64,000 bases of DNA, taken from the NCBI RefSeq assembly GCF_024521635.1, contig NW_026250412.1, positions 868,001-932,000 of the forward strand. Direction: 5' to 3'. The stretch is from Tricharina praecox. Its lineage: Eukaryota. A model generated the notes under the pieces. It worked only from the letters and a program-made list of their open reading frames with translations, was not told the DNA's origin and did not search any database. Below, in pieces: positions 1 through 64,000 of this stretch. Position 1 is the first letter of the stretch, and every line of letters starts with the position of its first letter. The position numbers and the translations under genes were made by a program.

Positions 1-43
1 ACCAAGATCCACCAAGATCCACCAAGATCCACCAAGATCCACC
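1..43 (+). repeat. Tandem repeat (ACCAAGATCC)x4, truncated by the window edge, abutting the LPMO start codon
   Basis: Four exact 10-mers plus ACC immediately before the ATG at 44. Confidence 0.95.
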
Positions 44-1127
44 ATGCGCATTCCCTCCTCCCTCCTCCCGCTCCTCCCGCTCCTCCTGCTGCTACCACTA
101 GTCTCCGCCCACGCCCGCATCAAGTACCCACCCCCGATCGGCGCGCCCGCCGAGGCGCCCGAAGCGAACGCCTACAACGCCCCACTAGCCGCGGACGGCA
201 GCCAATTCCCATGCAAAGGCCTGCACAAGTCCGCCTTGCTCTCCACGTCCGCAACGACCAAGTGGACCGCGGGTGAGAGCGCATATTTCGAGTATCTTCC
301 CACCCCCCCTTCCCACCCTCCCCCGTCCACTTTCACTAACCCCCCTTAGAATCCTCGGCCACTTAATCCCAGGGGCCGAAGGCGCGCTAGCCGCGCACTC
401 TGGCGGAAGCTGCCAAGCGAGCCTCTCCTTCGACGGCGGTGTTACCTGGAAAGTGCTGCACTCGTATATCGGCGGGTGTCCGCGCGGTGTGCCGCTCGGC
501 AGCAACCTGTCCACCGATCCCGACCAGAGATTCAACTTTGTTATCCCCGCGAATACGCGTGCGGGTCCGGCGCTTTTCGCATGGACGTGGATCGCGGTCA
601 CGGGGAATAGGGATGAGTTTTACATGAATTGCGCGAAGGTGGAAATTCAAGGCGGGGGTGGGGATGGGGGGGATATGTTGGAGGAGAGCCCGGATATGTT
701 CCTCGGCGATATGAACGTACAGGGACACATTGGCCAGGGCCAGTGTAAGAGCACCCCTGGGGCGGCGCTGAGGTATCCGAACCCTGGGGAGGAGGTTACC
801 GAACGGCTGGTTGAGGGTATACCATTTAAGCTGCCGACTGATGGGAAGTGCTTTGCTCCTGGGAGTAAGGGTACGGGTACGGGTATGGGTGAGGGTACGC
901 CCGTCAAGGATAAGGATGGCATGGCAGGACCGAGGCCGACGGCGAGCTCGGCGGAGAGTGCCGCTACGAGTGAGGGGGCCGCGGCGGGAACTTCCACGGC
1001 TGATATTGAGGCGTCTGCGCTGCCGACGCCGAAGCCGAAGCCGTCCGGAGAGGTTAAGCTTCCCAGTGTCAAAATCGAAGTGGACGAGAAGGCTGGAACG
1101 TGCAATTGCACTTGTCAGATAGAGTAG
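44..1127 (+). CDS. Secreted lytic polysaccharide monooxygenase, AA11-like (2 exons: 44-291, 350-1127)
   Basis: Signal peptide ends ...PLVSA, followed by His1 (HARIKYPPP). Motifs FPCK, HSGGSCQASLS, GGCP, FAWTW and GNRDEFYMNCA supply the His brace and axial Tyr. GT..ACTAAC..TAG intron 292-349 joins ORF 44 to ORF 273 in frame. Confidence 0.88.
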
Positions 1128-1304
1128 GCAAGTACCGTAGGTATGTAGGGTTGAGTCGCGTCGTGATTGGATTATCTAGATGTATCTATACTATTTACTA
1201 GTGCTCTAGGTACACAAGGCTGAAGGCGATCATCCACGATTACAACCTGTCGGCCGGCTCCGACACTCACAGCCACCGAACGACCCACCATGAAGCGCAG
1301 TCAA

Positions 1305-1458
1305 CCTTACTTACCTTACCTTACTTACCTTACTTACCTTACTTACCTTACTTACCTTACTTACCTTACTTACCTTACTTACCTTACTTACCTTACTTAC
1401 CTTACTTACCTTACTTACCTTACTTACCTTACTTACCTTACTTACCTTACTTACCTTA
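1305..1458. repeat. Perfect 9-mer tandem repeat (CCTTACTTA)n, about 17 units
   Basis: Directly visible; produces the spurious KVS-repeat ORF. Confidence 0.97.
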
Positions 1459-2229
1459 GTCTGTAAGCATGTACATGTAATTGTAGGCAACAGCGAAGGA
1501 GGCGGTGCACAGCCACCACAGCAGCAGCGCACCAGCAGCAGCCTCCTACGGTACATAAACTACCCCTGTCGCACGCCCGGTGAGCTGGGGCGCACGCTCT
1601 CGCTCGAGCATGTGCAGGGTGCATGGATTGTGCATGTGCATATGCAGCCCATCCATCCATCCATACATCCATCCAATGCTGCTGGATAGCTGCGGGTGCT
1701 GGCTTACGGCATCACTAAACAAAAAAATCTACTGTACTGTGGTGGGACCTCAGGTACTCAGGGCGTTCAATGTGTGCGATGTGTGCGCGCACGAGACATG
1801 GTTCTTGTGTGCTATGGATAGAATGTTCAGTGAACAGAGAGAATGTGAGATCAAGGCGAACAGGAAAAATGTTCTTAGCAATGAAATGGACGGACAGAGA
1901 GAATAATCAGACAGAGAGAATTGGTTGGCAAATAAGCCAAGAAAAACGTTCCGCAGCAATGAACACCAACAGACAGAGAGACAGAGAGACAGAGACAGAG
2001 AGAATCGGTTCGCAAACCGCAAGCAACGCAGTAATTCCAGACCCTCCTCCTAGATCATCACTCAAATCCTCCCCCAGATCCTCCTCTTCCCACTCCTCCC
2101 CCTCCCCCTCTGCCGCCGCATTCCCAGCCCTGTTCTGCCTTGCCAGCAGACTGGCCAGATAATGGCCCGGTACCGAAGTGGAGATTCGACAGCCATGTAC
2201 CACGACCGTGTTGAAGATCCAGCGATCAA

Positions 2230-2566
2230 TCAATCGCGCTCGAACGAGCCAGGTAGTATCGAAAAATAGCGATTCGACTCAACCGTCGACTGGGAGTCAT
2301 AGGTGAAAGTATGTTTTGTGTGTTTTGTATTTTTGTGGGGACGTTACTTGCCGTAGCTCTGCGAGAAAGTTAGCCCTCTGCTGGATCACGGAAAAGGGAA
2401 AGGGAGACGGGGAACGTACGTAGTAGCCACTGTTGGGCCACATCGCCATCGGCATCGGCTTCAGGTCCGGCGTGGGAAGGCGCGGGGGACGCGGCGCCGA
2501 CGGGCGGGGCGCGCTGGTCGTCGTGGTGTAGTACTGCGCGGAGGAGCTGGTGTTGGGCTGCGACAT
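2230..2566 (-). CDS. Possible small Pro-rich hypothetical protein (~92 aa, 2 exons)
   Basis: ATG at 2566 (MSQPNTSSSAQYY...LAELRQ), GTAACG donor, CCCAG acceptor, then STVESNRYFSILPGSFERD-stop. No recognisable domain. Confidence 0.4.
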
Positions 2567-2715
2567 GGTGGAGGAGGTGGTGATGTACTGATGTGTTGAT
2601 GTGTTGATGTGTTTGGGAGGAGGGGTGGGGTGGAAGGCACTTGGGTATTTGTCTTTCTCGGGAGTGTATGTAAAGAAAGTTCGCAATGGGGCCGGTGGGG
2701 GGCGGGCTTATATAC

Positions 2716-2941
2716 CTACCTACACACCTGCACACCTGCACACCTACCCACCTGCACACCTACCCACCTACACACCTGCACACCTACACACCTGCACACC
2801 TACCCACCTGCACACCTACCCACCTACACGCCTGCACACCTACACACCTGCACACCTACCCACCTGCACACCTACCCACCTACCCACCTACACACCTACA
2901 CACCTACACACCTACACACCTACACACCTACACACCTACCC
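2716..2941. repeat. Imperfect 8-mer microsatellite (CACACCTR / CACCTACC)
   Basis: Directly visible. Confidence 0.9.
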
Positions 2942-3103
2942 AGCCCAACTGCACGAGATCCTCAGTTGCGGTAGGTATCCATCGGTTTTGCGCAGCAAGG
3001 CTGATGGAGGTGAGTGGAGTGGAGTGGAGTGGAGGGCATGGGATGAGATGGCATGGCATGGGATGGATGGATGGATGGGACGGAGAGCGCACATCAACTT
3101 ACC

Positions 3104-3181
3104 TCACTTATCTCACTCACCTCACTCACCTCACTCACCTCACTCACCTCACTCACCTCACTCACCTCACTCACCTCACTC
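3104..3181. repeat. 9-mer tandem repeat (CACCTCACT)n
   Basis: Directly visible. Confidence 0.9.
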
Positions 3182-3406
3182 TCGACCTGTCAGCCAGTGC
3201 TCCGGGTTCGGTAGCACGCACACAGCACACAGCACGCCGCACGCACAGTACAGTAAGTGAGTACCATACCTTACCCATAAACTGCCCCCCCCCCCCTCCC
3301 CCACCCCAGCGAGCGATCCTCAGGAACACCCACCCACCCACCCACCCACCCACCACAATCTGTGCATCACTTCATATCATATCATATCATATCATATCAC
3401 CAGTAA

Positions 3407-3510
3407 TCAAATCAGCCTCAAAATTCAAATCAACCTCAAAATTCAAATCAACCTCAAAATTCAAATCAACCTCAAAATTCAAATCAACCTCAAAATTCAA
3501 ATCAACCTCA
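3407..3510. repeat. 18-mer tandem repeat (AAATTCAAATCAACCTCA), about 5.5 units
   Basis: Directly visible. Confidence 0.92.
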
Positions 3511-3671
3511 CAAGCGCAAGCATTCTCACGCCCGCACGCATCAGTCCAGTGCAGTCAGGTTCGGTGCTCTACCGCACATACTCTGCAACTCTGCATATGC
3601 TACATAGAGTAGAGCACTCTGCGCTAGCCGGGGTTCGCGTCGGCGTCGGGTCTGCCCCGCGCGACGTCAGT

Positions 3672-3777
3672 CAGGTCGGGACAGGACAGGACTGGACAGG
3701 TCGGGACAGGACAGGATTGGACAGGTCGGGACAGGACAGGACTGGACAGGTCGGGACAGGACAGGACAGGACAGGAC
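3672..3777. repeat. (GGACA)n-type 5-mer microsatellite
   Basis: Directly visible. Confidence 0.85.
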
Positions 3778-6615
3778 GCAGGCGGGCCTTTGTCACACGC
3801 ACAGCAGGCACACAGCAGGCACAGAAACTCTGCACTCTGCACTGCCGCCCAGACTTTGAGCCCGCGCACTTTGATGCTCACTCTGCTCACTCACTGTGGG
3901 AGCGGTGGGAGCGATGGGGTCGGTGGTGCGCGCAATGATTGGCGGCGGCGGCCTGGCTGCGGTGCCTTCTAACCAGCAATTGCTCTATCTACATACTTGG
4001 TTACCCCTTTCGCGCGGTGCATACATACAGCAGTAACTACGGCGGTGTCGAGCTCGCCGGGCGCCGCTGGTCGTCGGTTCTCTGAGTTCCTCTAGCGTGG
4101 TTCAGCCTCATCCAGCGTCTGGCACCCACTGCCTGCAGGGATCCTCTACTAACTACTAGCACCATACCATATCAACACACGGCACTTATCCAGCACGGCC
4201 ACACTCGCTCAACTCACGCACGACTCATCATGATGTCGTGCCTAGTTGCCCACCTAGTTACCCACATACTCCACCTAGTTTCCTAGGGAATCTTACAGGC
4301 TGCCGCAAGAAATGACGGGATGACTGGGGCTCGGGGAGGAGCTTGGACCTGATAAGGGGCAGTGTGAGCGTGTGAGTGTGCATTACCGTCTCAGCGCCGT
4401 TCCAGCGCCGTTGCAGGGGCTGCATGGGGAGTCACTCGAGCGTTGAAACACGCGGGGGAGGGGGTGAGGCCGCGGACGTGCGTATAGTGGAGTGTGCTAG
4501 TACTGGTACATAGGGCTGTGGATCCCGCTACGACGGTTGAATCGACATGGATGGGGCGGGTAGGTATGACGAGTGTGTGTGTGAGTGTGTGTGGTGGGTG
4601 GTGGGGGAGGAGGAGGATGAGTAAGAGCGAAAGGCAGTCAGTGGAGTGGAGTGGAGGAGGGGGAAGTCGCGCTCGCTCGCTCGCTCCTTGGCCATTGGTC
4701 CTTGCCAGTCCTTGCCAGTCCTTGCCAGTCCTTGCCAGTCCTTGCCAGTCCTTACTCCTTGGTTCCTTGCTTTTGGATCTGCGTGAGATGAGAGATGGTT
4801 TCGTTCGTTTGTTAGGGGTGGAACGCCAGCGCCGGCGCTTCTATGCGCTCCTATGGACCGGGCCACACCACACACCGCAATGGAGAAGGGGTAGGTACAG
4901 AGGAGACTGTAAGAATATGCTCACGGAGTATAGATGCATGGCCTCGACCGGCCGAGTGCCCACTGCACGCACCGAGGGGTGAAACACACTTCGATACTGT
5001 AGGTAGGGCTGCGGATTCGAGGAATCCGGAAATTATCACGGGCTCTCAGTGAGATTAAACTAAATCCGTCCGTCCGTCTGCATAGCTCTAGCATAGGTGC
5101 GGAGCGGATGGGCGAATGGGAATCATCACACCTCATCACATCGCACCTCACCCCCCTACGAGGTATGGGGGTAGGCAAACTTAAAAATGCCCGTTAATAC
5201 CTACCTAGCCCATGATCACGGAGTTCGGATCTAGAGTAACTAAGCCTGAGGGTGTGGGTGAGGGTGAGGCCTAGGGAGGATCCTAAAATATCTGCCGGCT
5301 TCTATCCCATCCCAATCGTTCGGAAATCACATCACCCCCCTCATGACCGACCACTGGCCAACCGAGTCCTCGGATCTACATAGCATCCTAAGGGGCCCGC
5401 CATTGCCATTAAGAATAGATTAGAAAATAAAATGTAGCCTAGGCCATCCACTGGAAATTGATGCTAGAAAGATCGTCATGGCTCACCAACGAGACTCGAC
5501 GCCAGCCTCTGAATGCCCCCCCTTCCCACCCGCCCCATCCGCTCGATTAGATTTCCAGGAATACCTACCGACCTATGTAGGTACTTGTGCCCAGAAAACT
5601 CCCTCCTTGTGGTCCTCGCCGTTCTCCTTATTTTCCAGCCTGATGATTGATCGCCGTTGATATACCAGTATTAGGTACTTACCTAAAAAGTATGTATTCT
5701 CGTCTTAGCTGCGCTGTCCTGTCTCCTTGAAACTCGAATATTCGCCCAGCCTACCTATAGTACCCCAGTGCCCACTTCATGTTTGCAGAGGCGGTAATGG
5801 TGATTAGTATTTGGTAGGTAGTGGAAGGTCGTAGGTGGTGGTCCGCACTTCGGCATGATCTGTCACTCGAGCAGAGAATTTAGTCTTCGGGTGTCCTTCT
5901 TCGTGCCGGCCGGCCGGTTGGGTTGGGGGGGATTGATTGAGCCAGGCATTCGCAGAAGGTCAGCCCCCTACCCTTACGTCGCCCCTGATGTGGCTGACCT
6001 CAGCGATAATCCCACGTGCTGGAGAACCCACGCTCCAGCACACATCCCCACAGGAAGTTCAATGTTGCAGGCATTTTAAGCGCGGACGAAGCAAAAGCCA
6101 GGCACACTAGCGGCGGCCGAGTCGGGGCCCGGGGTGGAAAGTTTATCCCATTCGGATCTGGTAGACGGGCGGGTGGGTGAGGCCAGGTGGCCGGCATGCG
6201 GTACATATCACTCGTTTGTCATCCACTGCGGCTGTTGAAACTGAGAGAAGAACTTGATTTAATTGATGAGATGATTAAGAAAGATGAGTTATTAAATTGA
6301 AGAGACTGCTTTTAAAGGGAAACAACCAGCCCGTGTACTAGGTAGTAAACAAAAGGGATAAAGCCTCAGAGGTTCAGACAGAGAATCGTCCCTAAGTACA
6401 TACGGTACTATAGGAAATTTGCCGGACTGGGCTACTATAGGGACATAAGTAAGAACACCCGCAAAATCTCCGCAAGATGAGCTGACCGGTTACATACTCT
6501 GGCTAAGCAAAGCCTGCACAGTAGCCCCTCGAGCTTATGTATGAACCGGTCCTCGGGAGGCAACCTAGAGCTTAACTAAGACCCGAGCACAAATGGTGAG
6601 GATAGGGGATTGATT

Positions 6616-6712
6616 ATATGGATGGATACGGATTGATATGGGAGGATATGGGAGGATATGGATTGATATGGATTGATATGGATTGATATGGATTGATATG
6701 GGAGGATACGGA
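6616..6712. repeat. 10-mer tandem repeat (GATATGGATT / GATATGGGAG)
   Basis: Directly visible. Confidence 0.85.
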
Positions 6713-7121
6713 TGATCAATTGCCGTCACTCGGTGGTCTCCGCCAATTCCTCTAATCTCCTGTGGGGCTGCAAGCCGAATTCACCGCCATCAAGGTTAGG
6801 AAGATGAGGATACTGGCTACCGAACGATATGACGAGTGATGTAACGTCAACGTGCTCGTATAAGTATAAGATGTAAGTATAATCATAGATAAAGTAAATA
6901 CAAATTATCCAGGGCTTCCAACAAGCAAAAAATACAATAAAAACTACCACTCTCCCTGCCCAGTGCCTACCCTCGCTCGCTCCCGCTGATATACACACCT
7001 GATTAAAACCAATAACTGCCCATGGGCCAAAGTATTTACAAGAAAGTGACCACCCACCCCCCATCACTCATCACCCGCACACCCGCACACCCGCACACCC
7101 GCACACCCGCACACCAACACA

Positions 7122-9006
7122 CTACCCCACCAAAACCTCGACACTACCCACGCCATTAACCGCCTCGATCCCGCCCGCATCACGATCTCCCCTATACCCC
7201 TCAACGACATCCCTCTCGTTCCTCTCCGTTACCACGCCCTTGCCACGGACATCCACGACGCCTAGTCTCGAAGTCGCACGCACACGGCCCTCCCAGTCGC
7301 TGGGGTACCTTACCGCGACGGCACCAGTGCGAGTTTCATGTCGTCCCCAAACACTCTTCCCGTGCAGCAGGTGTTTGAAACCGACAACGATATTGCCCGA
7401 CTTCGTTTCTGTAGTGACATCTGCGTCGGCATCGCCAACGGGGACAAAGTCGACCCGGATCGTGCCCGTGTGCGTCGACAGGTCCGCCTTGAGGCCGAGG
7501 AGGATCTCGCCACTGATGCTGCCCGTAGTGCTGGAAATGTCCGCGGTGTAGTTGCGGACCGGCGCTTTGCCGGCGCCGCCGCCGATAATGCTGAGGTGGA
7601 TCGAGCCGCTGTCGGCTTTGGCGGTGAGCGCGGCGGGGGAGAAGGGCGTGGCGAGCGGCCGGATCGCTGCGTTGATGTTGCCCGCTGACGTCTCGAGGCA
7701 TAGGTGTCCGCCCAGGTCGTAGGTGCCGCTTATGCTCCCGAAGGAGGTGCGCGCGGTCGTGCAGTTGCTGACCTGCGCGTCCTTGGAGAGGTGGATCCCG
7801 CCGTGGGAGGTGGCCGCGAATAGAGTTTCGAGGCTGATGCCGTCGGCGAGGGAAATGGCCAGGGAGGTGGTGGATAGGGATAGCTCCTTTACTGAGCGTG
7901 GGAGAGTGATGACTATGTGTGCGGTTGCGCAGATTCTCTGCTTGGTGTACCGCTGCGCTGAGAGGATGTTCGCCTCCGTCGTTGAAGACACATCGACAAG
8001 TGAGATGAGCTCGGCCAGGTCATCGGAGAAGGCGAGTGACAGCGCAGATTCGGACGAGGAAGCAATGGTGTACGATACTGTAATATTTGCGGCGTCGGGA
8101 TCCTTGGCGGTTTGGACAAGTACTGTGCCGTCCAGCATGATCCGCCGCGCCGACAACGCCTCTGCGAAACTAAAGATATCTCCCGCGGGGAGCGAGTGCG
8201 TGCCGTGCATTGCGAAGGCATCCTCGGGGGTGACGTTGCAGCCCTGCGGGAGTAGTACCTGTTGCGGGATGTTAACACAGATCTTACTTGCGCAGACCGT
8301 ACGGGGAGGTTACTTCAATTTCTGCGAACGTGTGCTTCATAATACTGCGGCCATAGACCCAAAACAACAGTGGGAACAGGAGAACGAAGAGGGCAGTCGT
8401 GCGAACACAGCCGCTGCGCCTGCGCTTCCCACCATGCGCCGGCAGCGTGCGCGACGACCGTGCTCCAAAGCACCTCCATCTAGCCCTTGGCACCAGCGGC
8501 GTCTGCGCTGATATATCCTCAATTTCCGTCGGCGGGACATACGTAGATGGCGGCCTCGTATCCACACTCTCCTGCTCATGCTCATCCGCCGACTCTGGCG
8601 GCGTCCACTCGGTCGTGTACGACGGCGCATACTCACTCGTGCGTGGCGTATAGTCCATGGACGACCTCTGTCCATAACTCCGATCCGACATCGACTCCGG
8701 CGCTCGTCGTGCAGGGAACATGTACTCGTACCCCCCCGCCGCCAACGCCGCCGGCGGTGGCGGCGGCGAAGGCACCCGCTGCGAGTTCACGTACGTATAT
8801 GACGACGACGACGATCGCGAGGTCTGTGATGCTGTTTCCGCATCCTCCTCCACATCCGCATCCGTCTCCGCGTAGACATGGCCATATGACGTGCCCACGT
8901 GCGGCTGCTTGGAGATGTCGTCCTCCTCGGGGGACGGGTCGACTACGTCCTGGGGGAGGCCATGCGGGCGGTAGCTGTGGCCACGGAAGCCGTCGGCGTC
9001 AGTCAT
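7122..9006 (-). CDS. Type II single-pass membrane protein with C-terminal DUF4097/adhesin-like beta-repeat domain (2 exons: 9006-8314, 8258-7122)
   Basis: Disordered acidic N-terminus, basic patch plus TM helix (TTALFVLLFPLLFWVYG), and C-terminal repeats of T-x-x-G-x-I (TSHGGI, TSFGSI, TSAGNI, TTGSI, TKSGNI). GTAACC..TTAAC..CAG intron 8259-8313 fuses ORF 8284-9153 to ORF 7122-8210 in frame. Confidence 0.75.
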
Positions 9007-9627
9007 AACTCTGTTTTTGTTTTGGCTAGGTAGGTGGAATGTATTCACGTCGTCGTCCTCGTCGTCAGGAATGTGAGTTTGATTTGACTTTGACTGACTG
9101 ACCGACTGACTGGCTGTAAGGAGGAAAGGATGGAAAGGGAAAACTGTCCACACGACTGCTGGGCTGGGCTGGATGGAACCCGAACCGGGCGCGCTACTCT
9201 GTTATCTACTCGATGACTCCGCCCTCCCGCACCTCTGCCTAAAGTTACGAATCCAACGCGTCAGCACCACGCGGGGCGGTGCACGTCGTGTAACCAACAG
9301 TGCGGGGTGCTGTTGGGTCTCGGTTGGCTGGTTTGTGGGAGGTTATCAGGTACGTCACACACGTTGGATTCAAGCTTTGTTTGGGAACCCTGTGGAGACC
9401 CTAGCCAGACCCCAATTCGTTGCGCTGCGGCTGGATGTTTGCCCGTGTCACTGTCCAGGACTCCAAGCGACGTTTACCTCACCGCCGTGCGCAGAGATAC
9501 CAACAAGCAAGGTGGCCTTTATGCATAGATCCGCGATAACACGATAGCCATGACGAATCATCAAACCAGCATTATGTACATACACTCAGGAAAAAGAACA
9601 TACATGGGAAGAGCGCATCACCCACCC

Positions 9628-10479
9628 TCACTCGACCGCCGCTCCCTCCACCTCCGCAGCGGGACCACCCCCGACCGTAAGCCCCTCACATGCCTCGGTG
9701 AAGACCTTTCCATTCCCCTCTCCGAGCGGATCGACAACCGCCCACCAAACCCTCTCAAACCAGCCCTTAAACTCGCTCTCCTGCACCACCGCCGCCATAT
9801 CCCTAGCGGTAGCCGCAGGCGGACACCCATAGGCGCCACATCCCATCGCGCCCAGCACAAGATTCCTCCTCCCATTGCCCGCCGCCATCCTCAGCACGGC
9901 CCTAACCTTCTCCAGCAACCCCTCCCTCACCACCGGATCCGCAAACTCCCCCTTCCTGACCCTCTGCCAGCGTGGCGCAGCGATGGTAACAACCCCCAGC
10001 ACGAGCACCTCGTCATCCGGCAACCTCTTACACTCATTCGCGAGCGTATCGCGATGCACAACAACGCCCGGACTCCATATCCCGCCGGCAACACTATTGG
10101 CCCACGGATACCACTCCTCGCGCAGCGTGGCATACAGCGTCGACGAGTAGCACAACGCCTCCTCCTGCGTCTCGAGGAGGGTACGCTTCCAACCGCCGGC
10201 GGGCTCGAGGTCCGACGCCAGGTTGAGCACTGCCGTCTCGGAGGGTACCGCGCCGTCGCGGATCATCGCCCGTGCAGCGGAGTAGGTGTCTAGGTTGACA
10301 ACGCGGGTGAGCGCCGCGGGGAGGGAAGGGCTGTCGGCCGCCGGGAGCGGCGCGAGGGTAAGGTGGAAGGAGGAATCCGCGGTGGCCCCTGCGGAGGAGA
10401 AGGTGCTGATGATGTCGGGCGTCTCCGAGAGGACGGCAGAGGCGATGGCGGCCCGCGCGGTGGGCGTTAAGATAGGCAT
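9628..10479 (-). CDS. Microbial-type poly(ADP-ribose) glycohydrolase (TIGR02452/DUF2263 macrodomain)
   Basis: VLNLAS...PAGGW...QEEALCYSSTLY matches the GG(G)-X-QEE PARG signature. Also WSPGVVVHR, TIAAPR and LVLGAMGCGAYGCPP. Single exon. Confidence 0.88.
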   Translation of the reverse strand: MPILTPTARAAIASAVLSETPDIISTFSSAGATADSSFHLTLAPLPAADSPSLPAALTRVVNLDTYSAARAMIRDGAVPSETAVLNLASDLEPAGGWKRTLLETQEEALCYSSTLYATLREEWYPWANSVAGGIWSPGVVVHRDTLANECKRLPDDEVLVLGVVTIAAPRWQRVRKGEFADPVVREGLLEKVRAVLRMAAGNGRRNLVLGAMGCGAYGCPPAATARDMAAVVQESEFKGWFERVWWAVVDPLGEGNGKVFTEACEGLTVGGGPAAEVEGAAVE

Positions 10480-11261
10480 GGGTTTGGGTTTGTTGGTGGG
10501 GGAAAGGGCGGGGAATGCGCGGGGTATTTATCTTGTGAGACGTCCTGCCAGAGGCCACCGAGGCCACCGAGGCAACGGCGTCAGCCTAGAGCTGTTGATC
10601 CGCTGTTGATGCTAGATATGTAGACCATGGTGCTAAGAGTCAACATCGTCAGACTAAAGCTGTTGCTGCCTGGTAATTAGATGGTTGGCGTTGATGAGTC
10701 TACGTCGTTAGCCAAGCTGTCGATGCTAGGCAGCTAGATAGGCGGACAGTTGATGCCGATGAGTCTTCACCTCGCCCAGGACGGGAAATTCGAGAATCGA
10801 GATGATAATACTACGGTAAGCTAGGTATCCACATCGGTACATACAGAAAACCCCCCTCAAAGCTCAAGCAACAGAAACCGAAACCCCCATCTTTTCACGC
10901 CAGAAGCTCTCCATCCCATCCATCCCATCTCACCCCATTCAATTCAATTCCATTCCATTCATGACGGCGTATCGTCCTCCTCTTTAAACAAGTATCATAA
11001 TCAAAAACAACAAAAGGGCATTAATGTGGTTGGTTAAAAGTATGAGAAAAATACAAAACAAACTCTTCGATACTATAAAACTATAAACTCCCGCTTCACG
11101 CCCACCTAGATAGAAAAAAAACACATGCATGCTCATACAACAGCACAACACCCATAGATGCACCCAACAGAAAAGAAAAGAAAAAACACAGATAGAACAA
11201 TATATGACAGCCTACGCAAAAAAAAAGTAAGAGAAGTAGAGAGAACAAAAGAGACAGTCTC

Positions 11262-14200
11262 TCATGCAGCCGCTCGAAGATTCGTCATGATCAAGCTCGC
11301 CTCGGCAGTGCCCAGCCCTTCAACCGCCAGCTGCCGCGCCTGGGATCCCTTTCGCAGCCTCTGCACGGCGCCCGCAATCTTCCATGCCTCCTCCTCGTCG
11401 CATACGAATACAAGCTTTCTGGCGTCGGTATCTCGGAGATTCACCCTCAACATGTGCTGCCTGATAGGACGGCCGCCCCCATCGGACGAGACAGCCGAGC
11501 ACGTTGTGCCGCACACCCGTGCCAGACTCTCAATGATCAGATCCATATCCTCTTCCGAGCGTTGCTGCGCCTTATCCTTGTCGCCAAACATCTTGCGCAT
11601 GGGGTTCTCCTTTTTGGAGTCCTTCTGGGAGCGGGGAGGAGGGGTGTATCGTGGGCAAAAGATCTCGATCAGCTTGATTGACCATGCCTTGACATCCCAT
11701 TCGCGGTGAGAGTAGCTCAACCGATCGTCATCGATGAAGAGCCCTTCGGTCGATACGCGGAGAACAAGTCCGTCGGAGACACCGTTCACGCTGGAAACGA
11801 GCGAAGCAAGAGGTCGGTTCTGACTGTGCATAGTGAACATGTATACAGCCTTGATCACAATTTTATTGGGATCAGGGGTATTGTATGAAGTTGACTGCGG
11901 TCTCTGGCGCCGAGGAGGTGGTGGGGGCGGTGCGGGATCCGGCCTTTTGGGCGGGTCCGAATATCTGGAGGAGGAGACGGTGTTCCTGGGCGGGGAAGGT
12001 GGCAAGCCGGCGGAACCATCGGACATAGGTTTGCGGCTGTGTCCGTTCGAAGGCGGGGGTGTCTGGTAGGCCGAAACATCAGGTTTAGATGTCCGCCGAG
12101 AAGCGGTCGTTGGTTGCCTGGGAAGCGGATTTGACAATCTGTGCGATGGTTGGGACCGCAGCGGCGGATTGGGAGGAAGGCTAGCATGATATTCCGGAGG
12201 AGGATCGAGGGGGATTTGATGTGGAGGAGGTGGCGGTGGAATTTCCTGCGCCGCTGCAGCCGCGGCCGCTTCTGCTCTCTCCCTCTCCCTCTGCTGTTGT
12301 TGCCGACGTTTCTCTTCCTCGATTTGCTGCTGTTTCTGTTTCTCGGCTGCCCGCTCGCGTTGGCTGCGGATGCGCTCTTCGGCGGCTTTCTGTCGTTCGA
12401 GCTTCTCGCGCTTCTCTTGCTCCTCACGCAGCAGTTCGAGGCGTTCCTGTTCTTCTCGTTCCCGCTTCATGCGTTGTTCTTGTTCGGTGCTGGCTTCAAT
12501 CTCCTGAAGTAGCTCCCTCCGGAACCGCTCGCTCTCCTCCTGTTCGACCCGTATCCGCTCCCTTGCCTCCCTCGCAACGCGCTCCGCAGCTTCCCTCTCT
12601 TTTCGCTCCGTTTCAGCACGCTCTCTCTTCTCTTTCTCCAGCTTCTCGCGAATGATCTTCTCGCGTCCTTTCCGAATCTTGTCGATCCTTTCGCGCTCCA
12701 CCCTTGCCGCCTCTTCCTTCTTCCGCTCCTCCTCTTGCATCAGAGCGTTTGCCTCATCTTCCGCCTTCTTTCTGATAATATCCTGTTTTTCGGTTTCCTG
12801 CTTCCTAAGCATCTCCTCACGCTCCTTTATCTTACGCTCTTTATCCAGCTGCCGCTGCTTCGCTAGCCGTTGCTTTTCCGCCTTGACCCGCTCAGCGACC
12901 TCCCTCGTCTTCCGCTCCCTCTCCTGCTTCTCACGTAGCGCCTCATTTTGCTTCCGCTCCTCCGCCTCGACCTTCTCCCTCTCGATGCGCTCCCTCTCCT
13001 CTTTCTCGCGCTTCAGCCTATCCGCCGCCTCACGCTCAATTCGCTCCTTCTCCCTAAGATCCTTGGCAGCTCGCACCGCCTTGACTCTTTCAACCCGCTC
13101 CTTCTCTTCCCGTGCCTCCCGCTCCCGCCTCTCCCGCTCGGCTCGTAACCGTTCCCTCGCCCTTTGCTCGCGAGCCGCCCTCTCCGCTTTCGCTTGTGCC
13201 GGATCTCGTTCCCGCTTGGTTTCGCTGGACTCCGAACGCGGAGGAGGAGGACTCGTAGGTGGAGGAGGAGGCGGAGCGGGTCTAATAGTCGGAGTCGTAG
13301 CTGTACTCGGGCTCTGACTTGGAACTGTACTCGTGTCCGTTGCCGTCGTCGTGGTCGTCGTACTCGTGCTCGGATTCTGAGTCTTCGTAACGTCTTGTTT
13401 AGTATCTTCCTTGACAAAACTATATGCAAACTTTGGACGCTCAAAAACAAAAGGCACGTCTGAATCGTTAGTATCCAGAGAGATGACGCCGCCGCCGCCA
13501 TCAGGTGGCGGTGACGGTAGCGGAGCGGGTCGGAGCGGGGGAGGCGTCGGGACTGGTTCCACGGGTTTGGGAGTGGGCTTTGGTGGTTCTGCTGGAGCAG
13601 GAAACGGAGTAGTCCTGAACATCGGCGAAGGTGCCGATGCAGGTTTGACGGGAGCGACAGGCCTTTGCACGGGCACAGGCGCCGACACAGGCGCCGATAC
13701 AGGTGCAGGTGCAGGCCTGACCCTTGCGGGAAGAGATTGCGGAACTTTCGGCGTTGAAGTTCTTTGATCGCCAGAAGACTGTAGTGCGGAGATGGGTGTT
13801 TGTGACGATGACACGAGTTGCGGTATTGAAACTCTAAGGTTTGCGGAGGGAATGTTCTTGGCAGACGGAACTGCCGGTTTTGGGAACGATGCGGGCACAA
13901 ATTCGGGTATTGGCTTCACCTTTATAGATGCATGCACCGACTGCGGCTGCGGCTGCGAGTGTGGTGGTGGCGGAGCGCGCTTTGGCCTCGATGCGGACGG
14001 AGGCGGGGGTGACGGTGACCGCGGAGGTAGTTGCGGTGAAGGCGGCTGATACGGCGGCGGAGGTGCCGATTCCTTCGGCACGGATGGCGACTTGACCGGC
14101 TTATTCCACGTTGGTGTGTCCCAAGACGGGGAGTCCCACGACGTCCGCTTCAATTCTGCCTCCTTCGCTCTCTGCCGCTGCTCGCGTTGCTCGCGTTCGC

Positions 14201-14852
14201 GGTGCTCCCGCTGCTCGTCCTGCCGCTCGCGCTCCTTCCGCTCGTGCGCGCACTGCTGATCTTCGTGGCACTCGCGTTCCTGCCTCTCGCGGCGCTCCCG
14301 ACGCTCCCGACGCTCCCGACGCTCCCGACGCTCCTCCCTGTCCTGTTTCTCGTCTGGTTTTGATTGCGACCACGAAGACTGGTTTGCACTCGCACTGGAA
14401 TTCTGACGCTTATGCGAAGACTCACCCCCCTGACGTCTGCTTCCCGAGCCTCTCTCTCTCGAGCTTCCCCAATAATCTCCCTTGTACTCTCTCGTGCGAG
14501 GAGCAGGTCGCGCATCCAAGTAGCCCTTCAGGAACCAACCGGCAACGCCGACCAGCACCGCAAACAACAGCGTGCCATACAGTGTCTGGAGCCCCGTCAT
14601 GATGAACGGACCCAGCACCTTCAACAGCAGTACCGTGACTAGTGTGGCTACAACACCCACCGCAAACGACATGTAGTGTAACCGCAGCGACGGAAGGTAG
14701 ATGATACCTCCGCCTACTTGATCTTGCGGGATAACAAATATATCGTATTGCGGGGACACTGCGCGCGACGTGCTTGGCTTTGCGCTGTGGGGCGGTGGTG
14801 GCGGTGGAACGTGGTCTCGCGAGCTGTGTGATGGTTGTCGCGGTGCAGACAT
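11262..14852 (-). CDS. Large uncharacterised fungal protein: 2 N-terminal TM helices, Pro-rich linkers, long E/R/K coiled coil, globular C-terminal domain
   Basis: Uninterrupted 1196-aa ORF. Hydrophobic segment at aa ~60-110. Ordered C-terminus (DPNKIVIKAVY...GLVLRVSTEGLFIDDD...REWDVKAWSIKLIE). Confidence 0.85.
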   Translation of the reverse strand: MSAPRQPSHSSRDHVPPPPPPHSAKPSTSRAVSPQYDIFVIPQDQVGGGIIYLPSLRLHYMSFAVGVVATLVTVLLLKVLGPFIMTGLQTLYGTLLFAVLVGVAGWFLKGYLDARPAPRTREYKGDYWGSSRERGSGSRRQGGESSHKRQNSSASANQSSWSQSKPDEKQDREERRERRERRERRERRERQERECHEDQQCAHERKERERQDEQREHREREQREQRQRAKEAELKRTSWDSPSWDTPTWNKPVKSPSVPKESAPPPPYQPPSPQLPPRSPSPPPPSASRPKRAPPPPHSQPQPQSVHASIKVKPIPEFVPASFPKPAVPSAKNIPSANLRVSIPQLVSSSQTPISALQSSGDQRTSTPKVPQSLPARVRPAPAPVSAPVSAPVPVQRPVAPVKPASAPSPMFRTTPFPAPAEPPKPTPKPVEPVPTPPPLRPAPLPSPPPDGGGGVISLDTNDSDVPFVFERPKFAYSFVKEDTKQDVTKTQNPSTSTTTTTTATDTSTVPSQSPSTATTPTIRPAPPPPPPTSPPPPRSESSETKRERDPAQAKAERAAREQRARERLRAERERREREAREEKERVERVKAVRAAKDLREKERIEREAADRLKREKEERERIEREKVEAEERKQNEALREKQERERKTREVAERVKAEKQRLAKQRQLDKERKIKEREEMLRKQETEKQDIIRKKAEDEANALMQEEERKKEEAARVERERIDKIRKGREKIIREKLEKEKRERAETERKEREAAERVAREARERIRVEQEESERFRRELLQEIEASTEQEQRMKREREEQERLELLREEQEKREKLERQKAAEERIRSQRERAAEKQKQQQIEEEKRRQQQQRERERAEAAAAAAAQEIPPPPPPHQIPLDPPPEYHASLPPNPPLRSQPSHRLSNPLPRQPTTASRRTSKPDVSAYQTPPPSNGHSRKPMSDGSAGLPPSPPRNTVSSSRYSDPPKRPDPAPPPPPPRRQRPQSTSYNTPDPNKIVIKAVYMFTMHSQNRPLASLVSSVNGVSDGLVLRVSTEGLFIDDDRLSYSHREWDVKAWSIKLIEIFCPRYTPPPRSQKDSKKENPMRKMFGDKDKAQQRSEEDMDLIIESLARVCGTTCSAVSSDGGGRPIRQHMLRVNLRDTDARKLVFVCDEEEAWKIAGAVQRLRKGSQARQLAVEGLGTAEASLIMTNLRAAA

Positions 14853-17800
14853 AGGACGTGGCGATGTTTCCGTGAATTTGGTGGAAGAATAGATGCGCTT
14901 GAATGATCGGTAGAGGGGATTGAGGAGAGAGAATGGGAGGGAGGAAGAGGAAGGAGGAGAAAGTAAATCGGGCGGGTAGTGAGGGTGGGTATGGGGGATT
15001 TGGGGGGGAAGTCCGTCGTTGTCGTGTCTCGTTGTCGCTATGCTATCCTAGTCGTCCGTGTCCCACCGTACTATTGCCGTCCCCTGGGGCAGAGCAGAAA
15101 CCAAAACAAAAAAATTCTTATGTAGAACCAAAAGAAGCAGCTCGATCACGTCTCTAAAAACCGGCTTCTAGAAGTCCCAAACAGAAACTAAACTGCCTGC
15201 CTCTTTGTCTCCAAACCGAGAGAATGAGAAAGAGTGCGTGAAGGGTGGCTATCGTTACTCGTCCACGTCCTTATCCCCGTCGCCGTCCGCGTCCGTACCG
15301 CCGAACTCAACGACTGCCGATGTTGACGTTGATGCTGATGCCGCTGCTGCGACCGTTGCTACCGTCGGAGCTTCTCGACTTTCGCCTTCCCTTTGCACCC
15401 ACCAAACTCTGTCCCCGCAGACGCCGTACCCGCCCCCCCAGATCTGCGTCCTCCCACCTGCAATCGCTGCTGCTGCTGCTGCTGCCGTAGCTTCCCTCTT
15501 GGTCGATGCGTGTCCACCTGATCTCGTGATGTCGTCTTGCCGTCGCATGAAATGTGCAAGATCGAATTTTGGATTTTTCGGGAAGACCGATTCGCGTCAC
15601 TGCTTCTCGGTTCTGCTTCTTCTCACGCACACCGCTGCTGGGTGGCCCGGCCCGTAGACGTGGGAACGCACAGCCCGTTCGCTTCGGTCTTTGTCTCGTC
15701 TCGTTTCGTTTCGTCTCTTTTTTTTCTTCTTGGAATCGTGACGATATTGATCTTAAATATTGATGGGCGTGAGGTGCAGCAGCGGCAGCGGCAGTAGTCA
15801 ACCGAGAAACAGTCTTGTATCCCCCACCGTCAACGTTTCCGGACGATACACCGCGGGTGATTATGAGTGACCGGTTGAGTGAGATGAGACGTAGGGCGAA
15901 TATTCCGCAGGGTGGATGACGATGAAGTGCGGAAGCGAGAGGCGCGAATGTTTCCCTCTCGAAGAAAATGCGCAGGGCGAGGAGAGATTCCGTAAAGTTC
16001 TGTTCCGTCTACTTAGGCAGAGAGGGGGTAGAGAGAGAGGTTCCGGAGTGTCGTATCCGACGGGGTGGGGGGGGGGGGGGAGGAGAGGGCAGGTAGCAGG
16101 TAGCAGGCCAGTCGATAGAGCACAACAAGCCTTCGGCAGCGCATTACAACCACCACCAGTGACCACCGTGATGCAGCCACAACCACCAACCAAAATCACC
16201 AGGTAGGAAACAACCGAACCGGGGCGGCTTCACTCTAAAAGTGAGTAGCAGGCTGGGCAGCGACGAGAAGCGGGCACTTCCAAGATCCGGAGAGAGAGAT
16301 CCAGCGGAGCGGAACAGTGCAGACAGCCCCGACGGAGGAGCGCAGAGAGATGCCCGCCCAGCAGGAAGGACAGCGCGAGGGGAGTGTATCAGTGCTGTCA
16401 CCACCACCACCGCCTGAGCATTCCCGTCGACGTGTTATGACGGGAGTAGGGTAGAGTACCGCGTTTGAACGAAGATGATGACGTGCGGAGGTGTTTATGA
16501 GATGATTATAGAAGAACTGGTGAGACTGACCTTGACATGAAGCTGATGAACGGGAGCAGCACCACCACGTCTTGTTTGCGCTCTCGAAAGCAACGACTGA
16601 AGCATGTTTGGTTTTGTTGTTGCTGCTGCGATATGGAAAGTTGCTCAAGTCGGATATGGGATTTCTTTCTCTCTCTTTGCTCTGCTCTGGCCGTTCCAAC
16701 ACACCCTCTAACCAGAACCAAAAAAAATCCGAAAAATTAAAGAAGGGCAAAAAAAAGAAATGTCTCCATTTCCCATCCATTTTATTGCACCACCCCCGTC
16801 ATCTTTCCCGCCAGCCCGGCCCATGAAATCCCGCCAGCCCCCTCCCTCCCTCCCCGCAGCAAAAAACTGACAGGCCAGGAATTTCCTTAAACCTCTCGTC
16901 AGACGGCAGACGGAGGGGAGGGGAGCGGACTGGAGGGATGCGATGCGATGCGCACTACGCCCTCCTCAGTCCTCACCTCTCCTCCTCCTCCTCCTCCTCC
17001 ATCCACCTAACCAACCCACCGAAAACTTGCATCAGTAGCATCAGTAGCATCATAGTTAGCACCACGCCCCCTCCCTCCCTCCCCTCGCTCCCCCGCTCAC
17101 CCATTCATAACCCATACATATCCCGGAGACGGAGGAACCGTTGGATTGGATACGAAAGCTCTCTTAGAGACTTGTCTACGCGCGTGGTCACGTCACTTCT
17201 CGACCACTCGCACAAGCCAAGCAGCACAAGCAAAGCAAGTCGGCGCCCACCATGCCCACTACGGTCCATTTCGCCCCCAGTGCGCACGTCCCTCCCGCCC
17301 CCAAGCCCTTCGTTTCAGCTTTTTTTTTGAGGAGCTTGTTTTTTTTTTTGAGCGCGCTTTCTGGCTGTGCGATGCGATGCATACGATACGGCGCGGCGGT
17401 CTGGTCTGTTGAGTGGAGTGCGTGGTGGGTGGTGGGCGGTCGGTCGGGTCTGTTGAGTGAGTCGGCGGTTGAGTGCGTGGGCGGTTGTTCTGTTCCCCGT
17501 CTCCCCGTTGGTTGGTTCACTCTGGAGGGGGAAACGATCGGTGATGATGGGCATCATCATTCGCTCGATGCCCGCGGCCGGACATCTTATCATCATACTC
17601 TACATATCATCCTCGGTTTCGTTTCCACATTCCGTATGCATCTACCTACTCTATGCACATATGCACATCCCATGAAACGGGACTGGGACTGGGACTGGGA
17701 CCGGGAAAACGACGCAAACACCTACTTGGTGGATGGACAGAAAACACTCAGCTTCCTTCCACCCTTCCACCCTTCCTTCCTTCCGTCCCACCCTTCGCAC

Positions 17801-20800
17801 TTCCTGCCCTCCGCAGCTCGTATACATACCGTTCGGCTCCTGGAGAGCTTGCTATGACTGACACTTCCTGCCCTGCCTGCCTGCCCGCCTGACAGTCCTC
17901 AACTAAAGTACCCAACTGCCGCCGACCAGGGCCCCGCGTAAAATTATGCAATTAGTCTGTGAACATACATAGAGTACGAAGCGTCGCAGCCCCAGTCTTC
18001 CGGCCACTATATTTCGGCTGGTAAGAACACGGTTGATATAAGGTACTTTACGTGGAGAGTGGGCGGATGTGAAAGGGGATACGACGGATAGGTAGATACA
18101 TATCTGTCTTCCTTCCATACCGCTTCCATACATACCGTAATCCACTCTATCGAGATTCGAAGGACGACGACGAACGAGGAGAGGAGAGGAGTGGGAAGGT
18201 ACAGTCGAAGCTTGAAGGGCACTTCTCCCTCCCTCTGAGCTAGAGTAGAGGACCGGTAAATTTCCCTCGCCTCCTCCTCCTCCTCCCTGCAGAAAAACGG
18301 GAGATACACATGTCGAAGTTGCAGAGTGAAAGCTCAAAGTGTCGCTCTTCAAGGGGTTTGTTTGGATGTTTGGATATTTGGATGTTTGTATGGATGACGA
18401 CGGCTGTGGCGGGTACCGTACTCTACTCTATGCATACGAAACATGTGAAAGAAAATCATCCATTGGCCAGCTGGTTATCTTATAACTTATCCATCAACCT
18501 GTCTACTATCTCTACTCTAGAAGTGCAACAACGGGTGTCAACCTCTCTTCTGGAGTGCAGTGGAGTGGACGGGAGTGTACAGGAGGGGAGGGGGGGTGCG
18601 GCCCGCCGTGAAACCCTCACAGCATCAGCAGCAGCATGAGCATCAGCCTCCGGAGGAGGGATGGGGGCGCCCGCCGCTCACGATCGCAGTCATAGACTCA
18701 TACAAAGATAGGTAGTCGCCCTCGCTCTCGTTTCGACGAGGAGGAGGATGGGCAGGAGGAGACGTGGTGGTCGCGCAGCGCAGCGCGTCGTCGGCTGGCT
18801 GGTAAGAAAAGAGGTGGCTGGTATCATATGTAGAGTAGAGCGGTACCGGTAGTCTACCGACCTACCGTGTCTACCGTGTCATATGATTCATCATCACCCA
18901 GCGAGCCGGCCAGCCAGCCAGCCAGCTCTCCAGAGTCCAGAGTCCAGAGACCAGAGATGTGTATACCCAATTGCGCCCCTGGACTCCCAGACTCCTAGAC
19001 TCCTACATAGACGATTACTCTACTCTAGGGTAGAGTATGGCCGCGTCTCCGCCCCCCCTCCGCCCCCCTCCCCCGCCTCCTGTTTTCCTCACCCACTCCC
19101 TCCCCCTTCGCCCACTCCCACTCCCACTCCCTCCCCCTCTCCACCTCCGCTGCCTGAGTGAGTCGCAGCGGCGTCGCAATGGAGCTGTAACCATGACACC
19201 AGAAACCCAAAAAAAGGGAAACAAGGCGGGCGTGCATCCCGCTAATGCGGCCGAGCCCACGCACGCACGAACGCACGCGTATACGGGCGCGACACCGCCG
19301 CCGGGCGCCGGGGTAAATATTTTTGGACGAGGGGGAGGATTGAATTTATTCCGATGCACGACGCTGCACTGCGATGTGATGGGATTGGATGCGGCGGGAT
19401 GGGGGAGAGGAGGGGATACGTAATGTAGGGCTCGGGGAGGGGAGTCGGGCGGCAAGGTGGTCGGGGAGTCGGGTGGTAAGCTGGTGCTCATGGGTGGTGC
19501 TCATGGGATGTCACTCGCTCGGGATGTCACTCGGATTCGGACTTGGACTCGGGGCTTGGGGGTCCGGAGCTTGCTGGCCGGAGGTGCTCTCGGCCGTGTT
19601 AGTATAGATACCGTAGTGACTACAGTAGCGACACGCGAGTCCGATAACTATCATACCTCCGTGGCCTTTCTGATGGTTTTGCCTGGGTTGCAGCTGGCAC
19701 TCGAGCTTCGAACTTCGAGCTTCGAGTGTCGCATCTCGAACTATAACAGTGCCCCCGTTACCCTATCCCTGACCTGATCCGCGAAGGAGGGGGGGATGTT
19801 TTTCCTTCTCGCCGTATCATATCGTCTGCTACGCCAGTACTTCGTTCGCGGCCTTACGATTCGTCCGTCCTCCAGCCGTTCTCCAGCCGTTTCTTCATCC
19901 CCCCGTGCCCCATGGCGAATCGAACTTCGCAGGCCGGATATCGCCGGATGAGACGGTAGCTCCCGGCCACTGTGGGAAGGACACATGGCGTGAATTCCGA
20001 CGTTTCCGGCGTGCCGTGTCCGCACTTGTTCTGCTTATTACTGGCTCGTCAACTCTCCATATGTATTGTAGATATGAGGTAGATATGAAACGTGAGTAAA
20101 TCGTGAATCGTCCACATGCCAAAGTCAATTGTGCTCCTCAGCTCCTCAGCTCATGCAACGACTGGCACCGAGTCTCTACCTATGATATCTATCCGGCTCT
20201 GTGGATTGGATTTGAGTGGAGTGCTATACATAGCATAGATAGGTAGATCTAGATGTGTAGGCCCAGAGCCCACCACACGATTGTCGTTCTCCAATGACGC
20301 CCGCCATGACGCCCGCCAACGATAGGTAGGTATGTAGGCAATCGGCGAGCTCGAGCTGGAGCTCGAGACATGTGCGGACGGAACGGGGGAAATATCAAGA
20401 ATCAGGTCGAGTGCAGTGTGCCCTACCCATGAAAGTGGGTGATAACGACGTTTCTCCCCGCTCCGCTTGGAGAAGTCGAGGTTGAATATCTGCTGGAAAG
20501 GGGCCGTTTCTACCTTCATGCTCTGACAAGGTCTTGTGGTTGGATTCAGAGCTCCTGTGAGAAGGGCAGGCTACTAGATAGTAGGTAAGGGCCGCCAGAG
20601 TCCAGACTCCAGACTGCCTCCTGGTCTTGCTGGTCTCGGGCTTGAGACAACATTCTCTGGAGCGCCAGTGCTAGCTTGATCTTTTCCTACTCTGAATTCC
20701 AACGTTTCAAACATTGCTCCGAGTGTCTCGAATTCTCTACTTAGTGGGGATAAACCGGAGGAGCTGTCTCGCGACAAAAGTAGTCGTTTCTTGCGTTCTT

Positions 20801-21096
20801 CGTCGGAATCTAAGCCCAGAAACATACCAGAGTGTACTCGACGTTCCGGCGGCGAAGGAAAGTGCACCACGTACGTAGAGAGCGCTCGTCATGCTTCGCC
20901 CTCAGAACATCAGCCAGCGACGAGTGATCCGCGATGCACACGCTGAGCGGCGAACCCTGCGCGTCCGCCTACCACACGCAGCCTAGTCCGCAAGGACGCC
21001 GAGCCATGCTCCAGGCCCATGGCCGGTCCGGACCGAAACAACACCGACCGAGCTCGCATATAGTTGTACGAGTATAGCAGTATCAGATCCTCCACG

Positions 21097-22825
21097 ATGC
21101 TATCAGATCCTCCGCCTGCGCCCGCCGACGACGACGAAGTCCGCCGCGCCATTGCCGCGTTCGTCGAGCAGCGCAGCTGGAACTTATACTACGGGTGTGC
21201 ATATCCTCCCGGCTCCCGAGAGAGGTGGTGACAGTTAACGAAGCACCCCCCGCAGTATCCTCCTCAACGTCCTGTTCCTGCTGGTCGTTGTTATCCGACA
21301 TATCACAAAACACCTGCATCTGCTTATCCCGCGGGTATCACTCTACAATCCCACGCACCACGCACGGGCGTTCACCCCACTCCCACGGGCAGCATGGAGC
21401 GCCTTCACCTTACCGACCGCACCGCAAGCGCTCGCGATGGTGCTGACCACTATGATAACCGCCGTGGTCAGCTGCACATCCTACTCGCAGGACATCTACG
21501 TGCCCAACCCGCTTTTCACGACCACAACGTCGCAGTACCTGCGCTACAGCGCGAACCGCACCGGCGTGCTCTCCTTCGCGCTGCTGCCGGCACTGGTCCT
21601 CTCCGCCGCCCGCAAGAACATCCTCGCCCACGCTACCGGCTGGAGCCTCGACTCGTGGAACGTCTTCCATAGGTTCCTGGGAAGGCTGGCTGCCGTGCTG
21701 ACCGCGGTCCATACCGTGCTGTTCTGTGCGTACATTGTGGAGCGCGGGGAGCGCTTCGCGCCTCAGTGGAGGCTGCAGTATTGGTGGGGTGGCGTGGCCG
21801 CCGGTGTCGGCATGCTGTGGCTCGCTGGCCCGCCGAGTGTGAGGTGGGCAAGGAGGCGCAGCTATGAGGTTTTCCTCTGGGGACATGTGCTGGCCACGCT
21901 GGTGGTGGTGTATACGTGTGCGGTGCATGTGTTCTGGGTGCTGAGTGTGGAGTGGCTGTGGGCTGCCGCGGGGTTGTGGCTGCTGGACCGGGGGCTACGG
22001 CTGTGGCTGGGTGTTGGTGGGGGCGAGTGCGAGGGGATAGCGCAGACGCGGGGGGATGTGGTACGGCTCCAGGTCACGGTGCCGGCGAAGTCCGTGGGCG
22101 ATGCGAGGCCGGGACTGTTTTTCCACCTGCGATTTCCAGGGCTGCGCTGGGGCGAGAGCCACCCCTTCTCTGTCGCGCACGTGAAGCGGCTGGGCGACTC
22201 TGTCACCTCCGTCGCATCATCGGAGGCAACATCGCTCCTTCCAACGTCTGGCGGAAAACACAATGGGAGGTTGCAGCTCACATTCATCATCCGCCCCTAC
22301 TCGGGCATGACGAAGGCACTGCACGCCTACGCCGCCACTCCGTCCACCGGGTCCGCACTGAGTGTGGGCGTTGAGGGCCCGTACTACCACCACATCCCGC
22401 TGCCACCACGCACGCTCTTCCTTGCCGCCGGCGTCGGGATCGCGCTGGTGCTGCCGTATCTCCGCGCGGAGCCGCAGGAGGCACACTGGGTGCTGGGGAG
22501 ATCGGAGGATCTGTGGGCGCTGCAGAGCGTGCTGGAGGAGACTCCCAATCGCGGGCTCGAGGGCTTGAGGGTTTGGTTAACGTTTAGGGGACGGCCAGAG
22601 ATGCAGATTCTGCGAGAATTGGCCAGGGTTGGTGCCAGAGTCGTGTGGGAAAGGCTGCCGATTCGCGATGCGGTTGAGGCGTGGGTCGGAGTCGGTGCGA
22701 GCGGTGAGGGGAAGACGAGGTTGGCCGTCATGGCGTGTGGGCCGGAGAGGTTCTTGGATGCGTGTAGGAGTACGGTTGGGGCGTTTGAAGGGGTGGAGTA
22801 TTGGGAGGAGGTTTCGACGAAGTAA
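21097..22825 (+). CDS. Ferric/cupric reductase-like transmembrane oxidoreductase (FRE/NOX superfamily; exons 21097-21194, 21256-22825)
   Basis: Heme-ligand His pairs (FHRFLGR...VHT; LWGH...AVH), FAD motif ESHPFSV, VEGPY, NADPH motif AAGVGI, terminal MACGPE. Upstream exon joins in frame via a GTGTGC..TTAAC..CAG intron. Confidence 0.85.
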
Positions 22826-23777
22826 GACGTTGTGTGAAGATCTGGGTGTAGATATAGACTGCGTACATACTTTAGCCGTCGTGTAGTTGAAAGAAAGTTA
22901 CGGTTTTGATGGGCGGAGTATCCGAACTGTGGATGACCGAGCACACGAAAGAAGGTTAGAACCGCCTGCGGTACATAGAGAGATGTGCCAGCCAACTGAG
23001 GGACCCAGCATGCCGCCTCATGACACTACCAACTTCCGAAAGGGCCGATCGTTTGAATTATCCCAACGAGGCTGGAAGCCCTGCACATGCTAAGCCTGGC
23101 CGGGTGTTCTGACTTGGGGATGACCATGGGCGTGACCATAGGTAGGTACCTCAGCCTTGGCCAGCATTCCGCGGAAAGCTGGCACATCGTGGCCGTACAT
23201 AAGCAGCCTTTGTGGCTTCTCAGCATCAATATTGTCTCTGACTTCTCACCACGGTGAATGGGTGGGTGCGCCCATACAAGCGCGGCTTTTCGCTGCCTCC
23301 GTCCAGTGGTGGAAGCCGATCTGGCGATATCCCGCCCACTCGCAACCGCTCACTACCTGCACCTGCACCCGCCCCGGCTGCTGGGTGTATGTACAGATCA
23401 TCCTCAAGGCGCTTGCACTGCAATGCGCGGCTTGGGCCGCGGGAGATTAGAGGAATGTGTGGGGGATAACGAGTGACGATGTATGATTATCCGCTAGACA
23501 CCTACCGGGTCCCCGGATGTAGATATGCCTCGTCCGTTCCCTGCGATTACCGATGCTCGTCTGGCTTGCTACATAGCCGTCTTCCTGGGTTGGAGGAGAT
23601 CGGCTGTCACGATGCGTTTGACTGTTATGAACTTTTGTCGACTTGTCGTGATGAATAAGTACTATATCAGCCGGGGGGTATTCGTTCACAGGTGGGCAGC
23701 AACTTGTCACATACTCTATAGTAGCTGGGTGTGCCATTCAACTTGGGCTGTTGGCGGTGGTGGCTCTGAATGGAAGA

Positions 23778-24006
23778 GAGAGAGAGATATCTTCCTGTTT
23801 TATTTCGCATGCAGCCTATCTAGACTATGGCAAACCAACGAACTCCTTTTCCTGCCCGCCCTGGCCAGTCGAGGTGAAAGCCCCGGTGCCGGCCAGTCCG
23901 ATGCGGCGCCCCACTTCCCCTGCCCATCCGCCTCGGGCCGACACAAGCAAAAAGTCTCTGAATGGAGGAGAGAGAGACCTTCCTGTTTTATTTCGCATAC
24001 AGAACT
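23778..24006 (-). mobile_element. Two tandem 5'-truncated copies of a non-LTR retroposon (LINE/SINE) 3' end at one target site
   Basis: Minus strand reads ...CATAGTCTAGATAGGCTGCATGCGAAATAAAA...(TC)n. The 14-bp target duplication CTCTGAATGGARGA occurs three times (23764, 23956, 24007). Homologous to the copies at 47573-47631 and 58026-58152. Confidence 0.75.
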
Positions 24007-24754
24007 CTCTGAATGGAGGAGGAGGCGGGACGGCGGATTTGAGCGGCCGAATGGAGTGATCTGCTGTGAGGCTGGCATCTTGGGTTTACTTGGCAGATGG
24101 AACGATCAGGGACACGGGGGAGACAGCACAGTGCTGGAGCGACGTTTGTATCGTGGTAACTATTGTATAACGTATAGTTTTAACCCGGCGTGTACCAGTG
24201 CCACGGACCTGCAAAAAAACTAGGAGCGAGTAATCTAGCAGTGGGCTAGACCAGCTGTAGACCGAGTGATCTGATGTCTAGGTTGAAACACATACACACG
24301 CACCTCCCTGTGATGGAAGGGGTGCATACGCCGTACATACGCAGTACGCCGTACGTACACCGTAGTTACGGCATACGGGGCGTTGGGTTGTGCTGGGCTG
24401 CGTTGCGTTGAGCATCTTGTCCAGACTCCGTCGACTTCCAATGGAGTTCCGTCATTGATTTCCGTCACTGATTTTCGTCTTTGTTTTTGGCCGAGGCAAG
24501 GCAAGGCGAGACGAGGCGAGGATACCAGGCTCCAGGCTCCAGGCTCGCCATGACGTGTCTACTCGAGTAAAGTCCCTGCTTTATCTCGATGCCAGCAGTG
24601 AGCACGTATCCCCCCGAACAGCCTACTCTCACCTACTCTGGTCTGCTCTGGTCTGCTCCGGTCTGCTCCGGTCTGCTCTGGTCTGCTCTGGTCTGCTCTG
24701 GTCTGCTCTGATCTGCTCTGATCTACTCCGGTCTGCTGGTCGAGGTGACGTGCC

Positions 24755-25875
24755 TCCACCTGCTCTGCTCTGCTGGCCGAGGCGACGCAGCACGGTGCAG
24801 CGAGCGAGTGATTACTGGCACTGGCACCGGTACCACCTAGTACTGCCAGGTCCTCTGGCCTTTGTGCAGTGAGCGCTCCGAAGCACGCACGAGTCCCTCC
24901 GAGTCACGACAAACTGCACAGTCCACTCACCCTGCGCCGTCCATCCACCCTGCGCTACCCATTCACCCTCCGCTGTCCCTGCGCAGCCCAATATGTATCG
25001 ACGAGCCTCGCCTCGCCTCGTGAGACAATGACAAAGACAAGACACAAGATACAAGACACATCACTGCCATCTGCCATCTGCCATCTAGGATTGGGAAAAA
25101 CAATGAATAATAATTTCGTTTAGTTGTCTGACTAACCTACTTACATAAGCCCACAAGCGAAACTGTAAACAGCACATGAAAAACCAAGCCACACCCCGTC
25201 CGCCTGCTTTGCTGGCCGAGGTGACGCAGCACGGCGCAGCGAGCGGCGAGCGAGTGATTCCTAGCACTACTTAGTACTGGCACGTCCTCTGGCCCCTAGA
25301 CAGTAGGTCCTCCGAAACACGCACAGGTCACGGCGAGTCACGACGAGTCTCGCCAAACTGCACTGTCCATTCACCCTACGCTGTCCTGTGTCGATTCACC
25401 CTGCGCAATGTAGTGTCGATTCACCTTGCGCAGTGCAGTGTCGATTCACCCTGCGCAGTGCAGTGTCGATTCACCCTGCGCAATGTAGTGTCGATTCACC
25501 TTGCGCAGTGCAGTGTCCATTCACCTTGCGCAGTGCAGTGTCCATTCACTCTGCGCCGTCCATCGACGAGCCTCGCCGAGTGAGACAATGACAAAAGACA
25601 CGATGACACAAAAGCCAAATCAGTCTACCATTACTCTGCCATCTTTCATCTGCCATGGACTTGGAAAATAGATAAAATAACAATTTCATTTTCTCCTCGC
25701 CGCCGAGCGGTTTGTCTGTCCGTCCGTCCGTCTGTCCATCTGTCCGTCCGTCTGTCTGTCTGTCTGTTTATCTGTCTATCTGTGTCTCTCTCTCTGTCTG
25801 TCTGACCTACTTACATAAGCAATTACATAAGCCCACAGGCAAAACTGCAAACAGCACATGTAAAACCCTCCCCAC
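24755..25875. repeat. Diverged tandem duplication (~445-bp copy A, ~675-bp copy B); copy B carries a 25-bp minisatellite (~7 units, 25390-25560) and a (GTCY)n tract
   Basis: Blocks shared in the same order: GCTGGCCGAGGYGACGCAGCACGG, GTCCTCTGGCC, GAGTCACGAC, ATCGACGAGCCTCGCC, GTGAGACAATGACAAA, ACCTACTTACATAAGC, AAACAGCACATG. Confidence 0.85.
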
Positions 25876-26933
25876 TCCCCCCCCTCCCACCTGCGCACGT
25901 TTTCCCCTTATTGCCGCCCGCCAACCATTCAGCCGCGGCGTCAGTCCCGTCTTCGGTCCTATTCCCGCTGGTCCCGTCGGAAAAGCAATTCATTAAAATT
26001 TCCAAAATTTCCAAAACATTCAAAATCTCAGAAAATTAGAAAAATTAGAAAAATTTACCCGAAGGCGCAGCGGCGCAATCTCCTCGTCTTGTGATCGTTA
26101 CCTCCTAGTACTCTTGGCCGCCTTAACGCCACCCTTTCACCAAGTATTCACATTGCGTGCTCGTGTGTACTTGCGGTCTCATCTCCGTCACTCTTCTCCG
26201 TGGAGGCGGAGTCTCTCCCGCGACAACTATGATCAGCTCCACATTTTTGCCCCACGGCTCAGCCCCCTCGCCCCTCGTCGCTAATGATCGAGTGATATCC
26301 CGTGATACATACCCGCCTGGAACTTCTCGATGGGCACAATGACCTATCGTGTCGTATAACCAACTACAAATCCTCACCACAACACAACGGAAAAGCGAAA
26401 TGAAATGAAACCATTGTCTACCGTAGCTTAGCTTAGATACATATGTAAGTAAATACATAGCCCCCCCTTCCCCCTCCATCTCGCCACCCGAAATGATCGC
26501 CCCAGCCCCCTCCACTACTTTCTTACTCCTTCGGACACATGCAACGCAAAAAAGGGTTCGTACATAAAGGAAAAGGAAAGAAGAAGAGACTATACGAAAT
26601 GAGATGGTATAAACGCACACAAACACGAACACGAACATGAACATGAACACGAACGAAACAACTAGGTAGGTAGGTAGGTCCGACAAGAGAGAATCAAGCA
26701 GGCAAGGTAAGGTAGGTAACCACTTCAATCTCCATGCAACCATGCGCGCATGGGAGAGAGAGAGAGAGAGAGAAAGGTGGAGGCGGAGTGAATGTGTAGG
26801 TATGTGATGGTGATGGTGACCCGTTCGCAGCGGCGACGAGCGGTGGCGAGAAGGGATAGCTAGCTAGCTAGTCGAATCCATTGGTTGGGAGACCCAAACC
26901 TTCAAGCCACTCGTCCAGAATACCGGCGGTTAG

Positions 26934-29713
26934 TCACCGCTGTTGCTGTTGCTGCTGTTGCTGTTCCAGGGGACCCATCCCCCACATGGCCGTATCATCG
27001 TTCATCAGATTCGCCAGTATGTCCAGATCGGTTCCCCGCTGGATCCCCTCCATCTCGTTGATCATGAAGTCCTCCGTCGTTTGTTGGAGATCCCAGCCCG
27101 GATCGGTCACCCAGAGGTTTGGACTGGGACTGCCGGGGGGTACCCCGACTTCGGCGCCGTACCACCCGTTGTTGGGCATTGGTGATGAGGGCGGTGCTGC
27201 CGGTGGAACCGACGGCGTCAACGAGGGCACTTCCAGTGTCTGACTCTCGGCAAACGATCTGACCGAGCCGCCCGACGCCCTGCGCGCACCGTCGTGAGGT
27301 GAGAGCATACGCGACGACGCGGTGGCGGAGGAGTACGCCAGCGTCGAGTGGGCCAATGAATCAAATTTGGTCTTTGATTTCTGTGCGGTCGGCCACAGCT
27401 GGGACAGGTCGGCCAAGAGCTGCGAGCAACACCTGATCTCCTCCGCCAGAAACCCGCCCCCCGCTTTTGCGCGGACTTCCTGGCAGGTCCGGTGGCTGTA
27501 AAGCATCGTGATGCCCGCAAGGAATATCGAGTTCTCCGTCAGACGGGTGTAGGGGTGATACGGTGTCTCGTTGTATCGCTTCGGCCTGAAGTATATCCTG
27601 ACGGTTTCGACTGCCGAGTGGAAGCATTTGTCCAGAGCAAAAGACGTCGGGTGGACGATTATTGGGCTTGGCCGGAAAAGCAACTGGATGGCTTCGTGGA
27701 CCTTCAGCTCAACCAGTTGTGTTCCTGCGACTTGTGACGGAGAACCGGTACCCCGACGTATGCCCGTGAGGGAAGACCGAGCCTGCTCCTGGAGGTCGAG
27801 AAGCTGCTGGTAAGTTCTTATCTGCCACTCCCCGATATCCCAAGTGCCAGTGGATGGTGAAACTCGATACAGCATGGACTTGATGCTCGAGATGATCTTC
27901 ATTATTTTAAAAACGAATACCGAGCAGCTGAAGAGGGTTCTCGAGGCCCCAATGGACTTTGAGTTTGCCAGGGAATGCGAGGGATTCGCGAGTTCCTCGT
28001 CGTTGTCTGTATCCTGGGGAAATTCAACATCGAGGGATTCGTCGCGAAGCGAGAAAGGCCTGCCAAGGGCGATGCCCAGATTCCGATCGAGAGAGTACGC
28101 ACACCAGAACACGCGACGCTTGACAGCCGCCTTACCCTGGTCGCCGGGCATCTCGAATTTTCGTTGCAGGCCCAGGTCGATGCAAGTTGCCATGATTATC
28201 GCATTCAGATACCACACGTTCCGGCCGCCGGTTGCATACAGGCTGTGCATAGCCAGCAAGAGCGCATTCTGTGCACCTTGGAGGCTGCCCGTCAGCGAAA
28301 CATCACCGGCTAGCTGCATTGCCGCGGCATAATAGCCTTCGCTGTTGAAATTCCCGCCCGCTCGTGTCGACAGTATGTGTGCTCCGATCGAGAGGACGAT
28401 GAATGCTTGGAATCGAGCCACCGGTGCCGAAAAGCCCGGGGGTAACCCCTCCGCATCGTCGTGGCCTCGCGCCTGGCATACGGCCTGCAAGCAGGCTTCG
28501 AAGGTCGGCTGGTGAAGAAACGGGTACTGCAAGTGGACACTCTCGAAATACGTCTTGAAAAACGGCGCGCATTCCTCCATGCTCGGCAGTGGGGCTGGCT
28601 CAACGTTCGGAACCGGTGTGTGTCGTTCCAGCCCCTCCAGGTCACCATCCTGCAAGTCCCCTCTATCGTCCGCAAAGACCATGCGTGCGAAGTTGACCCC
28701 CGATGAGGATCCAAAATATTTCGGCTCCTCCGCCGCTGACAGTGCCAGCAAGCAGACTTCGTGGGGAAGTGCCGGAGTATCTTGCGCCAGCATCAATGGG
28801 CTCGCTGGAGCGGGTGACGGAGCACGGGAAGGTCCCACCTCGGAGAAGGTGAACGGGCTCATGGGCTGTAGGTATCCCGGGGATACACCGGGAGACGAGA
28901 ACTCGAACGACACCGGTGTGGCACATGTCGATGCCGGTGACAGTGCGAAGACGGGCGAGGACGTAGAGCTCATGCACTGAAGAGGTTGATGGAAGTCTGG
29001 CCCGGTCGTGACGATCCGTATTGCGGGCGGTGCTGGCCTCGAGCGGAGCTCCACTGTCGGGCCGATCGATAGATCGATTTCAGGACATTGTGCTCTCACG
29101 ATGTCTTCAAGCCACTTGATCCTGTTTTCGAGCTCGAGCACATGACTGCAAAGAGGTTAGCCATAGAAACGCCACCAGATATGCGCCAACTCTTCCGTCG
29201 ACAGCAATGAGAGCATGTCGTGAAAGAGTCGCGTGACTTCGAAGCTCACCTTCTAGGCATGTTGTTATCGCCGGCCCTGTCGACCTCGATGCATTCCACC
29301 CCCGCCTTGACGCAGCTACGGCAAGCTGGGAGAGCGCCATCGCAGCGAATCTTTCTCGTCCTGCATCGCTGGCAGGCGGTAACGATCTTCTTTTTGAGAC
29401 TCGGCGTGCCTGGCGTGGGCGTCGACAGCGACGAGGTTGATGCGGACCTGGACCTGGCCACATGTGGTTTCCCAAGAGTGGCCATATGGTTGTGGCCAAA
29501 AGACGGCGACGGGGCTTGTCCCGGATGGGGTTGCGGGGGCCACCCCGAAGTCGCACCAAGAACAGCAGCCGCAGTGAGGGACGACGGCGACGGCGACGGC
29601 GACGGGGCCGTCCCCAGGAAGCCATGCTGCTGCACCATCTCCAGATCTTGTTGCTGGTCGACATCCTCATACGAGATGGTGGGTACGGACAATGTTCGGC
29701 GTTCCCTCTGCAT
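26934..29713 (-). CDS. Zn(II)2Cys6 transcription factor with fungal-specific middle homology domain, Ppr1/UaY-like (exons 29713-29250, 29145-26934)
   Basis: ACQRCRTRKIRCDGALPACRSCVKAGVEC zinc cluster, dimerisation segment HVLELENRIKWLE, YFGSSSG, YPFLH, KRRVFWCAYSLDR...LGRP. GTGAGC..CTAAC..CAG intron 29146-29249. Confidence 0.92.
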
Positions 29714-32700
29714 GTTGAGATCGCGGGGCGGTCGATCCGACCGACAGAAACGGGCAACAAAAATGCAGGAGCGGGAATAAAATTCGGAGCCAGTGGTGTG
29801 AGCGCAGGCTGTTTCCGTGCAAATGCTTATTTTTTTATATATATATTTTTATTTACGTTTCAGTGGAATGGATAATATTGGATGGCGGGGGCGGGGGAGG
29901 GAGGGGGGAGTGTGAGTATGAGGTGGGTTGTCGTATGGCGCACGAATGGATGTCGTGCAGCCGTTGAGCTGTAAATAAAAGTCGAGATGTCGTTAACGTA
30001 TGTATGTAGGGTGTGTGTGTATCAGAGCTCCCCCCACCGCTGTCGTTCGACGTGTGTGGGTGTGTGAGTGTCCTTCGCTTTTTTTTCCGCGCTCTTAATC
30101 CCTTGTGGGCCCTGCAGGCAAATGCGATTCGTCCCACGGCGAGTGAGTCCTCACTGAAACCTCCCCCCTCCTCCCCCCCACGTTCAAGATAGCCTGACCG
30201 CCTCTTCGCCCTTGCGGTGCGTCTCTCCTGTCCCTTACCTTGCGCCCCACAACGTCCACGGCTCCCTCAAGCGAAGAAGGACTTGGACTTGGACTGCTGG
30301 TACTATACTCGCGCTTCGACGGGTTATCGCTGCTGGATCGATAATAATGGCTTGGAGTTGTCCTCCCAAGAACACTCCCGTCTTGGATCCCAAGACACAA
30401 GACCTTTACCGAGCTCGTCGCGGCCGCTAGGATGCGATGAAAATTGGTTGCCGCAAGTGGGAACCTCTTTTCCGACAGAGAGCGCTCCTCGCCAACCTAG
30501 ATATCGATCCAAACTGCGAGGGACAGGTCAGCCTGTTGCGTCTCGTCGATCCGTAACGGCAGAGGTTGGTCAGGCACGGACATGAGAGGGTGCTCGGAGA
30601 GTAGAACAGAGCAGAGCAGAGTCGAGCGGAGTTGAGCAGAGCAGAACAGAACAAAGTAGAGTTGAGTTGAGTAGTATAGGTAAGACACCCGTACGTGAAC
30701 TGCGAGCTTCGGTCCTCCTGGGGGGCTCCTCTCCTCGTCCCTAGGCGCTCTACCGGATCAGCGCGCGGGGTGAGCCAGTGTGGGCGTGGGCGTGCAGCGT
30801 GCTCGGGTTGGCCCGTGGGAACGTATGTATGTAGAGTAAGGTAGTGGAGATGACAAAATAGTTTAGTCAGTGGTTGGAGGTTAATCTTGAAGACAGTTGC
30901 GGTTGCCGTGGCGCAGGCGGCATTGGCCGTACCTACATAACAATACTGAGCAGGCACGCCGGAGGGAGCGAGATGCAACGCACATTATTACGCGCGACTG
31001 GACTGACCGAACGAAGGGTAATACCGTAATACCGTAAGGACGTTTGGGGGGTCTCTGCGTGCTGGCAACTTGACTGGCTATGGGTGGCCGGCGGCGGTGG
31101 ACGAGGTGCTGGTGGTATAGTTGGTTAGTGGAGGTGGTGGCAGTGGAGGTGGTGGTCACTGGTGGTGCAGTCGTCTTGGCTCTCCGACATTAGTGTAGAT
31201 TCACGGCAGATTGGGGGCTGTGCGAGCCAGCGAGCGAATGAGCAAACAGGCAAGGGAGGAAGAGAAAAAATAAGAGATCTCCTGAAGAAGCCGGTGCTTG
31301 CTTGCTTGCTCTGGAACGGCGCGTTAAGTATGTCGGTATCTAACCGCAACCAACCCACCGCCTCAAGCCTTCGATCGTGCATGGTGGGGGGAGGGGGGAT
31401 TCAAGGCGCTCGTCGGGCGACTCTTTTGCGGATTCGGCTGGAGTGACCCTCTCCGGCGCCCTGGTCCCTTGTCCCGGGACCGCACCTTCCCACTTCCTCG
31501 GCCCTGAGAGTGCTCACTGCACAGCCGCGCTCCGTCCGCGGCCGCGACCGGCGCTGCATGTACGGAGGGGGCGATTCAAAGAGAGAGCGAGATCTCGGCA
31601 GGGGCAAGTTCTAACCGTCGACGCTCAATCGAAATTAAGCCCACACACGCGGGGGTGGGAATCTACCATAGTCTAACTTTCGAATCAAGGTCTCTGGAAG
31701 AAACGCTAAGGAAACGAGCCGGTGCTGAAACGCTACATGTCATCATCATCATCATCGTGGCACCGACTTCCATACATATCATACCTCATACCTTCGTTCG
31801 TTCGTTCGTTTCCAGTGGCGTCTTTTTCTCCTCCTTCTCGCCGCCGGTTATGCAACTGCAGAGATGGCATGTGGGCTGCTGGCTGGCCACCTCGCTCTCG
31901 GTCAACCTCTGCCCTGGGATGGATGGACGGATGGACGGAGCTCGCTGGCACTCTGCACTCCGCACACTGAGCTGCAGCGAGCGAATCACGATGAGGTCTC
32001 TCTCCGGGTATGTGGAGCACTCGTACATCTCCGTTCGGGCTCGAGTACCTAAGTTAGCAGGCAGAGAACCGTACATACCGTATGTACATACCGGTAGATA
32101 GATGCCCACTGCACCGCATGCAAACAACAGGAAGATAGGTAGAACCTGCTCTTCCCCGGCCAGTCAAGTCACCACGTCCAACGACCTTTGAGCCGAGTGG
32201 AGCGGAGCGCGAAAAGCATCCGGTGGATGGATGCTCTAGAGCAACTGGCAACCGGCAACTGCACTGCACATCGGGCTCACCTGTCCGTCCTGGCTGGGCT
32301 TGGCCGCTGATACCTACCATATATATAGAGGACTCGCTTGCTCACTCACGGAGACTCCTCCGTTGCGCCAGATAGGTAGGTAGAGTGGGTATGTGGTCTA
32401 TGTGGTCTCCAATATCATCATCATCAGTAGCAAGTACGGTATGTATCGCCTCCCACTCTACCTATGGTACTATACCGGTACCAGTATCTTCAGCAAGTAT
32501 GTTTGTACATAGAGTGTCGCCTCCCACTCTACTGGTATCATGGGCAAGTATGTAGAGTGTACCGGTGTCACCCACCGTCACTCTACTATCTGTGGCCCTT
32601 TCCATCGCGGCTCTCTTTTATACATAGTGCCCACCAGCCGCCTACGCAATAGCATGTTTTTTTGTGTTACAGGACGTGAACCGTGATGTCAAAGGATTCG

Positions 32701-34412
32701 TCACGATCTTTCACTCCCCAACACCTGTTCTCCTCTTTTCCAACTCCTCTCCCCAACTCCTCTCCTCTTCTCAACTCCCCCTCTCCCCCCAAAAGTTGAA
32801 AGTTGAAAGTTGACATCCCCTTAGTCCGCAGGCGGCTAGAGCCTCGCAGGTGGGGATATCTGGTTACTGGTCCATAACCTCCCATGTCACCCACCACCAC
32901 CTGCAGGCTGCAGCATGCATGCATGCCAAGCGGCGGAGTTATGCCCGATATCCCTGCACTGATCAAGTTCGTTTATGGGATCCCTGTATTCCTTCCCACT
33001 AGTGGGACTAGTGGAGTGGTACACCTTCAACCGGGAGGGAGGGAGGGAACATCCCCTCGTGAGAATTGGAATTGGGAATTTCAGGTTTACAGTGGACAGT
33101 GGGTATTTGACACTTGGCAGTGGGTACTTGGCAGGCGGGTAATGTGGCGAGTGCGTGGTGTGAGGTGAGTGTGAGGTGTCGTGTGCAAGGACAGAGTGGG
33201 CGGGGGCGGGGGGAAGGCCCGACGGGGGTGTTTCCGGCGACTCGCGAGTGATGGAACCTGACTGTACGATACATAACCGACCAGAGCAGAGCACAGTAAC
33301 GGTGTCCGCGCGTCCGAGCCCGATCATGTAAGCGGTGCAGCGCGAACGAACGAACGGAGTGGATTCATCACAGCTCCTCTCCGGTCACCGGTGTGAGAAC
33401 TGCACGGATATGGGTATATATACACCTCAGTCACTCAGGACTCGTCAGGAGTCAGTAACTTACCCCCCTTTCGCGCAGCGAGGCCGTTTCCATTGGTTGT
33501 GCTTAGGCGCGTAATAAGTACCGGTACTCCACCGTACCGGTCGGTTCCAGGCTTCAAGCTTCTCGGCGTTTGATGGGTTGATGGGTTCGGGGTTCGGGGC
33601 TTGGTACCTGCTATAGGTACTTGTGTACTTGTCCCCCGGTATGAAAACGAGGCGACGTTTCATCACATCATGCACCGTCGCACCGAGGCCAGCTCAACTG
33701 ACCGCCTGCTTTCTTTCACACTTCACATACACGTCACCAGAGTCGTGTCGTGGCTCCCGGCCGGTCGGGTTTACGGGATTTACGGGACCCCCCCAAATTC
33801 GTGGTTACTTAACTAGCTTGCGGCGCCGGCGCCGACGCCGACGATAATCGTGTCAAGAGTCAACATCGGCGACCGATGGTGGTGGTGATGATCGTTGAAA
33901 ACCCCGATCCAGGCTCTCGCCTTCGTTGGGTAGGTAGTTGTGTACCGGTATGGAGGATAGGAAGTTGTGAGGAGGAGGAGGAGGAGGAGAAGGAGGAAGT
34001 TGGAGCAGAGCCAGAAGCCCGGCCGTTCGCCCGACTGTTACCTATGGTATGGTATCTACATAGATGGAGTCTTCTAGAGTATGAAGGGAGGTATAGATGG
34101 AGTCTGATGGAAGTCATAACCAGGCAAGAGGCGGCAGTGCTCGTATAACCAAATCATCAATTACTCATGACAAAAAAAACAAACGAGAACGAGCCCTATA
34201 GTCAGCCATAATCATGCCTTTAAGACCGCCTTCCAGAATACTGTGAGATTTCCAAATACCCACCTCGTCTTCCCAGATCCAGATCTAGCCCAGATAACCG
34301 ACAACAACGACCGCCGGAAAATTTCTGACCTGACGATGAGACGACGAAAGGTCCATGATCTGCGCCGCAGCAGTGGAATTGCGTCGTGCGCACCCCCACA
34401 GTTCCGCAGTGA

Positions 34413-36393
34413 GGCTGTGTGGCTGGCTAGAGTGTAACACCGTATCCATCACATCCATATCCATACATATCCATATCCATATCCAGACCCATAGCCTAGC
34501 GAATTCCATATCGGGCGGATCTGAGCTGTAAAGTACCTACAGTACGATCGATTAGTTGGACAGGTAGTTAGCCTGGTGTACGGCCCTGGCGAAGCATAGC
34601 ACAGCATAGCGCAAGGCGGAGGGGACAAGTATGGATTGTATGCATCTGTGGATATTGGAGGAAGATGGACCGCGGACTCGGACTGGCTCGGACTCACTCG
34701 GACTCGGTCGTGAGTTACGGAGTATGGGGCACTTTTATCTTGCTGCCTTTGTGACCTTCTCCTAGGCTCCGACGACGACGGCATCCATCCGCTTGCTTGT
34801 CTCCGTATGGATACGGTGAATAGGAAGTCGGTGGTCACTGAGCGCAGGCACAGCCATACCTACCGTACTAACCGCTCTACATAGAGGATTCCATGATCGT
34901 GATGCGGTAGTCGAAGGCGAGCACAGCCATACCCACTCTACCTACGACACCAGAAGATTCGAGGATCGTGATATCTACCTACGGTACCTAGTCACGAGCG
35001 CTGGCACAGCTACTCTAGTTAGCAGTGTACCTACGTCAAGTACAACGCGCAGCGATCGCGGCAAAGAGTCGTCGTCGTCGTCGTCGTTGCCGTGGACGGC
35101 GTTCGGTGGCATACTCCGCTTATCGCAGCTGAATCCAGCTTTGACGTCCGAGTGCGCTAGCGTACTACTAGTAGTCGCGCTGTCCGTCCGTTGAAGCCTT
35201 TACTAGGTACCGTGGCAGAGGTACCGTGGTTGCGTACATACGGACGGACGGAATGTGGCCACCGCCATCAAAGTCAACGTCGACAAGTCTTGCGGAGGAT
35301 CGGTGCGGTCACGAACGCCAGAAGCACGGCTGTGCACTCTGGCAGGTCATCGATCATGCGTAGTGGACTTACCTGGGGTAGGTTCATATGTGTGATACGT
35401 AGTAACGTGGGTACACCCTCGCGGCGCCGGGGGCTCGCGGCCATCCGCCAGCCAGTTTGCTATTCGCTAATCTCATGCCCTATGCGCATATTCTCGCGGA
35501 GAACGAACCGTGAGGTGTCACAGACTAGAACGGTTAGTACCTATGTTCACATCGGCGCCCGTGTGGCTTGCACACGCGTTTTTCTCTCTGTTTCGTTTTC
35601 CGTTGGGATGCACCGCCTCAACTGAGCCCTCGGTGTGGCGCCGGTCGGGGCCCAGAGCCTGCTAGAGTACACACTCTACTGTGGTTCCGAGCCGAGATTT
35701 GTCACCCGAGAAAAATCTCAGCTGCCCTGGCCACTCAATCACAGCCCACACAGCCAGCGCCAAGTCGGATTATTCCGGTACGCACGGTCCCGGCCTGTGA
35801 CTAAGCGCCGACATCAGCCAGACTTCCATACCCGCCGTCGCAGACTGTGGCAGAGCGATAACTACATTTTGCTAGTAGATCGTTAACTCGTTACTTTAGG
35901 GAAACAAGGCCCCCTCACCCGTCTGGCGCTTCGCGTCGTCCCAAACATCGAAACCGAGACCAAAATTCCATTGAAACCGACGAGCCTCTGAACGAAACTT
36001 GGCTTCGGTGCTTCCGGGTCCAGTGTTCTTTGTTCCGTGTTCTTGTTGTGCTGTAGTTGTGATGTGTATGTAGATGAAGTTGTGTAGTTCCTCAGGCTGC
36101 CATGGCTGGCAGGGTTCCATGCAAAGTCCTTTCCCGATCAGGACTGGACCCGGAGGACCGCCGCTCTCCAATTTTTGCTCTGCATTTTTCCCGTCAGTTG
36201 CTGCCCGCCGGATCGGCAGCACAATAAATTCCAGCTCGCTCGCAATGATATTCACTAGAACAGGTGGAATGAGAGGTCGGGGACCTTGGTTTGCCATCGC
36301 CAGCAGCTCCCGACTGCCCCTACCTACCTAGGGATGTTGGAGTAGTAGCAGTATCACCTAGTGTGTCGCCATCCCTTCCGTTGAAGCACAGCC
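34413..36393. promoter_or_regulatory. Cluster of seven CACAGCC/GGCTGTG motifs (candidate Crz1/CrzA calcineurin-dependent response elements) upstream of PMC1
   Basis: Copies at 34413, 34849, 34922, 35328, 35740, 35749 and 36387. PMC1 orthologues are established Crz1 targets. Confidence 0.6.
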
Positions 36394-36918
36394 CACGGAG
36401 TAGACGCCGCTGTTCTGCCGGGCCCAGCTACACACATGCCAATTCTCCATGCTCCCTGATTATAAGGACCGTGACCTTTTCCTGGATCTGTACTGAATCT
36501 CTTGCTGCATATTAAACCTTTTGGTTCCCGCTCCTCAAAGTCTTCTCAAGATCCTCCTTTTCCATCGGATCCTAAGATCCCCCTCCCCCCATACATCCAA
36601 GCATCAGGTCCACCTCTCGCACCACACCGATCCTCCCCGAAGTCGAATCAACCCATCCGGGCTCGTATCTCGATTCCTTCGAACCGGCCAGCGACCACCC
36701 ACACGTCGCACACTGCACATCGCGCATCGTACTCCGAACAACACACGCACAGTACCATACCGGTGTTTGCGGTTTCCATTCGCAGACAAGGCAACCCCCT
36801 ATAAGTAGAAAAGTAACACTCCGACTTTGCGTGCAGCCTGCCTGGAGAAGTACATAGCCAGACGGTTGCAACAAGAAAAGAAAAGAAAAAGGCTCCCCCC
36901 CTTTCTCCCCCGACAACG

Positions 36919-39900
36919 ATGCCGCAGAATACATTGCCGTTACCGATCACAGTCATAACAGTCAGTAGCTCCCTAACCTGTCCATTGCACGGATTCACTC
37001 CTACCCAATTGACTCGAAACTGGCGGAGACTGACGGTATATATCTTTTGTGTCCTCTACAGACGGTAGACGGCGATCAATATCCAGAAGACGACTCCCCA
37101 ACAAGAGACTCACCAAACTCGCCCACAGCAACAACAGGGGCTGCGTTTTCGCGACGAAGACCTTCGGAAGCGGGTACTCTGGTCGCTCCCCCTTCACCAA
37201 ACACAGTCAACCACCTGTTCCCGTCGAAAGACGATCCTTCTCGCTCACGAGCGTCGTCGGTTGGCGGAAGTTCCATGCTTTCGGGCGCCACAACAGTTAT
37301 GGCGCCAGACTCGCACGACGAAATGCCGTACAGTAATAAGACCGAGAGTCCCAAAGACTCGAGCGATAGTTTCGACGACAAAACGGCACTGGACCCGTAT
37401 CCGGGAACCGAGGCCGATTTCGTTGTCGACAACAGCCCGTTCGCTTTCACGCCCGGCGAGCTGAACAAATTCCTTAACCCGAAATCGCTAGCGGCATTCA
37501 AGGCGGTAGGCGGAATACGGGGGCTGGAGGTTGGGTTGCGGACGAATCTTACCGCCGGGCTAAGTTTGGACGAGGCCCACCTGGAAGGGAAGGTTTCGTT
37601 TGCGGATGCAACTGACGCAGCCAAGGCTGGCAGGGATGCTGCTGAGCAGGCTGCGGTTCTGCGCACGCAGACCAACAAATCAGCCGGAGCCACCACACCG
37701 CAGTCGCAGCCTGGTGCGTTTGCCGACAGGAAGAGAGTTTTCAAGGATAACAGCCTGCCGTCGAAAAGGGCCAAGAGTATTTGGCGCCTGATGTGGGAGC
37801 AGTACAACGACAAGATTCTGATACTACTTACTATCGCCGCCGTGGTTTCGCTGGCACTCGGCCTGTACGAGAGTTTGGGCGTTGAGCACAAGCCCGGAGA
37901 CCCTCCCGCTGTCGATTGGATCGAGGGTGTTGCTATCTGCGTCGCCATCATCATCGTGGTCCTGGTTGGTTCTCTCAACGACTGGCAGAAGGAACGGCAG
38001 TTTGTCAAGTTGAACGCCAAGGTTTGTCACCACCTAGATTCCTGTTTGTGTGGTAGGGGATTTTTATATTGATTGTGGCTACAGAAAGAGGATCGTGAAG
38101 TCAACGTTATCCGCTCGGGCAAATCCGTCCCGATCAATGTCCATGATGTTCTCGTCGGAGATGTTCTTCACTTGGAGCCCGGCGACATGATTCCGGCCGA
38201 TGGTATTTTCATTCAAGGCCACAACGTCAAGTGCGATGAGTCCTCAGCCACCGGAGAATCCGACCAGATGAAGAAGACCGCCGGTGAGGAGGTCTTCAGG
38301 CGCCTGCAGAACGGTACTGCGAGCCAAAAGCTCGATCCCTTCATGATCTCTGGTTCTAAGGTCTTGGAGGGTGTCGGCACGTACGTCGTCACGTCTACCG
38401 GTGTCAACTCTTCTTTCGGTAAACTCATGATGTCGCTCCACCAAGAAGTCGACCAGACTCCCCTCCAGGCCAAGCTCGGCCGTATGGCGGATGCTATCGC
38501 GTACTTGGGTGGAGGCGCCGCTCTGCTGCTCTTCGCTGTCCTGTTCTTCCGCTTCTGCGCCGGTCTCCCCAACGATAACCGGACTCCGGCCCTGAAGGGA
38601 TCGGCTTTCCTGGATATTCTCATCGTCGCCATCACCCTTATCGTCGTCGCCATTCCCGAGGGTCTTCCTCTCGCTGTCACCCTGGCTTTGGCCTTCGCTA
38701 CTACTCGCATGCTCAAGGAGAACAACCTCGTTCGTGTTCTTCGTGCTTGCGAGACTATGGGCAACGCGACAACCGTCTGCTCCGACAAGACCGGTACTCT
38801 GACCCAGAACAAGATGACCGTCGTCGCCGGAACAATCTCGAAGGACGCCAAGTTCATGGCTAGCCCCGACAACTCGTCCACCCCCGCCCAGGTCGTCACT
38901 TCCTTCTCGGCACCCCTGAAGGATCTTCTCCTCAAGAGCATCGCCATCAACTCGACCGCTTTCGATGGAGAGGAGGATGGTGTTGCTACTTTCATTGGCT
39001 CCAAGACCGAGACCGCAATGTTGTCCTTCGCCCGCGATTTCCTCGGTATGGGTTCGCTCGACTCCGAGCGGTCTTCCGCCAATGTTGTCCAGATGATCCC
39101 CTTCGACTCTGGACGTAAGTGCATGGGTGTCGTTGTCAAGCTCTCGAACGGTGTCTACAGACTCATGGTTAAGGGTGCATCCGAGATCCTCCTCGCCAAG
39201 GCCACTCACAGATTGGCCGATGTCACCTCCAACGAACTCTCCAAGGTTGAGCTCTCCGCTGGAGACATCAAGGAGCTCAATGACACCATCAACTTCTACG
39301 CTGAGCGCTCGCTCCGCACCATCGGTATGCTGTACAAGGACTACCCGCAGTGGCCTCCTGCCGGTGCGATGACTCTCGAGGATGATCCCCGCCACGCCAA
39401 CTTCGATGACATCTTCAAAGAGATGATTTTCCTCGGTATCGTCGGTATCATGGACCCTCTCCGTCCCGGTGTCACCGAAGCCGTCAAGCAGTGCCAGAAC
39501 GCCGGTGTCGTGGTCAGGATGGTTACCGGTGACAACGTCGTGACTGCTCAGGCCATCGCTAGCGAGTGTGGAATCTTCACCGAGGGAGGAATCGTCATGG
39601 AAGGACCCAAGTTCCGCTTGCTCACCGAGCCCGAGATGGATCAGATCCTTCCCAAGCTCCAGGTTCTCGCTCGTTCGTCGCCCGAAGACAAGCGCATTCT
39701 CGTTCGCCGTCTCAAGGAGCTCGGAGAGACCGTGGCTGTCACCGGTGACGGAACCAACGATGGCCCCGCTCTCAAGATGGCCGATGTAGGTTTCTCGATG
39801 GGTATCGCTGGTACCGAGGTTGCCAAGGAAGCTTCTTCCATCATCCTCATGGACGACAACTTTGCTTCGATCATCAAGGCTCTCATGTGGGGCCGTGCCG

Positions 39901-40688
39901 TCAACGATGCTGTCCAGAAGTTCTTGCAGTTCCAGCTGACCGTCAACATCACCGCTGTCCTGCTCACCTTCGTCTCCGCTGTTTCTTCCGCCGATGGATC
40001 GTCGGTCCTTACCGCGGTTCAGCTGCTGTGGGTCAACCTCATCATGGACACCTTCGCTGCTCTCGCCCTGGCCACCGACGCACCCACTCCTGCGATTCTC
40101 GACCGCAAGCCGTCGCCGAAATCTGCTCCCCTGGTCTCCCTCAACATGTGGAAGATGATCATCGGACAGGCGATCTTCCAGCTGATCATCACCTTCATCC
40201 TCCACTTCGCGGGCAAGGACATCTTCCCGACCTGGACGCAGAAGCAGCTCGACACCGTCGTCTTCAACGCGTTCGTGTGGATGCAGATCTTCAACGAGTT
40301 CAACAACCGTCGTCTCGACAACAAGTTCAACATCTTCGAGGGCATTACCAAGAACTACTTCTTCATGGGCATCAACTGCGTGATGGTTGGCGGTCAGATC
40401 ATGATCATCTTCATCGGCGGGCAGGCGTTCAGCATCGAGTCCATCAACGGACCCCAGTGGGCCGTCTCCGTCGTCGTCTCCCTCTTCTGTCTGCCCTGGG
40501 CTGTCCTGATCCGCTGCGTGCCCGACGAGTTCGTCGGTCGCATGTGGGACAGGTCTGTTGCCATCTTTGGTCCCCCCGTCAATGCCACTATCCGCGGCTA
40601 CCAGAGCATGCGCAGAGCGCTCTCGTTCAGGAGCAAGACCAAGGTCGTGTCGGACGAGGAGACCACTGCCACTCCCACCACCACCTAA
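36919..40688 (+). CDS. PMC1: Vacuolar Ca2+-transporting P-type IIB ATPase (exons 36919-36960, 37062-38021, 38085-40688)
   Basis: Motifs DESSATGES, IPEGLPLAVT, CSDKTGTLT phosphorylation site, KGASE, MVTGDN, TGDGTNDGPAL, QLLWVNLIMDT, FNEFNNRRLDNKFNIFEG. Two canonical introns keep the frame. Confidence 0.96.
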
Positions 40689-42292
40689 CGTTTGATTTTT
40701 CTTCTTTCTGTATTGTATACCTTGTTACCCTGTATCTTTTTTCCGTTTCCTTTCTCCTATCTATTCGGCATACACACTTGGTGGTTCTTTCCTGCATTTA
40801 GGGTTCTATCTACATATTAGGTAACCCGTTGGGGCGTTATATCGTGATGTTTTTTTATTTTACTTTTTACTGTTTACTTTGGGTTGGGGGATAGTTATGA
40901 TATGTTGTGTTGCACTGTAACTAGGCAAACTGGGGTGGGGAAATTGGGGATATGATAGGATAGGTTGGGGGGTCTTTACGGGGCCATATTTTTTGCTTTT
41001 ATGCTTGTCTTTTTTTTGATCTTTTAACGGGGAGATGGGTTTCATGCTATGCTACTTTAGATTTTTTTTTCACATAGTTTGTGATACGTTTTATTTTTTC
41101 TTTTCACCTTATACTTTCATATGGGCACGATGAATGAGGTGGGAGGTGGGAAGGCTGAATGGGGCGGGAGGCGGGAGGTTGAATGGTGCAAGTTACTCTA
41201 TACTTCTATGGATACTTCTACGGTACTCGGACAAAACAAAACAAAGTTTATTACGATTGATTCCGAAGTTCATTCATTCATTTGACATTCGATAAAAGAA
41301 TCCGGCGGTTTCGTGACTCGTGAGTTGTGAGGGGTGGACTTGGTGGCCTTGGTGGCGCTCGTTTCTGAAGAAACATATGTAGAGTACCTGTATGTACGAC
41401 AGTACGAGTATGATACGGGAGTGCGCAGTCAGCCTCCACTAGCTACATAACTGGCTATACGGTACCGCGCCGGCTCCCATGGGCCATCCCGGATTCGCCG
41501 CAGGAGGACCTGGAGGATCTGGAGGATCTGGCAGCCTGGCAGCCCGGAGCCTGGGGCCTGGAGCTTGGGGCCTGGGAATGCCCCGCTTCGCAGCCTCCGC
41601 AGCCTTCGCTTGTTTCTAGCTACCCAGCTTCCAGCTTTCGACTGCGCGCATGCACAGGCATACGACACACGGCACAGGTGGGTACCTGGGTACTTGGGTA
41701 CTCGTTTGGACTCTGGAGTCTGGAGTCTGTGTTCCCTCATCCATCAGGCAGGGCAAGGCAGGGCAAGGCAGCGATCTCCATTAGGTACATATACCCTACA
41801 TAACACTGCCCATAGACTCACGGACACATACCTTTCCAGTTTTAATCCTCAGCTTTTCCGTCTCTAGGAGAGGGGGATACGAAGGCAGTCGGGGGAGTCG
41901 AAGTAGGGTAGACTGGCTGCCTGACATTGGGCCTCCGAGTCACAGTCGCCCCACCCACCCCACCCGCCAGAGCCCACCCACCAACCCGCCTATCCAGTGT
42001 CCACACGGCTGGAGCAAGCGAAACATGTGCTTCTAGAGCACCTACATCATACATGGAGCGGTAAAGCCATCGTCCACTGTCCATACAGATGCACCCACGG
42101 GGTCGGATCGCATCGTATTTCATACTGTGCTTGTAGAGCATACATAGCACAGCTTGCTTCCAGAATCCTTTGTGTGTGTGCGGGGAGGAGGAGGAGGCTG
42201 CGTGGTAGAAAGTATGCACGTAACGAACTGATCCCCCCTCCGCCCTAGGGACCCAAGGCCGCGACAGAAATGAAGTGAGTTCCTGCAAACTC

Positions 42293-42372
42293 TGCGAATT
42301 CTGTTGCGAACTTGCGAATTCTGTTGCGAACTTGCGAATTCTGTTGCGAACCTGCGAATTCTGTTGCGAACT
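42293..42372. repeat. 20-mer tandem repeat (TGCGAATTCTGTTGCGAACT) x4
   Basis: Directly visible. Confidence 0.92.
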
Positions 42373-43845
42373 CAAACTCCTCTGTGCGAACACAGGGTGG
42401 ACCGTGGAAGTGGGTGTGGGCGTCGGAGCAGCGCCGTGGTTTGACGGACGGATGCTGGGTGGATGGTGGATGGTGGGTAGTGGTGGTAGTGGGGGCGGGG
42501 CATGCGATTGGATTGGCGGGGTTGGTTGCATGACGCATGTCGCATGTCGCATGTCTGTCTGTCTGTCCGGACCGGACGAGGGAGTGAGTGAGCGAGTGAG
42601 GGAGTGGGGCACTGGGGCTGTGCAGTGCAGTGCTGTGTGGTAAGGCTAAAGTAGTAGATATTACTACCTAGTAAATACGACTCGACCGGTTTGTCGGTAT
42701 ATCTCCCATCCGAGCATATGGCGGAGTACCTACTCTGGGTACATACTACCGGCATGTGCCAGTGGATAGGTGTTTGCCTCGTACGTGCGTACGTCGAGTA
42801 TGTGGTAGGTACATGGATACATACCAGATGTTGAGGAATTCCAAATCACTGAGAAGCGGAAGTGGCAGCGGAAGGAAGGGTGGCGGGTTCGGCGGATCGT
42901 CGTGTACCGTATGCACATACATAGACTTTGCCCTGTGGATCTGTCGACGGCCGTGGTGTGGCTGAACGTTCCGCTGCACATATGCTGGTCAAATTGTCAT
43001 CTGCTCTCGTAGGTGGTACAATACATAACAATCGGTAAATATATTACCTATGTGCGAACCACGCCATCGTCCCCCAACATTCGAGTTCTACGTATCGTGG
43101 ACCGTGGATCACCCCCATCTTGGAGGACGAACTCCGACGACGTACCGTAAGCCGCGTACGGCAACTATCCTGGCAGAGCATCAGCATACCGAGCGGGTTG
43201 GGGAGTACCGTACGCATCCTCGGATCCTCCAGGAGGTTTGTAAACGGTAGTTAGTCGGCGTCTGTCGTTCCAATCCAAACATGAACATGACCGAGACGCT
43301 TACATGCGTCTGTCCGCGGTAAAATCACGGGGGGATGGATATACTAATACCTAGGCGAGCGTTCAGTCCAATACATATCCCGAGGGGTCACCATTGCCCA
43401 ACATATCATATATTTACCTCCACCGTACTTGATGGATCCGAACTGTTTCAAACCCCTTAAATCACACTACATTGTCTTATGAACTCCATGTTACCTAGAT
43501 AACCCAAAGCCAACGCCAACGCCAATATGCTCCTGTACTTTCATCCCACCGCCACCAGAACTGGACCACGGGAAAACAAAAACACTCAAAACCTGCAGCT
43601 ACACAATGAAATAGGTAGGCACAATCCAAACAAACAAAGGAAAGCAAGAAAGCACAACACCGCCCAAAGATCTATGCCTAAGGAAAATACTCCGCTTTGC
43701 CGTCTCCCCCCCTTCTCCTCCTCCTCCTCCTCCTCCTCCTCCTCGCTGAACCATACCGAAACGTGAACAGACGTTCCCACCACTTATTAGATAGATACAC
43801 ATGAAGTTACTAAACACATACCGCAGAGTGGACGAGCACTTTGAG

Positions 43846-46800
43846 CTATAGATTCCAGGCACTGCTTTCGGAGTTCTGGCTGTGTGTCCAAAATTCATCT
43901 TTGGCATCAAACATCGGCTCTTGCTCGAGGAGTAGCCGGACAGTAGATTCGTGTCTAGATCGGGTTGCTAAAAGTAGCGCTGTATCGCCATTTCGCTTCT
44001 GTCCTTTGATTTTGGCCCCGTGGTCGAGAAGCAACCGCACAGTAGATTCGTGTCTATAGCAGGCGGCCAAAAGTAGCGGTGTATCGCCCTGTTGGTTCTG
44101 TCCTTTGATATTGGCTCCGTGGTCGAGAAGCAACCGCACAGTAGGTTCGTATCCATGTCGGACGGCCATAAATAGCGCTGTATCGCCGTTATCGGCGGTC
44201 TTGGCTTCAATATTAGCTCCCGACCGAGGAGCAACTGGACGGCCGAATCATGTCCATTTTTTGCGGCTGAGTGTAGCGCTGTGCATCGATATTCGGGTGG
44301 CTCGATGTTAGCTCCTCGGTCGAGAAGCAACCGGGCGGTAGATTCGTGTCCATACTCGGAAGCAGCTATCAAGATCGTTTTTCCTTGCCGTTGGGAGTTT
44401 GCTGAGGCACCAACCAATAACGCCGTTTTGGTTGCTAAATGGGATCCAGTGGTAGCCGCAACCTATAGCAGTTGGTCCCGGAAATGATCTTCATTGGCCT
44501 CATGTAGTTTGGCTCTAGCAAAGACGGTGCAAATCCAGTCGCCTATGAGGTAGGTTGCGGGGTTCTCGGGAGCCATGTAACCAACAAGCATGGAAACCAG
44601 CCGCGAGCATTCTTCTGAGGCACAATAGCCATTTGTCTTTTGCATGTGGATCGGCAGAAAGCTCAGTCTGTAATTGATGAGTGGCCGCCCTTCTAGATAT
44701 TGAACATACTTCTCGAAGTGCTCTAGCTCCCAAAACCCAGGTCCTATGTCCGTTGAGTTGGCCTTCGGCGTCGTATATGCGGCAAAGGGAATGAGGTATC
44801 GAATACAGATAGTGCATATCCAGGTATGATTGCCGTTTACTTGGATCTTGAATCTTGATGCTGCTGCGGACCCGTCCGGCCGAAGGAGAAAATCACGGAC
44901 GGTTTGGTGCATGACTTGGACACTGGCTTCTATTCATATTGTCAGTCAAGCCTACAGAAGGCCTCTCAAGGCGTAGGAGAAGTAGAATAGGGTAATTACC
45001 ATCGCCGCGACCCTTGATTTCCAAAAAGTTACGTCCGCAGTGAAATATTCTCTTGTCCATACAAATAACCAGATCATCTTGGAAGGATTCTTCAGTGACA
45101 CCATCATTCGGACCGTCTGGAATAGCAAGTACATGCTGTAGTTCTAGAATAGTAGGCGGCTGACGGCCGAATAGGACAAATCGGAACATCTTTATTCCAT
45201 CTGTAATGTCCTGACACGAACCTCCTTCTAATTCACCGAGCATTCTTTCATAAAGCCCTTCCAGTTCTGTTAGAAGCCTCTTCAAGAAGCGGAAGATAGA
45301 CCCTTTGGAGCAACCTGTAGTTGAGTATCCGAGAAGTTCTTCTTTAATCAAGCGGATCCACAGGAATACTCCATGCGCGTTTTCGATGATATACTCGGTG
45401 GCCCTGGAAAGAATATCATCGGAGAACCCCAGATTTGGGCCCAGGAAAGAATCCACGAAAGCGCGGATGTCCTCTTTATTCATGACTTGCATCCATATGA
45501 CTTCGGGTGAGTTGATATATCGGTCGAGCGTTGCAATTGGGCGGCTTCCGAAAAAGACCTTCACGATGCAAGCTTTCTTGGAACAGAGTTCGCCGAATAA
45601 CTCAATGATCCTGCGTCTATCATCCTCATCAGACTGATCAATCGCATCGATGATAAAGTAACTTCGTTCCGCCGTCCTCGGATGATCACCCAAAGAAAGA
45701 GTTATCTGCTTCAAAGACTCATAAGGCCATCCCGTGCGGTGTTCTTCGCTCCGACCATCCTTCATGTCCTGGTACATATGGAACTCTCGCTGGAAATGGT
45801 AAAAAAAAGACTCATTTTGATTTAGGACATCGTAAAGGATAGATCGAAGCATGCTGTAGTGACTCGTTTGGTATTCCCCGTCCCTGAAACTGTAAAAGAA
45901 GGAGGCGAAACATGCCGACTGCGTCAGTGGCTCGCGGTCTCGGAGGTTTTCCCTGAAATACTTGACGAGAGTGCTTTTTCCGCTGCCGGGCTTTCCCATA
46001 ATATATAGAATGCTGGAATTATCGGAAAACGACCAGTTCTGGTACTTCTCATGGCTCCAGAGCCATTCCAAGGACCCTTGATGCTCTCTAACGATCTTCT
46101 GATAGCGTGTGTTATGAAATCGGAGAACATTCAGACATTCTGCCATCCATGTACACCTGGTCAGCATAATGGTGTATCAGAGTGAATGGGACGCAATTGG
46201 ACCTTTCCTTTCCGAGTCGTGCGCAATGCCCAGCGCCTGGAGCCCGCACCATGAAATTTCACGCCGTGGGTTGCTTGTGAGGAATTGTGCAGGCACAGGG
46301 CCAAGATCCCCATCTTGCCGGACTGTAATGAGAAGTTTGATTTTCACCCGGCCCTCCTCCTGTTTCTGCAACTGTGCAACAAATGAAGCAATTCCTGTGA
46401 TGAACTGCATCCATTTCGTATCGCTGCCTTGGGATTCCACTGACATGCGAGCGCCGTTGATAATGATGGAAATGTCTGATGAATGTTCGGCTGCTAAAAC
46501 TGCTGATAGAGCATTAAGTTGTTCATGGTCGGTCCTGGCTTCAAGGAGTTCTTTCAGGAAATCGGGGTCATTGACGTCTCCATTCTCCCAGTCTTTTGGA
46601 AAGTGAGGTTGGTTTTGCCTTCCGAGAAGTTGGATGAGGAGGGTAGTAAAGAAAACAGCAGCCAACTCTTTCTTAGGATGTGGTGTGCAGCAAAATATCT
46701 GGTGGAGGAAAGTGTAGATAAAGAGGGTGGTCATCGATGGTTCGGTGGTAGAGCGGCATGAAAAGTATAGGACTGTAGAATGTGCGCCAGAAAGTCTCTT

Positions 46801-49426
46801 TCCTTCAAAGTCCGCAATATATGATGCAGCTTGATCAAGGCGGCGTTGAAATGGTGCAATCAACCATAGTACCGGAATAGAACGTTTACCGTTGATCCAT
46901 GTTTCGAAATCGATGTTTTTGAAAATCCAATAAAACTCCGGTTGACTAGTAATGGTGGATGGGAAGTTGGACCCATGTTTTGCTTGACCGACCGCAAATG
47001 GCAAAAATTGCAGCAAATCTTCCAGCTTGATACTGTCTATCCGAGACCGGAGAATTCCTAGAGCGCAGGGCCTGCCTTCAAAGATGTCAGTTGGGCACTG
47101 GCTCTCTTCACGATACCAATAAGAATAACTTCACGTGTACAGTGCATAGTTTGACTGATGTGAACAAGAAAGGATATAGATTCCACATTTTGAGTAACAC
47201 CTCAAAGTTCTGGAACATTCCAGAAACAGCTCATCACATGATGTTCGGTTTTAGTGAATCAGCATGGACGAGCGAGGATGTGGAAGAGAAGTGGGAGTAT
47301 GAGGAAAGTTGGGGCGGGAAGGAGGCCGGGAGCGGGGGAGTGAGATCGGGAGTGGGAGTGGGGAGGGGGGTAGCGTATAGAGTGGAAGGAGGGTCGCGGA
47401 GGAGTTGTTTCTGGCGGGTTCCCCCAGCAGTGGTGAGCTTTAGGGCATAGAGGAAAACCTCGGATAGTGGTAGGTGATAGCAGTAGTAGTTAGGGAGGAT
47501 GGGGGGGAAGGGATAATCATGCGTTCTATTATTTATGAAGCGATGGAGGCTGTGCCTCACCAACGAACTTGAGAGAGAGAGAGATCTTCAGTTTATTTCA
47601 CATGCAGCCTATCTAGACTATGACGAAAGCTAACGGACTTGATAGTTGATTACCAACGTGCGGAGCCGTACAGAAGTTTGATAACTCACCAATGCAGGCG
47701 TTCATGTGGTGAACCACAGATTGATACGTTAAATCGACATGGGGGTCAAACTTTACTATATCCGTATGGTTTTTGTTTACCGGAAGCCGATGTTCTAACG
47801 GTAGGAATAATTGAGCAGAATATCCCTGGACCATCATGGCCTTTTCACCATCTCTAGTGAATTTCCCGGATTCAGACTACATAGAATCAGTAAGTAATCA
47901 GCCCTGGAAGGGGCAAAACATTCGCAATTCACCCTCTTAACCGTAGACGTTTCCACCGTTTCGTGAAAGCTGATGATTGTTCGTTTAAACCTTTTACATA
48001 TGTGCAGAAGATCCTCTTTTTGGTTAATTAGGAAGTCCGAGCCTTGCTTCAGCTGTGCCAGGAAGTTCGCTGCTTGCGTGTTCGAACCAACCATTGTCTC
48101 TAATTCTTCGGTCCGAAGTCCTTGATGTGGCGTCCCAAAAAAGAATATTCCTTGGGTGGCGTCTAGAATGGACCTGTGATGTGGATTGCGGTTGGACTCG
48201 ACCAATGCCTGGAATCGCAATCTGAGATGAGAACGAAAGTATCTGGCAAAGTAGCTGGATTTGCCTGAAGAATCAAGATACCCCCTAAACTGTGCCCCAG
48301 AAATATTATTGGTCGGTGCTGATGACAGGCAAGCACATCAATCATCAGCCAACGTAGGCCCACAAGACAGATTAAAAACTACATAGGTAAGTATATTGAC
48401 GTACCTCGGCGTTCGGTCTAAAATTCTTGAGCTGTTGGAGGAAGTGGCTTTTGTAGTCACAAATTTTCATGGAGGATGTCGGCTGCCCGGCTAGGCGGCT
48501 GTCGTAACCATAGGTCATAATTCTGATGTTGATGATATCTTGGGGCAAGAAGTCTTTCAACCACATTTGGTGGGTTTCGCGGCTGCGCCAGGATCCAAAC
48601 GCATGGCCCGCCAGGCCAGTCACAGCAACTACACTAGAGTGAACCCGATTTTAACGTCTCAACGAGGATGAAGCTGGAGGGAAAGGTGCATCAACTCGGC
48701 AATAATTTTTCCGCTGGGCGTGTTTAAAGGCGTAAAGTCGTAGGAATGACAGTCGATCGTAAGGAATATCTTCGCCTTGACCCCCGTCCTCCGAACCCGC
48801 TCATGCTTCGTTGTATCCCCTTCAATCCCTCGGAAGTATTGAGTAAGAGTGTCCAGGTTCAGCAACGCGGTTTTAGTGGAGCCGCAACACGCTGGATAAA
48901 TCGACAGTTCGTGGTCCAGATCTTCTTTCAAAGGCGGGTCGATGGTATAAAGAACAGCTTGTAAATCATCCTCACTCCAATCTCGCGGGACTCCAGATAT
49001 CCGAAAACACTTGGGCGCTGTGCGTGCGCGGCAATCGACGGCCTCAGTCGCAGCAGCCGAACTGACCATGTATTGTTTCCCAACCGAAGATACTTCTGTC
49101 ACAGTGTCGGCACTTTGGGGCTCTGTTGGTTTCGTAGAGGGTGACACCGCATCCGTGGAGCAATCGATGATAGGCACCTCGATCCTACCTGAACCTCCGG
49201 TACTTGGATCCTCGAACGATGAAACCTCCCCCGCACTGTGAGGTTTAGGTGATTTAGTCGGACGCCTTTGAGATCCATTACGAAGTGCAGGAACATTGAG
49301 CACCGAACGAGACCCGTCGTCCGGCGCCTGCTGTATGGTTATTTCCGCTGGGGATGAAGATAGTCTTTGGCGGCTGCTCGGTCGCAGCGCACGAGTTGGA
49401 AGGTCGTCGCCTGGTCGCTTAGGCAT
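43846..49426 (-). pseudogene. Fungal NLR-like gene (SesB-like alpha/beta hydrolase - degenerate NACHT - NACHT - ankyrin repeats) with premature stop and frameshift
   Basis: Hydrolase motifs AVTGLAGHAFGSW, MWLKDFLP, TYGYDS, GHSLGG, FFGTPHQG, NHTDIVKF. Walker A GKPGSGKST, Walker B FIIDAIDQ, HGVFLW, MHQTVRDF. About five ankyrin repeats (GHESTARLLLDRGANIE etc.). In-frame TAG at 44463-44465 and a 1-nt deletion at ~44219-44221. Confidence 0.85.
47573..47631 (-). mobile_element. Short 5'-truncated retroposon 3' end inside the long NLR intron
   Basis: CATAGTCTAGATAGGCTGCATGTGAAATAAAC...(TC)n, flanked by the 11-bp near-direct repeat AACGAACTTGA / AACGGACTTGA. Confidence 0.72.
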
Positions 49427-50230
49427 TTTCGTGCGATAGAGGTACTGTTATAAAGAGGAAAGAGCAGTTATTTCCGAGGCTGGTATATTTGCAATCGTCG
49501 AGTGCAGATTTGACGTCTTCCGTGGCGATTATCAGCTCAAGTGGGGAAAATGAGGGGACAGAGTAGGCATTTCTTCTGAAGGTGTTGAACCTGAACACAA
49601 GCACGAGCCCCTGCCAGATACCAAGTCGTTATGTACCTACAGTGCTGTAACTACGACCAATCATTCATCAAAATGTGTCGGCCGGGCTCGCTTATTTCTT
49701 GCACCGTCGGTCTCCACCACGCCCTCAGGTGTGTACGACGGTGCCGAGTGTTTTACATGGCCAACCTGCAGAATTTCTCGGTGCAGTACATACATACCTC
49801 ATAGACAGTTGGTCCTGGGGTGGTGCAACGTTCAACGGACTGGATCTGATACCGTAGTATCTCATCCACTGGGCCATATGGTATAGACGACGGTCTAGGG
49901 AGCGCACGCTCGAATACACACATCTCTACGAGGGTCTAGTCTGGGAGAATGTTTCCACCAAGATGACGGATTGATGCGAGTGATCACCCATGCAGTCTTC
50001 CCATCACGTTTCTCCATAAGTTAGTGGAGACAGATCCAAATGGTAGGTAGCTCGTTCGTTGAACATGAATTATAATCCCATATAGAGAAAAGCCCATCAA
50101 GAGCACACCAAGAAAGAACACGTAAAGCGCATCGCGCATCACGCTCCGAGTGACGCAGCAAGGCAAGACACAGGAGCATTCACGCCACAGATCAACAACA
50201 CCCAGATTCCACCCCTCCACGGTCCCTAGC

Positions 50231-50737
50231 TCAACGACCTCCACCACCCGCATCGCCACCGAACCATCCCAGCACCGTCTCGTTGACGCCATCGACTAGC
50301 TCCGTGAACCACTTCAACCAGCCCTCTTCCTCGCCATCATACTCGCGATCGCCCGCAAACCTGACGATGCCCGGCTCACTCCCATAGAACGCGGTGTCAT
50401 TACCGTTTTTCACGCCCATCGCATTGGTGTCCTGCACGTACTCACCCGGCGTCGGCGGCGTCATCACTGTCGGACTGCTCGCGTACGGCGTGGGCATCGA
50501 GGTTTGTATCGCCTGCGGTATGGCGGTGCGGATGGGGAGGCGCGGGACCGCGCCCGGCTGCGGAGCAGGTGGTGAGTCGGAGTCTGAACGCGAGGGCGGC
50601 GGCGAGGGCGTCGGAGCCGGTGGGGCGGCGGCGGTCGTCGTTGTGGTGACGATTGTTTTGGTCGGCGGCTCGACGATGGTGGTCGAGGGCGTGACGCCGT
50701 CGATGGTTTCGCCCGTGGTAGCTGGTGGGGAAGACAT
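50231..50737 (-). CDS. Hypothetical Pro/Thr-rich protein, 168 aa
   Basis: ATG-initiated single ORF with coding-like GC3 bias and an amphipathic C-terminus (WLKWFTELVDGVNETVLGWFG). No recognised domain. Confidence 0.6.
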   Translation of the reverse strand: MSSPPATTGETIDGVTPSTTIVEPPTKTIVTTTTTAAAPPAPTPSPPPSRSDSDSPPAPQPGAVPRLPIRTAIPQAIQTSMPTPYASSPTVMTPPTPGEYVQDTNAMGVKNGNDTAFYGSEPGIVRFAGDREYDGEEEGWLKWFTELVDGVNETVLGWFGGDAGGGGR

Positions 50738-51247
50738 ATTTGTTGGTTGTTACTTGCTGTGAAGATTTGGTGGGGGGGGGGGGGGGGGGAGGGGAGGAGA
50801 CAGATGGCGGGTTCACATAGTTTTTACGTTGGGGAGGGAGAAGTTTTGAATGAAGGTTGTAGGTGAAGGTTGTGGACATGACGTGGTGACGTCACGGAAG
50901 CTTGAGGCGAGCGAGGCGGTGGCGGCGATCAAACGGCCCCGCGGCTGACTGCATGCACCGCTGGGAGAGACGTAGAGTACCTACAGATATGACCATTTCA
51001 ATTCCGCAAATACAGCACAACATACAGAAACAACAGGGGGTGAGTTTAAAAAACACATAGGACGAGAAGAAGGGAGGGAAGAACACAACCTATCAAAATA
51101 GCAAAGGAAAAGAAACCCGAGTTAACCCCTCCGCGCCAACCCATTTACGAGCAACTCGATTTTACGAGGTGCAATCAGAGACATACATAAAGAAGAATGA
51201 AAGATTCGTACGTTGTTCGCACTGGGCATAGACACCCGAATCCCCAG

Positions 51248-52193
51248 CTAACAAGCACAACCCTCCTTTGCTCCTGTATGCGCGCCCTCAATGTTGACGA
51301 CTGGCGCCGCCTCGCCACCCCTCGCAGCACCACCGTGTCCCGGTCCTCTAGGCTTCAACGTGCTCTCGGGAATAGCATTAGCAATCGCCTCGAAGACAGC
51401 CTGAACATTCTCTCCGGATTTGGCGGAGGTCTCGTAAAACAGCAGGCTCTCCTCCTCGGCATACGCCTTCGCCTCTGCGGTAGAGATCGCGCGTTGGTCC
51501 TCAGCGTCGTCCTCCTCGTTGGAGTCCTGCACGGCACCCGCGAGATCCAACTTGTTTCCCACGAGCGCGATCACGATGCCGGGGCTGGCCTGGCGCTGAA
51601 GCTCTGCCACCCAGTGCTTCGCCTTCGTCAAGGAGGACGGCTTTGTGATGTCGTAGACTACCAGGGCGCTCTGCGCGTTGCGGTAGTACATCGGTGCCAA
51701 TGAGGCGAAACGTTCCTGACCAGCGGTATCCCTAGGTGTCGCGCATCAGTTGGGTCCCACCGTAGTAGAGTGAGCAGCCACGGGATAGCTACCAGATTTC
51801 AAACTTGATGGTGCGGGTTGGCAGGCTACATTTTTGTGTCAAGAACGCGGCTGTATGGTGGTGGTAAGTTAGTATTTCCCCATCCTATCTTACCACCGCG
51901 TGGGGATATGAACATACCGCCAATCGTGGGCTCCTTATTCTCTTGGAAGTCATCGTTGACGAACCGCAGAACCAGCGAGGACTGTGTGCACGGAACATAT
52001 GTAAGCTGTCTATCCTACTGTACACATCGGCACGCGATGAGCTGATCCCCCGCCATAGCCGATGAGCTGACGACGGGGGCTGGCGGAGGGAGGGCAAGGG
52101 GATAGAACTAACCTTTCCGACGGCAGCTTCTCCGAGAAGCACGAGCTTGACGCTGCTGCTGGGCTTAGGAGCTCCGCCTTCTGAGGACGCCAT
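51248..52193 (-). CDS. VPS21: Rab5-family GTPase Vps21/Ypt51 (exons 52193-52113, 51981-51918, 51850-51793, 51731-51248)
   Basis: [51 protein letters not shown]-terminal CAC prenylation motif. Confidence 0.93.
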
Positions 52194-52851
52194 CGCGGAT
52201 AGGTAGACGGTTGGTATGTGGTTGTTGTGGTGGTTGTTGTGGTGTGGCGGTGGGCTAGGTGCTAGAGCTCGTGATAAGCGAGAGGGTGTTGTTCTTTTGT
52301 TTATTTGTGTACAGGAGGGTGGCTCGTAGATTGGTTTGGGAGTTGCGGTTGTGGTGATGGTGAAGGGATAAGGTGAGGATATTTCGACGGCAGCTGTTGT
52401 CTGAGGTGACGACTTGCTTCAGGTATGGTCAGGTAAAGTTATGGAACTGGAACTCGGGTTTAGGCGGTTGCTTGGCTTCAGGTGAAATCATGTGACACAC
52501 GTCTCGCATAAAAAGGAATCGTTTGAATTCTTCTGACGACAGCGCTTACGGGGTTGAGCAAAGCAAGGCTCGTGGCGACACCCGAATCCTCCTCTTTGTT
52601 TCTGGAGCAGCGAGGTGGCGGCTCTTTCAGCCGCTCGTCATGATATCACTCGTAACGTTGGAGATAACGATAGATACCGTACTAGTCCTAGGGAGTATCT
52701 CTCCCCGATGATCGATCTACAACTGTCATCCTCACAGCCACTCACCCGCAAATCTGTCGGGTAACCCCCCCCCGCCAAGCCTAGTACAATCCAACCCAAA
52801 CTTTTCCACGTTCACCGCCCCACCAAGCTGTCTGCCACCCAAACCGTCACG

Positions 52852-53706
52852 ATGCTCCCACAAGTCCTCCGGCGAACGTTCTCGACGACCCCGCGGCGTC
52901 TCGTGGGGCCCGAGTCGCCCCAGTTCATCGAAGTCCCTCGCGCCCACCTCCCCAGAGTCGTCATCCCGTTCAGACCCAAAGGAATCCTCCCGGTGCCACG
53001 AACCATCTTCCCCGAGACCCGGCCGGACAAGGGCACGGCCGCATACCTGAAAAAGACGATCCCGAAGCCGCGGACGACTCGCGCCACGCCGTCGGATTCT
53101 GAGACGCGGGCGTTCCAGGAGTGGCAGGCGGCTATGGCCACGAAGCGCAGGAGTAATCTGCGCGAGGGATTGCACGAGATTAAGGAGAGGAAGGAGCACT
53201 ACGAGGAGAAGCGCGCGACCGCTTTCAAGGCCAGGAGTGTGCTGCGCGATCAGGCGCTGGAGAAGGCGCTCAGGAACGATGTTAGGCTCACCCTGCCGAG
53301 TGTGCTTAGCACGACCAGACTGCAGGAGAAGGGATTGCCAGATCCGAGGAGGGAGGAGAGGCTGAGGGAGATGAGCGCGAGGAGGAAGCAAATTTTGAAG
53401 GAGCGGAGCGCGGAGCGGCAAAGCATGGTACATGAATTGTACATGAGCGCCGGCGATTTCATCCTCACCGAAGCACAGCTGGATAAAGCTATCGATGAGA
53501 AGTTCAAGGATATGGATCTGAAGATAGGTTCTCCAGCTACGAGGCCGCCGACGGTCAGGGAGATGCTGGTGCAGAAGGATAGAATCAGCAAGGGAGAGGG
53601 ATTGAATATCGACGATAGCGACAATGTGATCCTGGAGGTGGGAGGTGCATTGACGGGTGGACGGATGCCAGTCAGCGCAACGTACTTGGGCAACCGGATT
53701 GGATAG
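52852..53706 (+). CDS. Mitochondrial small-subunit ribosomal protein, Pet123/mS26-like
   Basis: Mitochondrial presequence (MLPQVLRRTFSTTPRRL), GPESPQFIEVP...KGILPVPRTIF, RRSNLREGL, HELYMSAGDFILTEAQLDKAID. Basic and helical. Family assigned from recalled similarity only. Confidence 0.65.
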   Translation: MLPQVLRRTFSTTPRRLVGPESPQFIEVPRAHLPRVVIPFRPKGILPVPRTIFPETRPDKGTAAYLKKTIPKPRTTRATPSDSETRAFQEWQAAMATKRRSNLREGLHEIKERKEHYEEKRATAFKARSVLRDQALEKALRNDVRLTLPSVLSTTRLQEKGLPDPRREERLREMSARRKQILKERSAERQSMVHELYMSAGDFILTEAQLDKAIDEKFKDMDLKIGSPATRPPTVREMLVQKDRISKGEGLNIDDSDNVILEVGGALTGGRMPVSATYLGNRIG

Positions 53707-53952
53707 GTGAAGAAGGATTGGGACGTTTGACGTGTATTATAGCATCGCTTTTTTGCTTTCGTTTGTACCTTGATGCTGTGTACCATCAGGATTTCATCGG
53801 GGTATCAGTACAAGCCCGTCTTTCCCATCCATCTACCGACTTTTAATCCGAACAAGAAGCAAGAAACCCAGAAGATGCGCCACGCATATCCCATGCTCTA
53901 TAGTACAAATGATATTCCCCGTTGATCATCCCACATACAGCCAGTCATCAAA

Positions 53953-54923
53953 TCAATTCTTCGCCTCCAACGGCTTGATGCCCTTCCAGATGCTTGCCAC
54001 ACCAAAAGTCAACTCATCGTAGCCCCGTCCTGCCGTCAGGAACCCAGCATCCCTGATCATCTGGGCAAACTCCTGTTGCGAAGGGAACCGCTTGATGGAC
54101 TCAACCAGGTACTGGTAGCTGTCCCGATCTCCAGCAACAAGCTGTCCCATCAACGGAATAACACTAAACGAGTACTGCTGGTAAATGGCCTCCAACGGCG
54201 CCGGCGACACCTTCGAGAACTCCATGCACGCAAATACACCACCAGGCTTAAGCACCCTGTGGGCACTCTTCAATGCCTCCTGGATGCGAGTGACATTCCG
54301 GATACCAAAGGAGATGGTGTACAGATCGACCGAATTGCTCGGAATGGTGCTGAGCGTCTCTGCGTCCTCGACCTTGAACGAGATGCGGTTGGATGGGAGG
54401 TATCCGGCGGCCAAGGCGCGCTTCTCGCCCTCCCGCAACATGTCCCCGTTGATGTCGGCGACTACTACCGACGTCTCGAAATCGTGGTGGACCTTGGCCG
54501 CGTTGTCGAGCATGCGGAAGGCGATGTCGCCTGTTCCGCCGGCTACATCGAGAATTTTGAGTGATTGACCACCGGGCTTGCGGCCGGGGTCGAGCGAGCG
54601 GACGAAGTGGTCCTTCCAGAGACGGTGGACTCCGAAGGACATGACGTCGTTCATAGTGTCGTAGGAGGCGGCGACTGAGGAGAAGACATCGTGGACTGCA
54701 AACACAGCGTGAGAAGCAAGGACGACAGTCCGACAAAAAAATAATCACCTTTGCTAGCCTTTAGCGATTCTTTCACAGTTTGGAAGCCAAAATGTGTTTC
54801 TTTATCGGCGGCGTTGCTGTTATTGGAGCCGTCGCGAGGGCCCTGAGAGGCGGAGTAGAACCGAGGTGAGACTGCCAGCAAACGCCTCGAAGCAGCTGTC
54901 CGGTAGAGAGATCTGGTGGCCAT
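53953..54923 (-). CDS. COQ5: 2-methoxy-6-polyprenyl-1,4-benzoquinol methylase, mitochondrial (exons 54923-54749, 54695-53953)
   Basis: THFGFQTV, VFSSVAASYDTMNDVMSFGVHRLWK, LDVAGGTGDIAF, TISFGIRNVT, LKPGG..CMEFS, YQYLVESI. Confidence 0.95.
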
Positions 54924-55362
54924 TCCGGAAGTAATTGACTTCAGTTTTCAGTGTTTCTTTGGGTTCTTCTTCTCTGTCCGAGACTTTTTTTTCGTGGGAT
55001 AGTTGGGTGTTACTGTTGTTACGTAGAGCGCTACTCTCGGACGTAAGCAGTGCGGATAAAATTTACCCGGCGACTCAACCAGGGAACGCGAACTCATTCT
55101 CATCTTTTGAAGCGCGCGATTCCCCCTTCGATCGCGAGTCACCACCCATCCACCCGATTCCATCGCAATCAACACCCCCAAAATTATTCGCCGCATCGAA
55201 AATCTCGTTACGGTCTCTTCTGCCGCAGGGAATCTTCACAGCAGCCATCTCGCGCGATCTCTTCTGCTCATTTATACAGCGCAATATCGACTTGATTCAG
55301 GGAGGCGCCGTCATCTAAACACGCAGAGATTGACACCTAGCTACAACTACAAATAACCCACC

Positions 55363-57624
55363 ATGAACGGCGATAGCTACTCTTCGAGGGGCGGTGGTAA
55401 GTCTGTTCTTTGGCAATGTCTGAGACCGTATGCTAATTGCGGCGCCGGCGTTCAGACAGATACGGCGGTCACTCGTCCACCCGTGAATACCACGTACGTT
55501 GCCGCACCCGAAATCTCTGAATAGAGCGATGGCTGACATACGTCCGCAGACTTCTGATCGTCGCAGGGACAGGGACAGGGGGGACCACCACGAGCGCCCC
55601 GAACGCACCGAACGCACCGAACGCCCCGAACGCCCCGAACGCCCCGAACGCACCGAGCGCCCTGAACGCGGAGACCGTGGAGACCGTGGAGATCGTGGGG
55701 ACCGCCGTCGCGAACGCACCCGGTCTCCTGGCCACCGCAGATCCCGACGCGAGGAGTTCTATGGAGGCGATGCCCCTCCTGCCGCTACTGGTGGAGATCG
55801 CGATAGATACAGGGAGCGTGACGACCGATACGGAGGACGCGACAGAGGTGACAGGGGCGGCGACAGGGAGTTCGAGCGCGAGCGCGGAGACCGTAGACGC
55901 GGGGGTGGTGGTGGTGACAGACGTGGTGACCGTAGTGGCAGACACGAGGACCCGCGGGGTGCGAGGGATCCGTTTTCTCGCAGACGTTCGGCTACCCCGC
56001 CACCGAAGAGAAAGGAGCCTACCCCCGACTTGACTGATGTAGCGCCCATCACCGAAAGGAAGAGGCGGATGACCATGTGGGATATCAAGCCTCAGGGCTA
56101 TGAGAATGTCACTTCCGAACAAGCGAAGCTGTCAGGTGGGTTTTCCGACATCGGTAGCTTGTTTGCGTTGATATGATATCTAATGTTGTATAGGCATGTT
56201 CCCACTCCCTGGCGCACCGAGACAGGCTCCTATGGATCCCACTAGGCTCCACGCGTTTATGACGCAGCCAAACAGCGTCGCCACGGCCTCCGCCCTGAAA
56301 CCGACGAACTCGCGCCAGGCGAAGCGTCTCCTTGTCAGCGGCGTTCCCCAAGGCACTGACGAAGAAACCCTTCTGCAGTTTTTCAACCAGCTTCTTGCCT
56401 CTCTTAACGTCACTACAGGTGGTCCTGATCCTGTGACCCTGGTACAGCTTAACTCGGACAAGTCGTTGGGTATGGTTGAGTTCAAGAACACCCTCGATAC
56501 TACAGTGTGCTTGGCTTTCTCTGGGATCGAGTTTGGCGGATCGAAGTTGGAGATCAGACGGCCGAAAGACTACATCGTGCCGCTCGTTGTTGACGATGGC
56601 ACTGAGACTGAGCCCGGCCAGATCAGCAGCAATGTTCCGGATACACCAAACAAGATCCTCGTATCGAGAATACCCGAGTATCTTCAGGATGAACAGGTGA
56701 TTGAGCTGCTCAAGAGTTTTGGAGAACTAAAGGCGTTTGTGCTTGTCAAGGAATCCACAGATGAAGTTTCGAAGGTATTATTTTCCCTACATACTAACCT
56801 ACCACTACATACCTTTGACTTACCCCCCTTTGCCCCTCGTTCAAGAAAACTACAATCCTTTTTGCTCGCACATTACAAGTCAAAGGTATTCTTGCAAAAT
56901 AGGATACAGTTATTAACCTAAGCCTCCCGGACTTTCCGCCTGCGGATTGAATTTTTAGGGCATTGCTTTCTGCGAATACCAGGATCCCGCGGCTACCGAC
57001 ATCGCCGTTGAGGGCCTTAATAATATGGAGCTTGGAGACAGCTCTCTGCGGGTTCAGCGTGCATCCATTGGAATGAAGCAGGCTGCCGGAGTCGAGATGG
57101 GTGTTAACGCCATGGCGATGATGGCTGGAACCACCAGTGCCGACTTGGAAGCGAGTAGGGTTCTGCAGTTGCTCAACATGGTGACACCCGAGGAGTTGAT
57201 GGACCCCGACGAGTACGAGGGTAAGTTACTGCATTTCCTGCTACATTTGGAAGTGAGTACTGATCGGAATTACAGAAATCTGCGAGGATATCAAGGATGA
57301 GTGCCATAAGTTTGGTAAACTTGTGGATCTCAAGGTTCCCCGACCTAGTGGCGGTTCGAGACAGACAGCCGGTGTCGGAAAGGTTTGTTCCCATCGTCAC
57401 TGAATTTTCAGGGTGTGTTACTGACATCAGTCGATTGTAGATTTTCGTCCGCTTCGAGACTCTTGAGTCGGCCGCCACGGCACTCAAGTCCCTCGCCGGC
57501 CGGAAGTTCGCCGACAGGACTGTCGTGTGCACTTTCTTCTCCGAGGTATGTTCACACGCTGCTTCTCGCTAATGCATATAATCTAACACCGTACCAGGAA
57601 AACTACGAAGTCGGTGCGTTCTAA
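55363..57624 (+). CDS. U2AF2: Splicing factor U2AF large subunit (U2AF65/Prp2/Mud2 family), 8 exons: 55363-55396, 55456-55493, 55550-56135, 56194-56774, 56959-57220, 57276-57382, 57441-57545, 57598-57624
   Basis: R/D/E-rich N-terminus, ULM (RKRRMTMWDIKPQGYE), RRM1 (SRQAKRL...IRRPKDY), RRM2 (GIAFCEY), UHM (VLQLLNMVTPEEL...GRKFADRTV). All seven introns are GT-AG and keep the frame. Confidence 0.94.
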
Positions 57625-58025
57625 GTACGGACAGGTGGGACAGGGGCAGCGGTAGCGATAGTGCGAAGGCGAACGAGTTAATCGACCGAATAAAACGTTT
57701 TGTATTGCGAAGAACATGAGTGGTGTGTGCTAAGGAGGGAAGGGGATGGATGGACGCGGACGCCCAGGGACGTGTATGATGTTCTTTTTTTTTTGCCAGT
57801 TCGTTGATGTGTTCACCTACCTATCTGCCTTTCTTGTCTTGTTTGATGATGTCGTAACCGCTTTAGTACGCGTGACTGAGAGAAAGTTAGTCTCCTGTTT
57901 GTTTGCATTACTTCAGTTCTGCAATTGTACGTAGCTCGCCAATGTATCCCATGTTCACACAATCTCACTCGTCATTGGCATAGGTACATGTGATGGATCG
58001 ATAATGTGTATGTGCATATTCTCCA

Positions 58026-58152
58026 GCGCCACATCGAACTAGTCGGTACCGGGGCTTTCACATTGACCGGCCCGGGCGGACAGGAAAAGGAGTGCATTGG
58101 TTCGCCATAGTCTAGATAGGCTGCATGAGAAATATATTGATGTTCTCTCTTG
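58026..58152 (+). mobile_element. 5'-truncated retroposon 3' end (same family as the 23.8 kb and 47.6 kb copies)
   Basis: About 110 bp colinear with the reverse complement of 23800-23910. Ends in a TCTCTC tail. Flanked by GTGCATAttCTCCA / GTGCATAccCTCCA (14 bp, two C/T differences). Confidence 0.75.
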
Positions 58153-58493
58153 GTGCATACCCTCCATCCCTCCCACAAGACAGGCACACCCTTTGATGGC
58201 TTTCAAGTGCAAGTGCTTGGGCTGTTCGAGGGCGGGTCGGCCGGGAGGTGGGTAGTCCAGGAGCGAGAGTGAATCAGGACAGTGATGGTGAGGTCATATA
58301 ATTTGCGGAGCAACTCACAGTCGGTTCAGCGACTCACAGCGTCGGTCCAGCAACTCACACAGTCGGCAAGGCCACTCACACATTTTACGGAGCTACTCGA
58401 AACAGTGAGAACAAGATTGCATACCTGTCTGCAGTAAACTGGTCACAGTTGAAATCTTCTCCACTGGGACCCAGCGGACCTGTGTGGGAGCGG

Positions 58494-58592
58494 AGGAGAG
58501 CAGAGGAGAACAGAGGAGAGCAGAGCAGAGGAGAGCAGAGCAGAGGAGAGCAGAGGAGAGCAGAGCAGACCAGGGCAGAGGAGAGGAGAGCA
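58494..58592. repeat. (GAGCA/GAG)n compound microsatellite
   Basis: Directly visible. Confidence 0.85.
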
Positions 58593-59004
58593 GGGGGCTG
58601 GTTCCTCCGCTGAAGGTGCATGAACGGCACAAACCAGTCAAAACAAGACGGCATACCTATGATGGCATACCTATGATGGTGGTACACCAGCCACAATTGA
58701 AATCCACTTCACGGCAGTCCAGCGAACTTGTGGGAGAGCAGAGGGAGATCAGAGGGGGATCGGGGCAGCGGGGGCGGATCCTGCCGGAGAAGGTGCATGA
58801 AACGCAGCTACCTACCTACCGGATCCGGGCATCGGTAAGTACCAGTGTATGCCCTTCCTTCTAATTGGATGGCCAACACAGGGGGTACTCACTAGGTTTG
58901 AGAAAGGTGGATGGGTGTGTAGACCTTGAGGGACAGAACATCTGCCCACTTGTGACTCAGTGGGAACAGTGAGTCAGGTATGGACTGGGGGGGTTGTCCT
59001 CCTG

Positions 59005-59072
59005 TATAAATACTACCCCGCTCCCTGCTCCTCGCTCTCCCTCCCCTTCCGTTATAAATACTACCCCGCTCC
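59005..59072 (+). promoter_or_regulatory. Duplicated TATA-containing 20-mer TATAAATACTACCCCGCTCC, probable core promoter of the SRA gene
   Basis: Exact copies at 59005 and 59053, each followed by a CT-rich tract, about 700 bp upstream of ATG 59753. Confidence 0.55.
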
Positions 59073-59087
59073 TCGCTCCTCCTCCTT

Positions 59088-59255
59088 CCTGAGAACCAAC
59101 AGTCTACACACTATTACCTGAGAATCTGCATCCTTCAAACTCTTACCTGAGAATCAGAATCCTTCACATTCTTGCCTGAGAATCTGCATCCTTCACACTC
59201 TTGCCTGAGAATCAGAATCCTTCACTTTCTTGCCTGAGAATCAGCATCTTGCACT
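59088..59255. repeat. 29-bp minisatellite x6 (CCTGAGAATCWGMATCCTTCAMACTCTTR)
   Basis: CCTGAGAA recurs at 59088, 59117, 59146, 59175, 59204 and 59233. Confidence 0.93.
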
Positions 59256-59352
59256 TTAAGAAGGGGTGACAGCCAAAACCCATACCAAGAACCCTACCAA
59301 GAACCTGGAGATTTTTATATCCCCAAGTTGAAGAACCACAGTCTGTTGGGTG

Positions 59353-59648
59353 TCTGCTGTTGTGTAGGTGCCACAATCGATTCGAGATATCTTCACTATC
59401 AACTAACACCTGCTAGCAGACCCGATCGATATCGAACCTTCTCTACTGAGGAGCCCAAAGGCTGCTGGGACTCTGCTGTTGTTGTAGGTACTACAGTCGA
59501 ATCGAGATATCTTCACCATTAACTAACACCTGCTAGCAGACCCGATCGATATCGAACCTCCTCTACTGAGGAGCCAAAGGCTGCTGGTACTCTGCTGTTG
59601 ATGTAGGTACTACAGTCGAATCGAGATATCTTCACCGTCAACTAACAC
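59353..59648. repeat. ~120-bp tandem repeat, 2.5 units
   Basis: AACTAACAC recurs at 59401, 59521 and 59640 with near-identical flanks. Confidence 0.93.
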
Positions 59649-59752
59649 ACCGTCTCATATACAGGACGAGGCTCTAGGTCGTCAAGCTGACGATATCCTC
59701 CGCACGCGAGAAAGCACCTTCACCCTTACCATCCCGCGCATCTGTTTTAACC

Positions 59753-60991
59753 ATGGCTCCGAAGAGGAAGCTATCGTTCAACCAGATCGTCGGTCGCGGC
59801 CGCCATGCTTCGGCACGGCAGGTTCCGTATTCAGCACGTTCGCCCCGTGTCCGTCCCGCCCCTCTTCCCGCCCCGACTACTCATCAGCCGGATTTTATCC
59901 CTCCGCCAACCTCCAGCGCTCCTGCCATTTCTTGCAAGCGTCTGAATGGGTACCGTCTGCTGCTCGAGCGAATGCTACCTGCACCTAGAGAGAGGGAGGC
60001 CATTGAAAAGATGCGCAGCAACTTGATCAACATTCTGTTGAAGTTGAGTGTGTACTCTTTTCATGGCCGGGAAGAGGACTTTCAGCCGAGCGGGATCATG
60101 ATTCCCGTCAAGGCGCTGTCGGAGACGGCGGTTCTCGGGGAGGACTTGCAGGAGATGGCAAGGGAGTTGTGTGCCAAGTGGGAGGAGGGGGATTTGGCAC
60201 AGAGGTTACTCACTGCCGGCCCCGCACCGACCCCGGAGCCAGAGGATGAGGAAGAGGCCGATGGTGAAGAGGTGATGGCACACCCTGATCACGAGGATGG
60301 GGAGGATGAGAACGTCCCCCCACTCGATGATCAGACGGTGATGCCCGTTTACGAGCAGATGGTGGTAGGAGTAATCCACCACATCTCTCCAGCCGGCAAG
60401 AAGTATCCCAAGTTGGCGAGCCCAGGACGTCCAGCTAACCGGTTCGGCCACAACGGCATCGACCTAGGCACATGGTGGCCACTGCAGATTTGTGTGCGCC
60501 GCGATGGAGCCCATGGTGCGCCTGTTGCGGGCATTTATGGACAGTTAGATGTCGGGGCATTCTCGGTTATCTCGTCGGGTGGCAGTGGGTATGAGGCCAC
60601 CGATGAGGATAACGGGGATGTCCTGTTCTACTCTGGAACCAATGGGTGGAAGGCCAACGGGGATACGGGGCCTGTGCTAACGACGCACACGAAGGTGCTC
60701 ATGCGAAGCTACGAGAACCAACGGCCCGTACGGGTCGTCAGGGCTAAGGGAGCGAGCAAATGGGCGCCGAGTGTTGGCTATCGTTACGACGGTTTGTATA
60801 CCGTTGTGGAGCACGAGGTTGCCACGAGGAAGGTGAAGGGAACGAACGCGGAGGAGGGCTACTACCGCTTCAAGATGGTCCGGTGTGATGGTCAGGAGCC
60901 GCTAGTAGATATCCGCGCTCGGAGTCCGACGCTGGTGGAGAGGGCCGCATACAAGAGGTATGAGGAGCTTAGACCCTCCCTATATCAGTAG
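59753..60991 (+). CDS. SRA-YDG (SAD/SRA) domain protein, putative methylcytosine reader, without SET or RING domain
   Basis: FGHNGIDLGTWW...RDGAHGAPVAGIYG...GAFSVISSGG.GYE..DED.GD.LFYSG...RPVRVVR...APSVGYRYDGLY.V...F.MVR..GQ. N-terminal NLS MAPKRK. Intronless 412-aa ORF. Confidence 0.9.
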   Translation: MAPKRKLSFNQIVGRGRHASARQVPYSARSPRVRPAPLPAPTTHQPDFIPPPTSSAPAISCKRLNGYRLLLERMLPAPREREAIEKMRSNLINILLKLSVYSFHGREEDFQPSGIMIPVKALSETAVLGEDLQEMARELCAKWEEGDLAQRLLTAGPAPTPEPEDEEEADGEEVMAHPDHEDGEDENVPPLDDQTVMPVYEQMVVGVIHHISPAGKKYPKLASPGRPANRFGHNGIDLGTWWPLQICVRRDGAHGAPVAGIYGQLDVGAFSVISSGGSGYEATDEDNGDVLFYSGTNGWKANGDTGPVLTTHTKVLMRSYENQRPVRVVRAKGASKWAPSVGYRYDGLYTVVEHEVATRKVKGTNAEEGYYRFKMVRCDGQEPLVDIRARSPTLVERAAYKRYEELRPSLYQ

Positions 60992-61549
60992 GGAGTGGTG
61001 GAAAGAATCGCCGTCGACAGTGGTGATGATTTGAATGGAGAAGTTTTCACACAAAGAAGTTGTTACATGGGAAAGGTTTTACATTGGGAAGGTTTTGCAT
61101 GGGGAAGTTTTTACATGAGCAAGTTATTGCATACTTAGGGAAGCTGTTGTGTGAGGAATCTATTGTGTTACCTCCATTGTACCTGTAGAAGCACCGATAA
61201 TATCCACCGCGTACTGAGTATGCCTTCCAGTAGCAGCGTTTATAGAACATCTCTCATACAATTCCTTGAAATGTGGAAGGCTGTGCACTAGGTATTGAAA
61301 CCATCTACCGCACACTCTCCAGTACCAGAGGCCCAGATATCTCGGAGTCACATCTCGGTGTGGCCCAGTGTCAGTCAACCTCACTGATAGGTAGTCTTCC
61401 GCACCTCATTCCTACATAGCTCCATCCTTCAAGTCATTGTCGAGTTACTAGCCCATACGCTACAATGTGGTTTCCCTGCCACGCCGCTCCGCCGCCCCGC
61501 CCTGTCCCGACGATACATGAGCTCACCAAAGAAATAACACTAGGAAAAG

Positions 61550-62520
61550 ACAACTTCCGCTCCCTCGACTCGCCCTCCCCCCTCAATCATCCGCCCCCTC
61601 GACTCGTCCCCACCCCACCGCAAGTCACCAGTCTGCCTCCGGCTTCTTCGTCAGGGGCTACCACGAAAGAAGGTGTGGGAAGGAATAGCGGGCGTGGTCC
61701 CAGTCCTCGGTTCCAGCGGCGTCCTCCTCCTCCTCCTCCTCCTCCTATCGCCCCAGCTCCGCCGCCCTCTCCACCCTCTCCCCGAGCTTTCACTCCGACA
61801 TCCCGCTTGCTACATCTACCTCCGCGACCTCTGGGATCCACCCACATACATCAGTGGAAGAGGACATACGTTCGGGCACATATGTACGCCGAGCTGGGAC
61901 TACTTTCGTCGAGTGATCACGTGTGCACCACGTCCGCGTTCCATGCAATACCTACCTAACCCACTGACCGGCTTTCCGCCCCTGCTCGCGGTTGGGTTGG
62001 TGATACAGAGCCGGTGGTCCGTGGTGAGGAGTGGTCCTAAGATTGCCCGTCACCGCCCTAGCTTCTGGGTTGATGTGCTTCTGTACTAGGTAGTAGGTCG
62101 CTTCTTCTTCCTCTTCTAACCGTGCCCCTGGAGGCTGGGTGTTCTTTCAGGAACCAGGGTCAGCTTCCCAGAGAGTCCAGCCAGACCCCTAGGTAGCCAC
62201 CGTGTTGCTTGCTTGTTGAAAGGTGAAGGGGATCTCCAGCTCTTCTACATACCTGGATGACCGCTTCCGGGGGGGTGGGTGTTCCCGCCGTCTGGTGAAG
62301 AAGATCGCCTGTTTTGCCGTGCTGTGGTCAAAACCGATGTCGATGCCGTTGTTGGCTGCCCCGCCCCAGCCACTCTAGGGCGGCTCCAGCATCCCGCTGC
62401 TTCCTCCGGTTTCTTGGACATCTCTCCCGCATCCTTTCATCCGGCTTCGGCCTGCCTACCAGGCCACATCGTCTACGAAGGAGAGGACTTTGGCTTCTGG
62501 AGAAACAGAGAAAACTCAAG
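61550..62520 (-). mobile_element. Degenerate non-LTR retrotransposon (Tad/I-like LINE) reverse-transcriptase relic
   Basis: Minus-strand fragments in shifting frames, in the expected order: KVLSFVDDVAW* (62491-62456, catalytic DD motif), AALEW, NNGI..GFDHS...AIFFTRRR, FNKQATRWL, GVWLDS, EARAVTGNLRTT. Multiple stops and frameshifts. Boundaries approximate. Confidence 0.75.
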
Positions 62521-63083
62521 AGGGTTGTTGTAGAAGGCAGTGAGATCACGTGAAGCGTCGCCACGGCGAACGCCAAGGGATTCGGAGATGGGGAATCGAT
62601 CCCGCCACTGAAGGACATCCGTATTTGCCTGTGGGGAATCACATTTCGCAATCTCTGTAGGCGAACAAGCAGCGGGAAGGGAATCTTGGCTTTCACCCAG
62701 CGGGTATCGTGACGGCGTATGCAGATATCACACACTCCGCGCATCTTTACAATCAGGAAGGGAACGCTCCCCCATTTTATTCGCAACACACTCATACAAA
62801 CTACAAAAAAACCAAATCATCCACAGTGAGGACAGGAAAGGAAGTAAATCGGCCCAACACACTTCTCGAAGCATCATTCAAAAGTTTTTTTTGCTCGAAG
62901 CAATCCAGTTCTGTTCAAGTCCAGTCCAGTCCAATCGTACCCTAACATTACCCGGGGTAGCATCCAAAAAAAGGAAATCAAATGAAAAGGTCAGTCAGAA
63001 GTGAACCAAGAAAAGAAAGAAATGTCAATATCCAAGAAAGGACATGCAGGTTAGTACACAATCGCGCGCCTGTGATTCGGTGT

Positions 63084-64000
63084 CTACCGGTAGTACCCAC
63101 CAGACGAAGGAGGTGGGGGAGGTGGCGCATCGTTCGAGCTGGGCGGAGGTGGTGGAGGCGCACCGCCCGGAGGAGGAGGAGGAGGAGGAGGAGCACCGCC
63201 AGGAGGAGGAGGCGGAAGCCCATAGGACCCGGGTGGCGGCGGCGGAGGGGGAGCGCCGTACGAAGCACCAGGAGGGGGTCCATAGGCTGAGCTGTAGCCC
63301 ATACCAGGTGCACCGGGAGCTGCACCGGGGGCACCAGGGGCGGCCGCGGCCCAAGGGAGGACACCACTGGCTGGCGGGGGAGGTGGGGGAGGAATACCAC
63401 CACCGGGTTGTGCCCACGGCGCGGCTGTTCCTGCTGAAGGACCGGTTGGGGCGCCTTGGGGCTGCTGCCAGGGGGTGATATTAGATCCACCGGAAGGTCC
63501 AGTAGGGGCCTTGGTGGGAGGGCCATCGCGACGTTGCCATGGAGCGGGACCGCCGGTGGGACCACGCTGCCAAGGCTTGAGAGGACGGCCGTCTGGTCCA
63601 AGCTCTTCCTGACCACCACCAAAGCCTCCCTCACGACCACCGTAGTTGTCGCCATATCCACCGTCGCGGCCTGGGCCTGCCTCGATGCGAGCTTGAGGAC
63701 CAGGACCCTCGATGGCAGGACCGGAACCTCCAAGTTCTTGCATGAGTTGCTACACTCAGGTTAGTAGCCGCATATGAGGCGCAGTGGGAAATGAAGTTGA
63801 AGTACCTCGTACTCTCGGTCCACAGCATCTCCGTGACCCAGTCCAGCGGCACCAGGCCTTCCGGGGGTTGCGCCGGGCCGATCGTTGCGCCAGTTCTGGC
63901 CGCGTTGACGATCCGCACAATCGCGAGCCATATGACCGGCGTTACCACACACGCGACAGATGATGTTGGCGGTGAAATTACGCTGCTCGGGACAGTCGTA
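63084..64000 (-). CDS. MSL5: Branchpoint-bridging protein BBP/SF1, 3' part only (gene runs off the window; intron 63750-63805)
   Basis: YDCPEQRNFTANIICRVCGNAGHMARDC (end of knuckle 1 plus CCHC knuckle 2), DAVDREYE-QLMQELGG, and a Pro/Gly-rich tail with repeated APWQ motifs. Confidence 0.9.

Follow-up and report, generated by a model that had tools for sequence, protein, structure and literature searches.

U2AF65 is a core factor marking 3' splice sites. Its gene in the window (the whole 64-kb stretch of DNA that was analysed) contains one intron, intron 4, that is about three times the usual length and holds several sequences resembling splice signals. This raises the question of what the intron does and whether its internal signals are used. 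A preliminary description of this DNA proposed that they bound a 40-nt poison exon promoted by high levels of U2AF65 or SF1. We found that intron 4 is removed as one unit, and that it probably splices inefficiently by design, with retention as the means of regulation.

The U2AF65 gene and its product

The gene and the intron are located as follows.

55363..57625, + strand: U2AF65 (U2AF large subunit) gene, eight coding exons, seven introns, 579-aa product
56775..56958, + strand: intron 4, 184 nt, phase 0, between beta-strands of RRM2 and directly before RNP1 (GIAFCEY)

All seven junctions of the gene model are supported by spliced transcript contigs from runs X1 and X2. The introns other than intron 4 measure 59, 56, 58, 55, 58 and 52 nt, which confirms the contrast in length (184 nt against 52-59 nt) drawn in the preliminary description. 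Homologues of the product are named 'splicing factor U2AF subunit' or '65 kDa subunit', and the nearest named relative is a Wilcoxina mikolae protein with 89% identity. Exon 4 matches Pfam RRM_1 (E 4.3e-08), and exon 5 scores 16.8 bits against the same family, under the 20.7-bit cut-off. Two related proteins, P0002 and P0008, align through the exon 4-exon 5 joint (..SKGIAFCEY..). Judged by these protein comparisons, the window gene is a Pezizales U2AF65 orthologue in which the exon 4-exon 5 junction restores RNP1 of RRM2.

Intron 4 is excised whole and is the only intron seen retained

Transcripts were judged on the assembled contigs of two mRNA-bearing runs, X1 and X2, and such contigs drop rare variants. 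Contigs of both runs, which come from two studies, show intron 4 excised as a single 184-nt unit, with 56774 joined to 56959. This junction, one of three suggested in the preliminary description, is the productive one and reads ..DEVSK/GIAFCEYQD.. within the 579-aa protein. The other two, 56774>56846 and 56885>56959, were absent from the contigs of X1 and X2, as was any other joint at 56846 or 56885. A fully spliced, cDNA-like contig of a relative (L013) also joins exon 4 directly to exon 5. Two soil metatranscriptome runs (X3, X4) yielded short conserved exon pieces only, partly from a relative, and were uninformative for intron 4.

In X1, a 221-nt contig colinear with 56756-56976 keeps intron 4 whole. 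Its depth was 196 against 656.5 for the spliced form, or about 23% of the sum, contig depths being crude and silent on regulation. Retention was not seen in X2, and a difference between two contig-level runs is suggestive at most. Intron 4 is the only one of the seven U2AF65 introns seen retained. Bins across the other six introns had no more depth than expected from their exonic bases, so carry-over of genomic DNA is unlikely. Retention is thus specific to intron 4. The retained form continues the reading frame of ORF 56184..56921 and ends at the following stop.

56919..56921, + strand: TAA, first in-frame stop upon retention of intron 4, 48 codons past exon 4

These transcripts bear on an alternative in which intron 4 is an ordinary constitutive long intron and the retained contig is pre-mRNA or noise. 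Fully spliced mRNA dominates both runs and X2 lacks retention, as this reading expects, but it leaves unexplained why retention, amounting to roughly a quarter of the signal, is seen for one intron of the seven only. We return to it with the RNA pairing.

Splice signals of intron 4

The signals discussed below are these.

56769..56778, + strand: D1, the real 5' splice-site region, TCGAAG/GTAT; donor GTATTA, without a G at +5
56792..56798, + strand: early perfect branch box TACTAAC; branch A 22 nt from the donor
56842..56846, + strand: CAAGA, containing the nearest AG downstream of the early branch box; internal acceptor of the preliminary description
56877..56889, + strand: D2, donor mimic, AAGTCAAAG followed by GTAT, with its GT at 56886; 3' arm of a helix with the element X (below)
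56906..56918, + strand: ACAGTTATTAACC, probable real branch region; branch A at 56916 in a non-consensus TTAAC

The TACTAAC at 56792-56798 was present as first described, and it is the sole CTRAY of intron 4. Two other TACTAAC boxes in the 64-kb window have a recognisable donor, and they lie 48-49 nt away from it. The early box is followed by a C/T-rich tract that is free of AG, as had been noted; it spans 45 nt with 76% C/T, and the first AG is at 56844-56845. In fungi, the normal site of such tracts is between donor and branch point, and they lie 5' of the branch in 83% of cases in Fusarium (PMC5677156). We regard the early TACTAAC as a candidate decoy or docking site, and not as the branch in use.

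The 3' half of intron 4 contains a single YTRAY, the TTAAC that includes 56916, and the next usable AG downstream of the 56906-56918 block is the real 3' splice site. From these positions, the real branch A is probably 56916. An ACAG next to a branch box may extend pairing with U2 snRNA. Branch boxes of the TTRAY class, to which TTAAC belongs, make up about 4% in Fusarium (PMC5677156).

We then weighed the poison exon against these signals. On that account, the acceptor at 56845 and the donor at 56886 bound a 40-nt exon, or the acceptor serves as an alternative 3' site, and the resulting mRNA undergoes NMD. The second donor, AAG/GTATTC, does resemble the real AAG/GTATTA at 56775, and translation bore out the prediction that including 56846-56885 (40 nt) leads to TGA at 57009-57011. 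At steady state NMD targets are scarce, and contigs lose such rare variants. For human U2AF2 a poison exon has been proposed with low confidence (PMC6547761); for its paralogue RBM39 one has been demonstrated (PMC10477243). However, the two mRNA-bearing runs contain none of its joints, and the geometry is unfavourable. The distance from donor to early branch A is 22 nt in the window and 15 nt in the related locus L007, against 48-49 nt for the other TACTAAC introns of the window. The internal AAG is 48 nt past that branch A in the window and 33-48 nt across the species compared, against 9-13 nt in short orthologous introns with a CTRAY. It is also an AAG acceptor, a class of only roughly 3.5% in Fusarium (PMC5677156), whereas all seven real acceptors of the U2AF65 gene are YAG. 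The second donor is, in addition, predicted to be base-paired.

Relatives add evidence on both sides. The early branch box, tract and CAAG recur in all five species compared and GTATTC in four of them, L007 having no second donor. The cassette would measure 40, 41, 40 and 36 nt in four species. Three of these lengths shift the frame, but the 36-nt form (L003/L004) is in frame and free of stops. The second donor of L001 carries A at -1 and lacks the G at +5. Use of the internal acceptor alone would give an early stop in four of five species; the exception is L003/L004, where the first stop is reached only after 53 codons. With its joints missing and its frame shift inconsistent, we consider the 40-nt poison exon improbable. 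Use of the downstream donor alone does add 111 nt in frame in the window, as was claimed, but the resulting 37-aa insert is open in the window only. It was rejected as a product, since it would contain a stop in L001 and shift the frame in L006 and L003.

Another reading is removal in two steps, with AAAG/GTATTC (56882-56891) as a ratchet point or with one half of the intron leaving first; the mRNA would carry no trace, and a single joint is the expected product. The AG at 56884-85 abuts the GT at 56886 in the window and in L003, and both halves of the intron open with a donor-like sequence and include a box resembling a branch site. The arrangement breaks down in relatives, however: AG and GT are apart in L006 (AAGG/GT) and L001 (AGAG/T..), and the site is absent from L007. 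No branch-like box lies within 45 nt upstream of 56885, and the first half would need the box 22 nt from the donor. No splicing intermediate of intron 4 was found among the contigs, and the retained contig is colinear through the whole intron. Two-step removal is, in our judgement, very unlikely. We also rejected an origin by tandem intron duplication, because the two halves are not alike (local alignment score 20, against 17.3 +/- 3.3 for shuffles).

The long intron is conserved in one Pezizales clade

We compared orthologous introns across five species with the long form, comprising 9 distinct long and 31 distinct short introns. In the five species, where exon-4 protein identity is 78-100%, intron 4 measures 184, 180, 178, 166 and 152 nt. 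At every locus with 59% identity or less, the orthologous intron is 46-78 nt or absent. The long intron 4 is confined to one Pezizales clade. A rough tblastn chain, a crude method, found no other clearly long introns in the RRM part of outgroup U2AF65.

The long introns differ from the short ones in their signals. The G at +5 of the donor is missing from every long intron (0/9) and present in every short one (31/31). An early CTAAY/CTRAY whose branch A falls at intron position 15-23 occurs in 9/9 long against 4/31 short introns. A CTRAY was located in 26 of the 31 short introns, and in these the branch is 9-13 nt away from the 3' end. The sequence CAAGA is invariant in seven of seven aligned sequences from the five species, and the branch block ACAG-YTATTAACC is conserved in all five. 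Since the internal signals recur in relatives, they are more than chance. In ORF-type predictions from further species (P0003-P0017), the protein tails are consistent with an early CTAAC, and that of P0004 also with X and D2, as back-inferred from amino acids.

Retention of intron 4 gives an early in-frame stop in all five species, after 48, 12, 14, 6 and 4 codons. A premature stop kept in relatives is a mark of regulated retention, and so are conserved sub-optimal splice signals, here the donor without +5G and the TTAAC box. If intron 4 were simply constitutive, neither the loss of +5G from every long intron nor the perfect branch box 15-23 nt from the donor in 9/9 of them would be explained.

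Overall identity of intron 4 is 0.82 against L001 (0.58-0.78 for the other six introns) and 0.54 against L003 (0.36-0.51). Against L007, it is 0.37 (0.17-0.48 for the others), with no overall excess of conservation at such distance. The conserved blocks within the intron are X, D2 and the branch block. The L007 lineage keeps the long intron, yet both X and D2 are missing from it.

The donor, X and D2 are predicted to form competing helices

A further element lies between the early branch box and the internal acceptor.

56809..56821, + strand: X, anti-donor element, ATACCTTTGACTT; complementary to D1 and to D2 (inverted repeats I1 and I3)

X and D2 are perfect 13-bp complements in the window and in L003, a length reached by 0/300 shuffles, and the RNAalifold consensus fold is the X:D2 helix. 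The perfect Watson-Crick run of X:D2 shortens to 7 bp in L006 and L001, where 176/300 and 171/300 shuffles do as well, and by this measure the pairing there does not exceed that of shuffles. The shuffle tests used duplex energy and Watson-Crick runs; contiguous runs with G.U did not discriminate. X can also pair with the real donor: D1 (56769-56778) and 56809-56818 are complementary over 10 bp with one G.U, and the duplex energy of -12.2 kcal/mol is reached by 2/300 shuffles in the window. Across the four species, 2, 17, 16 and 4 shuffles per 300 reach the energy of the D1:X duplex. The six other donors of the gene have no excess pairing (82-219 per 300). The predicted probabilities of X:D1 and X:D2 in the four species are 0.44/0.26, 0.27/0.43, 0.62/0.00 and 0.15/0.81, and the modelled occupancies of the two states are close.

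A 19-nt block, CATACCTTTGACTTACCCC, is identical between the window and L003, though the two introns are only 54% identical overall. The core of X, CCTTTGACTT, is invariant in four species. The bases before GTATTC in D2 drift among species (AAG, AGG, AGA), and conservation does not extend to the loop that the arms enclose. In the X:D2 alignment, 95.3% of cells are paired. No pair changes on both sides, either among the 13 pairs of X:D2 or among the 10 of D1:X. Since compensatory changes are absent, support for the structure comes from complementarity and from sequence conservation in only four species sampled, of which three are closely related. The stability of the whole-intron fold is ordinary (z -0.98).

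No described RNA family accounts for these elements. An Rfam cmscan of 56600-57100 with E up to 10 returned three chance-level matches (best E 3.6), far below gathering score, and a riboswitch or other described structured RNA was rejected on this result. A term search of the Li & Breaker survey of fungal structured RNAs gave no U2AF motif (PMC5640933). We also considered whether the extra length carries an independent conserved element, such as a small RNA, a platform for a protein unrelated to splicing, or an old insertion. Conserved blocks do stand out in an otherwise fast-evolving intron, and the 13-bp inverted repeat, which encloses 55 nt, is reminiscent of terminal repeats. Against a repeated element or MITE, no further copy of the arms was found in the 64-kb window at 0-1 mismatch. 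More generally, the missing Rfam match and the unconserved loop speak against an independent element, and the conserved blocks fall on the sequences that mimic splice signals and on the element complementary to the real donor. Of the explanations weighed here, this one seems to us the most remote.

The helix also has a place in the constitutive reading, in which X:D2 acts as a zipper stem, bringing donor and branch effectively closer together and concealing cryptic sites, while the conserved motifs serve splicing accuracy and nothing more. The geometry resembles the zipper stems of yeast, with a helix of at least 6 bp and linkers of about 60 nt (PMC12350175). With the branch A at 56916, which is itself inferred, the linkers would be 34 + 26 nt, and X:D2 then falls within zipper-stem geometry (a helix of at least 6 bp between donor and branch, linkers of 42-85 nt). 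The usual position of fungal C/T tracts, cited above from Fusarium, agrees as well. However, covariation support for a zipper stem was not found in X:D2. A plain zipper stem is free to covary, and the conserved, donor-copying sequence of the arms is left unexplained. A purely constitutive intron is therefore a reading we take seriously but regard as unlikely.

Proposed explanation: a weak intron regulated by retention

We put about even weight on the explanation that best fits the observations: intron 4 splices poorly, pairing of X switches between D1 and D2, and retention sets the amount of productive mRNA. Intron 4 would be built for poor splicing and removed in one piece. Five conserved features would combine to this end: a donor without +5G; a TTAAC far from the 3' site; about three times the usual length; the early TACTAAC; and three complementary elements. 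The TACTAAC would sit too near the donor to be used with it. When X pairs with D1, the real donor would be hidden from U1. When X pairs with D2 instead, the real donor would be freed and 55 nt zipped out, so that donor and branch would be in effect about 60 nt apart. An unspliced intron 4 would bring the early TAA at 56919-56921 into RRM2 and give an unproductive mRNA.

Under this proposal, the second donor would be an arm of the fold and the internal acceptor would lie in its loop. Instead of bordering an exon, the internal sites look as though they belong to a conserved RNA fold and serve as decoys. The idea of a special, expression-limiting intron in a splicing-factor gene thus survives in the retention and in the conserved length, weak donor, branch box and CAAG, while the cassette mechanism does not.

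The productive fraction of mRNA would then be set by the balance of X:D1 and X:D2 together with SF1/U2AF occupancy of the TACTAAC and C/T tract. Through that occupancy the gene may be self-limiting, which makes self-regulation of U2AF65 through intron 4 a possibility. A more specific version, which we hold only tentatively and think rather doubtful, treats intron 4 as a self-contained sensor of the 3'-splice-site machinery. A decoy 3' site, too near the donor for splicing and made of a perfect UACUAAC, the C/T tract containing X, and CAAG, would capture SF1-U2AF, and competition among D1, X and D2 would convert this occupancy into donor accessibility. U2AF65 would in this way be held constant in the clade by retention and not by a poison exon.

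Comparison with known systems

The closest parallel is srp2, the fungal SRSF5 orthologue, whose unusually long retained intron makes it an NMD target in Neurospora (Lareau & Brenner 2015, PMC4379411). As with srp2 in Neurospora and Aspergillus, a splicing-factor gene of filamentous fungi has one intron far above the genome norm, and the unproductive form arises by retention with an in-frame stop, not by a cassette exon (PMC4379411). In contrast to srp2, the gene encodes U2AF65 rather than an SR protein, and the long form occurs in one Pezizales clade. The window intron is conserved in blocks, whereas the Aspergillus srp2 intron is described as not notably conserved, and NMD sensitivity, hypothetical for U2AF65, was demonstrated for srp2 (PMC4379411).

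Animal RBM39 (PMC10477243) and U2AF2 (PMC6547761) belong to the same family, and self-limitation of a 3'-splice-site factor by unproductive splicing is what we propose here as well. Their cassette junctions were observed, unlike those of the window gene, where transcripts contain none and the cassette is inconsistently frame-shifting. The zipper stems of Saccharomyces cerevisiae would offer a likeness in shortening the effective distance within an over-long intron (PMC12350175). Unlike those stems, the helix here is a predicted one. Its D2 arm copies the real donor, with which its X arm can also pair, and both arms keep their sequence without covarying.

TPP-riboswitch introns of fungi and the autoregulation of yeast RPL30 are switches that work by occluding splice sites. 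Intron 4 differs from the TPP-riboswitch introns in having no ligand-binding aptamer, as no Rfam family matches. In U11/U12-65K, a tandem enhancer resembling 5' splice sites senses the U11 snRNP (PMC5473595). By analogy only, intron 4 would share with these systems the use of alternative pairings or decoy copies of splice sites to set the productive fraction of an RNA-processing gene.

Significance

Full-text literature searches returned no description of how the level of fungal U2AF65 is controlled; the reports found concern only animal U2AF1, U2AF2 and RBM39 and the fungal SR protein srp2. For the reading of raw sequence, this locus advises caution, as convincing splice sites inside an intron can prove to be structural elements or decoys. 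If the proposed explanation is true, intron 4 would provide a compact 184-nt test bed, under intron definition, for the control of splicing efficiency by weak signals, a decoy branch site and competing RNA helices.

The U2AF65 gene and its intron 4

The U2AF65 gene contains eight coding exons and seven introns (59, 56, 58, 184, 55, 58 and 52 nt, in order), and encodes a 579-aa protein. Exon 4 gave a Pfam RRM_1 match (E 4.3e-08), its homologues are annotated as 'splicing factor U2AF subunit', and the closest named one is from Wilcoxina mikolae (Pezizales, Pyronemataceae), with 89% identity. Two 9-nt tandem arrays in exon 3 (55591-55704; CGAACGCCC x8.8 and GGAGACCGT x3.9) encode ERPERTERP... and GDRGDR... 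repeats, indicating an N-terminal domain that is RD/RE-rich and not a classical RS domain. Two further arrays were found 3' of the gene, at 58309-58382 (21-nt unit, x3.6) and 58488-58593 (10/15/25-nt unit, GAGCAGAG-type).

The preliminary description proposed that intron 4 (56775-56958) hides a 40-nt poison exon, the cassette at 56846-56885, between an internal acceptor and a second donor. We confirmed all the sequence features behind this proposal, including the TGA at 57009-57011 after cassette inclusion and the 111 nt added in frame when the second donor is used alone.

Features of the gene and of intron 4
55363-57625, + strand, U2AF65 gene
56792-56798, + strand, TACTAAC, early branch box
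45 nt after TACTAAC, + strand, C/T tract, 76% C/T
56844-56845, + strand, first AG past TACTAAC, proposed internal acceptor
GT at 56886, + strand, second donor AAG/GTATTC (compare the real AAG/GTATTA at 56775)

Transcript evidence

Transcript runs X1 and X2, which come from separate studies, each contained a near-full-length mRNA with all seven introns spliced out, and intron 4 was removed as a single 184-nt joint in both. Position 56774 joins 56959 directly, and the predicted junctions at 56846 and 56885 were found in no contig of either run; assembled contigs cannot reveal rare isoforms, and a low-level cassette isoform may lie below their detection. A relative's locus from the metagenome collection (L013) is a fully spliced cDNA in which exon 4 is joined straight to exon 5. 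The exon 4 hexamer GTTTGT (56735-56740), identical to the intron 6 donor, sits 62 nt 5' of the early TACTAAC branch A, a more normal spacing than the 22 nt of the real donor; no transcript contig used it as a donor.

A second X1 contig of 221 nt is colinear with genome positions 56756-56976, retaining intron 4, at a depth of 196 versus 656.5 for the spliced contig. Depth bins across the other six introns held exactly the amount expected from their exonic bases, and therefore the retention is specific to intron 4 and not DNA carry-over. The retained contig was absent from X2. Retention leads to an early stop in 5/5 species (TAA at 56919-56921 in the window).

Intron 4 in related species

We scanned metagenome contigs and found 80 loci, 79 of which allowed both exon 4 and exon 5 to be placed. 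A long intron occupies the same phase-0 site in five species (exon-4 protein identity 78-100%), and all loci at or below 59% identity have a 46-78 nt intron at this site or none.

Intron 4 length, and identity to the window sequence of intron 4 and of the other six introns
Window: 184 nt
L006: 180 nt
L001/L002: 178 nt; identity (L001) 0.82, others 0.58-0.78
L003-L005: 166 nt; identity (L003) 0.54, others 0.36-0.51
L007-L012: 152 nt; identity (L007) 0.37, others 0.17-0.48

By sequence identity, the conservation of intron 4 above the other introns is real but modest. The excess is centred on three blocks: the anti-donor element X, the donor mimic D2 and the branch block.

Splicing signals were counted in distinct introns with cleanly placed borders (9 long, 31 short), after dropping incomplete exon matches, introns below 30 nt and duplicate sequences. 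Donor +5 G occurs in 0/9 long versus 31/31 short introns, and CTRAY with its branch A in the first 25 nt in 9/9 versus 4/31. A CTRAY was found in 26/31 short introns, where 9-13 nt separate the branch from the 3' end, and in none of the remaining five. Long introns have no CTRAY close to the 3' end; they share an ACAG-YTATTAACC block 29-46 nt from the 3' site and an invariant CAAGA. Measured by the Fusarium statistics given in PMC5677156 (+5G 93%, CTRAY 91%, TTRAY 4%, YAG 94%, RAG 3.5%), the real signals of intron 4 are all minority forms. Its C/T tract stands at the usual fungal place, since 83% of the Fusarium tracts precede the branch point (PMC5677156).

We also measured the cassette from the first AG to GTATTC, species by species. 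It is 40 nt in the window, 41 in L006, 40 in L001 and 36 in L003/L004, where it is in frame and without a stop; GTATTC is absent from the L007 intron, and the would-be second donor of L001 reads AGA/GTATTC. A frame-shifting cassette is not consistently kept in relatives, and the 37-aa in-frame insert is limited to the window among the species compared. The TACTAAC branch A lies 22 nt from the donor in the window and 15 nt in L007, compared with 48-49 nt at the two other window TACTAAC sites with a recognisable donor. An AG follows within 7-19 nt at 7/8 of the other window sites, and 48 nt away in intron 4. The geometry for splicing to the internal 3' site is poor. Since the contigs hold no internal joints, the cassette frame is not kept across species and the geometry is poor, the poison-exon mechanism is not supported.

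Across both strands of the 64 kb, TACTAAC occurs 9 times versus 3.1 expected, mostly with an AG 7-19 nt 3', as expected for short-intron branch sites.

Complementary elements around the donor

The strongest conserved blocks of intron 4 are mutually complementary.

Complementary elements
56769-56778, + strand, D1, real donor region, TCGAAGGTAT
56809-56821, + strand, X, pairs with D2, ATACCTTTGACTT
56877-56889, + strand, D2, pairs with X, AAGTCAAAGGTAT

The X:D2 helix is a perfect 13 bp, a length reached by 0/300 shuffles, and is the RNAalifold consensus of five sequences from four species. Because D2 copies D1, X is also complementary to D1 (10 bp, one G.U). In the four species with X, the D1 duplex energy was better than that of shuffled sequence, with 2, 17, 16 and 4 shuffles of 300 reaching it; in L007 it had no clear advantage (40/300). 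The gene's other six donors were all unexceptional (82-219 of 300). With core helices enforced, the predicted weights of X:D1 and X:D2 were close, at values that vary with flank length.

Predicted state weights, P(X:D1) and P(X:D2), flank length-dependent
Window: 0.44, 0.26
L006: 0.27, 0.43
L001: 0.62, 0.00
L003: 0.15, 0.81

No compensatory changes were found in either helix, the Watson-Crick run of X:D2 is just 7 bp in L006 and L001, and intron 4 folded as a whole shows no exceptional stability (z -0.98). A three-way constraint, in which coding and splicing fix D1, D1 fixes X and X fixes D2, would keep both X and D2 strictly conserved and free of covariation; this is an argument and not a test.

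X and D2 are both wholly absent from L007, the most divergent lineage with a long intron. Its real donor region TAAGGTAGATAG and conserved branch block CTATTAACCTTA are complementary over 12 nt (83%; L007:2576-2587 with 2696-2707), and L007 is predicted to pair its donor in this other way.

In the window, CAAGAAAAC (CAAGA plus a purine run, 56842-56850) is complementary over 9 nt (89%) to GTATTCTTG (56886-56894), which starts just past the second-donor GT; the pair also occurs in L001. It overlaps X:D2 by 4 nt and so would compete with it.

By published criteria (PMC12350175), X:D2 also qualifies as a zipper stem, its linkers adding up to about 60 nt. The main rival is a purely constitutive long intron with such a stem, which we consider rather unlikely.

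Proposed role of intron 4

The C. elegans gene uaf-1 has a nuclear-retained exon. Comparable cases described are the long retained, NMD-targeted intron of a fungal SRSF5 orthologue (PMC4379411), the RBM39 poison exons (PMC10477243) and, tentatively, a poison exon of human U2AF2 (PMC6547761). No account of fungal U2AF65 autoregulation turned up in the literature searched.

The account with the best support is that intron 4 is conserved and built to splice inefficiently. It is removed whole, and splicing failure would give an unproductive mRNA. D2 would then act as an arm of the fold and CAAG as a loop element, neither being an exon border, and TACTAAC as a branch box too near the donor for use. 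The most likely reading, which we hold with about even confidence, is that intron 4 of U2AF65 is a regulatory, possibly self-limiting, retention intron, whose output may be tuned by the balance of X:D1 and X:D2 and by docking of SF1/U2AF on the decoy.
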